A DNA stretch of 64,000 nucleotides from Chlamydiia bacterium (GTDB lineage Bacteria; Chlamydiota; Chlamydiia; Chlamydiales; Rhabdochlamydiaceae): contig CAWDOQ010000002.1 of the NCBI GenBank assembly GCA_963804085.1, positions 256,001-320,000 of the forward strand. Direction: 5' to 3'. Both the position numbers and the translations under genes were made by a program. Under the pieces are notes generated by a model. That model had not been told where the DNA came from, did no database searches, and saw only the letters and a list, made by a program, of their open reading frames with translations. Below are positions 1 to 64,000 of the stretch, one piece after another; within the stretch, counting starts at the first letter, position 1, and each line of letters starts with the position of its first letter.

Positions 1-271
1 CCCCCCGAAGCAGAAGGCACCTTTGCCCATATATGCGCCACCAAAAAAGGGGACTACTTTGTCGCTAAAGGCGTTAAGGAGAAGAATGCGAAGCCTCACT
101 CATTTTGCTGCAAGAGCACGCTCCTGTCTCTGCACTGACCCTGCTCCTCGCAGATGTCGGGTTTATCGTCCGCAACGAGATTGCCCGCTTCCTCTTACGC
201 GAACCTCTACCCTCTGTACCCTCTTGGCACAGTCACCAACTAAGGCAGTCAAGGCGCTCTATTTTCCATAA
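1..271 (+). CDS. Probable 3' end of tRNA threonylcarbamoyl biosynthesis protein TsaB (partial, frame apparently broken)
   Basis: Frame 1 reads PPEAEGTFAHICATKKGDYFVAKG; another frame ends ...KAVKALYFP* at 271. Chlamydial synteny is tsaB-rpsU-dnaJ. Called mostly on position. Confidence 0.35.
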   Translation, partial: PPKQKAPLPIYAPPKKGTTLSLKALRRRMRSLTHFAARARSCLCTDPAPRRCRVYRPQRDCPLPLTRTSTLCTLLAQSPTKAVKALYFP

Positions 272-451
272 GAAACGACATTGCAAAAGACTAAGCGTCC
301 AAAGCGACAAGACAAAGGTTGATTCTTATGTCGTTTTGGTCCTCTACGTCCTTTAGGTCCTTGTTCTCTGACTCCCGCTAGATTTTAATTGCAGAACTTG
401 CAAGACCCTATAGAATTGTAGTAAACCAATTAAAAATGGGATTGAAGTTAG

Positions 452-655
452 ATGACAAGCGTCAAATTACGTTCTGGTGAGTCTCTCGATAAAGCTCTCC
501 GTATTTTAAAGAAAAAGCTTGATAAAGAAGGCGTCATGAAGGCCGCAAAAGCTCACCGCTTCTACGACAAGCCCTCGGTTAAAAGCCGTGCCAAATCTAA
601 GGCTGCACTCAAATACAAGAAAATGCGTCCTAGCACTTCCTATAGATCCTATTAA
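452..655 (+). CDS. rpsU: 30S ribosomal protein S21
   Basis: [22 protein letters not shown]...RFYDKPS is the S21 signature. Confidence 0.96.
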
Positions 656-658
656 TTT

Positions 659-707
659 TTAGCAGCTTGCTCTCTTATTTGCTAAAAACATCCAAAAATG
701 GTAGGAT
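659..707 (+). promoter_or_regulatory. CIRCE-like HrcA operator overlapping a sigma66/70-type promoter of dnaJ
   Basis: TTAGCA-N15-TGCTAA at 659-685; TTGCTA(679-684)-N17-TAGGAT(702-707). Confidence 0.6.
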
Positions 708-716
708 TCTTGCTAT

Positions 717-1888
717 ATGACCGATTATTACAAAGTTTTAGGCATTGAACGCGCCGCATCCGCGGACGAGATCAAAAAGGCGTATAGAAAGGGTGCTTTA
801 AAGTACCACCCTGACAAGAATCAGGGAGACGCGCAAGCAGAAGCTAAATTCAAAGAAATTTCAGAGGCGTACGAAGTCCTAAGCGACGATAAAAAACGCC
901 AAATGTACGATCAATTCGGTGCTGACGCGGTACGCGGCGGAGGCATGGGCGGCGGCGGCGCAGGGCGCGCAGGCGGCTTCTCCTCAATGGAAGAAGCTCT
1001 TCGAACCTTCATGGGAGCCTTTGGCGGCGGAGGGGGAGGAGGCGGCGGGGCGACAACATTTTCGGCTCGCTCTTCGGTTTTGATACAGATGGCTCCGACG
1101 CAGGCGTGCATGCAGGCGCAAGCAAAAAGATGAACCTGACGATCTCCTTTGAAGAGGCAGTCCGCGGTGTAGAAAAAGAGGCCGCCCTCACTAACTACCA
1201 GACCTGTTCCAAGTGCGACGGAAACGGCGCAGCTTCTCTTAAAAGCATCAAAAAGTGTATGCGCTGCCACGGCTCTGGCCAAGTGCAGCAAACGCGCGGT
1301 TTTTTCAGCATGGCATCCACCTGCCATGAGTGTTATGGAAGAGGCAAGGTGATCACCGAACCCTGCACAGAGTGTCAAGGCGCAGGACGCATTAAAGAGA
1401 AGCAGCGCGTGACAATCAAGGTCCCGTCCGGCGTCGACACCGGCATGCGTTTACGTATGCCCGGCTACGGAGATGCAGGCGAAGGCGGAGGTCCTGCTGG
1501 CGATCTCTATGTCTTCCTCACAGTAGAACCCCATCCTGTTTTCGAAAGACAAGGAGATGATGTAGTGATCGAACTGCCCATCGGCTTTGCAGAAGCTGCC
1601 TTAGGCTGCAAAAAAGAGATCCCCTCTCCGCTTGGCAAGTCGTGCCGGATCCTGATTGCAGAAGGAACGCAGTCGGGCAAAGTGCTGCGCGTAAAAGGCG
1701 AAGGCGTTCCCAATGTGCACGGACAAGGCAGCGGCGATCTGCTCGCAAAAATCGTTGTAGAGACCCCCGTGCGCCTAAGTGAAAAACAGAAGCAAATACT
1801 CCAAACATTTGCTGAGTCAGAAAAAGAGAACAACTCTCCCAGAAAGCAGGGATTTTTAGATAAAATGAAAGGCTTCTTCTCTAACTAA
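717..1888 (+). CDS. dnaJ: Chaperone DnaJ, split by a 1-nt frameshift in the G-rich tract around 1022-1051
   Basis: J domain with HPD in ORF 717-1133; four CxxCxGxG zinc-finger repeats and C-terminal domain in ORF 1106-1888; joining frame reads [17 protein letters not shown]. Confidence 0.95.
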
Positions 1889-1920
1889 CCCGCATTTGCT
1901 ATTCAATCAAAGAAAAAAGA

Positions 1921-2023
1921 GTTTAAACAGGATGGGCAGGATAGACAGGATGAAGATGAAGAAAGAATCTTGTTGTTTTGTTTCTCTTTCTTATCCTGTC
2001 TATCCTGCCCATCCTGTTTAAAC
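1921..2023. repeat. Palindromic element with perfect 31-bp arms built from 9-bp CAGGATnnn units
   Basis: gtttaaacaggatgggcaggatagacaggat ... atcctgtctatcctgcccatcctgtttaaac. Confidence 0.9.
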
Positions 2024-2130
2024 TCTTTATCTTCCAGACATTTCTTTCTTCTATTCTGCGTTTTGCGTTAAATCTTCGTAATGGGCTAAATAGCTTAATC
2101 AATACAAGGTAACCAAAGACGCGGAAAAAA

Positions 2131-3162
2131 TTGAAAAATCTGAAAACAGCTATTGCAGATAAACTGCCGCTACGCTCTCTCAAGTGGGATCGTTTTTTAG
2201 ATCTCATTGGAAAAGCTGAAGAGACGATCGGTCATTTTGAAGCGGTCATATCCAGTGTGCCCCACCCCGACAAAGTCTTCTCAATATTGAAAATAGAAGA
2301 GGCTCTTGCCTCTTTGCGCATCAAAAAAAGCCCGTTGAAAGCCTTAAGCGAAGAGGACGGAATAAGCATCCAGCCCTATCTCCTCGCGCTAAAAAATGCC
2401 ACCAAAGAGATCAAAACGCATCCACTCTCTCAGGCGCTTCTTCGTAAAATTCACACCGATCTTTACAAACATTCCAAAGCGCCAAAAAAAGATGTCGGCC
2501 ACTTTCGCAAAAGACAAAACTGGATAGGACGCGAAGGATGCAAAATAGAGAAGGCCTACTACTATCCGCCAAAAGCCTCGGTTATCACTAAAGAGCTTCA
2601 AAATTGGAAAAGCTACATCCGCTATCCGGAAAAAAATGCTCTCGTCCAGCTCGCGATTCTCTTTGCACAGCTCCTCGTAATCCACCCCTTCATGGATGGC
2701 AATGGACGCGTGGCACGCATACTCACCCCTCTCTTTTTGTGTAAAAAAAAGCTCCTCGCCCATCCCCTCTTCTTCATAAGCTCCTACTTAAGAGAGCATC
2801 GCCCCCTCTATTTCCGAACGCTGTTTGCCATCTCGGATAAAAAGGATTGGGAGGGGTGGATACGCTTCTTCTTAACTGCTCTCATGCGGCAAGGAAAAAA
2901 GAATAACGAGAAGGCAGAGAAGATTGTAGTCATCTACATGGAGATGAAAGAACGGCTCAAAATTTATGACAAACCAAAAAAAATAGAGGCAATTTTAGAT
3001 CTGCTATTTTCCAATCCGCTCTTGGATGAGAAGAGGTTATCTAGTATCGACAATAAGATTGTAAGAGAGTTGCGTAAGGCGGGAATTTTAAAACAAAAGA
3101 AAGGCGGGGCGCACAAGAAAATCTGGATCTTTGCACCCCTTCTAAACCTACTGAAAGCTTAA
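2131..3162 (+). CDS. Fic family protein (AMPylase motif)
   Basis: Canonical HPFMDGNGRVAR motif, FRKRQNWIG flap, C-terminal wHTH-like region. Confidence 0.9.
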   Translation: MKNLKTAIADKLPLRSLKWDRFLDLIGKAEETIGHFEAVISSVPHPDKVFSILKIEEALASLRIKKSPLKALSEEDGISIQPYLLALKNATKEIKTHPLSQALLRKIHTDLYKHSKAPKKDVGHFRKRQNWIGREGCKIEKAYYYPPKASVITKELQNWKSYIRYPEKNALVQLAILFAQLLVIHPFMDGNGRVARILTPLFLCKKKLLAHPLFFISSYLREHRPLYFRTLFAISDKKDWEGWIRFFLTALMRQGKKNNEKAEKIVVIYMEMKERLKIYDKPKKIEAILDLLFSNPLLDEKRLSSIDNKIVRELRKAGILKQKKGGAHKKIWIFAPLLNLLKA

Positions 3163-3304
3163 CAAGGGCCCATGCCGCAGGTGCCCATGCCACCCGACTT
3201 GCTTGAGCCTTTGCGCTTCCTTTTAACTACTTTTTTTTTACGGCCTTTCTAACAACTTTTCTTTTCGTTGTTTTTTTCTTTGCCGCTTTTTTTCGTTTTG
3301 CCAT
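3159..3304 (-). CDS. Small Lys/Arg-rich histone-like protein (about 48 aa if one A is added to the A9 run at 3231-3239)
   Basis: RBS GGAG before ATG 3304; MAKRKKAAKKKTTKRKVVRKAVKKK then, in the shifted frame, VVKRKRKGSSKSGGMGTCGMGPC*. Confidence 0.65.
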
Positions 3305-3414
3305 ATTTTCTCCTATCGAGCTTTTATCTGCTCTGGCCCACACATTGTCATTATCATTTTTTTTATTCAATAGGCTTCTTGCATCTTTTTGTAAAAGTTG
3401 GGTATTAAGGAAAA

Positions 3415-4035
3415 ATGGCCATGCAAAAAACAGACACATTCTTCTTACGCCACATTGTGTGGACGTGCACAGCTGCAATATCACTCATATTGGTGAGCTA
3501 TTTTTTCTTAGATATCCATCTTGCACTTTTTTTTCATGATATCTGGCCTACAGAGTCTATTCTGCTGCACCTGTTCAATGAGATGAGCAACCCCAATCCA
3601 CAGGTCCTCTTCTGGCCTGTGATTTTTTTTGTGGTGCGCTACATCTACAACAACAGAACAGCCGGAGAAAAAATCCTCACAATCATGCTCTCAGTATGCG
3701 TGTCCAATGCGATCTCCATCCCTATGAAAATGCTCCTGGGAAGAGCGCGTCCCGCACTGCTTTTTTCCGAGCATGTCTACTCGTTCGATATCTTTTCGGC
3801 GTATACTCTACACCTCTCCTTTCCATCAGGACATGCCATTACCATTGCATCCGTGATGGGGGCTCTCGCGTGCTACTACCCGCGCTACTCGATTCCTCTA
3901 CTCTGTGTGGCTCTATTCATGGCATTCGCACGCGTAATGGCCACCGCTCACTACTTGAGCGACGTCTTAGCAGGAGTGCTTCTCGGAATTCTTATCTCTC
4001 AGTGGGTCTTCAGCAGAATAAAAAAATATAGCTAA
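3415..4035 (+). CDS. PAP2 family membrane phosphatase
   Basis: KMLLGRARP, SFPSGH and ARVMATAHYLSDVLAG motifs; multiple TM segments. Confidence 0.92.
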   Translation: MAMQKTDTFFLRHIVWTCTAAISLILVSYFFLDIHLALFFHDIWPTESILLHLFNEMSNPNPQVLFWPVIFFVVRYIYNNRTAGEKILTIMLSVCVSNAISIPMKMLLGRARPALLFSEHVYSFDIFSAYTLHLSFPSGHAITIASVMGALACYYPRYSIPLLCVALFMAFARVMATAHYLSDVLAGVLLGILISQWVFSRIKKYS

Positions 4036-5582
4036 GCGCGGACTGGATGCAGGAGCACTTCTTGGGTGGTTGCATCGATTTCGAAGTCGCCATATTTGAC
4101 GAGATCTGGATCCTCTTTGACTGCGCCTGCAACTTTGTTGAAGTTAAGAGGCGCTTGAGCACCTGGCTTTTGACTCTGTAAAACATTGGCAAGGAAAGGA
4201 AGCGCCGTAACTGCCAATTCCATCTTCGCGTCTAAAGATGCTTTTGGATCAAAGTTATAGAGGTTAAGCAGGACAGCCGGCATATAGGTCGGTGTGCGTC
4301 TCTCGTATTTTTGCATTCCAAACTCTTTCAACACATGCGCGCGTTGCTGCTCATCTAGCTTAAAAAAGGCCTTTTTTAAGCTCTCACCCTCCTGAGGAGT
4401 GAAGAGCCTAAGCATAGAGCCGAACCTGGTCAGCATGAAGTCTGTGGGATCCTGAGGATTAAAGCTCAGCCAGGAGGCGCGCACAGCGACATAAGCTTTG
4501 TACGCATCGAACTCTTCTTTTGTAGAATCAGAGAGTATCAGACATGCATCATAAGTGGCCTTAAGCGCTCTATAAGTATCTTGAGTACACATGACGGAGC
4601 TTTTCTTATTCACATGTCCCGCAGCTCCTGCCACATCGCACAAATGGACAAAGGAATCAAAACGCATCGCAAGCGGATTTCGAGAGGCAATAGCGCTCTT
4701 TTTAATCCGAGCAAACATCTCCGCTCCCCCTTCGCAATGGGTGACATGTCCATAATGGATAAGGGCTGCGACCTCAGCTAATAATTCTTGAGCCGTAATG
4801 GGAAGTCGATTGAAGGAAGGGGAAAGTTCCGGATTCTTTAGCATCGCCACCACTGCTTGTCCGTAAAAATCATCATGATCGGGAGCCGTGGCTCCGTAAG
4901 ATTCAAACTTAGCGCGCGCCTTAGGACTCTTTCCCATGTCCGCTAAAATTAAAGCGGTTTCAAGAGTTTGCGCCATCTGATTGCACGAGAGCCCTTTATG
5001 TTTGGAATCGATAAGAGAAAGTCCCATCTCATGTATCTCTTTAAAACTTTCCCAGGCAAGCCTCTTATCTTGAGGCTGATCTTTTGTAAGCTCCTCGTAG
5101 GCCTGCTTATCGCCTTGTAAAAAGAGCTTCAAACAGTGCAGCCCCATAATCGTGCGATCAAACTCGATGAACTTCTTTCCATATATCTGCTCAGAGTAGG
5201 GACTCTCTTCTAAAGCACGCCCCTCTTCTGTCTTCTTCACATCGCTATCGGCAAGCCAGCTGATCTCCGGATATTTCTTTAGACACGCTTCTGCCCATGC
5301 TCTACCCTCTACCCGTGTAAAGACAATTGGCTTCGGCTCCTCTTTTTTCTGAACATAGCTCGCCCCTAGCGTAAGCGCACCGGTAAACAAAAGTAGGCTT
5401 GTAATTTTTGCTGTTTTTTTCATTGTACTCTCTTCAGGTGAGGGAATTTGGGTGGCCGTTAAAGATCGCGAAGCGTGACTAAAAAAAGCGCGTGGTCTTG
5501 GAAAACACCTTGCAGAATGAGATAAAAGTGGAGGCAGACAAACAACAAAAGATGATCTACAAATCCTCGCAAGACCGCTCAT
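4032..5582 (-). CDS. Hypothetical protein with HD-like metal-binding motifs and an N-terminal targeting-like extension
   Basis: 516-aa ORF; motifs LADMGK, DHDDF, HVTHCEGG, HLCDVAGAAGH; ATGA overlap with the upstream gene. Confidence 0.75.
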   Translation of the reverse strand: MSGLARICRSSFVVCLPPLLSHSARCFPRPRAFFSHASRSLTATQIPSPEESTMKKTAKITSLLLFTGALTLGASYVQKKEEPKPIVFTRVEGRAWAEACLKKYPEISWLADSDVKKTEEGRALEESPYSEQIYGKKFIEFDRTIMGLHCLKLFLQGDKQAYEELTKDQPQDKRLAWESFKEIHEMGLSLIDSKHKGLSCNQMAQTLETALILADMGKSPKARAKFESYGATAPDHDDFYGQAVVAMLKNPELSPSFNRLPITAQELLAEVAALIHYGHVTHCEGGAEMFARIKKSAIASRNPLAMRFDSFVHLCDVAGAAGHVNKKSSVMCTQDTYRALKATYDACLILSDSTKEEFDAYKAYVAVRASWLSFNPQDPTDFMLTRFGSMLRLFTPQEGESLKKAFFKLDEQQRAHVLKEFGMQKYERRTPTYMPAVLLNLYNFDPKASLDAKMELAVTALPFLANVLQSQKPGAQAPLNFNKVAGAVKEDPDLVKYGDFEIDATTQEVLLHPVRA

Positions 5583-6334
5583 AATTGAGAGCAGTTTATA
5601 TCCTCTTTTTCAGATTTGCCACAATTTGCATACTTTTTTTGAAAGTAGTCCATGTAGGCTGCAGTATGCCCGTTTTGCTTTTGAACACAGAGATATTCGT
5701 CAAAATTCGCCCAGTCGTAAGGATTGAACACTTTATTAAGAAGAAGAGAGGAGTTCCATCCTTCATGGGCGCATTTTAGCATCGTCTTTGTATAAGCGGT
5801 GATGCTCTCATACTCTATCCGTTCAAGACCTTCTGCGTACTCCTCTTTGCTTACAATCTGTCCCTTGGCTGCAGCTTCATTCCACTTGGTGACCTTTTCT
5901 ATTTGGAGCATATTGTGAAGCTCGAAAACCAGAGTTGTAAGCTTCTCATTTTTTGTGCAATTAGACCTAATCAAGATCGTTGGCGGGGCGTAGATGCAAA
6001 TTCCCATATTGTCCGGGAGTTCTTCGGGAGAAATCATCCCCACCTTAATGGCGGGCCGTTGCATTTTTTCCACCGCTTTTTGCGCCTCATTCCAAAGAGT
6101 CTCTGCGGTTTTTGATGTTCTAAGCAGCTTGAGCAGATCCTCAACAGGAGGATCTTTGATCTGTTTGATCTTCTTTTGGCTAAGCATTGACTCATTAGAA
6201 ATCTTGCTTCTTTTAGGAGACTTCTCGTTCTCTTCCCCTGCTTCCGACTTTCGCTTTTTGCTAACTTGCGAAGAAGCATTACTCGCGTTTGATATATTAT
6301 TTAAAGGAGAAACAGCGGATGTTAATGATGTCAT
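5579..6334 (-). CDS. Putative secreted effector, metallopeptidase-like fold, with NLS-like motif
   Basis: S/T/N-rich N-terminus; KKRK..PKRSK; LVFELHN...ERIEYE. Confidence 0.65.
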   Translation of the reverse strand: MTSLTSAVSPLNNISNASNASSQVSKKRKSEAGEENEKSPKRSKISNESMLSQKKIKQIKDPPVEDLLKLLRTSKTAETLWNEAQKAVEKMQRPAIKVGMISPEELPDNMGICIYAPPTILIRSNCTKNEKLTTLVFELHNMLQIEKVTKWNEAAAKGQIVSKEEYAEGLERIEYESITAYTKTMLKCAHEGWNSSLLLNKVFNPYDWANFDEYLCVQKQNGHTAAYMDYFQKKYANCGKSEKEDINCSQL

Positions 6335-6451
6335 AATAAATAAACCTTTTGTTTTGTTTGATTATTTTATCATTTTTAATATAAAAACCGAGCAGGAAAA
6401 ATATTTTTAAGAAGCAAAGTAAAAAATTAACAATTACCCTAGATTGAGCAT

Positions 6452-7367
6452 ATGGCAGAAAAGACAGGCAAATACGCCCATGGTGTGGTTTACATCTTTT
6501 TAGCGGTCATTAACCTCTCCCTATTTCTTCTATTCGCCAAACTTGGAACAGCAAATACCCCCTTCTTTCTCCTCTCCTTTTTCCGTTTTTTGGTGCCGTT
6601 TTTGATGCTTCTGCCCTTCTTGTATTATCAAGGGTTATTTAAAAGGCTCTCCCTCTTTGGCGACTCCAAATCCCATCTCTTGAGAAGCAGCTGCGTCCTC
6701 ATTCAGCAATACACCGTGTTTTTCTACCTATTGCATGGATCGCTATTGGATATAACTGTGCTGCTCAACCTTAGCCCGATCTTTGTCGCATTTTTAGAGA
6801 GGATCTTTTTTAAGCATCCCATCCACAAATCTGTAGCGATCAGCCTTGCAGTCTCTTTTATCGGGGTGCTCTGTGTATTGCAGCCCGATCAGGGAATCTT
6901 CTCTCTTTTAAGTCTTATCGGCATTATCGCAGCGCTGGCAAGCGCATCGTCGCAAGTGGTCTATGGCCACAATGTGCGTAAAGAACCTGCTGCAGTGAGC
7001 CTTTTCTATCTCTTCTTTATCGGATCGATCGTTAGCTTTTTGGTCCTTCTGGTTTATCAAGGCTTCGCACACGAAAGTCTTATAACAGCAACGCGCTCCT
7101 TCGTTTTTGGAGACTGGACGGCTATACTCTTCCTGCTGCTGCTTTCTCTTTTGTACTCTTGGCAACCAGGGCTTTCGCGGACTTGCTTATTCACACGGCA
7201 GGCCGGCCACTTTGGCCCCCTTCCTCTACTTTTCCGTCTTCTTTTCTGGCATCTTTGATTGGCTTGTCTTTCATAACATTCCCAATGCTTTAGCGATTAT
7301 CGGCTCCTGCCTCATCATCTTAGGCGGCTTCCTGCAGCTTTATTTGCGTAAATCGAGAGCTTTTTGA
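6452..7367 (+). CDS. DMT/EamA family transporter with a 1-nt frameshift near the T4 run at 7149-7152
   Basis: Ten-TM EamA pattern (LNLSPIFVAFL, SFIGVLCVLQP); C-terminus ATLAPFLYFSVFFSGIFDWLVF lies in the next frame. Confidence 0.85.
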
Positions 7368-7381
7368 CTTTTTTCCGATGA

Positions 7382-7897
7382 ATGGCTAATCTTCTCCCCA
7401 TGAAAACACTCCTACTTTCTACACTTCTAGCCTTTGGCGCCTTGAATGCCGAACAAATTGGCAATGTTGAATATGAGCTACCCTCATCTGACACAGCGTG
7501 GAAAATTGCCAATCAGATCACAAACGAGGTGTGCACGCAATGCGTCTACTTCCATGAGAACAAGCCTGGAGAGATAGCCGAAGAGCTCTTTGGGACACAT
7601 TGGAATAACTTTCCTAAGGCAACCTTCGATCCTGCCGCCTTCAAGCAAGGAATCCAAGCCAATTTTCAAGACAAAAAGATACAGGTGACACTTGTAGAAA
7701 AGAGCCCAGGCTCCGCAATCTGCGAATGGACCGCATCCAGCTCAGACAACCAGCTCCTATTCTTTGGCCTTGTGCGCGCCTTCTCGTCCGAAAAAGGCAA
7801 CGTCCTCCTCAGCTTCCAAAGCGACCAGCCCCAAAAAAGAGACGCGCTGCGCCCCATTTGGCTCAACACTCTGCAAAAAGCCCACCCCACCGACTAA
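7382..7897 (+). CDS. Hypothetical exported protein
   Basis: Signal peptide MKTLLLSTLLAFGALNA; 171-aa ORF. Confidence 0.7.
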   Translation: MANLLPMKTLLLSTLLAFGALNAEQIGNVEYELPSSDTAWKIANQITNEVCTQCVYFHENKPGEIAEELFGTHWNNFPKATFDPAAFKQGIQANFQDKKIQVTLVEKSPGSAICEWTASSSDNQLLFFGLVRAFSSEKGNVLLSFQSDQPQKRDALRPIWLNTLQKAHPTD

Positions 7898-7941
7898 GAC
7901 GCAAATCACTTTATATCAGCAGGATAATAGCCTCATATTCT

Positions 7942-7987
7942 TGACGAGAATTCTCGTCATCAGAATATTGACGTGAATTCTCGTCAA
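7942..7987. promoter_or_regulatory. Tandem palindromic operators upstream of the HipS-HTH gene
   Basis: TGACGAGAATTCTCGTCA (7942-7959, perfect) and TTGACGTGAATTCTCGTCAA (7968-7987). Confidence 0.75.
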
Positions 7988-8022
7988 GATCTAACATTGA
8001 TCTCCAAACGGAGCAAAGAATT

Positions 8023-8664
8023 ATGGGCATAAAGTTTACGATTATAGGAGTGAATGTCTTTTTAGAGAGACGTAAAACCAGAATGCTTGTCGGATGTTTA
8101 AAAAAGGTAAAGGGACAATTTATCTTTTCCTACGACGAACAGTATCTGCATTCTAGAAATGTGTTTCCTCTTGGCCCTGAATTTCCTTTAACAAAACGAG
8201 AGTTTCGAGCCTCTTCTCTTTTCCCATTTTTTGAAGATCGCATACCCTCAAAGCAAAATCCAGCCTATGTAGAATATTGCGCTGCGATGGGTATTAGTCC
8301 TACAGAAAAGGATCCTCTTATCCTTCTCTCAACAATTGGCAAACGTGGCCCCTCTTCTTTTATTTTCGAACCGGTTTATGAACGCTCCTTTACAGTAGAA
8401 GATGCAATAGCATTCCGTATTGCAGTGGGATTCACTACAAGAGAGTTCGCACACGTATTCGAAATTCCTCAAGCATCTGTCAATGCTCTTGAACGCAAGA
8501 GATGTTCCGGGAAAGATCTTCTGAAACGCCTTGAGATCATTATCCGTTTCCCGACTGTCGCTTTATACCTACTTATCATCAACGGTGGAATATTGCCTCA
8601 CGAAAAATGGCATCAAGCTGAAGCTGTGCTGAGAAAAATGGGAGGTGAAAAACTATCCATCTAG
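8023..8664 (+). CDS. HipA N-terminal (HipS-like) domain fused to an XRE-type HTH
   Basis: VGCL..FIFSYD..YL..PLGPEFPLT...LFPFFEDRIP (Couple_hipA pattern); then FTTREFAHVFEIPQASVNALER. Confidence 0.8.
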   Translation: MGIKFTIIGVNVFLERRKTRMLVGCLKKVKGQFIFSYDEQYLHSRNVFPLGPEFPLTKREFRASSLFPFFEDRIPSKQNPAYVEYCAAMGISPTEKDPLILLSTIGKRGPSSFIFEPVYERSFTVEDAIAFRIAVGFTTREFAHVFEIPQASVNALERKRCSGKDLLKRLEIIIRFPTVALYLLIINGGILPHEKWHQAEAVLRKMGGEKLSI

Positions 8665-8990
8665 CACATTTTGTTAATACCCTCTGCGACAAGCATCAGT
8701 CCTGTTCCTACGAACAAGATGATGTAGTAATAAGCAAAAGCAGAACGCTCTTTCTTATTTTGCATAAAGAAGCTCTCATATAGGCAAAACCCACCTGCTA
8801 AAATTAGCATCGAACCGAATGCGATTTGCCATGGGAAATAAAATGGCCAACCCCTTAATGCAAACAATGATAAAGCAAGCGCAGGAAGTAGGTGCCGAAT
8901 GTTTTTGTCTCTAAGAAATTTGAAAATCAACCATATCGTGCCAGAGAGGAACACGCAGGTTTCAACGATGTCTTTAGTTATTTTTTCCAT
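8661..8990 (-). CDS. Small hypothetical membrane protein (about 4 TM)
   Basis: 109-aa hydrophobic ORF starting 4 nt downstream of the stop of the 8995 gene. Confidence 0.65.
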   Translation of the reverse strand: MEKITKDIVETCVFLSGTIWLIFKFLRDKNIRHLLPALALSLFALRGWPFYFPWQIAFGSMLILAGGFCLYESFFMQNKKERSAFAYYYIILFVGTGLMLVAEGINKMC

Positions 8991-8994
8991 TTAC

Positions 8995-9570
8995 TTAATC
9001 CGGATTTTGAGGCCCGCCGCCTAAATCCATGCCTTCATAAGGATTGTTTCGACCATGATTATCGTCATCATTATCATGACCACGATCACGTTCTTCGCAA
9101 TAAGCATTATATTCTCTTGCCCATTCTTTCCAAGATTGAACAGCATTATAGCCTGCAAAAGCCGCAACGGGTGGACATTCAATCGCAAGCCCTGCTCCAA
9201 TCGAACTTTCAAGTGCATCCACGAATGCGTCTTTAGCTCGATCGAGATGTTCTTGAGCCTCTCGACTAAGATCCTCTTCTCTACATTGTATAAAGACGCC
9301 CTTATCGTCCAAAGATAGAGATGGAAGCATTATCATCGATCTGTCCTTGCATAGCAAAACGCCTTTGCGAGTAACTGCCATTCTTTCTGGAGCTAAATAG
9401 ACTTTATCGTCTATCCAAGCTTCAACAGAATCTGGTTGCTCTCGGAAAATTTGTAGCGTTTTGATTGCTCCTACGTATCTTTGCAAGGTCACTGATTCAC
9501 GTTGTGCTGCTTGCAAACTAGCATGCATTAAGAATAAACCTGCCGAAACAGTTGCTAAAAGAAAGTGCAT
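8995..9570 (-). CDS. Hypothetical exported protein
   Basis: RBS GGAGGAG before ATG 9570; signal peptide MHFLLATVSAGLFLMHASLQA; acidic C-tail. Confidence 0.65.
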   Translation of the reverse strand: MHFLLATVSAGLFLMHASLQAAQRESVTLQRYVGAIKTLQIFREQPDSVEAWIDDKVYLAPERMAVTRKGVLLCKDRSMIMLPSLSLDDKGVFIQCREEDLSREAQEHLDRAKDAFVDALESSIGAGLAIECPPVAAFAGYNAVQSWKEWAREYNAYCEERDRGHDNDDDNHGRNNPYEGMDLGGGPQNPD

Positions 9571-9634
9571 AACTCCTCCAAAAAATGCAATCGCTCGTAA
9601 GCTATTCTTTTGACTCATAAGTTTCAAGAAAAAA

Positions 9635-10240
9635 TTAAGAATTTAAAACATCCGATGCGAGTTGCGAAAGCCACCTATGGAAGAGCCCGTCTTCTAGCGT
9701 ACAGATGATTTTTGCGTGCTCTTCACCCTGAGAAAGTTTCGAAAGACCCTGACGCATCTCGTTTAGATGCTCCTTCTCTTCCAGGAGGATCGATTTGACT
9801 GCTACTTTGGAATTGCTCTTGCGCAGGATAGCATCGTAGATGGGGTAGAGCTCTTCGGCACGCAGCTCTATGGCATAGGTGACAAGAAGGTAAGCAGAAG
9901 CGCGCATCTCCTCTTTTGCGTGCGTCTGCAGCAGGTAGCGGGATGTTTGCAGATCAAGTTTAGAGAGGTAGTGCAAAGAGGCAGTGCCACCCAGAAGGTT
10001 TGGCAAGGAGTAGTCGGCAAACGTAAGGGGCGTCACTCGGATAATTTGGCGCTTCAGGTAGTGTGCGTGGCGAAACTCCTCCGCAGCGTGTTTGAGCATC
10101 TCCTCTTTGACAAGGGTGGGGTGCTCGCAGCGTGCGATTTTGCGTGCACCGCAGTTCTCCAAGTAGGAGAGGGTGTTGAGCCACTTGGCATGGAGCGTGG
10201 GTGTCTCTACAATTTTTGTGAGTAATGCTTCTAGTTGCAT
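9635..10240 (-). CDS. bioE: Ferritin-like diiron protein, BioE-type pimeloyl-precursor oxygenase
   Basis: Diiron ligands LENCG, HAAEEFRH, YAIE and EEKEH; last gene of the bio operon, overlapping bioA. Confidence 0.7.
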   Translation of the reverse strand: MQLEALLTKIVETPTLHAKWLNTLSYLENCGARKIARCEHPTLVKEEMLKHAAEEFRHAHYLKRQIIRVTPLTFADYSLPNLLGGTASLHYLSKLDLQTSRYLLQTHAKEEMRASAYLLVTYAIELRAEELYPIYDAILRKSNSKVAVKSILLEEKEHLNEMRQGLSKLSQGEEHAKIICTLEDGLFHRWLSQLASDVLNS

Positions 10241-11493
10241 AAGGTTTGTTCTATCCTTTCGTAGATAAATTCTAATTCTTGAGGCTTGATACAGTACGGG
10301 GGAAGTAGATAGAGAACATTGCCAAGAGGGCGGAGAAGAATCTTCTCCTTCAAAAAGAAGCTGTAGAGCTTCTCTCCTCTCTTGTCAAAATAGGAAGACT
10401 CTTCTGTTTTATACTCTAGGACAAGAAGCGTGCCGAGCGATTCACACCGCTTGAGTTTGGGATAACCGTCCCATCTCTGGCAGAATTCTTTGTGAGCCTG
10501 GGCGATTCTCTCTCTTTGTTTTGTGCAAGCATCCGTCAGCAAGAGATCTAAACTTCCAAGCGCGCTTGCGCATGCAAGAGGGTTTGCTGTGTAGGAGTGG
10601 CCATGCAAAAAAGCAGAGGAGAGATGATCGCTTAAGAACGCACTGTAGATCTTCTCACTACATGCAGTTACTCCAAGAGGTAAAAAGCCCCCTGTCAGCC
10701 CTTTGGAAAGAGCGATCATGTCGGGGGTTTCTTTTAGCTTTTCGCATGCAAAGAGCGGGCCTGTGCGTCCAAAGCCTGTCATCACCTCGTCTGCGATAGT
10801 AAGCACACCCTTTACTCGGCAATGCTTTAGAAATAGATCTAATACTTCTGGTGGATAGATGCGCATGCCTCCAACACCCAACACGAGCGGTTCAAAAATA
10901 AAACAGGCGACATCCTGTTTCTCTAATAACTTTAGAAGCACTTCTTCTGCGTCAAATGAGGGGTCGACAGCTTCGACTTCAAACAGATGACTCCAGAAAG
11001 GTTTGTGTATCTGATTTTTGCCAGAAGCTGACATCGCTCCAAAAGTCTCTCCGTGATAGCTCCCCTTCAAACAGATTACTTTTCTTTTCGGGGTATTTTG
11101 GTTATGCCAATATTGAAAAGCCATTTTGAGAGCTGTCTCTACTGCGGTAGAACCATTATCAGAGTAAAAAATCTTGCTCATCTTTCCAGGAAGAATGGCG
11201 ACAAGCCGCTCAGCTAATTCTACCGCAGGAGAGTGGGTAAATCCTGCAAAGAGAACGTGTGGCAATATTGCGAGTTGCGTACAGATCTTTTCGGCAATGT
11301 ATGGATGAGCATGTCCATGCAGATTGACCCACCAAGAGGAGATCGCGTCTAAGTAGCGTTTGCCCTCTTCTGTGTATAAATAGACCCCCTCTGCTCTCAC
11401 AATCGGGATAGAGAGAGGCGCCGTTTGCATCTGCGTGAAAGGATGCCACACAAACGCACGATCTTTTTCAGCTAAAGATTGAGTGTTTGCCAT
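10231..11493 (-). CDS. bioA: DAPA aminotransferase
   Basis: VWHPFTQM, DAISSWWVNLHGH, DEVMTGFGRTG, SKGLTGG. Confidence 0.97.
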   Translation of the reverse strand: MANTQSLAEKDRAFVWHPFTQMQTAPLSIPIVRAEGVYLYTEEGKRYLDAISSWWVNLHGHAHPYIAEKICTQLAILPHVLFAGFTHSPAVELAERLVAILPGKMSKIFYSDNGSTAVETALKMAFQYWHNQNTPKRKVICLKGSYHGETFGAMSASGKNQIHKPFWSHLFEVEAVDPSFDAEEVLLKLLEKQDVACFIFEPLVLGVGGMRIYPPEVLDLFLKHCRVKGVLTIADEVMTGFGRTGPLFACEKLKETPDMIALSKGLTGGFLPLGVTACSEKIYSAFLSDHLSSAFLHGHSYTANPLACASALGSLDLLLTDACTKQRERIAQAHKEFCQRWDGYPKLKRCESLGTLLVLEYKTEESSYFDKRGEKLYSFFLKEKILLRPLGNVLYLLPPYCIKPQELEFIYERIEQTLCN

Positions 11494-12071
11494 AGTTTTG
11501 CATACTTTTTGATGGTGGAACGACTGACAAAAAATTCGGGAAGGAGCCTTGCGAGAAGCGGCACACCAGAGATTTGCAAGATGGCCGATTCGCTTGCAGT
11601 GTTAGGCTTTCCATTAAAGATGAGACCTAAAATGCTAACTCCAGCTTTTTTTAGCGCTTCGATTGTAAGCAGCGTGTGGTTGATGCTCCCTAGGTAGTGT
11701 TGGGAGACAACTACCCACTCGGCATCCCATTTTTTGAACAGATCGAGGCTCACCAGACTCTCTTGTAACGGCGTGAAAACACCTCCGACTGTTTCTATAA
11801 TTAAAGGACCAGTCACGTGCGGCATCTGAATGCGATCGATATCGATGTGAATATTTTCCATACGCGCAGCTTGATGGGGCGAAAGCGGAGCCTTTAGCGC
11901 ATAAGCCGGCCTATGGATGTTAGAAGTTAACCACTTTTGCACAGTGCGCGTGTCGCTTTTGCCGCACTCGATCGGCTTCCAGTAATCTGCTTGTAAAAGT
12001 TGTGCCAAAATAGCCGAGACCACAGTTTTTCCTACGCCTGTTCCTGCACCTGCTACGATGATTCTTTTCAT
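11472..12071 (-). CDS. bioD: Dethiobiotin synthase
   Basis: GTGVGKT, YWKP, SPHQAA, YLGSINHTLLT. Confidence 0.96.
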   Translation of the reverse strand: MKRIIVAGAGTGVGKTVVSAILAQLLQADYWKPIECGKSDTRTVQKWLTSNIHRPAYALKAPLSPHQAARMENIHIDIDRIQMPHVTGPLIIETVGGVFTPLQESLVSLDLFKKWDAEWVVVSQHYLGSINHTLLTIEALKKAGVSILGLIFNGKPNTASESAILQISGVPLLARLLPEFFVSRSTIKKYAKLWQTLNL

Positions 12072-13099
12072 AGATAGGAATAAAGCTCCTCAAGCTGCTT
12101 TTTTGTGTTAAAAGAGTGCAATGTGAGGCGCAGCCTTTCTTTTCCTCTTTGTACAGTAGGACTTAAGAGCGCTCTTACATCAAATCCTCTCTCTTGCAGC
12201 ATCTTTTCCTTTCTTCGGGCAGCGCAATTACCCGAGACAGGTAGAGATTGGATGTGTGAGGAGGCAAGACTCAAAAGGTGGGCACGCTCTTTTTCAAGCT
12301 TGGGGAATAGATCATAGCTAGATTTGATGGCAGCGAGAGCATAAAACGGGAGCGCTGTTGTGTAGATGCAAGAAGGCGCAAAATTGATGAGCGCCTCCTT
12401 GAGTGTTCTACTTCCCAACACGACGGCGCCATAGACTCCTAGGGCTTTTCCAAATGTGACGACCTGTGCGAAGACCTCCTTCTGAAGATTCGCTTGAGCC
12501 ACCAACCCGCGTCCTTCCGGTCCTAAGACTCCTACAGCATGCGCTTCATCTACAATCAGAGAAGAGCGATACTTTTTTGCTAAGCAGCAGATCTCGGCAA
12601 GAGGAGCAAAAGAGCCATCTGTCGAATAGATAGACTCGACACATATGAAGCTCTGTTTGTTTTTCTTTAGCCGCTCTTCTAAATGTGCCAGATCGTTATG
12701 TCTAAAGGGATAAGCGGGAGAGCGACTTAAACGGATACCACTGCGGATCGACGCGTGGACCTCGGCATCATAGATAAAGGACGCGTCACCAAGAGCTGCG
12801 AGCAGTCCGATATTGGCCATATAACCGCAACCAAAAATAAGGCCTGCTTCATAACCGTGAAAATCGGCAATCTTCTGCTCCAAAGCTTCAATGTAGAGAG
12901 AGTTTCCGGTAAGAAGACGCGATCCTGTCGAGCCCAATCTTTCCAGTTTCTTGCTCTCTTCCCGAACGGTATCGAAGAGAAGAGGAGAGCGCGAAAGACC
13001 CAAATAGTCATTAGAAGCAAAGTCGATGAGACCTTTTGTTGTGGAAAGCTTGCGCAAGTTGCCTTGCACTCTCCTTTTATCCAGTCTTTGAATGAGCAT
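12068..13099 (-). CDS. bioF: 8-amino-7-oxononanoate synthase
   Basis: DFASNDYLGL, GSTGSRLLTGN, VDEAHA, TFGKALG. Confidence 0.96.
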   Translation of the reverse strand: MLIQRLDKRRVQGNLRKLSTTKGLIDFASNDYLGLSRSPLLFDTVREESKKLERLGSTGSRLLTGNSLYIEALEQKIADFHGYEAGLIFGCGYMANIGLLAALGDASFIYDAEVHASIRSGIRLSRSPAYPFRHNDLAHLEERLKKNKQSFICVESIYSTDGSFAPLAEICCLAKKYRSSLIVDEAHAVGVLGPEGRGLVAQANLQKEVFAQVVTFGKALGVYGAVVLGSRTLKEALINFAPSCIYTTALPFYALAAIKSSYDLFPKLEKERAHLLSLASSHIQSLPVSGNCAARRKEKMLQERGFDVRALLSPTVQRGKERLRLTLHSFNTKKQLEELYSYL

Positions 13100-14033
13100 G
13101 TAACCCCAAAATCTCAAACATCTCTTTATCTCTGTCTGGGGCGCAATTGGCCACCGTGAGCAGCTTTTCTCCTGAGAAGATCGAATTTGCTCCGGCTAAA
13201 AAACAGAGAGCTTGCTCCTCATATGATAGACGGTCGCGGCCAGAAGAGAGGCGCACCATCGCATGGGGCAGCACAATTCTTGTCGTCGCTACCATACGGA
13301 CCATCTCCCAGATAGGAACCTTCGGCATATTTTCCAGAGGTGTGCCGGGAATGGGAGTCAAAAGGTTGATCGGCACCGAGTCAGGATGGGGATTGCGATT
13401 AGCCAATGTTTGCAAAAACTCGAGCCGATCCTGAATCTTTTCCCCCATACCCAAAATGGCGCCAGAGCAGACGCTTAAACCCGCTTTTTGGACGGTGTCG
13501 AGGGTCTTTAACCTGTCTTGATAGGTGCGCGTTGTGATGATCGTCTTGTAGAACTGCTCTGATGAGTCCAGATTGTGGTTGTAGGCGTACAAGCCGGCCG
13601 CCTTCAGACGCTCCGCCTCCTGCGGTTTTAACATACCGAGTGTGCAGCAGACCTCGACTCCCAGCTCCGCGATCCCCCTTACCATGCGCAGTACCTCTTC
13701 AAACTGCCCACTTGCACGCACCTCGCGCCAAGCAGCGCCCAAACAGATGCGGCTTGCTCCCTCGGCAATCGCCCTCTTTGCCTGCTCTAGCACCTCTTTG
13801 TACTGCATAAGAGGCTGTGCAGAAGTTGAGGTTTGATAGCGGGATGATTGAGCACAGTACTTACAATCCTCCGGACACCCTCCTGTCTTAATCGAGATCA
13901 GGCTGCATACTTGTACCTCCCCCACTTTGTGAAACTTCCTATGCACCTCTTGTGCATAGGCGATAAGCTCCAGTAAAGGGCGGGCATACAGCTCTTCCAA
14001 CTCTCCAAATTTCCAATCAAAGCTTATTGTCAT
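13077..14033 (-). CDS. bioB: Biotin synthase
   Basis: CPEDCKYCAQS radical-SAM motif; YNHNLD. Confidence 0.98.
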   Translation of the reverse strand: MTISFDWKFGELEELYARPLLELIAYAQEVHRKFHKVGEVQVCSLISIKTGGCPEDCKYCAQSSRYQTSTSAQPLMQYKEVLEQAKRAIAEGASRICLGAAWREVRASGQFEEVLRMVRGIAELGVEVCCTLGMLKPQEAERLKAAGLYAYNHNLDSSEQFYKTIITTRTYQDRLKTLDTVQKAGLSVCSGAILGMGEKIQDRLEFLQTLANRNPHPDSVPINLLTPIPGTPLENMPKVPIWEMVRMVATTRIVLPHAMVRLSSGRDRLSYEEQALCFLAGANSIFSGEKLLTVANCAPDRDKEMFEILGLHAHSKTG

Positions 14034-14085
14034 GCGAGCCAGTCTAATCCGTTTTTCATGCTTTTTCCATGCAAAATCATTTGGA

Positions 14086-14106
14086 ATAACCTACTTAATA
14101 GGTTAT
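14086..14106. promoter_or_regulatory. Palindromic candidate operator in the bioB/regulator divergent region
   Basis: ATAACCTA-cttaa-TAGGTTAT, perfect 8-bp arms. Confidence 0.6.
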
Positions 14107-14202
14107 ACAAAACAGATTTAGGTTTAAAAAATGGCGTCTTTTGGAGCAATATGGTAAAACTAGCAAATAGTTGGAAAGAGGCTCAAGGAGGGTTGATTTT
14201 GT

Positions 14203-14991
14203 ATGTTGCAAGTTCTTTGCGGAAATCAAAATGTGCAAAAGATCCTGCTCTTTTTATTCGTGAATGGGAGGTGCTATGGAACGCAGCTGCAGAGGCAGCT
14301 CGGCTCTTCGCTCACACCGATTCAAAAGGCGCTCCTCCGTCTAGAGAAGGGCGGGCTAATCCTGAGCTACTACGAAGGCAAGACCCGCCTCTACCAGTTC
14401 AACCCAGCCTATCCTCTACTTGTGGAACTCGAACATCTGCTCAAAAAAGCGTATACTCTGCTGCCCGCCCACGAAAAGAAGGGTTATTACGTCTCCAAGC
14501 AGGAGGCGGACCTCACCTCCCAGACTAACAAAATCCAGGTGCTGCTCGCTTTTTGGAGCAAACTCTCTTCTGTCACCCAGCTCACTTTTCTCGCCAAGAC
14601 CAAGTCGAAAGAGGAGGGGGGCTGGAATGGGAAAGGAAAGGGCGAGGTTACGATCAGCAAATCGGGCGATAACGTGCTTCTTTTCACGGAGAAGGGAATC
14701 TGGAAAGGAAAACAGGGAAAAGAGGTGAGCTTTAGCAACATCTTTCGCTGGACGCTCGATCGCACCAGCTGCATGATCTCTTTAGAGCACTTAAGACGCG
14801 GTCCAGATCATCCGGTTTTTCTCTTTCATCTTGCGCCTACCAGCCAACAGTCGCTCTCCTCAGTAGACTCCCACCTATGCGATGGGGACACCTACTTTGG
14901 AAAGATCCTCTTTGACAAAAGCTCGCTACGCTTAAACTGGCGCGTCATCGGTCCCAAGAAAAACGAAGAGATCGACTACTTTTATGCTTAA
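14203..14991 (+). CDS. Winged-HTH transcription factor fused to a beta-rich (DUF6314-like) domain
   Basis: N-terminal wHTH (YGTQLQRQL..LTPIQKALLRLEKGGLI..EGKTRLYQFN); C-terminal FTEKGIW..FRW..HLCDGDTY..WRVIGPKKN. Confidence 0.75.
   Translation: MLQVLCGNQNVQKILLFLFVNGRCYGTQLQRQLGSSLTPIQKALLRLEKGGLILSYYEGKTRLYQFNPAYPLLVELEHLLKKAYTLLPAHEKKGYYVSKQEADLTSQTNKIQVLLAFWSKLSSVTQLTFLAKTKSKEEGGWNGKGKGEVTISKSGDNVLLFTEKGIWKGKQGKEVSFSNIFRWTLDRTSCMISLEHLRRGPDHPVFLFHLAPTSQQSLSSVDSHLCDGDTYFGKILFDKSSLRLNWRVIGPKKNEEIDYFYA
14852..14990 (+). repeat. 139-bp direct repeat, copy 1 (3' end of the regulator gene)
   Basis: Matches 19983-20121 with 6 substitutions and no indels. Confidence 0.95.
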
Positions 14992-15135
14992 ATGTCCCGC
15001 TATTTGTGCTGATTTTGCTTTGTCTTACAAATTCACACAATATAAGCCGGCACAGTATAGATTACCCAACCAAGATTTAAACTTGAAAATATTCCTTGTC
15101 TGTTATCTAATTTTCATCTTTCGAGGCATATTTCT

Positions 15136-17055
15136 ATGTTGTTTTATACAGCCCTGTTTTTTTCATTCTGTTCGCTTTTTTCTTCGCTTAATGCCACGAC
15201 TTTTGTTGTCACTAATACCAACGACACCGGTCCGGGCTCCCTGCGCGATGCGCTCATGAATGTCTCTGCAAATGATCATGTCGAATTTACCTCCGCCCTA
15301 TCAGGAACAATCACACTCTCTTCTCCTCTGCCTTGGATTAGCAACGATCTTGTTATCCTGGGACCTACCAGCGGAAGCATCACCATTGATGGCCAAGACG
15401 CCTATCAGATCCTCTTTATCAAATCAGGCGTAGTAGAGATTTCCGATCTCACCTTCAGCCACGGCAAAAGCTTAGGAGGAAATGGGGGAAGCTCTTCTGC
15501 AGCAGGAGGCGGCGGAGGCCTGGGGGCCGGAGGTGCAATCTGCTGTAACAATAATTGCTCTCTTGCTCTCACTAGAGTTGCTTTTGCAAACAATTCTGCT
15601 ACAGGTGGGGATGGTGGAAGCGCATCCGCATCTCCGGTTCCCTCTGTAGGCGGCGGAGGAGGCGGAGGATTAAATGGTACTGGAGGCATTGGTGGACCTG
15701 CGCTGCTGGCAGGGGGCGGTGGAGGCGGCGGCGGGGGCTTTGCAAGTACGGGAGGAGCCGGCGATACGGGAGGCGGTGGAGGCGGAGGCATCACAGCTAC
15801 TATTGGGACAACACCATTTTCGGGAGATGCTTTTGATGCATCCGGAGCCTCCGGTGGAAATGGTGGCGTTGGCATAAATAATTTCCATGCTGCCGGAGGG
15901 GGAGCTTCTTCAGACGGCGCTTCTGCGGATCCTACTCTAGGTGGAGGTGGTGGTGGAGCAGGAGGTGGTGCAATGTCTTCTAACAATGGCGGGGTGGGAG
16001 GTAGCGCCGGTGCTATAGGTGGCGGCGGCGGTGGAGGTGGTGGAAATGTTGCAGGAAATGGCGGTACGGGCTCGGATTGGGGAGGCGGAGGTGGCGGTGG
16101 CGGCAGCATTCTTTCTACAAATGTAGGTTCAGGAGGCAGTGGAGGATTGGGAGGCGGGGGTGGCGGTGGCGGCTCCGGTTCTTTGAGTTCCAGTTTAGGA
16201 AATGGTGGCAGTGGAGGACATGGCGGAGGAGGGGGCGGAGCATCCCCGGGCGCAATAGGCGGAGTCGGCGGCACTCATGCAGGTGCGGGTGGAGATAATG
16301 GTGGAGGAGGCGGAGGTGGAGCGGGATTGGGAGGAGCTGTTTTTGTTGCAAGCGGAGCCTCGATCCTTGTGCAAGATGAACTTTCGCTCTTTTCTAGCAA
16401 TACCGTGACAGGAGGAAATGGAGGCAGTGGAGCAAATACCGGCACTCCAGGAGCAGGAGTAGGAGCAGATCTGTTCATTATGAGTAATGGCGAAGCGGTT
16501 TTCACAAACAGCAATGACATTCCTTTTTCTATTCGGGTAGGCGGGCAAGGGTTAATTTCTAAAGAGGGCGAAGGAGATCTTAACTTGATCGGCGACTCTT
16601 CTCCCGATAACGCGATTATGTTGTTTGCTCAAACAGGTAAGCTTGCGATCTCAGGAACATTTGGAGGCAACCTCCATATCAGAGAGGATGCGCGCACAGA
16701 AGGGGCATCTAGTATCGCAAGCCTAAACAATTCCGGAACGTTTTCTTTGGGAAACACCATACAAACATGCTCCATTATCAATGGCTTTTTGCAGCGTTCT
16801 ACAGGGGTAGTGGAAATTAAAATCGATCCATCCGGAAACTCTGATCTTTTGCAAATAGGCGATTCCGCCCTTCTAGATGGGACATTGCATATCATCGCAT
16901 CTCCCGGTTCGTATATCTCCGGTACCACTTATACGATTATCACTACTCAAGGAAGAGTATCTAGAACATTCAACACCATTCTTATATCCTCATCCCCTTC
17001 CCTGAACATCCAAGTCAATTATCTATTTAATGCTGTTCAACTCGTAATCGAATAA
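15136..17055 (+). CDS. Glycine-rich autotransporter-passenger-like surface protein with no beta-barrel
   Basis: Signal peptide; VTNTNDTGPGSLRDAL; long GGGGG repeats; autochaperone-like end ...VNYLFNAVQLVIE*. Confidence 0.8.
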   Translation: MLFYTALFFSFCSLFSSLNATTFVVTNTNDTGPGSLRDALMNVSANDHVEFTSALSGTITLSSPLPWISNDLVILGPTSGSITIDGQDAYQILFIKSGVVEISDLTFSHGKSLGGNGGSSSAAGGGGGLGAGGAICCNNNCSLALTRVAFANNSATGGDGGSASASPVPSVGGGGGGGLNGTGGIGGPALLAGGGGGGGGGFASTGGAGDTGGGGGGGITATIGTTPFSGDAFDASGASGGNGGVGINNFHAAGGGASSDGASADPTLGGGGGGAGGGAMSSNNGGVGGSAGAIGGGGGGGGGNVAGNGGTGSDWGGGGGGGGSILSTNVGSGGSGGLGGGGGGGGSGSLSSSLGNGGSGGHGGGGGGASPGAIGGVGGTHAGAGGDNGGGGGGGAGLGGAVFVASGASILVQDELSLFSSNTVTGGNGGSGANTGTPGAGVGADLFIMSNGEAVFTNSNDIPFSIRVGGQGLISKEGEGDLNLIGDSSPDNAIMLFAQTGKLAISGTFGGNLHIREDARTEGASSIASLNNSGTFSLGNTIQTCSIINGFLQRSTGVVEIKIDPSGNSDLLQIGDSALLDGTLHIIASPGSYISGTTYTIITTQGRVSRTFNTILISSSPSLNIQVNYLFNAVQLVIE

Positions 17056-17109
17056 TATCAGCTCATCTATTTAGTTTTAAAATTCGCACGCATATCGTAT
17101 GTAATAAAC

Positions 17110-19961
17110 ATGCGACGCATTGTTTGTTTTGCCGTTTTTTATGGGACAGTGTCCAACTCGATTCTCTTTTCTGCAACATGGAATTTAAACGCGAACGGCA
17201 ATTGGAATGTGAATGGCAATTGGACTTCGCCTTCTATCTTTCCCAATGGTGTAGATGCTGTTGCCATTTTCGGCAATGTGATCACAGCCAATCGAAACGT
17301 GACGCTAGGACAGGACATTACAATAGGGACAATAAATTTCGACGACAACAATCGCTATACCATCACCGCTGCGGCTATAGACGCGCTTACATTTGATGTC
17401 AGTTCGGGAAATGCAGCAATCAATATCACTAATGCAAACGGAAATGGACCTCATCGCATTCTCAACGATATGGTTTTTAATGACACTATTGTAATCGATC
17501 ACAACTCAACAGGAATATTTACCCTCTCAGGGATGATTTCGGGAAGCGGGGGGCTAACAAAAACCGGTTCTGGCACAACAGAACTGGATAACAGCACTAA
17601 TGATTATGCAGGAATTACCACAGTCAACGCAGGCGTTCTCGACTATATCACAGCCGGCTCCATTCTAGGCGGCAATACAGTAATCATCAACGGAGGCTCG
17701 CTTACTATCGACCAGACGATGGGAGGATCTGACGCATTAAATATCACAATCAATTCCTTGGGGACGCTTAACCAAGGAACCAATGATACAATTCGTTTGC
17801 TTACCCTGCAAGGAGCAGGAGATCTGGTCTTGACTACTTCTACTGGCGGAGGAAGTCTTTTAGAATTTGAAGGAACAGGAGCCGACACCACCTTTTCGGG
17901 TGCGATCTCGGGAGGCGCTACGAGTGGATCGAGTAATCCCAATGTAGGCAACCGTATAAGAAAACTAGGCTCTTCTGCTCTAACTCTTACAGGGTCTAGC
18001 AGTTATGTCTCTAGAACCTTTCTCAACGAAGGTGTGATCAATGTTCAAAATTCTAATGCTTTGGGCGCAGCAGGAGCAAATAGCGGCGTTTTTATAGAAG
18101 CAACGAGTGCCGCCCTTGAAGTGCAAAATAATATCACTTTGAGCAAAGCGTTAAATTTAAATGGATCGGGAATCGGCGGTAATGGAGCACTGCGAAGCAT
18201 AAGCGGAAACAACACTTTAAGTGATACAGTACAAATCGGCTGGTCCGGTGGACCTGTCTCACAAGCTGCCGCTACAATTGGCGTTGATGCTGATGTGTTA
18301 ACCATAAGTGGAACGCTGCAGGGATCTCAAAGTTTTATAAAAGTCGGAGCAGGAACATTACTGCTTTCCGGAACGGGCAACATCACTTCCAGCACTGCAA
18401 TAAACCAGGGAAAACTCCAGGTAACCGGATCTTACACAAGCACGGGCGGCCTTTCGGTAGCATCGGGAGCCATTTTAGCGGGAACCGGGACAGTGACTAG
18501 CAGCTCCTCCATCAGCGGGACCCTTGCACCCGGAAACAGCATTGGGACAATCATATTAGTAGGCACCGAAACCCTACAGTCTGGGTCGACACTTGAAATC
18601 GAAACTTCCCCCGCATTGGCAGATCGAGTAAATATCACCGGGACTCTAACCATTCAACCGGGCTCTACTCTTAAAGTCATCCCGGAAGCAGGAGTCTACT
18701 CCAAACAAACCTCCTATCTGATTGTTCATACAACTGGAGGCGTAACAGATACGTTTAGTGCGTTCAACATGACACTTCCTACGTTTTCTGCAACCGCTCA
18801 ATATACTGCTACCGACATTTTTTTAATTTTATCCACAGTTCCCTTTTCCAATCTGATAAAACACGGTAATGCAGGAGCTATAGCTAAATGCCTCTCTACC
18901 GCCACTCCCTCGGCAGGCAGCGATCTTTCCCTTATCATCGCACAATTGCAGTTTTTCACCCTCGATGAGATCCGCAATGCTTTGAATCAGATGCAAGCCT
19001 CAGCTCTTACCTCTCTTGCTCTTGCACAGGAATATTCGACTCTTTATATGAACGACGCTATTTTTGATCGTCTGGATCAACTGATCCGCCCTCGCGCATT
19101 CCGCCTACCAAGCAAGCGCCTCTCATTTTGGTGCGTGCCATTCGGCGCACTGAGTAGGCAGCAAGAAAAAAAGAAGAGCCGGGGTATCGCACGTGGACAG
19201 GCGGCTTCACAACCGGTCTTGACTACGCATGGGACAAAGGGATCGTAGCAGGAACAAGCGCAGGATATAGCTACATAGACCTATCTTGGAATGAGCGGCG
19301 CGGCCACTCTGTGATGCAAAACGGATATGGCGCGATTTATGGTAGTTTCCAAAACGATCTTTGTTATTTGTTTACGAGTGTAATTGGGGGTTATAACCAC
19401 TATGCCGTCTCGCGCCACATCATCTTTCCACAGGACTCTATCATCCCTGTCAACCGTAGAGCAAAAAGCAATCACAATGGACTCCAAGGATCAGGACACT
19501 TAAAAACCGGTCTTTTCTTCCAATATAACCATTTTAAACTCTGCCCTTTTGTTGCTGCCGATTATATCTACTTACACGAACAGAGCTTTAAAGAACATGG
19601 AGCCAAGAGCTTAGATCTGGATGTAAGCAAGAAAAACTCCAACTTTCTCGATTTAGAAGCCGGCTTTCAAATATCGGGGTATTTCTGCTCGAAAAAGAGT
19701 AAATTCTCTCCGACGATCGGAGTAAGCATTATTAGAGAGGAACGATTTCAAGGGCAACACTATCGCGCTAATTTGAAAGACTCCTCATGCACTTTTACTG
19801 TGACAGGGCTTAACCCCAACCGCACATTATGCGGCACAAAAGCAGGCTTTACTACGCTTTTGCCCAACGAAAATTGCACCCTTTCTTTCGATTATCTTGG
19901 AAGATATGGAACTAACTTCCAAGATAGCGTCGTTGAAGCGAGCTTTCTCTACCGGTTTTAA
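17110..19961 (+). CDS. Autotransporter with passenger-associated beta-strand repeats; barrel out of frame at A7 (19166-19172)
   Basis: LTKTGSGTTEL and KVGAGTLLLSG repeats; adding one A gives EEPGYRTWTGGFTTGLDY continuing into a barrel ending FLYRF. Confidence 0.88.
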
Positions 19962-19982
19962 ATGCGCAGATTAGAGAGAAAG

Positions 19983-20121
19983 CGCTCTCCTCAGTAGACT
20001 CCCACCTATGCGATGGGCACCCCTCCTTTGGAAAGATTCACTTTGACAAAAGCTCGCTACGCTTAAACTGGCGCGTCATCGGCCCCAAGAAAAACGAAGA
20101 GATCGACTACTTTTATGCTTA
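19983..20121 (+). repeat. 139-bp direct repeat, copy 2
   Basis: About 96% identical to 14852-14990; frame intact (LSSVDSHLCDGHPSFGKIHF...DYFYA*). Confidence 0.95.
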
Positions 20122-20130
20122 GTATAGGAT

Positions 20131-20191
20131 CATTTATAGGGCCACTTATAGGGCCACTTATAGGGCCATTTTTAGGGCCATTTGCAGGTCC
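20131..20191. repeat. 12-bp tandem repeat (TTATAGGGCCAC-like), about 5 degenerate copies
   Basis: catttatagggc cacttatagggc cacttatagggc catttttagggc catttgcaggtc. Confidence 0.85.
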
Positions 20192-20385
20192 AAATTCTCT
20201 CAACGCAGGCGTACTTAGAATTTTATCTACCGTGCTCTCTCAATAATCTTCGTAGAGAGGCACCCATGTTGATCATCGATAAAGAGGCATTTATAGAGGC
20301 ATTAAATTAAAATTTTCGTATTGCTCGGCACCTTCTGAATATTTGATGTCCAGAAAAACTCCCTTGGCCTAAAATCCTAGAACTT

Positions 20386-21792
20386 ATGTCTAAAACGCTT
20401 ACTGTCTTTACTTTGGCGATGATCAACGTTGCGGCGGTCATCAGCGTGCGCAACCTGCCCACCATTGCGGAGTATGGCTTCTCTTCGCTCTTTTTCTTTG
20501 CACTCGCTGCGCTGCTCTTTTTTGTTCCTGTCTCTATGGTCTCTGCAGAACTGGCTACCGGTTGGCCGCATACCGGCGGGGTCTTTGCATGGGTAAAAGA
20601 GGCGTTTGGACATCGAACCGGCTTTTTGGCGATCTGGCTTCTCTGGGCAGAAAATGTGATCTACTACCCCGCTCTCTTGTCCTTCATTGCAGGGACGATC
20701 GCCTATGTCGTCAATCCTGCTCTTGCGCAGAACACTGTCTATACGATGTCTATTATTCTCGCAGTCTTTTGGGTTACGACGATTGCCAATCTATTCGGGA
20801 TGCGCACCTCTGCTTGGATCAGCACTTTTGGGGTCATCACGGGGACGATCATTCCGGGTGCACTGATCATTGGTCTGGGATTCCTCTGGTACTGTTCTGG
20901 AAATCCCCTGCAGATCTCCTTTTCTTGGGACAGCTTAATTCCTGACATGAGCTCCCCCAACCAGCTCGTTCTCTTTTCAGGAGTGCTGGTCGCTTTTTGT
21001 GGTATCGAGATGTCCGCTGTCCATGCGCGTGACGTGAAGAGTCCGCAAAAGAACTATCCCAAAGCGATTCTCCTCTCGGCTCTTTTGATTATGGGGTTGT
21101 ATGTGCTAGGCGTTTTGGCGATCGCTATTGTGATCCCACAAAAGGAGATCAGTCTGGTCGCAGGATCGCTCCAAGCCTTCTCTGTCTTTGTAAACGCATA
21201 CGGACTCAACTGGCTAACGCCGATCATAGCGATTCTGCTCGCTCTGGGAGCATTCGGCACCCTTAGCACCTGGATAGCAGGGCCGAGCAAGGGGCTTTTG
21301 GGAGCGGCTCAAAGCGGAGATCTTCCTCCCTTTTTCCGTAAGCTCAATAAGCGCGGAATGCCGGCAGCTCTTCTCATCACGCAAGGCGTGATCGTCACGT
21401 TATTCTCTTTAATCTTTTTGGTGATGCCAACGGTGAGCAGCGCCTACTGGATCTTAAACGCGATGATCGCTCAGCTCTACCTTGTGATGTACGTGCTGCT
21501 CTTTGCTGCCGCGATCAAGCTGCGCTACAAAAGGCCCGATGTCGTAAGAGCTTACAAAGTCCCCGGAGGCATTGTAGGTATGTGGTGTGTAGCAGGCCTT
21601 GGTCTTATCGGATCGATCGCGACATTCTGCATCGGCTTTTTCCCACCTGCACAGATCCAGACAGGCAATACGCTCTTCTACGTCGCCTTTCTTTTCCTTG
21701 GCATTGTTCTAGCGTGCTGGGCCCCTTCGCTGATCCTTCTCTTTAAAAAGCCGAGCTGGTCAAAAGAGCTCGGCCAAGAAAAATCCTCTTAA
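20386..21792 (+). CDS. APC-family amino acid permease (GadC/XasA-like)
   Basis: SVRNLP, AELATGWP..GGVFAWV, GIEMSAVHA, AMIAQLYLVMY; 12 TM. Confidence 0.9.
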   Translation: MSKTLTVFTLAMINVAAVISVRNLPTIAEYGFSSLFFFALAALLFFVPVSMVSAELATGWPHTGGVFAWVKEAFGHRTGFLAIWLLWAENVIYYPALLSFIAGTIAYVVNPALAQNTVYTMSIILAVFWVTTIANLFGMRTSAWISTFGVITGTIIPGALIIGLGFLWYCSGNPLQISFSWDSLIPDMSSPNQLVLFSGVLVAFCGIEMSAVHARDVKSPQKNYPKAILLSALLIMGLYVLGVLAIAIVIPQKEISLVAGSLQAFSVFVNAYGLNWLTPIIAILLALGAFGTLSTWIAGPSKGLLGAAQSGDLPPFFRKLNKRGMPAALLITQGVIVTLFSLIFLVMPTVSSAYWILNAMIAQLYLVMYVLLFAAAIKLRYKRPDVVRAYKVPGGIVGMWCVAGLGLIGSIATFCIGFFPPAQIQTGNTLFYVAFLFLGIVLACWAPSLILLFKKPSWSKELGQEKSS

Positions 21793-22724
21793 GTTCCTCT
21801 TTTCAGCAGTCGGAAGGCGACTGAGCCTATCAGGCATGCTACCGCGATAAAGATAGAAGATTTTGCTACTACGCTTTTGGGAGCTTCTGTCGAGACAGGA
21901 GGCTTTAGTCTGCGTGCAGCACGAAAAGTAAGAGCCGGCGAGGCATCCTCTGATCCATTCCAGTCAGGGTCTTTCAAGCTGCTAATGTGGACGTTGGGTT
22001 TTTGCTCTCGTACTACGGCATGGATAAATTTTTCACTGTTAAGAGCCATTCCTACGTGTCTGATTTTATCTTGTGCTGTTCCGAAAAAAATCAGGTCGCC
22101 GGATTCTATCTCATCGATTTCAACAGACTTGAACCCTTGCCAGCTAAGCTGGTCTTTGGAGTCTCTCGGAAGATTCACTCCCATCTCTTTGTAGAGCGTC
22201 TGGGTAAACCCAGAGCAATCAAATCCTAAACTAGATCTTCCTCCCCAAGCATAGGGCACTTTTAAGAAATCGTGGCTCAGTGCCACCATCTCTTTTTTGC
22301 TAAGAGGGTTGAGATCTTTTGTAATATCACCTCTTTGGATAAACACTTCTTTTCCATCTACAAGCGCGACTTTAATCCAACGCTGCCCTTGTTGTTCTTC
22401 GAGGATTTTAAGACGGCTGCCAAAAGGCAGTATGCCATAAGGACCAAACTCGGTATCTGCAACGGAATAGACATGGGCTTGCATCTGTTTTACTTTGGCG
22501 ATGGTCTCTCCTTGGAAAAAGTCCTTCTCTTGCTGAGCCAAAGCAGTGCCTTCCACCCAACCTGAATACTGATCGACTCTTGTTTGGATCTGTACCCATC
22601 TGTTGGAACGCTGCAAAATCGTGACTTCTTCGGAATAAACTGCATCAGAGACAACCTTGCTAGTTTCGTCTGCAAGCTCTCGCATAGGTGCACGTGGTAT
22701 TCGGATGTATGCAAATAGTGCCAT
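21789..22724 (-). CDS. SH3 + NlpC/P60 peptidoglycan peptidase (YkfC-like) with a C-terminal hydrophobic tail
   Basis: PYAWGGRSSLGFDCSGF, LPRDS, GDLIFF, HVGM, FIHA. Confidence 0.9.
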   Translation of the reverse strand: MALFAYIRIPRAPMRELADETSKVVSDAVYSEEVTILQRSNRWVQIQTRVDQYSGWVEGTALAQQEKDFFQGETIAKVKQMQAHVYSVADTEFGPYGILPFGSRLKILEEQQGQRWIKVALVDGKEVFIQRGDITKDLNPLSKKEMVALSHDFLKVPYAWGGRSSLGFDCSGFTQTLYKEMGVNLPRDSKDQLSWQGFKSVEIDEIESGDLIFFGTAQDKIRHVGMALNSEKFIHAVVREQKPNVHISSLKDPDWNGSEDASPALTFRAARRLKPPVSTEAPKSVVAKSSIFIAVACLIGSVAFRLLKRGT

Positions 22725-22789
22725 ATTCTTCTCCTCCTAAAAGTTGAGAAGAAAAATCTTAGGCTTTTTATTGCAAATCTTGCAAGAAA

Positions 22790-22969
22790 TTATTTGCTGG
22801 CGACGCAGCCGCAACCGCTTTGAGAATCGCCGCTTGCACAATTACAGCCGCTTTTGCAGTTGCACCCTTTGTGTTGCTTTGCCACTTCGGTAGCTTGAGG
22901 TCCTGAGTCGCATGCAGTAAAAGCGATGCCGCTTGCGCATGTTAGAAGTAGAATTGCCATCTTTTTCAT
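22790..22969 (-). CDS. Unannotated 59-aa Cys-rich lipoprotein (three CxC motifs)
   Basis: RBS AAGGAG overlapping the cyoE stop; MKKMAILLLTCASGIAFTA-CDSGPQATEVAKQHKGCNCKSGCNCASGDSQSGCGCVASK*. Confidence 0.8.
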   Translation of the reverse strand: MKKMAILLLTCASGIAFTACDSGPQATEVAKQHKGCNCKSGCNCASGDSQSGCGCVASK

Positions 22970-22979
22970 AGATGCTCCT

Positions 22980-23822
22980 TTAATTTACACAGATGATGAT
23001 AGACAAAAACGTGATAACGACTAATGAAAAACGAAACATTTTGCGCGCCCACAGCTTGTCATTGCTACTCTTAAATCCTTGTACGCACAAGTAAAGCCAA
23101 GCTGCGCCTAGCACGAGCGCCATTGCTAAAAAGAGGTAGCCGACGTAACCAAAAAAGGTGAGCATGGCACAAGCTGCCATAAACGCTGCGATGTACAGAA
23201 CCATCTGCACTTTTGTCGCGTGCATTCCTCTTTTTATCGGTAAAACGGGAATGGATGCAGCGGCGTATTCTTCTAAGCGGTAGATGGCGATCGAGAAGAA
23301 ATGGGGCATTTGCCAAAGGACAAGCACCAGAAAGAGAAGAAACGCTCCGCCATCTAAGCGGTTGCTGACAGCGCAGTAGCCGACGACGGGCGGTACTGCC
23401 CCCGCGATGCTTCCGATGAGGGTGGCGTGGGTGGTCTTGTATTTCCAGATGGTATAGAGCACGACGTAGACAAAGAAACCACCAAGAGCGATTAAAAGCG
23501 TGAGGAGATTAGTAGAGACGGACAAGACAAGTGCACCGCCAAGTCCCAGCACTACCGCAAATACAAGTGCGCTTCTGATAGAGATCTCACCTTTGGGAAG
23601 GGCTCGATCTTTGGTGCGCTCCATCTTTTCATCGGCTACGCGGTCCAAGTAGTTATTGAAGACGCAGCCCGATGCCATAACGCAAGCAAGACCTAGCAGC
23701 GTTGCAAAAAGAAGCCAGGGGTTGATATCGCCTTTTGAGACGAGAAAAAACCCGCCGATTGCCGTGATTATGTTGCCGATTAAGATGCCGGGCTTTGTGA
23801 GGAGGTAGTAAGCTTTAACCAT
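22980..23822 (-). CDS. cyoE: Protoheme IX farnesyltransferase
   Basis: LTKPGI, NNYLDRVADEKMERTKDR, WQMPHF. Confidence 0.96.
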   Translation of the reverse strand: MVKAYYLLTKPGILIGNIITAIGGFFLVSKGDINPWLLFATLLGLACVMASGCVFNNYLDRVADEKMERTKDRALPKGEISIRSALVFAVVLGLGGALVLSVSTNLLTLLIALGGFFVYVVLYTIWKYKTTHATLIGSIAGAVPPVVGYCAVSNRLDGGAFLLFLVLVLWQMPHFFSIAIYRLEEYAAASIPVLPIKRGMHATKVQMVLYIAAFMAACAMLTFFGYVGYLFLAMALVLGAAWLYLCVQGFKSSNDKLWARKMFRFSLVVITFLSIIICVN

Positions 23823-24138
23823 GGTCCATCAGGTTGTAGTTTAAGTGGTACATAATCCAGAGCGATCCAAAGACTATAAGAATGGTCACCATGACCATGA
23901 AAAGAAGAACGATCAGATTCCAGCGCGGCTTGTGATCGTTGCGCAAGTTGATGAACAGGAGTAGAAGCGCCCAGGCTTGCAGAAGAGCCAAGCTTGCAAC
24001 AGTAGTGTCTAAAACCCAGCCGGAAAGGAGTTTTTTCACCACTAAAAGATAGGCAAGCAGGGTTAAAACTAAAGAGAATGCGCATCCCATGAGATAGGAC
24101 TTAAGACTGGTCTGTACCAGCTGGCTCTCTTTTTTCAT
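23815..24138 (-). CDS. cyoD: Cytochrome bo3 oxidase subunit IV
   Basis: SYLMGCAFSLVLTL, GSLWIMYHLNYN; operon position. Confidence 0.9.
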   Translation of the reverse strand: MKKESQLVQTSLKSYLMGCAFSLVLTLLAYLLVVKKLLSGWVLDTTVASLALLQAWALLLLFINLRNDHKPRWNLIVLLFMVMVTILIVFGSLWIMYHLNYNLMDHG

Positions 24139-24707
24139 GCTGCCCCCATCAAATACACAAACGTGAACATAAAGACCCAAACGAGATAAGAGAAAAACCA
24201 GAACATTCCCAAGCAGGTCATCCTTCTGATCGTCACTTCAATAACACCACAGCGCCAGATCTGTCCTCCAAATAGAATTATAAACAGAAGGCCAAACGCA
24301 ACGTGCAGCCAGTGTGTACCGACCAGTGTGAAGTAGGAGGATAAAAAGCCGCTCTTTGTCCAGGTATAACCTGCATCTATAAGAGCTGTGGCCTCTTTTG
24401 CTACTTGTGTCAAAAAGACAAGTCCTAACACGAAGGTGGCTCCCAGCCAGGCTAAAATCTTCTTCTTCTCTTGCCTGCCGAGCGCCACCATAGCCATGCC
24501 AAAAGTGAAGCAGCTAGCGAGCAGGACCAACGTGTCGATGAGTGCAAAATGTACGTCAAAGAGCTCGCGCGCGCTATCGTTTCTAAGCACCGCGTATGCG
24601 GCAAAGAGTGTGGCAAAGAGGATAAAATCGGTCATCAGATAGACCCAAAACCCAAAGATCGTATTAGAAGAGATATCGTGGTGTCCGTGGGCGCTAGACT
24701 CTTTCAT
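24135..24707 (-). CDS. cyoC: Cytochrome bo3 oxidase subunit III
   Basis: FGFWVYLMTDFILFATLF, FLSSYFTLVGTH. Confidence 0.95.
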   Translation of the reverse strand: MKESSAHGHHDISSNTIFGFWVYLMTDFILFATLFAAYAVLRNDSARELFDVHFALIDTLVLLASCFTFGMAMVALGRQEKKKILAWLGATFVLGLVFLTQVAKEATALIDAGYTWTKSGFLSSYFTLVGTHWLHVAFGLLFIILFGGQIWRCGVIEVTIRRMTCLGMFWFFSYLVWVFMFTFVYLMGAA

Positions 24708-26664
24708 GTTTTGCCTCGATTTCTTGGATTTTGCTCGCGGGGATAACCATCTCTGTCTCTTTTACGCATAGGCGCGCAACGAGACAGGCGAGCATGCCCA
24801 GAAAGCTTACGATGGCGAGCCAGTGAATGTGCCAGATGAGTCCAAACCCAAACATAAAACTTAGCACGCCGATGTACACGCCCAAGGGGCTGTTTTTAGG
24901 CATGTGGATGTCTTCATAGTGGCGCGCGTGGTGGGTTCTTTCGTGTTTCATCTTCCAAAAAGGATCCCTTGCATGCACCTCGGGAATGACTGCAAAATTA
25001 TAAAAAGGCGGAGGAGATGCAATCGACCATTCTAGCGTCCTGCCATTCCATGGATCGCCTGTGGTGTCGAGGTTTTGCTTGCGCTGCTTGATGCTGTAAT
25101 AGATTTGTAACACCTGCAAGCCGATGCCAATGCAAATGACAACCGCACCTGCTGCAGCCACCATAAAAAGAGGAGCCCAACCGGTGGATGCTTCGTAGTG
25201 GTCCAAGCGCCGTGTCGCGCCCATAAGCCCCAAAATGTAAAGCGGCAGGAAGGCGAGTAGAAAACCCAAAATCCAGGCAAAACAGGCCCACTCACCGAGC
25301 TTTTCGTGCAGCTTAAAACCGAAAATTTTAGGAAACCAGTAGGTGAAGCCGGCAAAAATGCCGAATAGGACACCGCCAATGATCACAGAGTGGAAGTGGG
25401 CGATCAAAAAGAGGCTGTTGTGCACTTGAAAGTCGACCGGCGCAATAGACATCAGCACACCATCCATACCGCCGATAGTAAAGACGATCACAAAACCTAT
25501 GAACCAGAGCATGGGAGTTGTAAAGAAGACCCTTCCTTTATACATCGTAAAAAGCCAGTTGAAGACTTTTACGCCGGTAGGAACTGAGATGATCATCGTC
25601 ATAAAGCCAAAAAATGCATTGACGTTGGCTCCTGCTCCCATCGTAAAGAAGTGGTGGAGCCAAACGATGAAGGCAAGAAAGGTGATCGCAATAATTGCCC
25701 ACACCATCGAGACGTAGCCAAATAGACGCTTATGCGAAAAGGTGGCCACCACTTCGGAAAAAATGCCGAATGCGGGCAATACAAGAATGTAGACCTCGGG
25801 GTGTCCCCACGCCCAGATCAGGTTGACATACATCATCGGATTACCACCAAAATCTGGCGTAAAAAAGTGCGTGCCAAAGAGCCGATCTAACGACAGCATG
25901 CCCCCTGTCGCGGTCAAGATAGGGAATGCTAAAACAATCAAAACAAGCGTCGCAAGCGTAGCCCAGATGAACTGCGGCATCTTCATCAATGTCATTCCCG
26001 GACAGCGCATTTTGAGGATCGTGACCAAAAAGTTAACTCCCGAAAGAAGCGTCCCCGCTCCAGAAATCTGGATGGTCCATAACCAATAATCGACCCCCAC
26101 ATCGGGACTGTATTTAATACCTGAAAGAGGCGGATAGGCGACCCATCCCGCTTGAGAAAAGTTGCCCACAACCAAGGAGACCAATAAGAGCATGGCTCCA
26201 GAAGCAAAGAGCCAGAAGCTGAGTGAATTAAGAAAAGGGAAGGCCACATCGCGCGCACCAATTTGGAGAGGCACAAGAAAGTTGATGAGCGCAAATATCA
26301 GCCCCATCGCAACAAAAAAGATCATCGTAGTGCCGTGTGCAGTAAAGAGCTGCTGGTAATGGTCTGTGCCCAGATAGCCATAGAAGTCGCCGACAGACAG
26401 GATCTGATGTATACGCATCATCACCGCATCCACCACTCCTTTAAATAACATGGCAGCCGAGACTATGAGATACATCACGCCGATTTTTTTGTGATCGAGT
26501 GTGGTGATCCATTCGTGCCAAAGCCATTTCCACTTTTTAAAATAGGATAGATAGATAACGATAGCAATCGTGGCAAAAAGCATCCCAATGCCCACACTAT
26601 TTTCGATCGCATCATGCTTGAAAGCATCCATGGTCAGTCTGCCAAATAGATCACTCAGTTGCAT
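24694..26664 (-). CDS. cyoB: Cytochrome bo3 ubiquinol oxidase subunit I
   Basis: GHPEVY, WLHHFF, AHFH heme-copper ligands. Confidence 0.98.
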   Translation of the reverse strand: MQLSDLFGRLTMDAFKHDAIENSVGIGMLFATIAIVIYLSYFKKWKWLWHEWITTLDHKKIGVMYLIVSAAMLFKGVVDAVMMRIHQILSVGDFYGYLGTDHYQQLFTAHGTTMIFFVAMGLIFALINFLVPLQIGARDVAFPFLNSLSFWLFASGAMLLLVSLVVGNFSQAGWVAYPPLSGIKYSPDVGVDYWLWTIQISGAGTLLSGVNFLVTILKMRCPGMTLMKMPQFIWATLATLVLIVLAFPILTATGGMLSLDRLFGTHFFTPDFGGNPMMYVNLIWAWGHPEVYILVLPAFGIFSEVVATFSHKRLFGYVSMVWAIIAITFLAFIVWLHHFFTMGAGANVNAFFGFMTMIISVPTGVKVFNWLFTMYKGRVFFTTPMLWFIGFVIVFTIGGMDGVLMSIAPVDFQVHNSLFLIAHFHSVIIGGVLFGIFAGFTYWFPKIFGFKLHEKLGEWACFAWILGFLLAFLPLYILGLMGATRRLDHYEASTGWAPLFMVAAAGAVVICIGIGLQVLQIYYSIKQRKQNLDTTGDPWNGRTLEWSIASPPPFYNFAVIPEVHARDPFWKMKHERTHHARHYEDIHMPKNSPLGVYIGVLSFMFGFGLIWHIHWLAIVSFLGMLACLVARLCVKETEMVIPASKIQEIEAKHERV

Positions 26665-27523
26665 GCTCCATCCCCATGTATTTATTTATGATTCGCTCAA
26701 AAAGATCTTCGACACCTAAACGATAAAACGATTCTGGATGATAGCTCGTCGGCTCTACCAGATGCTCATACCCACTCATATCAAGCTTGACTGATGACTC
26801 TTTGACAGCTCTTACCCATGCATTAAAATCCTCTTGCGAGCTGGACTTTGCGATAAACTTCATCCCCGAAAATCCTTCACCGCTGATATTGGCAGAAGAG
26901 CCCCTAAAACTATCGGACACATCTGCAATGAGATGTAGCTGCGACTTCATCCCTGCCATCGCATAGATCTGCCCCCCCAGCTGCGGGATCCAAAAAGAGT
27001 TCATCGGCGCATCTGCCGTAATCTCAAAATGAATCGGCACCTTTTCAGGAAACTGCACGAAATTCACCGTCGCAATCTTCTCTTTGGGATAGATGAAGAG
27101 CCATTTCCAATCGAGTGCGACCACTTGTATCGTCATCTTCTCATTGTGGCTCTCGATCGGTTTAAACGGATCTAGCTCGTGACACCCCTTCCAGTTATAG
27201 ATTCCAAGCACCACGATAATCACGCAAGGAATCGCCCACCAGGTCGTCTCGGCAAGCATGCTAAAATCCCAGTCGGGACGGTACTCAGCTTTTTTGTTGC
27301 TCGCTCGGTATTTCCAAGCGATGACAAAAGTCATGATGAACACAGGGATCACGACGATCAGCATGAGACCTGTCGCTATTGCAAGCAGCGTCCGCTGCTT
27401 CTCTGCGATCATTCCCTTGGGATTTAAAACAGCGATGTCATGGCTGAATAGAAAATAGATCGCCCAGCCGCCTACTCCTGCAAAGATGATCGCCAAAATG
27501 GCAAGTTTTGTTCTGTCAGACAT
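26651..27523 (-). CDS. cyoA: Cytochrome bo3 ubiquinol oxidase subunit II
   Basis: LNPKG, VVALDWKWLFIYP, MNSFWIPQLGGQIYAM; no CuA motif. Confidence 0.96.
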   Translation of the reverse strand: MSDRTKLAILAIIFAGVGGWAIYFLFSHDIAVLNPKGMIAEKQRTLLAIATGLMLIVVIPVFIMTFVIAWKYRASNKKAEYRPDWDFSMLAETTWWAIPCVIIVVLGIYNWKGCHELDPFKPIESHNEKMTIQVVALDWKWLFIYPKEKIATVNFVQFPEKVPIHFEITADAPMNSFWIPQLGGQIYAMAGMKSQLHLIADVSDSFRGSSANISGEGFSGMKFIAKSSSQEDFNAWVRAVKESSVKLDMSGYEHLVEPTSYHPESFYRLGVEDLFERIINKYMGMEHATE

Positions 27524-27594
27524 ATTTAGTTTTTCTTTTAACCGAAGCGATATCTGATGTCTAGTGTGGAGTTGTTACACAATTCTTTTTCTTG

Positions 27595-27689
27595 ACGTGC
27601 CTGTGCCTCTGCCCGTGCCTTTGCCTGATCTTTCTTTTCTCTTCTAATCCGGATCAGGCACGAGCACAGGCAGAGGCACGATATAAGAG
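27595..27689. repeat. Hexamer-periodic palindrome (GTGCCY units), same family as 47599-47689 in inverted orientation
   Basis: gtgcctgtgcctctgcccgtgcctttgcctgatc ... gatcaggcacgagcacaggcagaggcacgatataagag. Confidence 0.85.
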
Positions 27690-27725
27690 GGAATTGTTCA
27701 ACAAAACTTCTTGTTCCGAAAAGTT

Positions 27726-27754
27726 TTGCATTTTTCTTATCACATAAGTAGACT
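27726..27754 (+). promoter_or_regulatory. sigma66/70-type promoter
   Basis: TTGCAT-N17-TAGACT upstream of RBS GGAGGA and ATG 27787. Confidence 0.5.
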
Positions 27755-27786
27755 TCAATCTTTTGCTAACAATGGAGGATTTGTAA

Positions 27787-28518
27787 ATGAAAACATTATG
27801 TACACTAATTGCAATGGTAACTTGCTTGAGCTACGGCTACTCGCAAGATTTTATGACAGAAATCGACCAGAGAGCGGAACAGATCGAAGTAAGCAGCTGG
27901 TCAAGCGACCAAGATGAAGCGGAGCTTCTTTTAGAGTTCTATTCAGCCGAAATTGCTAAATGCGACAGCGATATGCTCGCTAAATACCCAGAACTCGTTT
28001 TCCGAAGAGCAGTCGCTTGGAGCAACACGATAGAGCTAGACGATAATTCTATGACAGACGGTCTAGAACAACTCGGTTTAGTCCAACAAGAGTACACCTT
28101 TGTGCTCAACAACGCAGAACAAGGATCGCGCCTCTACGACGCATGTGCTTTTCAATCGAGCCTCGTTGGTCAGGTTGTGCAATCCAATCCTAGCAGTGTA
28201 GAAGATCTCATTTCTACAGTCTCCCAGTTCCTCGACAACACTCTAAGACAGTGGGCCCCCAACTCTATGGCCTCCGGTACAGAGCTGCGCCAAGAGGTAC
28301 TCGCAAACTTAAACAACGATCCCGATCTGATGAGCTCATTCTGCGATTTCGTGCTTAGATCAGAAGATGATCCTCGTATCTCTTTAGGCTACATCCAACC
28401 GATCCAAGTAGTAGTTACTGGACTCTCCGATGACGTAGGTCCTACAACGCTTGATTACGAGATCACCTATACCACCGACAACGGTAACGGATCTGTCTCA
28501 ATCGAAGGCGGACTTTAA
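27787..28518 (+). CDS. Hypothetical acidic exported protein
   Basis: Signal peptide MKTLCTLIAMVTCLSYGYS; own promoter, RBS and terminator. Confidence 0.8.
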   Translation: MKTLCTLIAMVTCLSYGYSQDFMTEIDQRAEQIEVSSWSSDQDEAELLLEFYSAEIAKCDSDMLAKYPELVFRRAVAWSNTIELDDNSMTDGLEQLGLVQQEYTFVLNNAEQGSRLYDACAFQSSLVGQVVQSNPSSVEDLISTVSQFLDNTLRQWAPNSMASGTELRQEVLANLNNDPDLMSSFCDFVLRSEDDPRISLGYIQPIQVVVTGLSDDVGPTTLDYEITYTTDNGNGSVSIEGGL

Positions 28519-28567
28519 ACTGTTCCCTTTGCGTCTTTTAAGTTTTCATCTTAAAAGAGATCAAAGC

Positions 28568-28598
28568 AAAAACACCTGCCATGGCAGGTGTTTTTTTC
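28568..28598 (+). terminator. Intrinsic (likely bidirectional) terminator
   Basis: aaaaacacctgcc-at-ggcaggtgttttttt. Confidence 0.85.
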
Positions 28599-28902
28599 TT
28601 TTAGAAGCAATACAAAAGAGGACTTAAGATTTTTGAACCGCGAAAGCGGTGCTTAGCTCCGAAGCGTTGCGGCAAGGAACCGCTTACGTAGCTTTTTACT
28701 AGTTTGGTTACGATTGTTCCGCCGTATTCTTAACCGCGAAGCGGCGATTTGCGGCGTAAGCGGCTACAGGTTCTAGGCGTGTGTCACGAAGAAACCCTAT
28801 GAACGATAAGCCAAATTCCAAGCCATGCAAGTGAGGAGATTTTTCTCTTTCGCCACTTGCGTGGCTCTATTTTGGAGAGATGCACGCTGGTTCTCTTGTT
28901 TC

Positions 28903-29700
28903 TCAAACCAGTGACTGTTCTCTTCGGGAGTGTGTGGCATTCCATCGGCCCAGTACAATCCCCAATTGATTGAACCCGTTTAATGTCGCCGCCCACAAAA
29001 GGCAAATCTCAGATTGCCTTGCAAGCTCGGATGCAATTGCAACCTTTTCTTGTTCGATAAAGCGCGGAACAGAAAATGTACGCGATTTTGCTATCTCGTT
29101 AAATTGCACAAGCCGCACAGCATTGGAGGCGGCTTCCGCCTTCTGCTTTTTATGCAGCTCGGCTAAAGATGCGCTAGGATGCGTTTCTGGATTTAAGGAC
29201 TTCTCGGTGATGATCGCACGAAAGCGAAGTGAAACAGCTTCACACGCAATACTCTTCTCCATGATTTTTAAAAGATTGGGGAGTGGATCCCTTGCTGCTG
29301 CCACTTTTTCTTCTGTAGTGAAAAATGCGTCATATGCTTCTATCGCAATGGCCAAAAGATCCGAATAATAGATTTCCAGCACAAGGATCTGCGCCCGAAT
29401 AAAGGAAGAGTGCTAATAGCCCTCTCATCCATTTTTCTCGGAGGGCAGGAACAGTTTCTTCTTCGATAGATATTTTTAGACCTACCATCCTGTTCCAATA
29501 TCTTGCATAGGTGACTTTGCGGTTATCTTCTATCCTCTCCGCAGCCGTAACGCGTCTATCTAGCGACTCTGCCGCATCTGCGAGTTCTTTCCAGGCCTGT
29601 TCAAAATCTGTCTCGCAGGATAGACAGTTACGCGCATCTTGACCAGGACAACTACACTTTGCGCAAGGCTTAAGTGTGAACAGACGCGCGCCTGCAATTC
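28903..29700 (-). pseudogene. Fragmented hypothetical gene (two overlapping ORF pieces)
   Basis: The tail of ORF 29330-29818 and ORF 28903-29382 overlap in different frames near 29380; no recognised domain. Confidence 0.35.
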
Positions 29701-29709
29701 TGAATTGCG

Positions 29710-30213
29710 TATGATTACGAACAGCCGATTTGCTAGCGGCATAAGCTGCAGCTCCTGGAATTCCCACCAATCCGGATCGTGAGGAGATGTTGATAATGGA
29801 ACCTTTTCCTTGTTTCATAACTTGTACAGCCTTTTGACACCAAGAAAAACGCCATCCGAATTGACAGCATGTACTTTTCTCCAGCTTTCAAGAGAGGCGT
29901 GCTAAGGATCCTGCAAACCAAAGCCTTTTCGAAACTCGGTAATGCCCGTATTATTCACAAAAATATCAAGCTCTTTTTGTTCTTCATGGATTACTTTAAT
30001 TGCTTGCTCCCAATCCTTTTCAATCTGCACATCTAGATGTAGATATCGCGCTTTAGATCCTATATTTTTTACAGTATCTTTTCCCAATTGGTCGTTGATG
30101 TCCGAAAGAAAAACATACGCCCCTTCCTAGACAAATAACTCAGCACACGCTTTTCCAATACCTTGGGCTCCTCCAGTTATAAGAGCCGTTTTACTTGTAA
30201 GTCTTCCCGCCAT
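29710..30213 (-). pseudogene. Short-chain dehydrogenase/reductase pseudogene
   Basis: [24 protein letters not shown] and YAASK motifs, with in-frame TAG stops (30128, 29902), a frameshift and 3' truncation. Confidence 0.88.
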
Positions 30214-30323
30214 ATTCTCCTCCAAATGATGAAGAACAAATACCGGCACATTTGCTTTTGGCAACTCTTTTTTGCAAGCTTGGCTTCACCTTTGTTGCTG
30301 TTTGTTGTACGATGGTGTAATCC

Positions 30324-31115
30324 ATGACAAAACAAGAAGAGATCATAAGTTATCTAAGAACGCTACGCGAGCAGATTATCGCTGCATTTCAAGCGTTTGA
30401 GACGCGTGGCCACTTTGAACGAAAAAAATGGGAGTACCAAAAGGGGAGCGGTGGTGGAGAGATGGCGGTGCTTCGCGGAGAGGTCTTTGAAAAAGCTGCG
30501 GTGAACTTCTCCAGTATCACGGGCGCAAGCTTTCCGATGGAGGATGGATCGGGTCCTTTCTTTGCGACAGGCATCAGCCTCATCACCCACATGAGCAACC
30601 CACATGCGCCGACTGTGCATATGAACTTGCGCTACATCGAGACGGAGAAGCGCTTTTGGTTCGGCGGTGGATATGACCTTACGCCGATGGGCTTTCCCTA
30701 CGACGAAGACACCGAGCATTTTCATAGAGTGGCTCGCAAGTCTCTAGATCCCTTTGGGCAAGAGATCTATCCTCAATTTTCACAAAATGCCGCCACCTAT
30801 TTCTTCATCCCTCATTATCAAAAAGAGCGAGGCGTTGGAGGCATCTTCTTCGACCACTTTCACACAGATAACCCAACACAGGATCTTGCTCTCTGGCAAG
30901 CTGTCGGCAACCACTTTCTAGATGCGATTATTCCCATCTACCAAAAGCGCATCGCCACCCCCTTCACGCCCGAAGAAAAAGCGATCCAGCTTCGCGCGCG
31001 CTCCCACTACGTCGAGTTCAATCTTCTCTACGATCGCGGCACCCAATTCGGCTTCCGCTCCGGCGGCAATCCCGAAGCGATCCTCTGCTCCATGCCCCCT
31101 CTCGCCAGCTGGTAA
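30324..31115 (+). CDS. hemF: Oxygen-dependent coproporphyrinogen III oxidase
   Basis: FEKAAVNFS, PTVHMNLRY, WFGGGYDLTP, YVEFNLLYDRGT. Confidence 0.96.
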   Translation: MTKQEEIISYLRTLREQIIAAFQAFETRGHFERKKWEYQKGSGGGEMAVLRGEVFEKAAVNFSSITGASFPMEDGSGPFFATGISLITHMSNPHAPTVHMNLRYIETEKRFWFGGGYDLTPMGFPYDEDTEHFHRVARKSLDPFGQEIYPQFSQNAATYFFIPHYQKERGVGGIFFDHFHTDNPTQDLALWQAVGNHFLDAIIPIYQKRIATPFTPEEKAIQLRARSHYVEFNLLYDRGTQFGFRSGGNPEAILCSMPPLASW

Positions 31116-31120
31116 GACAG

Positions 31121-31403
31121 ATGCTTAAAAATGTTAAAAATGGTGTTCTTCTTCCTGTCAAAGTCATTCCCGGGCGCTTCTTTTAATACCGTTGTCGGAT
31201 GGGAAAATGAAGAGCTCAAAGTACGCCTCACTGCAGTACCCGAAAAAGGAAAAGCCAACGACGCGCTCATCGCTTTTCTTGCCAAGCTCTGGAAGTTGCC
31301 CAAAAGCGCTTTTTCAATTGAATCGGGAAAAACCAGCCGCCATAAAAAACTCCTCATCCACGGGGTCTCCATCGACATGGTCTTGCACTGGCTTGATTCT
31401 TGA
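31121..31403 (+). CDS. DUF167/YggU family protein (1-nt frameshift at CCCGGG 31169-31174)
   Basis: MLKNVKNGVLLPVKVIP from ATG 31121 joins GASFNTVVGW..LKVRLTAVPEKGKANDALI..GKTSRHK. Confidence 0.85.
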
Positions 31404-31458
31404 TTAATATTTTTACTTGGCATAACTTCTTGCCAAAATTTTTAGGACAGGAGGGGAT

Positions 31459-32184
31459 ATGAGCAATCAGCAACTAACATTGGAGGGAACTAAGTCGTCT
31501 TTCGAAGAGTTAAAGAAGATCAACCAGCATGGGGTGGAGTATTGGAGCGCACGCGAGCTACAAGAATTGCTAGGATATTCCCAGTGGAGACGCTTTGAGG
31601 ATGCGATTAAAAGAGCAAAAGAGTCGTGCAAACAATCAGGAAATGATCCCAAAAACCATTTTGCCGGCACCGGCAAAATGGTTAAAGATTGCCACCTCTC
31701 TCGCTTTGCTTGTTACCTCATCATCCAGAATGGCGATCCGCGCAAACCGGAAATCGCTCATGCTCAAAAGTACTTTGCCATGCAGACCCGCCGGTTAGAG
31801 CTCTCTAACGAGATGGCCTTCGGCATCTTGCACGACGCTGGCTGCAAAGGCCTCTATGGCGGCCTTGCAGCGGATGCCATCAAAGCGCGCAAAGGAATCC
31901 ACGTCAAAGAACAGCTAACGGATCGAATGGACAGGACAGAACTGGCAGCTAATCAGTTCCTGATGTCCCAAGCACGAGAAAAACTCAAACAGGAAAATAT
32001 CCACAGCCCAAAAGAGGCAATTCAGACATACGAAGCGGTAGGGAAAGAAGTCCGTTCTGCCATCGCCAAAATCGGCGGCACTCCTCCGGAAAACATCCCT
32101 CCTACTGAGCCCATCAAAAACGTCGAGAAACATTTGAAAAAGTCAAAGCCTCGGTTAGAGATCAAAAAGAGCCTTCCCGAATAA
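31459..32184 (+). CDS. dinD: DNA damage-inducible protein DinD family (shortened)
   Basis: EYWSARELQELLGY, HLSRFACYLIIQNGDPRK, ELAANQF, VGKEVRSAIAKIGGTPPE. Confidence 0.8.
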   Translation: MSNQQLTLEGTKSSFEELKKINQHGVEYWSARELQELLGYSQWRRFEDAIKRAKESCKQSGNDPKNHFAGTGKMVKDCHLSRFACYLIIQNGDPRKPEIAHAQKYFAMQTRRLELSNEMAFGILHDAGCKGLYGGLAADAIKARKGIHVKEQLTDRMDRTELAANQFLMSQAREKLKQENIHSPKEAIQTYEAVGKEVRSAIAKIGGTPPENIPPTEPIKNVEKHLKKSKPRLEIKKSLPE

Positions 32185-32207
32185 CTACGATGTGTCCTCA
32201 ACAAAAT

Positions 32208-32603
32208 TTAACGTCCTTTAGCTACCATACTCAATTTAGGACTATATTCGTTTGAATAGTAAACATTTACACGAGCTCTTCGGTTGCGAGGTTTAGATCT
32301 CACAACAATGTCCACATCTTTTCCAAGTTCATTGAGGAAATACATCAACCGTTCAACTGAGTATCCTCTAAAATGACCTCTCAATAGATCAGATAGTTTA
32401 GGTTGAGAAATTCCAAGGATCGCGGCAGCATCTGTTTGCGTTAGGTTTTTCTTTTTAATCGCTTTGCTAATTTCCATTACTAGGGTGGATTTTGTTGCCA
32501 TCTCTTCATGCTTTTTATACCCCAGTTGCTTATACACGCTACCAGAACCTATTTCGACCCTGGTATCGGCCATTTCTTCTTCGTGTGATCTTCGTTTTTT
32601 CAT
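32208..32603 (-). CDS. XRE/HTH_37 antitoxin
   Basis: GSGSVYKQLG, LTQTDAAAILGISQPKLSDLLRG, YSVERL. Confidence 0.88.
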   Translation of the reverse strand: MKKRRSHEEEMADTRVEIGSGSVYKQLGYKKHEEMATKSTLVMEISKAIKKKNLTQTDAAAILGISQPKLSDLLRGHFRGYSVERLMYFLNELGKDVDIVVRSKPRNRRARVNVYYSNEYSPKLSMVAKGR

Positions 32604-32968
32604 AACTTTCTCCTCAGCAACCACGCTTCGTACTCTTGCTCTGCAAGTTTCAGGCGATTTTTAATTAGCTCTATATCTTGTTTAGATGTTTTTATTCCAT
32701 GTTTCGATTTTTTTTGAAACACGTGCAACACAGCGATAACTTCCTTAAACTTGACGGTGTAAACAGCGCGATAAGTGCCGCCCACATTGTACTCCACAAT
32801 TTCCAAAACAGCCGCACCGCCGAATCCTTTCAAGGGTTTTGCTTTCTCGCTCTTTTCTCCTACCTGGGCTTGATGAAGTGCGTAACCTATTTCATCCATA
32901 GCCCCATCAGTTAGAGATTCAAGATCACGTTTAGACGAGGCTACCCAGATGATCGGCTTTACTTCCAT
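32600..32968 (-). CDS. Gp49-like RelE/ParE-superfamily toxin
   Basis: KPLKGFGGAAVLEIV, TYRAVYTVKF, VLHVFQKKS; sits upstream of the HTH gene (HigBA-type order). Confidence 0.88.
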   Translation of the reverse strand: MEVKPIIWVASSKRDLESLTDGAMDEIGYALHQAQVGEKSEKAKPLKGFGGAAVLEIVEYNVGGTYRAVYTVKFKEVIAVLHVFQKKSKHGIKTSKQDIELIKNRLKLAEQEYEAWLLRRKL

Positions 32969-32992
32969 AATTACGACTCCTGCTCTATTAGA

Positions 32993-33012
32993 TATACCCA
33001 ATATGGGGGATA
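32993..33012. promoter_or_regulatory. Imperfect palindrome, candidate toxin-antitoxin operator
   Basis: TATACCCAATATGGGGGATA, 16 of 20 positions self-complementary. Confidence 0.45.
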
Positions 33013-33123
33013 ATTTCAAGCATTAGATGAGATGGTCTGTGTAAAGATCAACGGGGCTGGCTAAGCCATGCGACTTAATATTTTGATTGCCAATGTCTTA
33101 AGTCGAGACAACTACAACCCAAA

Positions 33124-33154
33124 TTCAGTTGTACGGTGTTTCCGTACAACTGAA
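33124..33154. terminator. 13-bp hairpin downstream of the MFS gene
   Basis: ttcagttgtacgg-tgttt-ccgtacaactgaa; weak U tract. Confidence 0.5.
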
Positions 33155-33165
33155 GTGCGCATCTT

Positions 33166-34461
33166 TTATTGCAACGAGGTCTGGTAGCTGGGCTTGCAAT
33201 GCGTCTCTTTAACCTTCCGCAAGGTCAAAAGCGCAATGACCAGATATGCCGGTAGAGTTAAGAAGGCTGCCTTGTAAGCTGTCACCGAAAACACTCTTGC
33301 TCCATCGACTAATTTTCCATCCCAACCCAAATCTAGTAACTTGCCGGTTAGGGGATCAGAAAATGCTCCCAGAAATGCATCGAAGGCGTTCATAAAGCCG
33401 ATCGCCGTCGCTGCAAGTAGAGGCAAGTTAATCTCGCGGATCATCGTAAAACAGAGCAGAAAGCTGCTGATCGAAAATCCGAACATGAAAAGCAAGAGTG
33501 CCACCATGTACGTAGAAACCATAGGCATGTAAATGACCGCGGATAGCGCAAGAAACGCACCCACTGTTCCCCACAGCATGACGCTCTGTCTTTGGCCGAG
33601 TCTGTCTGAAAGCCAACCAAAGACGGGCGCGCCGACTGCAAAACCGATGAAGATCAGCGACACCATCTGTGCGGAGAGGTTGTGGGATAGCTCAAATGTT
33701 TCTGAAACAAATGAGACTCCCCAAAGACCACCAAAGACCATCACAGGTGCGAAAGCAAAACCGCTATAGATCGAAAGCCACCAAGACTGTGGATTTTTTA
33801 GAATGAGTTTCATGCTGTCTAAAAATGGGAGCCTAGGTGTTTCGCTCTCGCCTACATTAACATCGCCTTCTCTTCTGTCGCGCACAAGAAGCCAGAAGAG
33901 TGCTGCTAAGGCAAACCCTCCCACGCCAATCACTTCCATCGCATGGCGCCACTCCATCTTTTGAATGAATGCGGCCAAAGGTGCTTGCCCTCCTACGGCA
34001 CCCAGCATAGCCATGGTCATCATAAGACCTGCCATGAAAGCAAAGTGTCTCAAGGGAAACCAGTTGGCGATCAGCTTTAAACAACTGACCGCTGCGAAAG
34101 CCGCGCCCGCTCCTGTTAAAAAGCGTCCGAGACTTGCAGTAAGCAGCGAATCGGCTCCAGCAAAAAGGAAGCTCCCCACAGCACATAACGCGATGGCAAG
34201 TGTTGTGGTTTTTCTGGGCCCAAATCTATCCAAAAGCAGCCCTGCGGGAATTTGCAAGAGCAAGTAGGCGTAGAAGTAGGAAGCGGTTAGATTTCCTAGC
34301 TCTACACCACCAATATGAAATGTTCTCATCAAAGTCGAGGTCATCACACTAGGAGAGACCTCTATCGCATACTTGTAGAACATGAACGCAGCGCTAAGCA
34401 GCCAAATGGTCCATGCGCGTACAGGATATGCTAGTTTTTCGAGACTGATTGCTTTTGTCAT
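33166..34461 (-). CDS. MFS transporter, Pht (phagosomal nutrient transporter)-like
   Basis: FMFYKYAIEVSPSVM, YAYLLLQIPAGLLLDRFGPRK, GWLSDRLGQR; 12 TM. Confidence 0.88.
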   Translation of the reverse strand: MTKAISLEKLAYPVRAWTIWLLSAAFMFYKYAIEVSPSVMTSTLMRTFHIGGVELGNLTASYFYAYLLLQIPAGLLLDRFGPRKTTTLAIALCAVGSFLFAGADSLLTASLGRFLTGAGAAFAAVSCLKLIANWFPLRHFAFMAGLMMTMAMLGAVGGQAPLAAFIQKMEWRHAMEVIGVGGFALAALFWLLVRDRREGDVNVGESETPRLPFLDSMKLILKNPQSWWLSIYSGFAFAPVMVFGGLWGVSFVSETFELSHNLSAQMVSLIFIGFAVGAPVFGWLSDRLGQRQSVMLWGTVGAFLALSAVIYMPMVSTYMVALLLFMFGFSISSFLLCFTMIREINLPLLAATAIGFMNAFDAFLGAFSDPLTGKLLDLGWDGKLVDGARVFSVTAYKAAFLTLPAYLVIALLTLRKVKETHCKPSYQTSLQ

Positions 34462-35207
34462 AGTTTCTCCTTTTGCATGGTGGCTTTACCAACTTCTGTC
34501 AGAAAATAATAGCACATACCAAAACCTCCGTTAGCGCGAGCCTTGCGAAGAGCTCCCCATGTCAATTGTCGCCAGTTATCGATAAGGAGTCCGCTTTGCC
34601 AGCGCGTGAGAGCTGTATTTTGGGAATGTCCCGCAAGACTTCCAGCAGCAGATGATGTAAAAACTGTTAAATATTCGACAAGCTTGTTGTTGCCAAACTT
34701 TCGTTTGGCAATGGGAGCCAATCGATCGCCAGCAGCCATACCGAGAACAAAAAAGGTCTCTTGACCCATAATCGCAAGGCCCTGCTTTGCTGAGAATCTG
34801 CGAAGAGACTCCAGAACACTCCAACCCATTGTTTGGCCATTAAAGACCGCTAAAACAGGCGCAGAAACAGCCCCTACCACTGCAGAGCTTGCCAGCATGG
34901 ATGGCAAACTTTTGTTGTTCGACTCTCCAACGATAGTTTTCTCTACAGCGTTTTGAACAACCATTTGTGTGCCCACGATAGCACCGACGGTCGGAGCGGC
35001 CTTCAACCCCTCTTGCATTCCCTTGAGCAGGGTCATTTTAGGAACTGGCATTCCTCTTTGTAATGCGCTCTTAGCGATCATATCCCGAAAAACAGGAACG
35101 ATGGCGAATGATGCCGCAAATGGTGGCACCAAATAAGGTGCATATGAGGGCCAAACCTTCTGAGAAGGCTGCTCATTTGGAGCAGCAGATGACGTAGATG
35201 CTGACAT
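34458..35207 (-). CDS. Membrane protein with degenerate mitochondrial-carrier-like repeats
   Basis: Three helix-Pro-type segments (VPVFRDMIAK, SAPVLAVFNG, GHSQNTALTRWQ); Ser-rich N-terminus; ATGA overlap with the MFS gene. Confidence 0.5.
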   Translation of the reverse strand: MSASTSSAAPNEQPSQKVWPSYAPYLVPPFAASFAIVPVFRDMIAKSALQRGMPVPKMTLLKGMQEGLKAAPTVGAIVGTQMVVQNAVEKTIVGESNNKSLPSMLASSAVVGAVSAPVLAVFNGQTMGWSVLESLRRFSAKQGLAIMGQETFFVLGMAAGDRLAPIAKRKFGNNKLVEYLTVFTSSAAGSLAGHSQNTALTRWQSGLLIDNWRQLTWGALRKARANGGFGMCYYFLTEVGKATMQKEKL

Positions 35208-35299
35208 AAAAAATCCTTGGTTTAAAGTTTTAAATCACAGATCTTCCTAGACCTGGAGTACGAACAAAAAAATGTGAGAGAAATCAAGTGTTAATCCGC

Positions 35300-35422
35300 C
35301 TAGAGGCGGATACGAATAGAAATGACGCGAAGGTTTTGGACAACAAAAGCCGCAGGAGAGCAGGTAGAACCCGCTTCCATAACCTCGCAAAGAGAGTGAG
35401 ATTTTAAGCTATTTGTTTTCAT
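35300..35422 (-). promoter_or_regulatory. Candidate leader peptide (40 aa) with a hairpin over its stop codon
   Basis: MKTNSLKSHSLCEVMEAGSTCSPAAFVVQNLRVISIRIRL*; ATCCGCC-tcta-GGCGGAT at 35294-35311. Confidence 0.55.
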
Positions 35423-35494
35423 GGCGTCTATTCTAATGAATAAGGCTATTATTTATCAATAAATAATAAGGCGCTCATTATCAGATAGTTCAGT

Positions 35495-36484
35495 TTAGAA
35501 GGGGCTGGTGCTTCTGAGTCCTTTGAAGGGTGAGACCACGTAGTCCGTGATGCTTTCGAGGACTCCGTTTGGGAAATTTGCTGCGATAGCCATCCGAATT
35601 TCTAAACGGATCAGCTCGGTGACAGTGGGATTTTTGTTGATCTCAGAGATGACGCTTGGCAATGAAGAGTGTCTTTGTTTCATTCGCTCGATGAGATCTG
35701 CCTTGGTCTTACGCATAAAGGCGAGTGCATGCGGATCATATGAAGGATCGAGATTCTTCGGGATCAGACCTTTTGTTTTATTATAAACAGTGCGCACTTC
35801 TTTCCAAATTAGCTCTGTAGGGCAGCTCCTCGCTGAGGGCAAAATTTTCTCGATCTTTTCAACTCCGAAACGGTCCATATAAGCGACAAAGTCTCTGCAC
35901 TCCTTAATTTTGCTCGCAGGACAGCTCAGCCGGAAATAGGGGTCTACAACAACACCTGTTTTACAAGCAGAGAGCGTGTCTATAAGTTTCCAATCATGTT
36001 TGTTGCACAGCGCTATGAGCCGTTCAGCAGCCACTCCCAAAATAACAAATTCGTGACCATCACGCTCACCATCGCAGGATATTGTCACGAATCTCCGATT
36101 AGCTTCGCTGACTTTTAATGCCGTTAACTCTGTTTTTTCTTGGCACTCCCCTACTCCGAAATGGGTGGTTGCAATAAAGTCGGCAGTCTGAGGAGATGTC
36201 AAGCCATGATGAGGGACTTTTTGCCGGGTTGTTCGCACTGCGTGAAGCCTTTCAAGATACTCCAGGTACTCTAAATAAGTGGGGCCAAACTCTTTGTACC
36301 GTGCCTCGTGTTGATCCTTTGGTATGCGGCCAATCGCTACTCTTGAGATGATATCATGACTTGAAACCGCCGTCTGGTTCACCTCTTGGACGACCCTCTC
36401 TCCTAAAGCCAGATCCTCCGGAGCAAAAGTCGGCTCAAAAGTGCGAGTTTTGCAACAACTCCTAAAACAATTTATAAAGAACAT
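35495..36484 (-). CDS. Putative effector with a Cys-His-Asp triad
   Basis: GVGECQE, GHEFVILG, VVVDPYF; N-terminus MFFINCFRSCCK. Confidence 0.6.
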   Translation of the reverse strand: MFFINCFRSCCKTRTFEPTFAPEDLALGERVVQEVNQTAVSSHDIISRVAIGRIPKDQHEARYKEFGPTYLEYLEYLERLHAVRTTRQKVPHHGLTSPQTADFIATTHFGVGECQEKTELTALKVSEANRRFVTISCDGERDGHEFVILGVAAERLIALCNKHDWKLIDTLSACKTGVVVDPYFRLSCPASKIKECRDFVAYMDRFGVEKIEKILPSARSCPTELIWKEVRTVYNKTKGLIPKNLDPSYDPHALAFMRKTKADLIERMKQRHSSLPSVISEINKNPTVTELIRLEIRMAIAANFPNGVLESITDYVVSPFKGLRSTSPF

Positions 36485-36664
36485 AAAAACCCCAAATTTA
36501 GAGAAAGAATGATAATAAAATCATTTAATAAATTCAATCTAAATAAGTATGTGTATTAATAGATATTTGAAAAACAGACAGAGCGCTAGCTCTGTCATTA
36601 GGCTTTGATTGAAGCGACTACCTTCCTATCGTCAAAATGGCATACAAGCGCTCTAAAAACACTA

Positions 36665-37774
36665 TTAACGTATAGAGAACAGGAGCAATTCAAGATCTTT
36701 TAAGCACTCTTCTTCCTCTTCTGGGCGAGAAATGACTTGGAACTCATAAAAATGATCGCCGTGCTGAAAAGATCTGCGATTTTCAACGAGGCTTTCTCTA
36801 TTTGTAAGCGCGTTAGGCTCGCAAAAATAGGTGCCCGTTAAAAACGGTATCTGATTTTCACTGGCAAAAACATCACGGCATCTTTCTGATAAAGAACGCT
36901 CATGAGCTGCTTGACCAAAACCTTTCCAATAACGCACAGAAAGGACCCCCGAACCTGAAAGCTGAAACAAGCCTTCATATTCTCCGTAGCGTCCCAATAT
37001 AGGTGTGATATGCACCGGCACAGCAAAAGAAAGCGAGCTCGAGCCATCATTGACATAGTAGATGCGATCTTGGGAGTTAAAGAAAAAATCGTCTGTCTCA
37101 TCTACTAAAAAATCCTCTCCCCGTAAAACTTCAGGGACTCTATCTGAAGATATCTCCCTGCAAAATCTTGAAATGACAACTGCTTTTTCTGCTTCATTAA
37201 ATGCGCTCTCTTGCTCCTCCCACTCTTCAAATGAACGGTAATCGCGAGGAAAAGCTTTATTCCAGTTTTCGAAATTACCTAAGGCCATTCTTTTTGCTTT
37301 TAACCAAGCTTGTTTCTCTTCATCGGTTAAGCCACAGGCAAGAATGGCATGATGCACATATTGAAATAGCATCTCATAGACGAGGCCATCTTGCGTTCCA
37401 GTATGATCATCTACGAGTCGTTCATCGATTTCCATTCTTCCTAATGCACCCATGTATAATACAGCGCCCTTCTCAAAATCTTTGAGATAGACGTAACCAA
37501 GTCCGCTACCAAGCAGCACATCAGGAGAATAGTACCCTGGGTTTGTATACACCTTTTCTAAAAGCTCTTTTTTTTTGTCTGATGGAATATTTTCGTTCAC
37601 CACAAAATCACTCATAAAGAAAATCCGCTGACCGGGAGAAGATTGACAAAGATTCGCGCACTCTTCCCAAAAGCTGTCTGTATAATTCTCATGAGGGGAT
37701 CCATTCAGACCAGCACTTGCTTTAATAGCTCCAAACACGATGCAGAAAATAAACAAACAGAAAAAGCGTTTCAT
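36665..37774 (-). CDS. Hypothetical exported protein
   Basis: Signal peptide MKRFFCLFIFCIVFGAIKASA; 369-aa ORF. Confidence 0.7.
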   Translation of the reverse strand: MKRFFCLFIFCIVFGAIKASAGLNGSPHENYTDSFWEECANLCQSSPGQRIFFMSDFVVNENIPSDKKKELLEKVYTNPGYYSPDVLLGSGLGYVYLKDFEKGAVLYMGALGRMEIDERLVDDHTGTQDGLVYEMLFQYVHHAILACGLTDEEKQAWLKAKRMALGNFENWNKAFPRDYRSFEEWEEQESAFNEAEKAVVISRFCREISSDRVPEVLRGEDFLVDETDDFFFNSQDRIYYVNDGSSSLSFAVPVHITPILGRYGEYEGLFQLSGSGVLSVRYWKGFGQAAHERSLSERCRDVFASENQIPFLTGTYFCEPNALTNRESLVENRRSFQHGDHFYEFQVISRPEEEEECLKDLELLLFSIR

Positions 37775-37786
37775 AGTGCGTAGCCT

Positions 37787-38254
37787 TTAAGTTTTGATTG
37801 AGGACTCTACTTTGACTGGAAAATTCACAGAGTTGGCGATGAAGCATTTTTTGTGCGCTTCAGCATGGAGCTTCTCTGCATCGGCAATCCGTGCAGCATC
37901 TGTTATAACAATCACGGGTCGCATCGTGGCTTCTTTGAATCTGCCAAGACCTGATGCTTCAACGATCATCTCCCCAATTGGGCGATCGACATATTCCATG
38001 ACTATGATTTTCTGCTCAGAGCAGAGGTGCAAATACCAGAGCATGTGGCAGGCACTAAGAGATGCAAGCAGAAGCTCTTCGGGATTCCAGCGTGTCGGGT
38101 CCCCTCTAAACTTTGGGTCGGAGGAGCCGACGAGATCGGGCTTTCCCGGTGCAGTGATCAGATGCGCGCGATCATATGAGCGGTAATCTTTTGTTCCGTC
38201 TCCTCGATTTCCTGTCCACTTAACCGAGAGTTCGTAATGGTGTGCATTTGTCAT
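37787..38254 (-). CDS. OsmC/Ohr family peroxiredoxin
   Basis: WNPEELLLASLSACHML, AHKKCFIANSV; likely start MTNAHH. Confidence 0.92.
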   Translation of the reverse strand: MTNAHHYELSVKWTGNRGDGTKDYRSYDRAHLITAPGKPDLVGSSDPKFRGDPTRWNPEELLLASLSACHMLWYLHLCSEQKIIVMEYVDRPIGEMIVEASGLGRFKEATMRPVIVITDAARIADAEKLHAEAHKKCFIANSVNFPVKVESSIKT

Positions 38255-38431
38255 AGATGAGCCAGTGTACTCTAATCGTGACCGCAGAAAAAGAACTTCT
38301 TTTGGGTGGTGCAGGCAACGCTGATGTGCCTCTGTTGCATTGGTGGGTTTTTCTTGCATTAAATCGGCTGTGCATATAATTTTTTTCTGAAAAGTCACAA
38401 AATTTGACTAAATCAACAACTTGGAGATCTT

Positions 38432-39196
38432 ATGACTACACTGACACAACCTCTTGCAGCCAGTGATACACTCGGCAATATGTCAATACAATCAAGTGCC
38501 CATGCTGCACCATCCTCCGGAGAGCGGAAAGTCGATTTCTCATACACCACGAGCACCATGCAGAGTGCAGCTGCTCCAACCGTTGCTGTGGATGCAAGGT
38601 TATTTGCACAAATGCAACAAATGCTACTTGCCAATCAGCTCGCTACAGCGCCAATTCAAAATCTCCCGCGAGAAACCGTTTTGCAAGACGGGAGCAAATA
38701 TATCGGTCCGACCAATAAAGATGGTCAACCTCACGGTTATGGTAGCGTAACGTACCCAGCACAAGATGACCGTTTAGACTACGTCGGAGAATTCCAAAAT
38801 GGAGTTCGCACTCAGGGGAAAATAAGATGGAGAACGGGAGATAGTTACGAAGGATCCTTTACAGATGACAAAGCAACTGGCCGAGGTAAACTCACATTTC
38901 CACCGGGAAATTCGAATAGTCAATTGAACTATGATGGAGAAGTACAGGCTGGGTGGGCTCATGGCCGCGGCATCATGCGTTGGACAGATGGGGCAATACA
39001 TGAAGGCCTCTTTCAAAAAGGAAACATGGAAGGTCAAGGCAAGCAAACGATGAGGAACGGCGACTATAAACTAGGAGTTTTTCAGAAGGGCGCTCTATGG
39101 GAAGGAGACCATTTCCGCAACTTTCCGCAAGGGGGTTCAGGTACCACTCCGTATAAAAATGGAGCCCCATTTTATGGTTGCTGTGTAATTCTTTGA
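38432..39196 (+). CDS. MORN-repeat protein with a C-terminal CaaX box
   Basis: Repeats YVGEFQNG, YEGSFTDDKATGRG, YDGEVQAGWAHGRG; ends GCCVIL*. Confidence 0.85.
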   Translation: MTTLTQPLAASDTLGNMSIQSSAHAAPSSGERKVDFSYTTSTMQSAAAPTVAVDARLFAQMQQMLLANQLATAPIQNLPRETVLQDGSKYIGPTNKDGQPHGYGSVTYPAQDDRLDYVGEFQNGVRTQGKIRWRTGDSYEGSFTDDKATGRGKLTFPPGNSNSQLNYDGEVQAGWAHGRGIMRWTDGAIHEGLFQKGNMEGQGKQTMRNGDYKLGVFQKGALWEGDHFRNFPQGGSGTTPYKNGAPFYGCCVIL

Positions 39197-39209
39197 TTCA
39201 CCCCGGGAA

Positions 39210-39244
39210 GAGCTTAGGCAAAAATTATGATTTTGCCTAAGCTC
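39210..39244. terminator. Bidirectional terminator hairpin between convergent genes
   Basis: gagcttaggcaaaa-N7-ttttgcctaagctc. Confidence 0.75.
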
Positions 39245-39265
39245 GCAGTAGTTGGATTTAGATCC

Positions 39266-40210
39266 CTAATCGTGGCGGCAGAAAAAGAACTTCCTTCTGT
39301 TCGTAAACACAACGCTGACGTAGTCCATACCAAAATCACAATTTGGATTGCTAAATGTCTCCTTGACAAGCCCCTTGTCACCAAAAAAATCCTGAATCGC
39401 TAAGTTGATCTTACGGAGCAGTTTGTCAGACTCACGCGATCCATCGCCTCCAACAATATAGATATGATAAATAGCTGCCTTATCGCGTGATATTTTCTCG
39501 AACTGTTTACATACATCTTCTTTGGTAGTTAAAGCGGAGGAGACGTGGTGAACTATGACCTCTTTTTCACTCAGACAAAAGACCGCTATACTGTCGCCTA
39601 TTTCGTATGCTGTTACATTCCGATTGTCTCGACAGACAGCAGAGGCTGCTACATGCACATTAATTGGGGTTGTATTGCTATGATGTTGAGAGATAGAACC
39701 TGCCACACTTAACAAAGGCAAAGTCTTTAAGGCCATCAAATTCGTTTTCTCTTTGGTTGCCTTAGTTTTGATTGGAAAATCCTTAAAATACAGCTCCTCT
39801 ACATCCTCATTAAATACCGATGTAGGCGCGCTCGACGAAAGAGAGGGAGAAACTTCTTTGCCTGGCGGCTTCTTCTCATCATTCTCCATTGCCTGTTTAG
39901 ACTTGATTTGCTGCTCATGCTTTTGAAACTCTTCAAACTTTTTCCAGGACAACACCTGCTCCTCTGTGCTGAAAACAGGGTGAGCGAGCATCACAAGTTT
40001 TTTCTGACTCCTGATGTGTTTCAACATCACCTTGACTGATTCTCTGGAGGTTCCGCCAAGGCCAAAAGGAGAAAGCGAGCCGCTTGTCGTCGGACTACCA
40101 ATAATCGGAGACCCTAAGTCTGAAGAACGAGCACTAACAGTCGTTGCAATACTGGGATGATCTACTGAAATCCTGCTGAGTGCAGGGCTGTTAGCAAGAG
40201 ATGAGGTCAT
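39266..40210 (-). CDS. Hypothetical effector-like protein
   Basis: S/P-rich disordered N-terminus; folded C-terminal domain with IGDSIAVF..HHVS..IYIVGG. Confidence 0.65.
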   Translation of the reverse strand: MTSSLANSPALSRISVDHPSIATTVSARSSDLGSPIIGSPTTSGSLSPFGLGGTSRESVKVMLKHIRSQKKLVMLAHPVFSTEEQVLSWKKFEEFQKHEQQIKSKQAMENDEKKPPGKEVSPSLSSSAPTSVFNEDVEELYFKDFPIKTKATKEKTNLMALKTLPLLSVAGSISQHHSNTTPINVHVAASAVCRDNRNVTAYEIGDSIAVFCLSEKEVIVHHVSSALTTKEDVCKQFEKISRDKAAIYHIYIVGGDGSRESDKLLRKINLAIQDFFGDKGLVKETFSNPNCDFGMDYVSVVFTNRRKFFFCRHD

Positions 40211-42155
40211 TTTGAATTTCCCTCTCAGCTAGAAAACATTGGCACCAAGGTTAGACCATGGCTACAAACACATCAAGAATTATTTTGATCCTTTCATGGT
40301 CCTAGACACTCGGCGGAATTGGGTGATCGGGTAGGAAGCCTCCGGCCTGCATTTGCCACATATGCGCGTAGTGCCCTTTTTTGTTCAAAAGCTCCAGGTG
40401 AGATCCTTGCTCTATGATCTTCCCTTGATCGAAGACCAAAATCCGATCCATTTTGGAAAGGGTGGACAGGCGATGCGCCACCACGATCGTTGTCCGATTT
40501 GCCATCAGTTTATCTAAACTGTCTTGAATATATTTTTCTGTGACCGAATCAAGGGCTGAGGTGGCTTCATCGAGGATGAGAATCGGGGCCTTTAAAAGCA
40601 TGGCGCGGGCAATCGCAATTCTTTGTTTTTCTCCGCCAGAAAGCTTTGTCCCTCGCTCTCCGACAAGGGTGCTATATCCTTTTGCGCATTGTTTGATAAA
40701 CTCATCACAATGAGCTAGTTTTGCAGATTCGATCACCTCTTCTTTGGAAGCTTCTACTCGACCGTAGCGGATATTATCCTCTAGTGAACGATGGAAAAGG
40801 ATCGGATCTTGAGGAATGAGCGCAATGTTTCCCCGAAGAGATTCCAATGTGACAGACGCAATATCTTGCTCATCGATCAAAATCCTCCCTTTTTCAAGAG
40901 AGAAAAACCGGAGAATCAAATTGACAAAGGTCGATTTCCCTGCGCCTGAATAACCAACAAGTCCGACTTTTTCTCCAGCGCCAATCCGCAAATTTTTGTT
41001 TTGGAAAATTTTTTTCTCACCGTAGCAAAAAGAGACGTTTTCAAAGACAATCTCTCCACGCTTAATGGAGAGCTCTACAGCATGAGGGGGATCGAGCAGA
41101 TCTTGGGGATGCTGCATGACGGCGAGGGCCTGTTTTGCAATGCCAAGAGATTGAAAAAATTCGGGAGCCTTATCTCCAACCATCCAAACGATCATGCTTA
41201 AATTCCATATCGTGTAAAAGCTCTGAACAACTTCCCCTGCAGAAATTTTCCCATGCGTCCAATAAAAAATGATGAACCCCGTCAGCGTAAAAACTTCTAC
41301 AAGAAAGGCGACAGATAAAGAGGTAAACATTTTCGCAGAATAGACTTGCGCAAGGTAATTTGCTTTCTGCTCTTGCCTTTGATAGTGAGCGATGTGATCC
41401 TTTTCAAAACGGAAACGGAAGAAGAGATTTACAACAACATTGTTGGTTAAGCTATCGACGATTTTACCAACAAGAGTGCTCCTAGATTCTCCATGAAGAT
41501 AAGAGTAGTGCGCACATTTTAGAGTGAAAATCCCGCAAAGCGTAAAATGGACCACAATCCAAATCCCCACAATCAGTGCAAGGAAGGCGTTTATCTGTGA
41601 GAAAATAATAAGCGTCAAAACGCAGCTGAGAGCAGCGGGGATAAATAACATCAACGCGTTTCGCAACAATGCGCTGGTCGTCAAAACCATATCCCCAATT
41701 TTATTCGCCAAGCTCCCCGAAAAATGCTCGTTGAAGTATTTTGGAGAATGATTCTGAACGTGATCAAACATGGTCATGCGGATATCTGCTTCCAGCTTAG
41801 GAAAGGCGCGCGCCGTCAGAAAATCCCTTAAACGAAATCCACCTTCAATGAAAACCAAAGCACCCGTGAGGTGGTTGGCTTAGGCTGGACAGGTTTTAAC
41901 GAAAGTTAAGTTAAACTCTTTACCCCGTTCATTTTCTTTGGTTCTAACTGAGCATCCAAAGAGTGCTCTACTCTAAAACATCCCTTTCTCTTTTTCAACC
42001 TTTTTTCTTCTCATCCATTTCGTCTTACCCATGCCGATAGGCTGGGGGAGTTTGAGGGGGACTCCCCCTCATAAAAAAACTAAAAAACAAGTCTGCCGAG
42101 TCCAACCGAAGGGCGGCGGCGGGGGAGCGGGGGGCGGTAGCCCCCGACATGTTTT

Positions 42156-43000
42156 TCACTTCCTGTAAATCACCCCAGGTGCGACATAACCAAGCGATGA
42201 GTGCAGCCGCTCCTCGTTGTAAAAGCCAAAATACTTCTCGAGACTTCTGTGCGCGTCAAGCCCATCAACGTAGTCTCGGATGTAAACTTCTTCTTGTTTA
42301 ACTGTCCTCCAAAGGCGTTCTACCCACACATTGTCCAGAGCTCGCCCTCGGCCGTCCATGCTGATTTTTACCCCAGCTTCCAGCAGTATCCCCGTAAATT
42401 CAATACTCGTATACTGGGCGCCTTGATCTGTGTTAAACATATCGGGCGTTCCTCTCTTAAGCGCCGCTCGCAGCACTTCTCTACAAAACATCCCGTCCAG
42501 TGAGTTTGATAGCCTCCACGCAAGGACGTAGCGGCTATACCAATCGATTACTGCTGTCAGGTAGAGAAAGCCATGTCTCATTCGCAGGTAGGTAATGTCC
42601 GTGCTCCAAACCTGATTTATCCGCTCAATTTCGATCCCTCTAAGCAGGTAGGGATAGATCTTATGGCCGGGATACGGCTTGCTCAAATTGGGCTTCGGAT
42701 AAATGGCCTCAATTCCCATCCGCTTCATCAAGGTCTTGGCTAAATCCACACCCACCTCATGTCCCATTGACTTCAAGACGGCGCTAATGCGCCTCTTGCC
42801 ATAAAAGGGGCATGCCATAAAGAGCTGGTCGATCTCTCTCATCATGGCCAGATTAAACGCATCGTCAGAACACGACTCATAGTAGTAGGTGGATCTCGGC
42901 AATCCAACCAAATCGCATTGGCGCTCAATCGTGAAATCCCGATCTCCAGGCCTAATAATGGATCTCTTCTCATCTACGGAAAAAGGTCCAATTTTTTTTT
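42156..43000 (-). CDS. IS3 transposase OrfB (DDE integrase core), reached by -1 frameshift
   Basis: [31 protein letters not shown]9 slippery run at 42992-43000. Confidence 0.93.
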
Positions 43001-43252
43001 AAGCCAATCCCGTTCTACTGTCACTTCACCAATCTGTCGATAGAGTTCATCGAATTTTTTTGTGTGATTTACATTCTTCTTCTGAGTGATAAACACCTCA
43101 GCAATATTCTCTAGAAGTTGCTTTTTCCACTGGGAGATCTGAACGGAATGCACCTCGTATTGAGACGCCAACTCATTCAGAGTTTTGATTTCTTTGGCAG
43201 CCTCCAAAGCTACCTTTGCCTTGAATTCTGCGCTGTGCCTTTTGCGTGTCAT
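42974..43252 (-). CDS. IS3 transposase OrfA (HTH)
   Basis: [33 protein letters not shown]. Confidence 0.93.
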
Positions 43253-43707
43253 TTTGTTTACCCTCTATTTTTTTGTTTATAGGGGTAAAGCTTAACTTAT
43301 TTTCGCGAATTTTGTGTCCAGTTTTGGCCAACCATTTCACCCGCACCCCACATCAGAAAAATTTTTAAAAAGGGCCAAGCCAAGAAACGATCGGCATCAT
43401 AGAGTGTCAATACGTCAACGATTTTCCGAAGGAAAAATGGCCAGAACAGCATGTCGAACGACCAGATCCAGGAAAGAAGCATTATGATAGCAAATGTCCA
43501 GCGTTGCGTTCGTACAAATTTCCAAATAAAATCTATTAAATGCATAGTTCTTTCGATTTCGTATAATTTCTTGAGGGCCTACTATCTCATAATATTCTAA
43601 TATTTGCATTTGGAAACTCTTAGCCACCCACCCATAAACGATAAAGGCACTCAATCAAAGTCAATGAGTGCTTTTATTACATCACTTCATGGAGAAGGCT
43701 TCTCACT

Positions 43708-44431
43708 TTATGAACGACGTGTCTTGGAGTTTCGTTTCAGCCAACAATAGATGAAAACAAAAGGGATGAGGATCCAAGAAATTAAGCTAAGTTTCTGATC
43801 AATGGGGTAGGGCTCCATGAATCCGACGGCTCCATAGTAGCCAAAAAAGAGTAGAATATTTGCAGAGAGAAAAGCCCATTGCCCCGCTTTGCTATTGATT
43901 CTGAGAACTTTGCAAGCACGAGGCGCTTCGGTAATAAGCATGCGGTGAAATCCCCAAAGAGCAAAAAAGAGTTCCCGGAATAGCCACAACCCATGGCGAT
44001 AGGCCAGTAGCATAAAGAAAGTGATAAACGTCCCCATGCTGAGTAAAAGATCGAATGGGGATATAGGCATATGTTTCGCAAATTTCAATTAGAGTAAACC
44101 AATACATAAAGGCAAACACCCATCGATTAGACCTCTTTTGAAGCAGTCTTAAGCCTATCAGAAAGAGTAGAGCTTGCAATAGAAGAGGGGCAATGGCAAT
44201 AACTGCCATGATTCCCGGTTTTCCATCTGCCAATATCTGTTCATAAGGAACAGCTTCGTCGATATCCCACAATGTAAACCAGTTAGAACCGTAATGAATA
44301 GCGAAGGGAGAACTTTTATAGCCGGTCAGCCATGCGACTGCGCCATGTGTCCACTCGTGAATGTAGACAGCGCTATGGTGAGCTATCCACAAGATTGCAA
44401 GGAGAGCGAAGAGAAAGTAAAGGCGTTTCAT
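43708..44431 (-). CDS. Membrane protein with HExxH (M50-like), 1-nt frameshift at 43963-43968
   Basis: YIHEWTHG in a TM context; C-terminal TMs (FALWGFHRML...) lie in the shifted frame. Confidence 0.65.
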
Positions 44432-44503
44432 TAGTATTCAGAATTGGAAATTTCAGTTGTTCGATTTTACCGAGCAACTGATTAAACTTCATCTACAAGG
44501 TGA

Positions 44504-45016
44504 TTAGAGAGAACAGCAACAACAAGACCCGAAAAGGAAAAGTTCTTCGAATTTCACTGGTCGAGTTAAGTTTGTTGGAGGATTATTGTCTATCCTTATG
44601 GATCCGATTACCTGTCTGGTGTCCATGATCACTTTATGATAGAGAGCACTGGCCATACGTAGAGGCATATCGAAAACGGTGGCAATTGTTCCACCCGCAA
44701 TCGACACATACTTCAGCGTCAAATTTCCCGTATCCTCCCTGCAACACACGATAACGATTAGGGGTAAAGCTGCGAGGAGAGAGAAGGCAAGGCGGACGGC
44801 TGCTTCTGCAAGCGCTGCGACGCAAAGTGCAGGATAGGCTAAGAGTCCAACCACTCTTCTTCCAAAGCTCTCTAAATAGTCCATGTTCTTGAAGACGTTA
44901 CCGTTATCCTCTGCCTTTGGATTCATGAAATCATCTGTAAGAGAGACCATGGCATGGTAAGCAAGTGGAAATGCAAAATAATTTTTTGCTGCTTCTGTTC
45001 CCAGGGGTAATGACAT
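44504..45016 (-). CDS. Hypothetical membrane (Inc-like) protein ending in a poly-Cys/CaaX motif
   Basis: Long bilobed hydrophobic stretch; C-terminus GSCCCCSL*. Confidence 0.7.
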   Translation of the reverse strand: MSLPLGTEAAKNYFAFPLAYHAMVSLTDDFMNPKAEDNGNVFKNMDYLESFGRRVVGLLAYPALCVAALAEAAVRLAFSLLAALPLIVIVCCREDTGNLTLKYVSIAGGTIATVFDMPLRMASALYHKVIMDTRQVIGSIRIDNNPPTNLTRPVKFEELFLFGSCCCCSL

Positions 45017-45155
45017 ATGAATCCTACGATAGTTGGTTTTTTAAGGATTTTCATCATATCAATTTTATAAAATTAACTCAATGATTTATTGTTTAAATTC
45101 ATAGCTATATATTTAAATTAATAATTTATAAAAGAATTGAGTGTTTCTTATTAAA

Positions 45156-45460
45156 AGGCTAGGGAACTCGAGTCCCGCACGCGACACAAACTTTTGAGTC
45201 GCTTCCGAGCAAAAAAAATACCTGGCTGATGCCAGGTTGGAGCGGGATTTCCCTCACGGCCGCTAGCGGCCTCCGGGATGGCAGTCCGGCAGCATGCAGG
45301 CTGCCGCACTCGAATCCCACACGCGACACAAACTATCCTCAAGCGGGATTTCCCTCGCGGCGCATTCGCGCCTCCGGGACGGCGGTTCCCCAGCACAAGG
45401 CTGGGGAACTCGAATCCCACGCGCAAGCCACACTGTGGCTTGCTTCCAGCGCAAATTTTT
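45156..45460 (-). repeat. About 2.5 copies of a 101-bp structured repeat related to the tRNA T-arm
   Basis: Units starting AGCGGGATTTCCCTC at 45241 and 45342; ACTCGARTCCCRCRCG-like motifs at about 45166, 45308 and 45408. Confidence 0.8.
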
Positions 45461-45468
45461 TCAAAATT

Positions 45469-45551
45469 TGCTCGGAGCGGGACTCGAACCCGCACGGGAT
45501 TGCTCCCAAGAGATTTTAAGTCTCTAGTGTCTACCGTTCCACCATCCAAGC
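45469..45551 (-). tRNA. tRNA-Leu (anticodon TAA), CCA not encoded
   Basis: GCTTGGATGGTGGAACGGTAGACACTAGAGACTTAAAATCTCTTGGGAGCAATCCCGTGCGGGTTCGAGTCCCGCTCCGAGCA; long variable arm. Confidence 0.96.
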
Positions 45552-45624
45552 AAAAAGATGTATAAATGCTCTCGCTACTGCGTTTAAGCAATAGCGAGAG
45601 TGTATGTTGTGTAAGGGATAAAAT

Positions 45625-46476
45625 TCAAGAAAAGCTGCTTCCAAAAGGAGGCGGCATTTGGCCGAGGAATGACAGGCTACCTTCATAGGAATGGGTAGTC
45701 GTGGTCATGCGGCTCAGGTGGCTGCCACCAGATCCGGAAGATCCATCTTCGTCATCATCATCTTCTTTGCGGCTCATCTCTTCTTCTTCTTCATCTTCAT
45801 CTTCGATTAGCGGCTTGGGAAGAATATCTCTTTCAGAAAGTGCTGTATCTTTGTCTTTATACCTGCCGATCGTCTCTGAGATAAGAGTGGTGGGTGGAGG
45901 GATAAGTGTACTGAATATAGATGATGAAACTTGCGCTTCATCACTCTTACCACCTCCTTGTTCTGTTGTCTCAGCTTCTGCTTGTTGTTCTTCTCCCTGA
46001 GCTCTGGGTCTCTCTTGCCATCTCTGGCCTTCTGGCGGCTGACGCTCATCGGAGGATCTGCCCCCACGGCGGCGGCGGTGTCTACGGTCGCGTCTTCTTT
46101 CAGGGCGTCCTTCTGATGGAGCTCCTGGCTCGCCCTCTTGGCCCGCTTCTTCAACAGCTTCTTCTTTCTCTTCGCGCTGTGCTCTAACGGGTGCTTCTCT
46201 TCCTCCTCCAATCTTAATGGAGCGCTCTACTTGGGCGTTTTTCAAGGCGACGCGTGTCTCCTTGACTTCTACGATCTCGTAGTCGCTCACTGGCACTAAA
46301 AAGGATTTGGGTCTTTCTGTAGAGCGGAAGAAAAAGGAGTGGCCAAATGAGACCACTTCTATTGAGTCTACTAAGTACTCTTCTTGGCTCTCCCCTTTGC
46401 TACTGCGTACGGAAAGTTTAAAACCCTCCTTGGGGGTAATGATCGTTTCTATGATAGGTTCTCTTGTAAAATTCAC
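45625..46476 (-). CDS. grgA: Chlamydia-specific transcription factor GrgA homolog
   Basis: FTREPIIETIITPKEGFKLSVR...KSFLVPVSDYEIVEV; Arg-rich middle; downstream of gapA as in Chlamydia. Confidence 0.85.
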   Translation of the reverse strand: MNFTREPIIETIITPKEGFKLSVRSSKGESQEEYLVDSIEVVSFGHSFFFRSTERPKSFLVPVSDYEIVEVKETRVALKNAQVERSIKIGGGREAPVRAQREEKEEAVEEAGQEGEPGAPSEGRPERRRDRRHRRRRGGRSSDERQPPEGQRWQERPRAQGEEQQAEAETTEQGGGKSDEAQVSSSIFSTLIPPPTTLISETIGRYKDKDTALSERDILPKPLIEDEDEEEEEMSRKEDDDDEDGSSGSGGSHLSRMTTTTHSYEGSLSFLGQMPPPFGSSFS

Positions 46477-46503
46477 TGAATTTGTCCATGGTTTAGGAGT
46501 TTT

Positions 46504-47520
46504 TTATTTTTTTTCTTTTGACGCCATATATTCTAAAAGATCGGCTACACGATGTGCATATCCCATTTCGTTATCGTACCAAGCGATCAGCTTATAGAAT
46601 CGGCTGTTCAAGGCTATCCCAGCACCCTTATCAAAAATGCAGGATGCGGTGTCGCCTATAAAATCGGAAGAGACTACCTCTTCGTCACAATATTCGAGGA
46701 TACCCTTCATGGGGCCGTCGGCTGCTTGTTTCATAGCCTCACAGATGGCCTCATACGAGGTGTCCTTACTTAATCTCACTGTTAAATCGACGACAGAAAC
46801 GTCTGTCGTTGGAATGCGAAATGCCATTCCGGTTAATTTGCCCTTAACCTCCGGCAAGCACAAGGCAACTGCCTTTGCCGCTCCGGTAGAGGAAGGGATG
46901 ATATTCACACTAGCTGCTCTTCCACCTCGCCAGTCTTTTTTCGATGGTCCATCTACACTGGGCTGCGAGGCAGTAAGAGAATGAATTGTGCTCATAAGCC
47001 CCTCTTCAATACCAAAGTTGTCTAACAAGACTTTGGTAAGAGGAGCTAAGCAATTGGTGGTGCAAGAAGCATTGGAAAGAACAAAGTCTTTCTTGGGATC
47101 ATACTTCTGATGGTTAACTCCCATCACATAGGTCGGCACCTCTCCTTTGGCAGGAGCGGTGATCATGACTCTTTTTGCTCCTGCTTCAATGTGCTTGTGG
47201 GCATCATGAGCAGTTGTAAAAAGGCCGGTAGATTCTACAACGTATTCAATTCCGAGTTCCTTCCAAGGTAGTTTGGCAGGATCTTTTTCGGAAAAAACAC
47301 GTGTTTTCTTGCCGCCTGCGATAAGCATATCGCCTTCGGCTTTTACTGAAAATTTGGGTTTGCGATGAATAGAGTCGTGCTTTAACAGATAGGCTAAGTT
47401 ATCTGCAGGAACGACGTCGTTAACTGCAACTATATCTAGATCGGGATACTTCTCTCGGATAATCCTAAAAACTAGGCGGCCAATACGGCCAAATCCATTA
47501 ATCGCAACCTTGATGGGCAT
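46504..47520 (-). CDS. gapA: Glyceraldehyde-3-phosphate dehydrogenase
   Basis: [26 protein letters not shown]. Confidence 0.98.
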
Positions 47521-47598
47521 AAGCGTTAAGCTCTCCTCAAGTAAAGCCTCATCATAAAGGAAAAAGTGGGTAAAGTAAAGAGGGAATAAAAGGTTCTA

Positions 47599-47689
47599 CT
47601 CTTCTTATATTCGTGCCTGTGCCCGTGCCTCTGCCTGTGCCCGATCCGGATTAATTCGGGCAAGGGCACGGGCAGGGGCACGGGCACGT
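47599..47689. repeat. Hexamer-periodic palindrome, same family as 27595-27689
   Basis: tcgtgcctgtgcccgtgcctctgcctgtgcccgatccggattaattcgggcaagggcacgggcaggggcacgggcacg. Confidence 0.88.
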
Positions 47690-47691
47690 TT

Positions 47692-48120
47692 TTATTGAGG
47701 CAAATACTCAATGAAACAGGAAGGGGCATTATCCCCGACGCGGTTCTCTTTTTTGATGATACGGGTATATCCGCCGTTTCTTGTAGCAAAGCGAGCAGAC
47801 AGATCGCCAAAAAGTTTACCAAGCACCTTACGGTCAGTATTATAGGAAGAAAGATCGCCCTTCTTCACGGCTTTCGCCTCTTTTGGCGTCAGCTTATTGT
47901 AGGTAAGCATAAGCTCTGCGCTAGCTTGTCTTTTGCTAGCCAGTGTGTTCTTCTTTGCCAGCGTGATCATGTGATCTGCATGGCGTCTTAACTCTTTTGC
48001 TTTTCTCTCTGTCGTCTCAATTCTCTCATGCTCAATCAAAGATTTGAGCATGTTAGCGATCATACAACGACGATGGGAAGCGGTTCTTCCAATTTTAAAT
48101 GTGTCTTTTCCGTGTCTCAT
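47692..48120 (-). CDS. rplQ: 50S ribosomal protein L17
   Basis: [21 protein letters not shown]. Confidence 0.97.
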
Positions 48121-49217
48121 GTTGTTTCGGCACCCTGTTTTGCACTGATGTATTCTGCCATCACCTCTTTGACATTGTCACGGGTGATACCCAATTTACT
48201 GAGGTCCATGCCAAGAGCTAAGCCCATCTCTTCGAGCTTCGCTTTGATCTCGTTCAAAGACTTTTTGCCGAAATTTCTAAATTTGAGCATTTCGGACTCA
48301 GGCATAACGACGAGCTCTGCAATCGTGTCGATATTAGCACCAGCTAAGCAGTTGGTTGAACGGACAGAAAGTTCGATTTCGTTAATTTTAAGAGCGAGTT
48401 TAGCAAGGATAGTATCGCGGTCTGTATCGAGCGTCTCTTCTGTTTGCTCAAATGTGATAGGCTGGAACTTGAGCTGCTCGAAGACTTGGAAGTGGAGAAC
48501 GCCAATCTGCACCGCAAAAGAGAGAGCCTCTTCAGGTGTGATGCGTCCATCTGTTGTGACTTCCAAAATAAGACGGTCGTAGTCGGTATCTTGACCAACG
48601 CGTGTGTTCTCGACAAAGTAGTTGACGAGGCGAACGGGAGAAAATGCAGCATCAATGAGAATCTCATCGACAGATTTATCGGTCATCTCTTGTCTTTCAG
48701 AAGAGAGGAAGCCGCGGCCCATTGCCACTTTGAGGATGACTTTGCGTGTCATCGGCTTTGTTACGTTAAAGATGACATGCTCAGGATTGACGATGTCATA
48801 ATCAGTTTTACCGAAAAGATCTTTGAGTGTTACGGCATATTGCCCGCCGTTTTTATCAAGCATATCACCGTTGATGTCCAAAAGTGTGGAGATCTGTTTG
48901 GTGTCGCGTGCACGTGGCTCTTCATCGGTTGGGAGCTTGCGTAGAAGCGCTGTTTTTAAATTCAGAATGATTTGGGTCATATCTTCGATAATGCCCTCGA
49001 TCGCCATGTACTCGTGAGAGACGCCTTCGATTTTCACGGAGACGATCGCAGGAGACTCCATAGAGTTCAACATGACGCGTCGTAATGCATTACCGACCGT
49101 GTGGCCATAGCCTCTTTCAAAAGGTTCGGCTATAAAGCGATTAAAATTTGGTTTTTTATCGCTCTCTTCGACTTTAATTTTACTCGGCAATTCAAATTTG
49201 CCATATTTCACTACCAT
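48117..49217 (-). CDS. rpoA: RNA polymerase alpha subunit
   Basis: [34 protein letters not shown]. Confidence 0.98.
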
Positions 49218-49238
49218 GACTGCTCTCCTATGAATTTG

Positions 49239-49661
49239 TTATACACGGCGCCTTTTTCGAGCACGGCAGCCGTTGTGTGGCACGGGTGTTTCATCGCGTA
49301 TGATAGTGATCATCAAGCCAGAGCTCTGCAGACCGCGTACTGCGGACTCGCGTCCTGCTCCAGGCCCTTTTAGATTCACTTCTACTTCTTTCATCCCCGC
49401 CGCGTTCATCGCGGTTTTTGCAGCGTCTTGTGCTGCAACTGTCGCTGCAAAAGCAGACGATTTGCGCGAGCCGGAAAAGTTGACTTTACCTGCAGATGCC
49501 CAAGAGATGACATTTCCTGACAGGTCTGTGATCGAGACGATCGTGTTGTTAAACGTGGACTTCACATGGACGATTCCCGCAGGAACAACACGCGCCACTT
49601 TTTTTCTAACTTTTGTGACAGGCTTTTTTACAATATTCTTTTCTGGTTCTTGCTTTGCCAA
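49239..49661 (-). CDS. rpsK: 30S ribosomal protein S11
   Basis: [23 protein letters not shown]. Confidence 0.97.
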
Positions 49662-49689
49662 GGTTCTTCTCCTTACCTGTTCCTAATGA

Positions 49690-50058
49690 TTATTTTTTCT
49701 TGCCAGCAACTGTTTTTCTCTTACCTTTGCGCGTTCTTGAATTCGAACGTGTTCTCTGCCCTCTCACTGGGAGGCCGAGACGGTGGCGCATACCTCTATA
49801 GGCATGGATGCTGATCAATCGTTTGATGTTATTTTGAATTTGACGGCGCAAATCTCCCTCAACAACATATTGAGACTGGAGGAGGGCATTGAGTTTTGCG
49901 ATATCATCTTCAGTTAAATCGTGGGCTTTCATATTGGGATTGAGTCCCAATTTAGCAATGACTTCGTTTGAAACGCGTCTGCCGACTCCATAAATGTAGG
50001 TCAGGCTGATCTCTAAGCGCTTTTTCTCGGGGATGTCTATTCCAATCACTCTAGGCAT
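49690..50058 (-). CDS. rpsM: 30S ribosomal protein S13
   Basis: [25 protein letters not shown]. Confidence 0.98.
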
Positions 50059-50163
50059 GTGTAGGCTTTCCTTCTTCGCTGTTTAAAAGGGTGCTAGAAA
50101 ATTTATCAGATGCTTCGTTAAACCACAAGGGCTTATCTGTTGCACTTGAGTTAAATTAATTTC

Positions 50164-51528
50164 TTACCGTACTTTCGCCCTCTTCATGAACCCTTCGTAA
50201 CGCTTCATGAGGAGGTGGGACTCGATCTGCTTAGTTGTATCGAGCACGACACCAACTAAAATCAGAAGGGAGGTCCCTCCAAAAAAATAACTAATATTAG
50301 CATCTACGCCGATGAGCTTGCCGACCAACGTCGGTAAAATAGCGATAAAAGCGAGAAAAACTGCTCCGGCTAGCGTGATGCGATTCATCGTCTCTTCTAA
50401 ATAATCTTGTGTGGGTTTGCCCTGTCTGATCCCGGGAATGAACGCGCCATTCTTTTTCATGTCGGAGGCGATCTGTTCGGGATGGAATTGGGTGGCTGTC
50501 CAAAAATAGGTGAAAAAAAGGATGAGTAGAACATAAGCCGCTGTATAGGCCCAATTGCCAGGCGAAAGCAGGCTTGCAAATTGTCCCAGCCAGTTGCCGG
50601 TACCCAAAAATTGAGCAAGGGTTGCAGGAAACATCAGAAGCGAGGAGGCAAAGATTACAGGTATTACGCCGGCATAGTTGATTTTCAAGGGAATATAGGC
50701 ATTGGCCCGTGTATTTTCCTCTTGCCCAATGCTACGGCGCGCATATTGGAGCGGAATCTTTCTCTGTCCCTGGATGATGAGAATGGTGCCTACGATGATC
50801 AAGACAAAGACACCGCTCAGTACGACAAGGGAGGAAAAAGAGAGCTGCCCAGGCTCCTGAGAGTCTAAGTTGAGTTGTTTGATGATCGAACCAAGTGTTG
50901 TTGGAAGTGAGGAGAGAATGCCTAGTGTGATGATAAGGCTAATGCCATTTCCTACTCCCTTCTCGCTTATCTGCTCTCCTACCCACATCAAAAAGATAGT
51001 GCCGGCTGTCATGGTGCACATAACGAGGAGAAAAAAGAGCCAGGGTATTCCAAATGCTTGTACGTCGATGAGTTCGCTGACGATGATTCCAGGATTGCCT
51101 GCGTTCAGCTGTACAGCATATTTGGCAAAGAGTCCTGATTGAAAAAAGGCTAAAATGACTGTGAGGAAGCGAATCCATTTGCTGAGTTTTCTTCGGCCTA
51201 CATCGCTATTTTCTTTCATCTCGCGCTGTAAAGATGGCACGAGCGCAACCATAAGCTGCATGATGATAGAGGCTGAGATGTAAGGCATGACGCCCAAGGC
51301 AATTACGGTCATCTGGGCAAAGGCTCCGCCCGAAAAGACGTCCATAAGCTGGAATAGGTTTTGTCCACCGCCAGTTGCATGACGGAAGAGGTCTACTGCT
51401 GCTTGACCATTGATACCAGGAACCGGGATGTGCGCACCAATACGGCAGACGACCAACATCAGGAGCGTAAAGACAATTTTTGCCTTGAGCTCAGAAATGG
51501 ATAAAATGCGCCTGAGTCCTTCGATCAT
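50164..51528 (-). CDS. secY: Preprotein translocase SecY
   Basis: [38 protein letters not shown]. Confidence 0.98.
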
Positions 51529-51551
51529 CGTTTGCCTTTAAATTTTTCTTG

Positions 51552-51686
51552 TTTGGAGTGCGGTGACTTGTCACCGCTTTTCTTTCCTAGCCTGATACAG
51601 CATCGAGCAGGGGCAGGGGGCTACTGCTCTGCAAACAAATGTGCCTATGGGCACATTTGTTTGTCTCCGCAGCACCGCACTCCAAA
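51552..51686. repeat. 135-bp REP/MITE-like element with 14-bp terminal inverted repeats
   Basis: TTTGGAGTGCGGTG ... CACCGCACTCCAAA; internal hairpins GCGGTGAC-TT-GTCACCGC and a 14-bp stem at 51632-51663. Confidence 0.85.
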
Positions 51687-51687
51687 T

Positions 51688-52149
51688 TTAAGCTTCTGTA
51701 CTTACTTTATAGGAGATGGATTTCTTATCGAGTTTTTCTACAGCTGCTTTGGAAAATGCGGCTGCTTCGATAGAAACTTTCTTCTGGATCTCTCCATTTG
51801 CGAGCACTTTAATTCCGCCGACTGCTCTTCTTGGAGCAAGTCCTTTTTCTCGTAAAGAGGCGTAGCTTACCAGCTCTCCATCATTGAAGTGGGCGTTGAT
51901 AAGATCGAAATCGATTGGGAAAAACTCTTTGCGAAAGCGTGCATTTGGAAAACCTCTCACAGGAAGTTTTTTATAGAGTGGCGTTCCGCCGCCTTCTCTT
52001 CCGTAATTTCTCTCGTAACCGCGGCGTGCTTTATCACCCTTGTTGCCGCGTCCGCACGTCTTACCTCTTTTGCATCCAACGCCTCTTCCGACGCGTTGCA
52101 CCTTTTTTTTAGGGCGGTGGCTGTTCCTAAGTGTTGCGAGCGTAATCAT
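51688..52149 (-). CDS. rplO: 50S ribosomal protein L15
   Basis: RVGRGVG..GKTCGRGNKG, EGGGTPLY; ATGA overlap with rpsE. Confidence 0.96.
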   Translation of the reverse strand: MITLATLRNSHRPKKKVQRVGRGVGCKRGKTCGRGNKGDKARRGYERNYGREGGGTPLYKKLPVRGFPNARFRKEFFPIDFDLINAHFNDGELVSYASLREKGLAPRRAVGGIKVLANGEIQKKVSIEAAAFSKAAVEKLDKKSISYKVSTEA

Positions 52150-52649
52150 ACTGTAAGACCTCTTTCGGCTAAGCACTTTTTGCGGTTTCTCAAACTGGAG
52201 AGAGCCTTCAATGTGGCGCGTACTTGGTTTAATGGATTGTTAGAGCCAAAACTTTTGGCCACAACATCCTTAACGCCGCCCAGCTCTAAAACGGAGCGCA
52301 CTTTCGACCCTGCGATAACACCTGTTCCTTCGCGAGCAGGCTTCAAGAGAACGCGTGCACCATCCCATTCGACGGTGATCTCGTGAGGAATGCTTGTGCC
52401 TTCCATCTCAAAGGTTAAAACGTTCTTTCGCGCAGCCTCGGTTCCTTTGCGGATTGCATCGGAAACTTCGTTTGCTTTCGCAAAGCCAAATCCGATGTGG
52501 CCTTGTCCATCCCCGATTATAATGAGGGCAGAAAAGCTAAACTTTCTTCCGCCTTTAACAACTTTGGAGCAGCGGTTGATGTAGAGTACCTTCTCTTCAA
52601 ATTCCGTTCCAAAATCTTCGGCGCGCTGATGGTAGTTCATAGGGCTCAT
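52146..52649 (-). CDS. rpsE: 30S ribosomal protein S5
   Basis: KVVKGGRKFSFSAL, GTGVIAG. Confidence 0.97.
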   Translation of the reverse strand: MSPMNYHQRAEDFGTEFEEKVLYINRCSKVVKGGRKFSFSALIIIGDGQGHIGFGFAKANEVSDAIRKGTEAARKNVLTFEMEGTSIPHEITVEWDGARVLLKPAREGTGVIAGSKVRSVLELGGVKDVVAKSFGSNNPLNQVRATLKALSSLRNRKKCLAERGLTV

Positions 52650-52663
52650 CTATTCTCTTCCTC

Positions 52664-53038
52664 TTAAAATTGCATTCCACCTTCACGGGCTGCATTCGCA
52701 AGTTCTGCAATAACGCCGTGAAATTTAAATCTGCCGCGATCAAAAACGACCGCTTTAATGTTCTTCTGCTTCGCAAGCTCGGCAAGTTTCTGCCCTACGC
52801 TGCGAGCTGTTTCTTTTGGCTTCACCTTGCTCTTCTTGTTCGTACGGAGCTCTTTGCTCATTGTACCGAAGCTAGCAAGTGTGATCCCATTCTCATCATC
52901 GATGATCTGCGCAAAGAGATTGCGGTTTGTCTTATGAACAGATAAGCGGGGCTTTAGAGCTGATCCGCGCACCTGTTTTCTCACACGCCACGCTCTCTTT
53001 ATGCGTTTCTCATTGCGTTTAGTTAAGTAATTATCCAT
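52664..53038 (-). CDS. rplR: 50S ribosomal protein L18
   Basis: PRLSVHKTN, VFDRGRFKFHG. Confidence 0.96.
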   Translation of the reverse strand: MDNYLTKRNEKRIKRAWRVRKQVRGSALKPRLSVHKTNRNLFAQIIDDENGITLASFGTMSKELRTNKKSKVKPKETARSVGQKLAELAKQKNIKAVVFDRGRFKFHGVIAELANAAREGGMQF

Positions 53039-53049
53039 AGGTTTTTTCT

Positions 53050-53604
53050 TTAAGCTGCTGCTGTTTTACCTTTTGCTGCTTTTCCGGCTTTTTTGCGGAC
53101 AAACTCATCCTCATACCGGATCCCCTTCCCTTTGTAGGGTTCTGGGGGTTTCATCGCGCGCACGGCGGCTGCAAATTGGCCTACCGCATGCTTGTCGGCT
53201 CCTGTGATCACGATCAACACGCTCTTGTCGATCGTTATCTGCACATTGCTAGGAATGCGAATCTTTGTGGGATGGGAAAAGCCGAGTTGCAAGTCGAGCA
53301 TATGTCCTTGCATCGCTGCTCTATATCCTACTCCGATTAGGGAGAGGCGCTTTTCAAATCCTTTGCTAACACCGATCACCATGTTGTTCACTGTAGCGCG
53401 ATAGCGTCCGTGTGTCGGCTTGGGCATTTCGACATTTTCATCTTTTACGACTACTACTTTGTCCCCTTCAATGTTTAAAGAGATGCCCTTTACAAGAGGA
53501 TATGTAAGCGTCCCCTTGGGTCCCTTCGCATGAATCGCATCGCCCGTTACTTTTAGCTCTACCCCTTTTGGGAGAGGAATTGGTGATTTTCCAAGTCGTG
53601 ACAT
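53050..53604 (-). CDS. rplF: 50S ribosomal protein L6
   Basis: MSRLGKSPI, PPEPYKGKGIRY. Confidence 0.97.
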   Translation of the reverse strand: MSRLGKSPIPLPKGVELKVTGDAIHAKGPKGTLTYPLVKGISLNIEGDKVVVVKDENVEMPKPTHGRYRATVNNMVIGVSKGFEKRLSLIGVGYRAAMQGHMLDLQLGFSHPTKIRIPSNVQITIDKSVLIVITGADKHAVGQFAAAVRAMKPPEPYKGKGIRYEDEFVRKKAGKAAKGKTAAA

Positions 53605-53626
53605 GTATTACCTCTTTACTAAATTA

Positions 53627-54019
53627 CTACCAGACCAAGCAGAGTAACTCTCCGCCTACCTTCAGCTCGCGTGCCTTTTGCCCATCGATAATCCCAGCAG
53701 GTGTCGAAAGGATGGCAATCCCGAGTCCGCCTAAAACTACGGGGATCTTGTTATATCCCACATACCGTCTGAGGCCGGGAGAGGAGATTCTTTTCAGGTC
53801 TTGAATTACAGGCTCTCTTCCTTGCCCATATCTTAAATAGGCGCGGACTTTGCCCTCTTCTTCATTTACTAAAACTTTATCGAGAAATCCTTGCGCTTCC
53901 AAAACTTTGACGATACTAAGCTTTTCTCTACTAAATCTAAAATCCACAAATCGATGCCTTGCCATTTTGGCATTGCGTATGCGTGTCAAAAGATCAGCTA
54001 TCGGGTCGCTCATAGACAT
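53627..54019 (-). CDS. rpsH: 30S ribosomal protein S8
   Basis: DPIADLLTRIRNA, ISSPGLRRY, GGELLC. Confidence 0.97.
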   Translation of the reverse strand: MSMSDPIADLLTRIRNAKMARHRFVDFRFSREKLSIVKVLEAQGFLDKVLVNEEEGKVRAYLRYGQGREPVIQDLKRISSPGLRRYVGYNKIPVVLGGLGIAILSTPAGIIDGQKARELKVGGELLCLVW

Positions 54020-54022
54020 CTC

Positions 54023-54574
54023 TTATTTCTCCGTTTCTGGCTTTTTGAAGGGAAGGCCGAGCATTTTCAAAAGCTCCACGCATTCCTCATCGGTAGTTGC
54101 TGTTGTGACGAAGGTGATATTCATCCCCTGCGTGCGTTTAATCTCATCAAGATTGAGTTCAGGAAAGATGATCTGCTCTTCTATTCCCAAAGAGTAGTTA
54201 CCGCGTCCATCCGACTTTAAAGGAAAACCTCGAAAGTCGCGGATGCGTGGAGAGACGATATTGCAAAAACGGTCGAAAAAGTCGTACATGCGCTTGTTAC
54301 GCAGTGTGACTTTAAGACCGATCGTCTGTCCCTCTCTCAATTTGAAATTGGCAATCGCTTTCTTTGCTCGTGTTGCAATCGGCTTTTGGCCTGAGAGTAG
54401 TGTCATCTCTTTAATGCAATCTTGGATCGCATTCTTATCTTTGGTCGCTTCTCCTAGCCCCATGCTAATCACAATCTTTTTAAGCTGAGGAACCAGCATT
54501 ATATTGGGGTAAGCGAATCGCTCTTGGAGCGCGCCTTTTACTTCCTCTTTGTACTTCTTGTATATTCTAGACAT
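54023..54574 (-). CDS. rplE: 50S ribosomal protein L5
   Basis: [18 protein letters not shown]. Confidence 0.97.
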
Positions 54575-54590
54575 CTCTTCTCACAAAAAT

Positions 54591-54923
54591 TTAAGCTTTC
54601 TTTCTTACTGAGCGATAGAGCACCTCTTTTTCACCTGCTCGGTAAAAAAGCTCTTTTTCGCCCTTCTTTGACTCTCTAACTTTTAGCTTCACTGGTTTTC
54701 CATCGTCATCGCAAACGGCGACGTTGGAGATATGCATCGGCATTTCCATTTCCATCACTTCAGGCTTCGGTGTCTTAGTTTTGCGTTTGACATGCTTTTT
54801 ACGGATGTTCAAACCTTGAATGACAACGCGATCACCTGCACGTGAGAGCACCTTACCAACACGGCCGCGCTCATTGCCTGCAATGACAACTACTTTGTCA
54901 TCTTTGCGTATCCACTTGCTCAT
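54591..54923 (-). CDS. rplX: 50S ribosomal protein L24
   Basis: [11 protein letters not shown] motif, PMHISNV. Confidence 0.96.
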
Positions 54924-55288
54924 AGAACCTCCGGTGCGAGTGAGGTGATTTTTACAAAACCTTTTTCACGCACTTCACGCGCTACAGGTCCAAAAATACG
55001 GGTCCCGCGTGGATTGTCTTTATCGTCGACAATGACGCAGCTGTTATCGTAAAAGCGTAAAAAAGAACCATCCGCTCTTCGGATATAGCTCTTAGTACGG
55101 ACGATAACCGCGCGGACAACCTCTCCCTTTTTGACGCTTCCTTGGGGATCCGCTTCTTTAACAGAACAGATGATGATATCGCCGACATTTGCATAGCGTC
55201 TTCTAGAACCGCGCAACACTTTAAAGCAGCGAACCTTTTTGGCTCCTGAGTTATCGGCAACGATAAGATTGGTCTCTTGTTGAATCAT
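54920..55288 (-). CDS. rplN: 50S ribosomal protein L14
   Basis: [19 protein letters not shown]. Confidence 0.98.
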
Positions 55289-55291
55289 GAC

Positions 55292-55546
55292 TTACTCCAC
55301 AATGCTCAGCACACGCCAGCGCTTCAATTTTGATATTGGTCGGGTTTCCATTATTTTTACGCGCTGTCCTACTTGGATATCGTTATTTTCGACATGTGCG
55401 TAATACTTTTTGCCGCGCGTTACTACTTTATGAAAGAGAGGGTGGCGAAAAGTTCTTACCACTTTGACTGTGACTGTCTTATTCATCTTGTTAGACACCA
55501 CAACTCCCTCTTCCACTTTACGCCTCATTTCAGGCTTGTTTTCCAT
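55292..55546 (-). CDS. rpsQ: 30S ribosomal protein S17
   Basis: [22 protein letters not shown]. Confidence 0.97.
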
Positions 55547-55555
55547 AAATCGTCC

Positions 55556-55756
55556 TTAAATTTTTTCGCTCTTTTGTGAGAGTACTGTCAAAATACGTGC
55601 GCGATCTCTCTTCTTCTCGCGAAGCTCATGCGGCTTTTCGATCTTGCGGGTTGTTTTCAGCTCGCTATTCATCTTGTAGATGTCGCGCGCTAGCTCCTCG
55701 CACTTCTTTTGCAGCTCCTGCACGGTCTCTTCTTTTAATTCTTTTGCTTGCAGCAT
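55556..55756 (-). CDS. rpmC: 50S ribosomal protein L29
   Basis: [17 protein letters not shown]; operon position. Confidence 0.93.
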
Positions 55757-55758
55757 CT

Positions 55759-56178
55759 TTACACTCTCTCCACACGCTCTACAAAGCGTGTTTTTATCGC
55801 TATTTTAGCGGCTGCGCGTCTTAGCGCATTTTGTGCCATCTCTTTGGGTACGCCACCCACTTCGAAAAGAATTCTTCCTGGGCGAATGACAGCTACCCAA
55901 TGGTCAGGTGCGCCTTTTCCTTTACCCATGCGTGTCTCGGCAGGTTTCTTACTCACCGACTTATCAGGGAAGATGCGGATCCAGACCTGACCTCTACGAT
56001 TGAAGTAGCGGTTGATCGCAACGCGACACGCTTCAATCTGATGGTTGGTAAGGCGTCCTCTTCCTAAGGCTTTCATTCCAAAATCGCCAAATTCGACAAA
56101 ATTGCCGCCTTTGCTCAATCCCGTATGTTTTCCTTTTTGCATTTTGCGGAACTTAGTCCGCACTGGCATCATGGACAT
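55759..56178 (-). CDS. rplP: 50S ribosomal protein L16
   Basis: [15 protein letters not shown]. Confidence 0.98.
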
Positions 56179-56180
56179 AA

Positions 56181-56825
56181 TTAGCCTCCAGCCCTTTTCA
56201 CTGTCTCTTCACCTTTGTTAATCCACACTTTGACACCAATCGATCCGTATGTCGTCTCGGCTCTGCCCATCGCATAATCGATATCTGCGCGGAGTGTGTG
56301 GAGAGGAACGCGTCCCTCTTTGTACCATTCGGTACGCGCAATCTCAGCGCCCCCGATGCGTCCTGCAACTTGAACTTTGATCCCTGCAGCTCCAGCATCG
56401 CGTGCTGCTTGCAGCGCTTTTTTCATAACTCTTCGGAATGGAACCCGTCTTTCGAGTTGTTTGGCAATTCCATCTGCAACAAGTTTTGCATCTAAGTCTG
56501 GGCGCTTGATCTCTTCTACTTCGATCCAGATCTCTTTTCCTGTCAGCGCCTTAAGCTCCTGCTTTAAAATGTCGATGTCTGCGCCTTTTTTCCCGATCAC
56601 AAGACCTGGTTTTGAGGTGTGGATCGTGATCTCGATCTTGTCGCTCATTCTGCGGATGGTCAACTGAGAAGCACCTACGCAGCATGGCTTTGACATGAGA
56701 ATTTTACGCAGTTTATAATCTTCACCTAAAAGTGTGCCGAACTCCTGTTTGTTTGCAAACCAGACCGATCTCCACTTTTTGGTGAGCGCTAATCTAAATC
56801 CTATTGGCGATGTCTTTTGTCCCAT
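56181..56825 (-). CDS. rpsC: 30S ribosomal protein S3
   Basis: [26 protein letters not shown]. Confidence 0.98.
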
Positions 56826-56827
56826 GT

Positions 56828-57163
56828 CTATTCGGCTCCTACTACAATAGTAAAATGGCTTGTGCGTTTCATGATCGGCACACGGCCTCCCTTGCTTTTG
56901 GATTTCGCTCTTTTGAGCACAGGACCGGCATCCACTCGAACCTCTTGCACTTTCAAATCACGTCTTTGAACGTTATGCTGCGTCTCGGCATTAGCGACGG
57001 CGCTGTTTAAGGTCTTCTGGAGCAGTCTTCCTGCTTTTAACTTGCAGAACGTAAGCTGAAGTGTCGCCTCTTCTACAGTCAAACCACGGATAAGATCCGC
57101 AGCAAGCCTTGCTTTGCGAGGAGGGATTCTAATGTTCTTCGTCTGAGCGCGTGCTTTTGACAT
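56828..57163 (-). CDS. rplV: 50S ribosomal protein L22
   Basis: [21 protein letters not shown]. Confidence 0.97.
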
Positions 57164-57168
57164 ATGCG

Positions 57169-57549
57169 TTATACCTTACCTTTTGGTGCACTAGCGGCAG
57201 GTGCAGCGGCAGCGGGTGCTCCAGCGGCCCCTGATGAACCAGCAGCTCCGGCTGCAGGAGCAGAAGCGGCAGCAGCAGCTTCGGCAATTTTCTTCGATCC
57301 GTGGCTCTTAAAGATGCGTGTCGGAGAAAATTCGCCCAGTCTATGCCCTACCATGTTTTCTGAAATAAATACTGTTATAAATTTGCGACCATTGTGGACT
57401 TCAAACGTATGGCCAATCATGTCGGGGATGATCATCGATCTTCTGGACCAAGTTTTCACAACTTTTTTGGTCCCCGTGCTATTTTGTTTAGTCACTTTGT
57501 CTAAAAGGTGGTGGTCGACAAAGGGTCCTTTTCTTAGTGATCTCCCCAT
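57169..57549 (-). CDS. rpsS: 30S ribosomal protein S19 with an Ala/Pro-rich C-terminal extension
   Basis: [28 protein letters not shown]. Confidence 0.97.
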
Positions 57550-57557
57550 AAAATCCT

Positions 57558-58403
57558 CTATTTCCTTCTATCCTTTACGAGCCATTTAGTAGTCTTTCTC
57601 TTATTACGGGTGCGATAACCCTTCGTATACATCGCCCAGGGTGTCTGGGGTAAGTAGCCGTTATGTTTACCTTCGCCTCCCCCGTGTGGGTGGTCGACAG
57701 GATTCATCGCCGTACCGCGCACAGTGGGACGGATCCCTTTCCAGCGCATACGGCCCGCTTTACCTTCGACACGGAGATTTCTCTCCGCATTGGAGACTAC
57801 TCCAAATGTCGCACGGCAATCTTCGTTGATCATGCGGATTTCGCCGGAGGGCATTTTTAAGGTGACATAGCCACCGCTGCGCGCCATAAGCTGCGCACTG
57901 AGCCCTGCAGAGCGGACTAATTTTCCGCCGCGTCCGGGATGCATTTCAATGTTATGTACAACAGAACCGAGCGGCATAGACTTAAGTCTCATGCAGCAAC
58001 CTACATCAAAAGGAGGCTCGTCGCTTGTTGTGATCGTGTCTCCTGGTTTCAAACCTTGCGGAGCTAAAATGTATCTCTTTTCACCATCCACATAGTGGAG
58101 GAGCGCGATATGCGCACTGCGGTTAGGATCGTATTCGATATAGGTCACCTGCGCAGGAATATTTTCCTTATCTCTTTTGAAATCGACGATACGGATAAAC
58201 TTTTTATGTGCGGCACCCCCGCGGTGGCGGCAGGTGATATGTCCATGGTGGTTGCGTCCATTGGTACGTATCTGGCGCACGACAAGAGATTTTTCTGGCT
58301 CAACAGTTGCGCGCTTGGACTTGCCCACACGCGTCAACGCCTCGTTGCTTGTTAAAACAAGCTCGCGGCTGCTAGGTGTTACGGGTCTAAATTTCTTTGT
58401 CAT
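57558..58403 (-). CDS. rplB: 50S ribosomal protein L2
   Basis: [25 protein letters not shown]. Confidence 0.98.
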
Positions 58404-58418
58404 ATCGCAAATCTCTTC

Positions 58419-58751
58419 TTATTTTTCTTCAATGCTATTGCCGGGCTGTAAGGTCACCACAGCTTTTTTAAAGCCGGCTTTAAATCCGACTCTTCCGCGC
58501 ACACGGCGCTCTTTTTGCTTTACTGTGATCGTGTTGACTTTCATCACACGCACCTTTTTGTCTGCATAAATCTCTTCGACTGCTTGCGCAATCTCCTGCT
58601 TATTCGCTCTCTTGTCGACGATAAACACGTATTTAGGAGAGTCGCATTTTTTCACACATGGATTGCTCTCATTTGATTTGAGCTGCTCCAGCATTTTTGC
58701 TTTTTCAGTGAGATAACGGGACTTGATAACGTCGTAAGGGCTTTTTTTCAT
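58419..58751 (-). CDS. rplW: 50S ribosomal protein L23
   Basis: TEKA, ANKQEIAQAVE, KKAVVTL. Confidence 0.96.
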   Translation of the reverse strand: MKKSPYDVIKSRYLTEKAKMLEQLKSNESNPCVKKCDSPKYVFIVDKRANKQEIAQAVEEIYADKKVRVMKVNTITVKQKERRVRGRVGFKAGFKKAVVTLQPGNSIEEK

Positions 58752-58754
58752 AAA

Positions 58755-59480
58755 TTATGCCTTTCCTCCCATTAACACCATGAGTTCATCTACAGCGGGC
58801 TCTAAAAGCACGATCTCGTAGCTTACGGCGATGTCATATCCGCTGGCATTAGGAAGAAGAAGGAACTGTGTTTTAGGGATGTTGCGTAAGCTTTTGTGAA
58901 ACGCGCCATATTTTTCGCCTGGGAGCATGCTCGCTTGCACAGCTTGCCCTTCGCTCTTTTTTGCACCCTTCTTTTTAGATGCTTTTTCGGCTGTTACAAC
59001 TCCTTCTCCTAAAAAGAGAATGCGCTTTCCAACGAGCTCTCTAGTTTTAAGAAAATCGGCGACACTCTTTGTCTTTGGAGCGTCAAACTTATCGAATGTC
59101 AAAATGTGAATATTGTTTTGCTGGATCTTCTCTGCAAGAAGTGTGCGAATTGCTGCACGCTTCTCTTTTCTATTGATACGGACGTGCTGATCAAATTTAG
59201 GACGTGGCGCATGGACTCTTCCGCCCCCTTTGTACTGAGGAGCTCCGAGATATCCTTGTCGTGCGCGTCCTGTGCCTTTTTGCGGATGCGGTTTCTTACC
59301 GCTATGGCACACTTCTGCTCTAGTCTTAGTGTTTGCAGACCATTGGCGCGCATTAGCACGCAGGGCCACGATATAATCTTTGATCATCTGATTGTTTGAT
59401 TTCGTGTCGAGAAGGTCATCCGCGATTTCCACCTTCCCCACTTCACTGCCTGTAAGATCGTATTTCTTTAGAATCGCCAT
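58755..59480 (-). CDS. rplD: 50S ribosomal protein L4
   Basis: KPHPQKGTGRARQG, GGGRVHAPRP. Confidence 0.97.
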   Translation of the reverse strand: MAILKKYDLTGSEVGKVEIADDLLDTKSNNQMIKDYIVALRANARQWSANTKTRAEVCHSGKKPHPQKGTGRARQGYLGAPQYKGGGRVHAPRPKFDQHVRINRKEKRAAIRTLLAEKIQQNNIHILTFDKFDAPKTKSVADFLKTRELVGKRILFLGEGVVTAEKASKKKGAKKSEGQAVQASMLPGEKYGAFHKSLRNIPKTQFLLLPNASGYDIAVSYEIVLLEPAVDELMVLMGGKA

Positions 59481-59486
59481 AAAGCC

Positions 59487-60143
59487 CTATTTCTTTACCT
59501 GCTGAGATGCGTTTTTTTTCTTTGCTTTAGTGATGTAGACGAGTCTTCCACGTGCGCCAGGAATTGCTCCTCTAACGATAATCACTTGTTTTTCCGCATC
59601 GATTTTTACAACTTTTAAATTTTGCACGGTGACTGCCTCGGCACCCATGTGGCCCGCCTTCTTTTGTCCAGGCAAGCAGCGTCCAGGAGAAGTACGCATA
59701 CCGCAAGATCCGCCGTGTCTATGGAAACCAGAACCGTGTGCAGCAGGTCCGCCGGCAAAGTTGTGGCGCTTAATAACACCCTGATATCCTTTACCTTTAG
59801 AAATCCCTGCAACGTCGACGTACGTGCAATCTGCAAACTGGGCCACGCTGATCTCCTGACCTGGTTTAAACTCTTCCACTTTCTCTACGTGCGATTCAGC
59901 AAAATATCTTCTGGGTTCAACTCCTGCTTTTGCAAAGTGTCCATGCATCGGTTTCGTGATGCTCTTTGGCTTAGGCTGTTTAAAAGCAGCGAGCTGCACG
60001 GCATTATACCCATCGATCTCTTTCGTCTTGATTTGAGCGACGACATGAGGCTCGGCAGAGATCACGGTACAGGGGACTAGATTGCCGTTCTCATCGAACA
60101 GCCTCGTCATTCCCATCTTTTTTCCCATCATTTTTAGCGTCAT
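59487..60143 (-). CDS. rplC: 50S ribosomal protein L3
   Basis: GKKMGMT, SKGKGYQGVIKRH, GHMG. Confidence 0.98.
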   Translation of the reverse strand: MTLKMMGKKMGMTRLFDENGNLVPCTVISAEPHVVAQIKTKEIDGYNAVQLAAFKQPKPKSITKPMHGHFAKAGVEPRRYFAESHVEKVEEFKPGQEISVAQFADCTYVDVAGISKGKGYQGVIKRHNFAGGPAAHGSGFHRHGGSCGMRTSPGRCLPGQKKAGHMGAEAVTVQNLKVVKIDAEKQVIIVRGAIPGARGRLVYITKAKKKNASQQVKK

Positions 60144-60288
60144 AAACTTATCCTTTATCCATTATTCGCCGTAAAACACTCGTGTAATAAGAGTGGAGAA
60201 AGCTAAGCGAAGAGGCTAGCAAAATTCTTGATTTTCAGACAATCGAAAATGTTCTACTGAATTAGAAAGATACTCAAGAAGTGCCATT

Positions 60289-60669
60289 TCACTCAACTTT
60301 TTTCTTCTTTGGCCCCCTTTTTGGAAGGGTAGTTTTAGCAGGGACAAAGAGGGTATCTGAAGAATAATAGACCCTTTTTATTTTTAATTTCCGCCTATCG
60401 GCATTTTTTTGTAGTTTTACTGTTTTTAAGACCTCGCGCAAGGTGATGCCGGGTGGAAAGTGGTAGATACCGGGCGAGACTACAGCCCCTTCGATTTTCA
60501 AAGAGAGGAGGGGTGCAGACTGGCGAAAACCGACCTGAATCTCTTCTTTTACGACACGGTCCGCTCGCCAAGAGATGGCTCCTAAAGAAAAGATGATACC
60601 GCCCACCAAGACTACAGCTATCCACTCGCGGATTAAGAGCTTAGCTTCGGGCAGATCCCGATCTGACAT
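60289..60669 (-). CDS. Membrane-anchored SLBB-domain (ComEA N-terminal-like) protein
   Basis: One TM, then IEGAVVSPGIYHFPPGITLREVL. Confidence 0.7.
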   Translation of the reverse strand: MSDRDLPEAKLLIREWIAVVLVGGIIFSLGAISWRADRVVKEEIQVGFRQSAPLLSLKIEGAVVSPGIYHFPPGITLREVLKTVKLQKNADRRKLKIKRVYYSSDTLFVPAKTTLPKRGPKKKKVE

Positions 60670-61247
60670 GTTCCTCCGGCGTTTAAGGCAGAGAAGAAAC
60701 TCAAGAGAAAAATACTGGTGTTCCAGACCTCAAAAAAGGGAATCCCCACAAACATCGCGACAATTCCTAAAATCGCTAAAACAAGGGTACAGACGCGCGA
60801 GACCAGATAAAAGAGAGCCGCATTTCTTTTTTGATACCCCTCTATCTCAGTCTCCTTGACCTCCATGAGCTCCCAGGCATTGCCGAGCTTGTACGCCTCT
60901 TCTGCAATGCCAAAACAGGCGATGAGGGCAGACGCCCCATAACCAAACAGTTTGGAGACAGCGAGAGCTGTTTCTCCTAAAGAGATGACTTTTACAGAGT
61001 CTGCCCAAGTCGCAAGAGTTGCGCTTCCATAGACAAAATTGATCCCATTTCGCGCAAATTGCATAGGAGCAACTCTTTCGCCACAGAGGCACGAAGAGGT
61101 GTCGCAGACGACGCGAGCCGCGCTATCAACCCAAATAGCTGCCCAAAAAATGCCGAAAATGGTGTTGGCGGGGCTGGAGGTCACTTCATCAAAGCCAAGC
61201 CAAAATGGAGTCGGCGCAACCGGTGTTGTAAGGGAAATAGATGTCAT
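60633..61247 (-). CDS. Hypothetical membrane protein (Inc-like), third of a tandem trio
   Basis: S/T-rich N-terminus; C-terminal hydrophobic hairpin. Confidence 0.65.
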   Translation of the reverse strand: MTSISLTTPVAPTPFWLGFDEVTSSPANTIFGIFWAAIWVDSAARVVCDTSSCLCGERVAPMQFARNGINFVYGSATLATWADSVKVISLGETALAVSKLFGYGASALIACFGIAEEAYKLGNAWELMEVKETEIEGYQKRNAALFYLVSRVCTLVLAILGIVAMFVGIPFFEVWNTSIFLLSFFSALNAGGTCQIGICPKLSS

Positions 61248-61253
61248 ATTAAA

Positions 61254-61934
61254 TCATGCAGGTTCAAAGCACATGCGCTCATAAAAAACTGCTGATATTT
61301 TTGCAGAGATGTAAATAGTAGACAAGCCAAGAGTCACGGGGGGCATCAGAAAAATAACCCCGAATGCAGCCTCGATCACAAGAGCTAACAGCCCAAGCGC
61401 TGCCATCGCAATAGAGGCGATGTCTCGCACCAGCTTCAAGAGCGGAAGCCAGGGATCCTCTTCTGTATACATCTTTTGAAGCAGCTCATTAAACGATGCC
61501 ACATCGGAATAAAGAGAGGTAGCATTGTAGATCCCATCCAGAATCGGAAAAGAAGCTCCTCCCAAATGGATCCACTCGCGCGCATGCAGATGCATGGCTG
61601 CTTTACAGCCTCTATTTACAAAATCGGCTCCTTGCACAAACGCGCTATCCCACGCCTTCTGAACTTTTTCCGGGTTCGGATCGAAGAACTCTTTTGCACA
61701 AAGCGCATCGATAAATTTAGCGCCTTCTGCAAACGCAACAGGCCAAGCCATAAATGAAGAGCCGTCTGCACTCATGTTCTTGATGCAGTCTAAAACCCCG
61801 CCCTTGCTTCCGCTTTCGGGCGAAAGCGTTTGCACCCAATGCGCACCTGTATGGAAAATTTCGAAGAAATCTGTCGCGCCGCTTGTGGTCGTAAAATAGG
61901 ACCCTATTTGACCGCAAAAACTTAGGCGCGACAT
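61254..61934 (-). CDS. Hypothetical membrane protein (Inc-like), second of a tandem trio
   Basis: Likely start MSRLSF; C-terminal bilobed hydrophobic domain. Confidence 0.65.
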   Translation of the reverse strand: MSRLSFCGQIGSYFTTTSGATDFFEIFHTGAHWVQTLSPESGSKGGVLDCIKNMSADGSSFMAWPVAFAEGAKFIDALCAKEFFDPNPEKVQKAWDSAFVQGADFVNRGCKAAMHLHAREWIHLGGASFPILDGIYNATSLYSDVASFNELLQKMYTEEDPWLPLLKLVRDIASIAMAALGLLALVIEAAFGVIFLMPPVTLGLSTIYISAKISAVFYERMCFEPA

Positions 61935-61938
61935 GTTA

Positions 61939-62715
61939 TTATTTGTCAGTAGGAAGAGGAAGAGCTCTTCGTGTAAATTCTTTGACAATTGTAAACACCG
62001 TTGCACTCGTTGAACATATCAAAATATATGTTCCGGCCGACGCGATGGCGATAAAGAAAGCTGAAATCAACGCGATTGAAGCAAGTGCCACGTAAGAGAT
62101 GTTTATAATCAGATCGATGCTAGCACGCAAAACGATCGTATAACCCTCTTTGAGGGTTTTAATTTTCTCTGCTTCCAGCATATTTCTCTCTAATGTTCTC
62201 ACTGGAGTATCGGGCCAATCTGTATAGATCTTATTGATTCCATCGCCAATTTTGCAGATGTTTTCGTAAGTGCCCTTAATCATGTTGAATAAAAGAGCGC
62301 CTGAATTTATCTGGCTAACAGCGGCCATTGTGGCAGGAGCAAAAGATGCCACACGCGCATGGTACCACTCGGTGAGGTCGACGATAGGCGAGATGATGTC
62401 TATAGAAGAAAAGAAGAGACCTCCTATTGTGTTCACATCGGGGCAATCGTAGACTGCAACTGCACTTCCCAAGATCTTGTTGACTTTGCCAGGAACTTCA
62501 CCTGCCGCCATTAAGTTTTTTGCTTCTTTGGTAGCATTGCGCACATGCATCAGCTCCGGAGAGATTTGCGCTCCAGAAAACTTCATCCCGTCGACGACAT
62601 GGTAGGTAGGTTTCAAAATACCGTTTTTAATTCCGGCGGCGCTCGTTCCCCAGTCAGAAGCTTCGGTTAACCATCCTCTCCAGGAGTGGTCCATAGGTAG
62701 TCTCATAGTGGCCAT
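61939..62715 (-). CDS. Hypothetical membrane protein (Inc-like), first of a tandem trio
   Basis: RBS AAGGAG; C-terminal bilobed hydrophobic domain. Confidence 0.7.
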   Translation of the reverse strand: MATMRLPMDHSWRGWLTEASDWGTSAAGIKNGILKPTYHVVDGMKFSGAQISPELMHVRNATKEAKNLMAAGEVPGKVNKILGSAVAVYDCPDVNTIGGLFFSSIDIISPIVDLTEWYHARVASFAPATMAAVSQINSGALLFNMIKGTYENICKIGDGINKIYTDWPDTPVRTLERNMLEAEKIKTLKEGYTIVLRASIDLIINISYVALASIALISAFFIAIASAGTYILICSTSATVFTIVKEFTRRALPLPTDK

Positions 62716-62819
62716 AATTCAGTCTCCTTTAAAAATTGAGCTAAAAGTTTACCATTTTCAGCAATAAACGAAAATAAGAATTAAATTTTTACTTTAGCTT
62801 TCCCTCAGAGAATATTATT

Positions 62820-63818
62820 TTAATTTTGGATAAAAGAAATTTGTTGACGGATTCCATTGATAAATCCATCGACAGGCATCGCTTTTTTGCCTTCTAGCTG
62901 CACCTCTAAGAGAGCAAGCGCCCCTTCGCCGCAAGCGACGACCCACCCTTCCTTGGCATCAAAGGAGAGAAAAGAGCCTGGTTTTCCGGATTTCTCCGGG
63001 GCAAACTTGGTGCGTAAAATTTTCAAACGTTTTTTCTCGCCGCCTATTTCTACGAAGCACCAGGCTCCCGGACGCGGAGAGAGCGCTCGGATCTGGTCGT
63101 GGATCTTGCGTGCAGGCCTATTCCAATCGATCTTCTCTTCGAGGGGTGTGATTTTGGGGGCGAAGGTAGCATGGCTCGGATTTTGTGCTATCTTTTGAAT
63201 ACTCCCCTCTTCTTTGGCATGGATCACTTGTACGAGCGCAGGACATGCGAGGGTACAGAGCTCCTTATCTAACTCGCCCAGTGTCATGTTTTCGGGTATG
63301 GAGAGCTTCACCATCTCCAAGATGTCACCTGCATCCATCTCAAGCACCATCTCCATAATCGTCACTCCTGTCTCTTTGCAGCCGTCCATAAGTGCGCGCT
63401 GCATGGGGGCCGCTCCTCGGTATTTGGGAAGCAAACTCGCATGGACATTGATATTTCCTAGTTTTGGAATGTCGAGAAGATTTCTTTTGATGATCTCTCC
63501 GTAGGCCACTACGACAAAAAGGTCGGGCGCATAGGACTGCAAAGTGGCAGCAAATTCGGGTGTGGAGGCTTTTTCAGGCTGATAAAGAGGCAGTGTGGAT
63601 CCCAGCTTCTCTAAAGCAACTTTCACAGGCGGTGCACTAGATTTTAAAGAACGGCCGAAAGGACGATCGGGCCTTGTGACAACAGCAACAATGTTCTCTC
63701 CCTCTTTCAAAAGATAGGAAAGAACTTCTGCTGCAAAAGCGGAAGTACCGAAGAATATTATTTTAGACTTCTTGCTCGAGGAGCTCTTCATACTCGGCAA
63801 AGTCCTCTTGCGGCTCAT
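62820..63818 (-). CDS. fmt: Methionyl-tRNA formyltransferase (exact start uncertain)
   Basis: IIFFGT, VTRPDRP, NVHASLLPKYRGAAP. Confidence 0.97.
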   Translation of the reverse strand: MSRKRTLPSMKSSSSKKSKIIFFGTSAFAAEVLSYLLKEGENIVAVVTRPDRPFGRSLKSSAPPVKVALEKLGSTLPLYQPEKASTPEFAATLQSYAPDLFVVVAYGEIIKRNLLDIPKLGNINVHASLLPKYRGAAPMQRALMDGCKETGVTIMEMVLEMDAGDILEMVKLSIPENMTLGELDKELCTLACPALVQVIHAKEEGSIQKIAQNPSHATFAPKITPLEEKIDWNRPARKIHDQIRALSPRPGAWCFVEIGGEKKRLKILRTKFAPEKSGKPGSFLSFDAKEGWVVACGEGALALLEVQLEGKKAMPVDGFINGIRQQISFIQN

Positions 63819-64000
63819 GTGTGATGCCTTGTAGGCCGATCAAGCCGCGACGGGAATTGCGGCAAAACTCTACCCAGTGGAGGACATGCGGGTTCATCTC
63901 AACCTCTTTTTCGATAAGGTCGAGTGCTTCTGAGAGACGAAGCCCGGAGCGATAGGTCAATTTAAAGGCACGTGTAAGCGCCCTTCTGACCTCAATAGGA
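63763..64000 (-). CDS. lpxA: UDP-N-acetylglucosamine acyltransferase, 3' part (runs off the window)
   Basis: RRALTRAFKLTYRSGL..FCRNSRRG matches the LpxA C-terminal helical domain; chlamydial lpxA-fmt synteny. Confidence 0.8.
   Translation of the reverse strand, partial: PIEVRRALTRAFKLTYRSGLRLSEALDLIEKEVEMNPHVLHWVEFCRNSRRGLIGLQGITHEPQEDFAEYEELLEQEV

Follow-up and report, generated by a model that had tools for sequence, protein, structure and literature searches.

We describe here a candidate regulator, hereafter REG, which is very probably a so far undescribed switch controlling the supply of vitamin B7. As judged from conservation around its gene, REG likely functions in environmental chlamydiae as a sequence-specific transcription factor devoted to biotin supply, binding a 19-bp palindrome. 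It is encoded in the window, a stretch of 64,000 nucleotides of chlamydial DNA. A preliminary description had placed there a winged-HTH (wHTH) protein with a DUF6314-like domain, transcribed divergently from bioBFDA-bioE, and the ORFs, Pfam searches and an AF2 model confirmed this arrangement as follows:

9635–10240, minus strand: BioE-like diiron ORF of ferritin type, 201 aa, the operon's last recognisable gene (weak COQ7 match, E 0.005)
10231–11493, minus strand: bioA, aminotransferase class III (Aminotran_3, E 5e-88)
11472–12071, minus strand: bioD, dethiobiotin synthetase-like (AAA_26, E 1.5e-49)
12068–13117, minus strand: bioF, 8-amino-7-oxononanoate synthase-like (Aminotran_1_2, E 3e-41)
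13077–14033, minus strand: bioB, biotin synthase, first gene of the operon (Radical_SAM and BATS)
14034–14202: REG-bioB intergenic region, 169 bp
14041–14069, minus strand: inferred bio promoter, −35 TGGAAA (14069–14064), 17-bp spacer, −10 TAGACT (14046–14041), from alignment with a conserved block
14087–14105, no strand: predicted operator site 1, TAACCTA-N5-TAGGTTA, centre 14096, conserved across homologous loci
14104–14132, plus strand: candidate REG promoter, −35 TATACA (14104–14109), 17 bp, −10 AAAAAT (14127–14132), weak assignment
14156–14174, no strand: predicted operator site 2, AAAACTAGCAAATAGTTGG, 11/14 match, 29 bp upstream of the REG ATG
14203–14991, plus strand: REG, 262-aa regulator candidate (ORF list, Pfam, AF2 model)
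14203–14487, plus strand: REG wHTH, approximately aa 1–95
aa 96–121, plus strand: helical linker of REG
14566–14988, plus strand: DUF6314 barrel of REG, 10 strands, approximately aa 122–262

The order of bioF beside bioB was kept in homologous loci. The BioE-like ORF contains two ExxH motifs, with residues E28, E55xxH58 and E155xxH158, and the spacing of E28/E55/H58 equals that published for E41/E68/H71 of Chlamydia psittaci BioE, a match by motif spacing (PMC12915131). No competing BirA-type regulator was found in this genome, whose only PF03099 match is a 248-aa ligase devoid of an HTH.

Linkage to bio genes, which the preliminary description had seen at a single locus, proved to be widespread among homologues. 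A biotin gene lies head-to-head with REG in 84 of 95 distinct homologues (bioB in 52, bioY in 29, BPL_N in two and bioD in one), in 72 of 80 loci on genome contigs (BioB 47, BioY 23, BioD 1, BPL_N 1), and in 22 of the 27 full-length loci of a sample from a genome search (nine bioB, 12 bioY and one BPL_N). When REG and bioB occurred in one genome, they were adjacent in nine out of ten cases. The loci are related by descent and the REG tree has many weak forks (47 of 92 inner branches below 80); along this tree, approximately ten changes of neighbour between bioB and bioY are needed, two to four of them being forced by branches with SH-aLRT of at least 95. Such repeated switches suggest that the linkage between REG and biotin genes has been renewed, not merely inherited. 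The barrel profile matched 188 of 400 sampled genomes of the phylum, the matches listed lying all within one order, and no REG was found in one family of 29 genomes. Protein database searches gave 1032 relatives; among the 120 listed, none was functionally named and all were assigned to PF19834.

The perfect palindrome previously noticed in the 169-bp gap, ATAACCTA-N5-TAGGTTAT, was found at 14086–14106, where it forms a longer 8+5+8 version of site 1 (ATAACCTA-CTTAA-TAGGTTAT). By itself such a palindrome is weak evidence, since 305 of 5000 shuffles of the region that preserve dinucleotides also contained an inverted repeat that was perfect, its arms being at least 8 long and its spacer 0–12. 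Site 1 is, on the other hand, the sole 14/14 match to TAAMCTA-N5-TAGKTTA in the 2.13-Mb assembly, and its conservation, which the preliminary description had proposed to check across Chlamydiae, held in homologous loci, whose 19-bp consensus wAAACTA-N5-TAGTTTw is usually present in two copies. With the window's own site as a scoring pattern fixed a priori, 54 of 80 upstream regions scored at least 11/14, versus 26 of 1600 dinucleotide shuffles; sites at or above this score numbered 70 in 13.6 kb of upstream DNA versus 16 in the remaining 492 kb of the loci, and at least two sites occurred in 51 of the 80 loci. The equivalents of site 1 are kept at about −115 from the REG ATG, and a second positional peak was observed at −50 to −20 across the 80 loci. 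In genomes without full-length REG, no bioB locus had a site within 400 bp (0/8), and a bioB remnant in genome G019, remote from that genome's REG, retains two sites (14/14 and 12/14). Upstream of biotin genes, a conserved candidate operator co-occurs with REG, as expected of a biotin-regulon transcription factor. The bioY-like genes of the window's own genome carry no site, and a window-wide search allowing up to three mismatches was uninformative (two found, 1.46 expected). Synteny and the conserved palindrome support the earlier reading of an undescribed biotin-control system; REG is predicted to bind DNA at the palindrome, presumably as a dimer to judge from the palindrome, and to bind a ligand.

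What is new here, as read from the intergenic regions, is the location of operator 1 upstream of a conserved bio promoter. The inferred bio promoter of the window aligns with a conserved TTGAAA-17-TAAAAT block drawn from 38 bioB-linked intergenic regions. Promoters were assigned from consensus matching only, in a scan that covered 70 loci, and a generic consensus scan of the window's intergenic region gave no matches. The end of the −10 motif and the bioB ATG are separated by 7 nt, which would imply either a leaderless mRNA or a wrong promoter assignment. Relative to the inferred start of bio transcription, the centre of site 1 lies at about −62. Across the 56 loci with both elements, the gap between the −35 motif and site 1 was 16–19 bp in 19 loci, 27–30 bp in 29 and other in eight, so that the site spans approximately −53 to −71 in the first group and −64 to −82 in the second. 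This would put the centre of operator 1 near −62 or −73. The two spacing classes keep the helical phase, being one turn apart, and interchange about ten times on the REG tree. Distances between sites 1 and 2 are likewise periodic at ∼10.5 bp, clustering at 66–70, 77–82, 85–90 and 99–101 bp. On the opposite strand, the −35 motif of the candidate REG promoter overlaps the right arm of site 1 and its −10 motif falls inside a conserved GGTTTAAAAAT block; the offset of the best plus-strand −35 from site 1 is 17 in the window and most often 15 among homologues (19 of 56 loci). As predicted from sequence, this placement of the operators is at odds with plain steric repression of the bio promoter.

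REG matched DUF6314 (Pfam PF19834) above the gathering threshold (E 4.2e-11, 43.8 bits, cut-off 23.1, aa 138–258; 45.4 bits in a whole-genome scan), and the HTH_24 match at aa 9–53 was weak and under its cut-off (E 6e-4, 19.7 bits, cut-off 21.9). The AF2 model consists of a wHTH and a beta-barrel, with pLDDT of 89.5 for full-length REG and 95.5 for the isolated barrel. The modelled wHTH (aa 1–91) is ArsR/MarR-like by fold: it matched HlyU (4k2e, Z 10.3, rmsd 2.4 over 82 residues), SmtB (8qkf, Z 9.9) and BigR (3pqj, Z 9.9), MarR-family chains matched equally well (Z up to 10.1), and the ArsR family HMM NF033788 scored 18.4 bits versus a cut-off of 55. The C-terminal part is modelled as an N-terminal helix followed by a closed 10-stranded antiparallel barrel of the nitrobindin/CpeS/FABP type, with fold matches to CpeS, OlmO, Rv2717c and THAP4-nitrobindin at Z 10.4–11.1; searched by sequence, solved structures gave a best E of only 0.019. 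Of the small-ligand barrel anticipated in the preliminary description, the barrel stands in the model, but a precursor as its ligand appears unlikely, since 16 of 26 REG genomes in one sample lack bioB. As regards the comparison with lipocalin and streptavidin barrels proposed there, avidin and streptavidin were not among the fold matches listed by Foldseek and VIA-align for either REG model, and lipocalins and FABPs appeared in Foldseek with weak E-values only (4e-3 to 2e-2). In an alignment of 26 REG sequences the mean column identity was 62%, and a polar set (E163, N179, W183, H196, R198, H224, C226, D229, Y231 and K253) was invariant or nearly so. Across all barrels, the motif His224-x-Cys226 shows little or no variation, and Cys24 of the wHTH is nearly invariant.

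Regarding the sign of control, we tentatively favour, by a small margin and at slightly below even chances, a model in which ligand-free REG would activate the bio or bioY promoter from a class-I-like position, with biotin as an anti-activator. The winged helix, presumably of a dimer, would bind wAAACTA-N5-TAGTTTw at two operators between REG and the divergent biotin gene, namely bioBFDA-bioE in the window and, in many relatives, bioY(-BPL_N). The weak promoter of REG itself would be covered by, or lie upstream of, operator 2 and probably also operator 1, which suggests autorepression, while operator 1 would sit upstream of the sigma-70-like bio promoter, where spacing classes one helical turn apart point to an action on RNA polymerase from a fixed helix face. 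LysR sites are located near −65, and class I activator positions are −61.5 and −72.5. The logic, a regulator divergent from its target with a site upstream of the target promoter and over its own, resembles that of PdxR (MocR) and LysR-type regulators; these have no sequence or fold kinship with REG, whose role as an activator is a proposal. PdxR combines autorepression with activation, apo-PdxR activating the divergent pdxST and the end-product vitamin, PLP, being the anti-activator (PMC10450172). Differing from activation only in sign, a classical co-repressor mechanism, whereby biotin-bound REG would bind both operators and shut off its own gene as well as bio/bioY, is a serious if rather doubtful possibility. 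ArsR/SmtB and MarR folds are mostly repressive, and the conserved bio promoter is near consensus (TTGAAA/TAAAAT), unlike most activator-dependent promoters, and would thus need restraint rather than help; both points speak against activation, as does the fact that the four described biotin regulators are all repressors (PMC11089781; BioL, PMC12704756). Furthermore, the conserved blocks also allow a second, weaker promoter to be read on the minus strand, TTTAAA-17-TAAACT, whose −10 motif inside site 1 would be directly occluded. However, no operator overlaps the conserved TTGAAA-17-TAAAAT promoter, both spans of site 1 fall outside the polymerase core footprint, and spacing classes that differ by one turn and have been renewed about ten times are unexplained by plain occlusion.

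That REG is a generic autoregulated wHTH protein or the antitoxin-like partner of another system, its bio adjacency being inherited synteny devoid of regulatory meaning, seems very improbable to us. Such a view could draw on the wHTH-only paralogues with repeats of their own that are common in REG genomes, and on the 11 of 95 REG loci that have unrelated neighbours and nevertheless keep the operators. Moreover, in five genomes with REG away from biotin genes, three of them 58–84% complete, the sole bioY found had no upstream site (0/5). A loose pattern scan of these genomes for trans targets gave fewer matches than the reversed control and no convincing target. Inherited synteny hardly accounts for neighbours that are biotin genes in most homologues although the genes are non-homologous and repeatedly switched, for the fixed helical phase of operator 1 with the bio promoter, or for the disappearance of operators from the bioB loci of genomes without REG. 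As for the signal, the 10-stranded barrel would be the sensor, and biotin itself is the most likely candidate ligand, with a probability approaching one half. The pathway intermediates KAPA, DAPA, dethiobiotin and pimeloyl-ACP were dropped as general ligands, bioY-only genomes also carrying REG; most REG genomes import biotin only, which argues against any intermediate. A different proposal, that REG controls biotin genes while its barrel reads a long-chain acyl group or some other indicator of biotin-dependent fatty-acid synthesis, haem or iron, or the redox state through conserved cysteines, appears unlikely but not negligible. Among the closest folds, nitrobindin, THAP4 and Rv2717c bind haem, CpeS and CpcT bind bilins and the FABP-like Ycf58 binds lipids; the two cysteine positions mentioned above are conserved, and BioE consumes long-chain acyl-ACP (PMC12704756). 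Stand-alone barrels point in the same direction: in the phylum, 17 of 18 had no biotin gene, wHTH, operator or shared neighbour within 3 kb on each side, the 18th locus being a split REG adjoining bioBFD. These 17 share the conserved motifs of the REG barrel, so that the barrel on its own does not appear biotin-linked by context. Outside the collected loci, a search with a 3-sequence alignment gave stand-alone DUF6314 in one short metagenome contig only. Against a non-biotin signal, biotin itself is all that the targets (bioB operons, bioY and BPL_N) have in common, and the intermediates are excluded as a general ligand. A biotin sensor opposite in sense to all the described biotin regulators, with ligand-free REG activating promoters for biotin synthesis or uptake from −62/−73 and biotin inside the DUF6314 barrel switching it off, is as a whole improbable, at around one chance in four; if true, DUF6314 would represent a biotin-binding fold that is new and distinct from avidin, and the many barrels that stand alone would be small proteins that bind biotin.

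In agreement with the preliminary description, domain searches and published descriptions indicate that the architecture of REG matches none of BirA, BioR, BioQ and BioL. BirA likewise joins an N-terminal winged helix to an effector domain, biotin-related in its case, and BirA/bioO shares with REG a palindromic operator between divergent biotin-gene promoters and, as predicted for REG, feedback from biotin status. Unlike BirA, which has a BPL catalytic domain, REG gave no PF03099 match at E up to 0.1 and therefore could not make or sense biotinyl-5'-AMP as BirA does; its predicted operator is 19 bp long as opposed to the ∼40 bp of bioO, and its site 1 lies off the bio promoter. BioR (GntR/FadR type, Alphaproteobacteria) and BioQ (TetR type, Actinobacteria) have DNA-binding and effector folds unrelated to those of REG, which scored 14 bits for GntR against a cut-off of 27 (E 0.041), contains no FCD and no TetR match, and is modelled as wHTH plus beta-barrel. 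BioL is a MocR-type repressor of bioE/bioB in Weeksellaceae, divergent from bio genes in some species, with a GntR HTH and an aminotransferase-like domain (∼56 kDa), 46-bp operators and KAPA as the sensed molecule (PMC12704756). Control of a BioE-type biotin pathway would be common to both; however, the 262-aa REG has neither BioL domain, and KAPA is excluded as its general ligand. The genus Chlamydia is reported to be without BioL (PMC12915131). With the ArsR/SmtB and MarR repressors HlyU, SmtB, BigR and SqrR, REG shares the wHTH fold and, as predicted, palindromic operators, but a C-terminal barrel replaces the metal/thiol sites of ArsR/SmtB proteins and its sequence scores fall below the family cut-offs. 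The barrels of nitrobindin/THAP4, Rv2717c and CpeS/CpcT resemble that of REG (4tq2, Z 11.0, rmsd 3.6, 142 aligned; 2fr2, Z 10.7; 3ia8, Z 10.4; nitrobindin/THAP4 overall, Z 10.0–10.7); they differ in being 6–12% identical to REG, in binding haem or bilins and in having no DNA-binding fusion, and no Pfam match to the nitrobindin family was found in REG. The avidin/streptavidin barrel, in turn, is 8-stranded with a Trp/Tyr/Ser/Asn biotin pocket; that of REG is modelled with 10 strands.

Literature searches of main texts gave no published description of REG and no paper on DUF6314. The named biotin regulators are BirA, BioR and BioQ (2024 review, PMC11089781) together with BioL (2025 papers, PMC12704756). 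Two papers describe chlamydiae as being without any known biotin regulator; Fisher 2012 raised 'a novel mechanism', and the absence of BioL in Chlamydia has been called a 'striking paradox' (Zhang 2025). If our interpretation is true, REG would constitute a fifth, structurally unrelated family of biotin regulators and would supply the first functional context for DUF6314. It would also separate regulated environmental chlamydiae from the 29-genome family without REG, and it provides a defined operator, a pair of naturally occurring spacing classes on which activation and repression could be compared, and a possible new small-molecule-binding scaffold.

REG genomes commonly contain wHTH-only paralogues of approximately 111–120 aa, 44–52% identical to aa 1–98 of REG. 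A 178-aa ORF that partners one such paralogue matched no Pfam family, and the paralogues themselves carry their own ACCAA/TTGGT repeats.

The layout drawn in the preliminary description, with a candidate biotin-gene regulator (REG) divergent from bioB-bioF-bioD-bioA and a BioE-type reading frame, was found entirely in the window, where the 169-bp gap between REG and bioB carries the palindrome ATAACCTA-CTTAA-TAGGTTAT at 14086-14106.

Features of the REG-bioB region (window coordinates)
14203-14991, plus strand: REG reading frame, 262 aa
14156-14174: site 2, predicted REG operator
14087-14105: site 1, predicted REG operator
14069-14064 (-35, TGGAAA) and 14046-14041 (-10, TAGACT), minus strand: inferred bio promoter
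13077-14033, minus strand: bioB, divergent from REG
Minus strand, with bioB: bioF, bioD and bioA
9635-10240, minus strand, after bioA: BioE-like diiron reading frame, 201 aa, two ExxH motifs

The position and ExxH spacing of the diiron reading frame agree with those of the newly described BioE. It is followed at 8995-9627 by a 210-aa reading frame with a hydrophobic N-terminus and no family, whose co-transcription is possible.

Linkage of REG to biotin genes was examined in two samples. Of 61 related genomes, 26 have full-length REG, 18 have bioB and 10 have both, the two genes being adjacent and divergent in nine of these ten; the sole bioB of the exception, G019, is truncated and lies on a contig other than that of REG. 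The 16 REG genomes with no bioB usually have REG divergent from bioY, recognized by the Pfam BioY profile at seven loci (E 1e-24 to 1e-37) and by tblastn at five more. Altogether, the 27 full-length loci face bioB (9), bioY (12), BPL_N (1) or other genes (5). Scanning a single genome from each species gave 194 relatives, the best 80 of which, carrying chlamydial labels or coming from mislabelled MAGs, face bioB (47), bioY (23), bioD (1), BPL_N (1) or non-biotin genes (8). Once these overlapping samples were pooled and duplicates removed, a biotin gene faced REG in 84 of 95 distinct proteins, and the expected co-location of homologues with bio genes was thus confirmed. On a quick maximum-likelihood tree of REG the neighbour switches between bioB and bioY about ten times; 47 of the 92 inner branches are weak, and the well-supported ones alone require two to four switches. 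The neighbours at the eight non-biotin loci are mutually unrelated (DUF818, DUF6829, DUF4442 thioesterase-like, NEL ligase, P5C reductase), and operators are retained there. A stand-alone BPL_N protein (PF09825, the N-terminal domain in biotin ligases of eukaryote type) often comes after REG-linked bioY, and such proteins seem to be an additional member of the predicted regulon. BPL_N lies behind bioY or facing REG at loci L003, L005, L007, L009, L011, L012 and many of L041-L120.

The palindrome by itself is weak evidence, since a perfect inverted repeat with 8-bp arms arises in 305 of 5000 shuffles of the 169-bp gap. In the 2.13-Mb assembly, TAAMCTA-N5-TAGKTTA is matched at all 14 positions (14/14) by site 1 alone. 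With the window site as a pattern fixed beforehand and a cut-off of 11/14, 54 of 80 REG upstream regions (-160 to +10) contained a site, against 26 of 1600 dinucleotide shuffles; within the same loci, 70 sites fell in the 13.6 kb of upstream sequence versus 16 in the other 492 kb. The palindrome is therefore conserved, with the consensus wAAACTA-N5-TAGTTTw, and its positions relative to the REG start peak at about -115 and between -50 and -20. Two or more sites are present at 51 of the 80 loci, one at 25 and none at four. No site was found within 400 bp of bioB at the eight bioB loci of genomes that have no full-length REG. The bioB remnant of G019, not beside REG, retains two intact upstream sites; in this decayed operon (L029, G019:C77) BioB aa 1-186 is directly joined to BioE-like aa 108-198, suggestive of an internal deletion, and the REG of that genome sits beside bioY on a separate contig.

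Across 38 aligned bioB-linked intergenic regions, four blocks are conserved.

Conserved blocks, from the bio gene towards REG
Block 1: minus-strand promoter TTGAAA-17-TAAAAT beside the bio gene
Block 2: site 1
Block 3: GGTTTAAAAAT
Block 4: site 2, then the Shine-Dalgarno sequence and ATG of REG

In this order, the bio promoter has site 1 on its upstream side. Among 70 bioB- or bioY-linked loci, 56 gave calls for a site as well as a promoter; at these, the distance from the -35 to site 1 is 16-19 bp (19 loci), 27-30 bp (29 loci) or some other value (eight loci), and the site is accordingly centred near -62/-63 or -73/-74. The two spacing classes swap about ten times on the tree, and the distances between sites 1 and 2 cluster at 66-70, 77-82, 85-90 and 99-101 bp. 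In the window, the inferred -10 ends only 7 nt before the bioB ATG and no Shine-Dalgarno sequence is present (14034-14046), because the approximately 45-nt leader of the relatives, with its GGGGGA-type site, is missing; either bioB is leaderless here, or its promoter or start differs. The assignment of a REG promoter is less certain than that of the bio promoter: in the commonest candidate (19 of 56 loci) the -35 falls on the right arm of site 1 and the conserved block contains the -10, and from that promoter site 2 would act as a downstream roadblock to REG transcription.

The sequence of REG gives a DUF6314 match above the Pfam threshold (E 4.2e-11), a sub-threshold HTH_24 match and only weak ArsR-type matches in NCBIfam; a search against solved structures found no relative. 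AlphaFold2, run on a 26-sequence alignment (mean column identity 62%), modelled a winged helix spanning aa 1-95, then a linker helix, then a 10-stranded barrel with its own N-terminal helix (pLDDT 89.5; 95.5 for the barrel modelled on its own), in line with the beta-rich C-terminal barrel first proposed. The wHTH resembles HlyU (Z 10.3), SmtB and BigR (both Z 9.9), as well as MarR proteins (Z at most 10.1); the barrel is similar in fold to CpeS, OlmO, Rv2717c and the THAP4 nitrobindin domain (Z 10.4-11.1, with an rmsd of about 3.5 Å over 135-142 residues). Foldseek was concordant (nitrobindin and Ycf58, TM about 0.58), and avidins are absent among the fold matches listed. Residues E163, N179, W183, H196, R198, H224, C226, D229, Y231 and K253 are invariant or nearly so across fused and stand-alone barrels, a polar set that would suit a specific small-molecule pocket.

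As the preliminary description had claimed, this architecture is unlike that of class II BirA, BioR, BioQ or BioL, since REG fails the defining Pfam and NCBIfam domain tests of each; the sole BPL-family protein of the window's genome (248 aa) has no HTH. Passages of Fisher et al. (2012, PMC3459881) describe Chlamydia as lacking BioQ, BioR and class II BirA, with regulation possibly novel, and a section of a 2024 review (PMC11089781) names only BirA, BioR and BioQ. BioE and the MocR-type, KAPA-sensing BioL are described in portions of two reports of December 2025 (PMC12704756, PMC12915131), according to which the genus Chlamydia has no BioL. The main texts searched yielded no description of the REG protein and no mention of DUF6314, and databases label it hypothetical, wHTH, HTH arsR-type or DUF6314. 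REG represents an undescribed family in an already known class of system, and the initial reading of a new biotin-operon regulator is supported at the level of sequence: REG is probably a dedicated, autoregulating transcription factor of the biotin regulon. Against this stand the unrelated neighbours of REG at the eight non-biotin loci, the stand-alone barrels with no biotin context (below), five genomes in which REG lies apart from biotin genes and the single bioY has no predicted operator upstream, as well as the window's own genome, whose bioY-like genes carry no predicted operator. The second of these bioY-like genes (G000:C17:805-1305, outside the window) lies in a visibly GC-rich stretch unlike the remaining assembly and could derive from the contamination (5%) that is reported for the genome.

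Centres of class I activators follow a -61.5/-72.5 rule. Site 1, by where it lies and by its two spacing classes a helical turn apart, reproduces the pattern of such activators and of LysR- or PdxR-type divergent regulators, and we lean slightly, and tentatively, towards activation of bio and bioY by ligand-free REG with biotin as anti-activator: apo-REG at site 1 would raise the output of the bio promoter, and biotin would switch activation off. PdxR, a vitamin regulator divergent from its target, offers a precedent for this logic in part of the account in PMC10450172. That REG instead represses is a serious, if somewhat less favoured, possibility, given that the bio promoter is near consensus, that ArsR and MarR folds habitually repress and that the four known biotin regulators are all repressors; the placement of site 1 speaks against it.

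Biotin is the most likely ligand, an assignment we make with reserve, because bioB operons, bioY and BPL_N have nothing else in common. The ligand initially envisaged was biotin, a precursor or an acyl chain sensed by a barrel; the barrel is borne out by the model, whereas pathway intermediates are excluded as general ligand because bioY-only genomes carry REG. Acyl, haem or redox signals are candidates, and the stand-alone DUF6314 barrels (149-216 aa) at 18 loci of other Chlamydiota genomes (L162-L179) weigh against biotin: they share the REG motifs LEHLR, PHxC..D.Y and GPxKNE, and 17 of them have no biotin gene, wHTH, operator or common neighbour nearby. The remaining one, L164, adjoins bioBFD and is a REG broken into separate wHTH and barrel.

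Across 400 genomes of the phylum, the full-length profile (E at most 1e-30) matched 222, wHTH-only paralogues included, and the barrel profile (E at most 1e-15) 188; among the matches listed, all fall in the window's own order. One family of the phylum gave no match in 29 genomes, and DUF6314 was absent from 14 model genomes. REG is a testable candidate for a fifth biotin regulator and would supply the first role for DUF6314, and its unusual operator geometry may reflect positive control.

Genes like the wHTH-only paralogue of the window's genome (G000:C12:28956-29824, outside the window; 111 aa, with 48% identity to aa 1-98 of REG) are present in most related genomes and may represent the ancestral unit that acquired the barrel by fusion. 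This paralogue overlaps the start of a 178-aa reading frame with no Pfam family and is preceded by two ACCAA-N5/6-TTGGT repeats. At L128 (G036:C203, about 1960-2010 in the locus), tandem ACCTA-N5-TAGGT and AACCG-N7-AGGTT palindromes upstream of a cation-diffusion-facilitator-like reading frame may serve as operator for a different wHTH paralogue instead of REG. In the window, roughly the final 140 bp of REG (14852-14991) are duplicated about 5 kb downstream at 19982-20122 (about 95% identity; aa 211-262, 81% by tblastn). The repeats bracket a block (15136-19961) that looks like an insertion at the REG 3' end and includes a Gly-rich 639-aa reading frame with no Pfam family, a PATR passenger reading frame (17110-19248) and an autotransporter beta-domain reading frame (19311-19961) whose match begins at position 66 of the 255-position profile; the autotransporter seems to be broken in two between 19248 and 19311.
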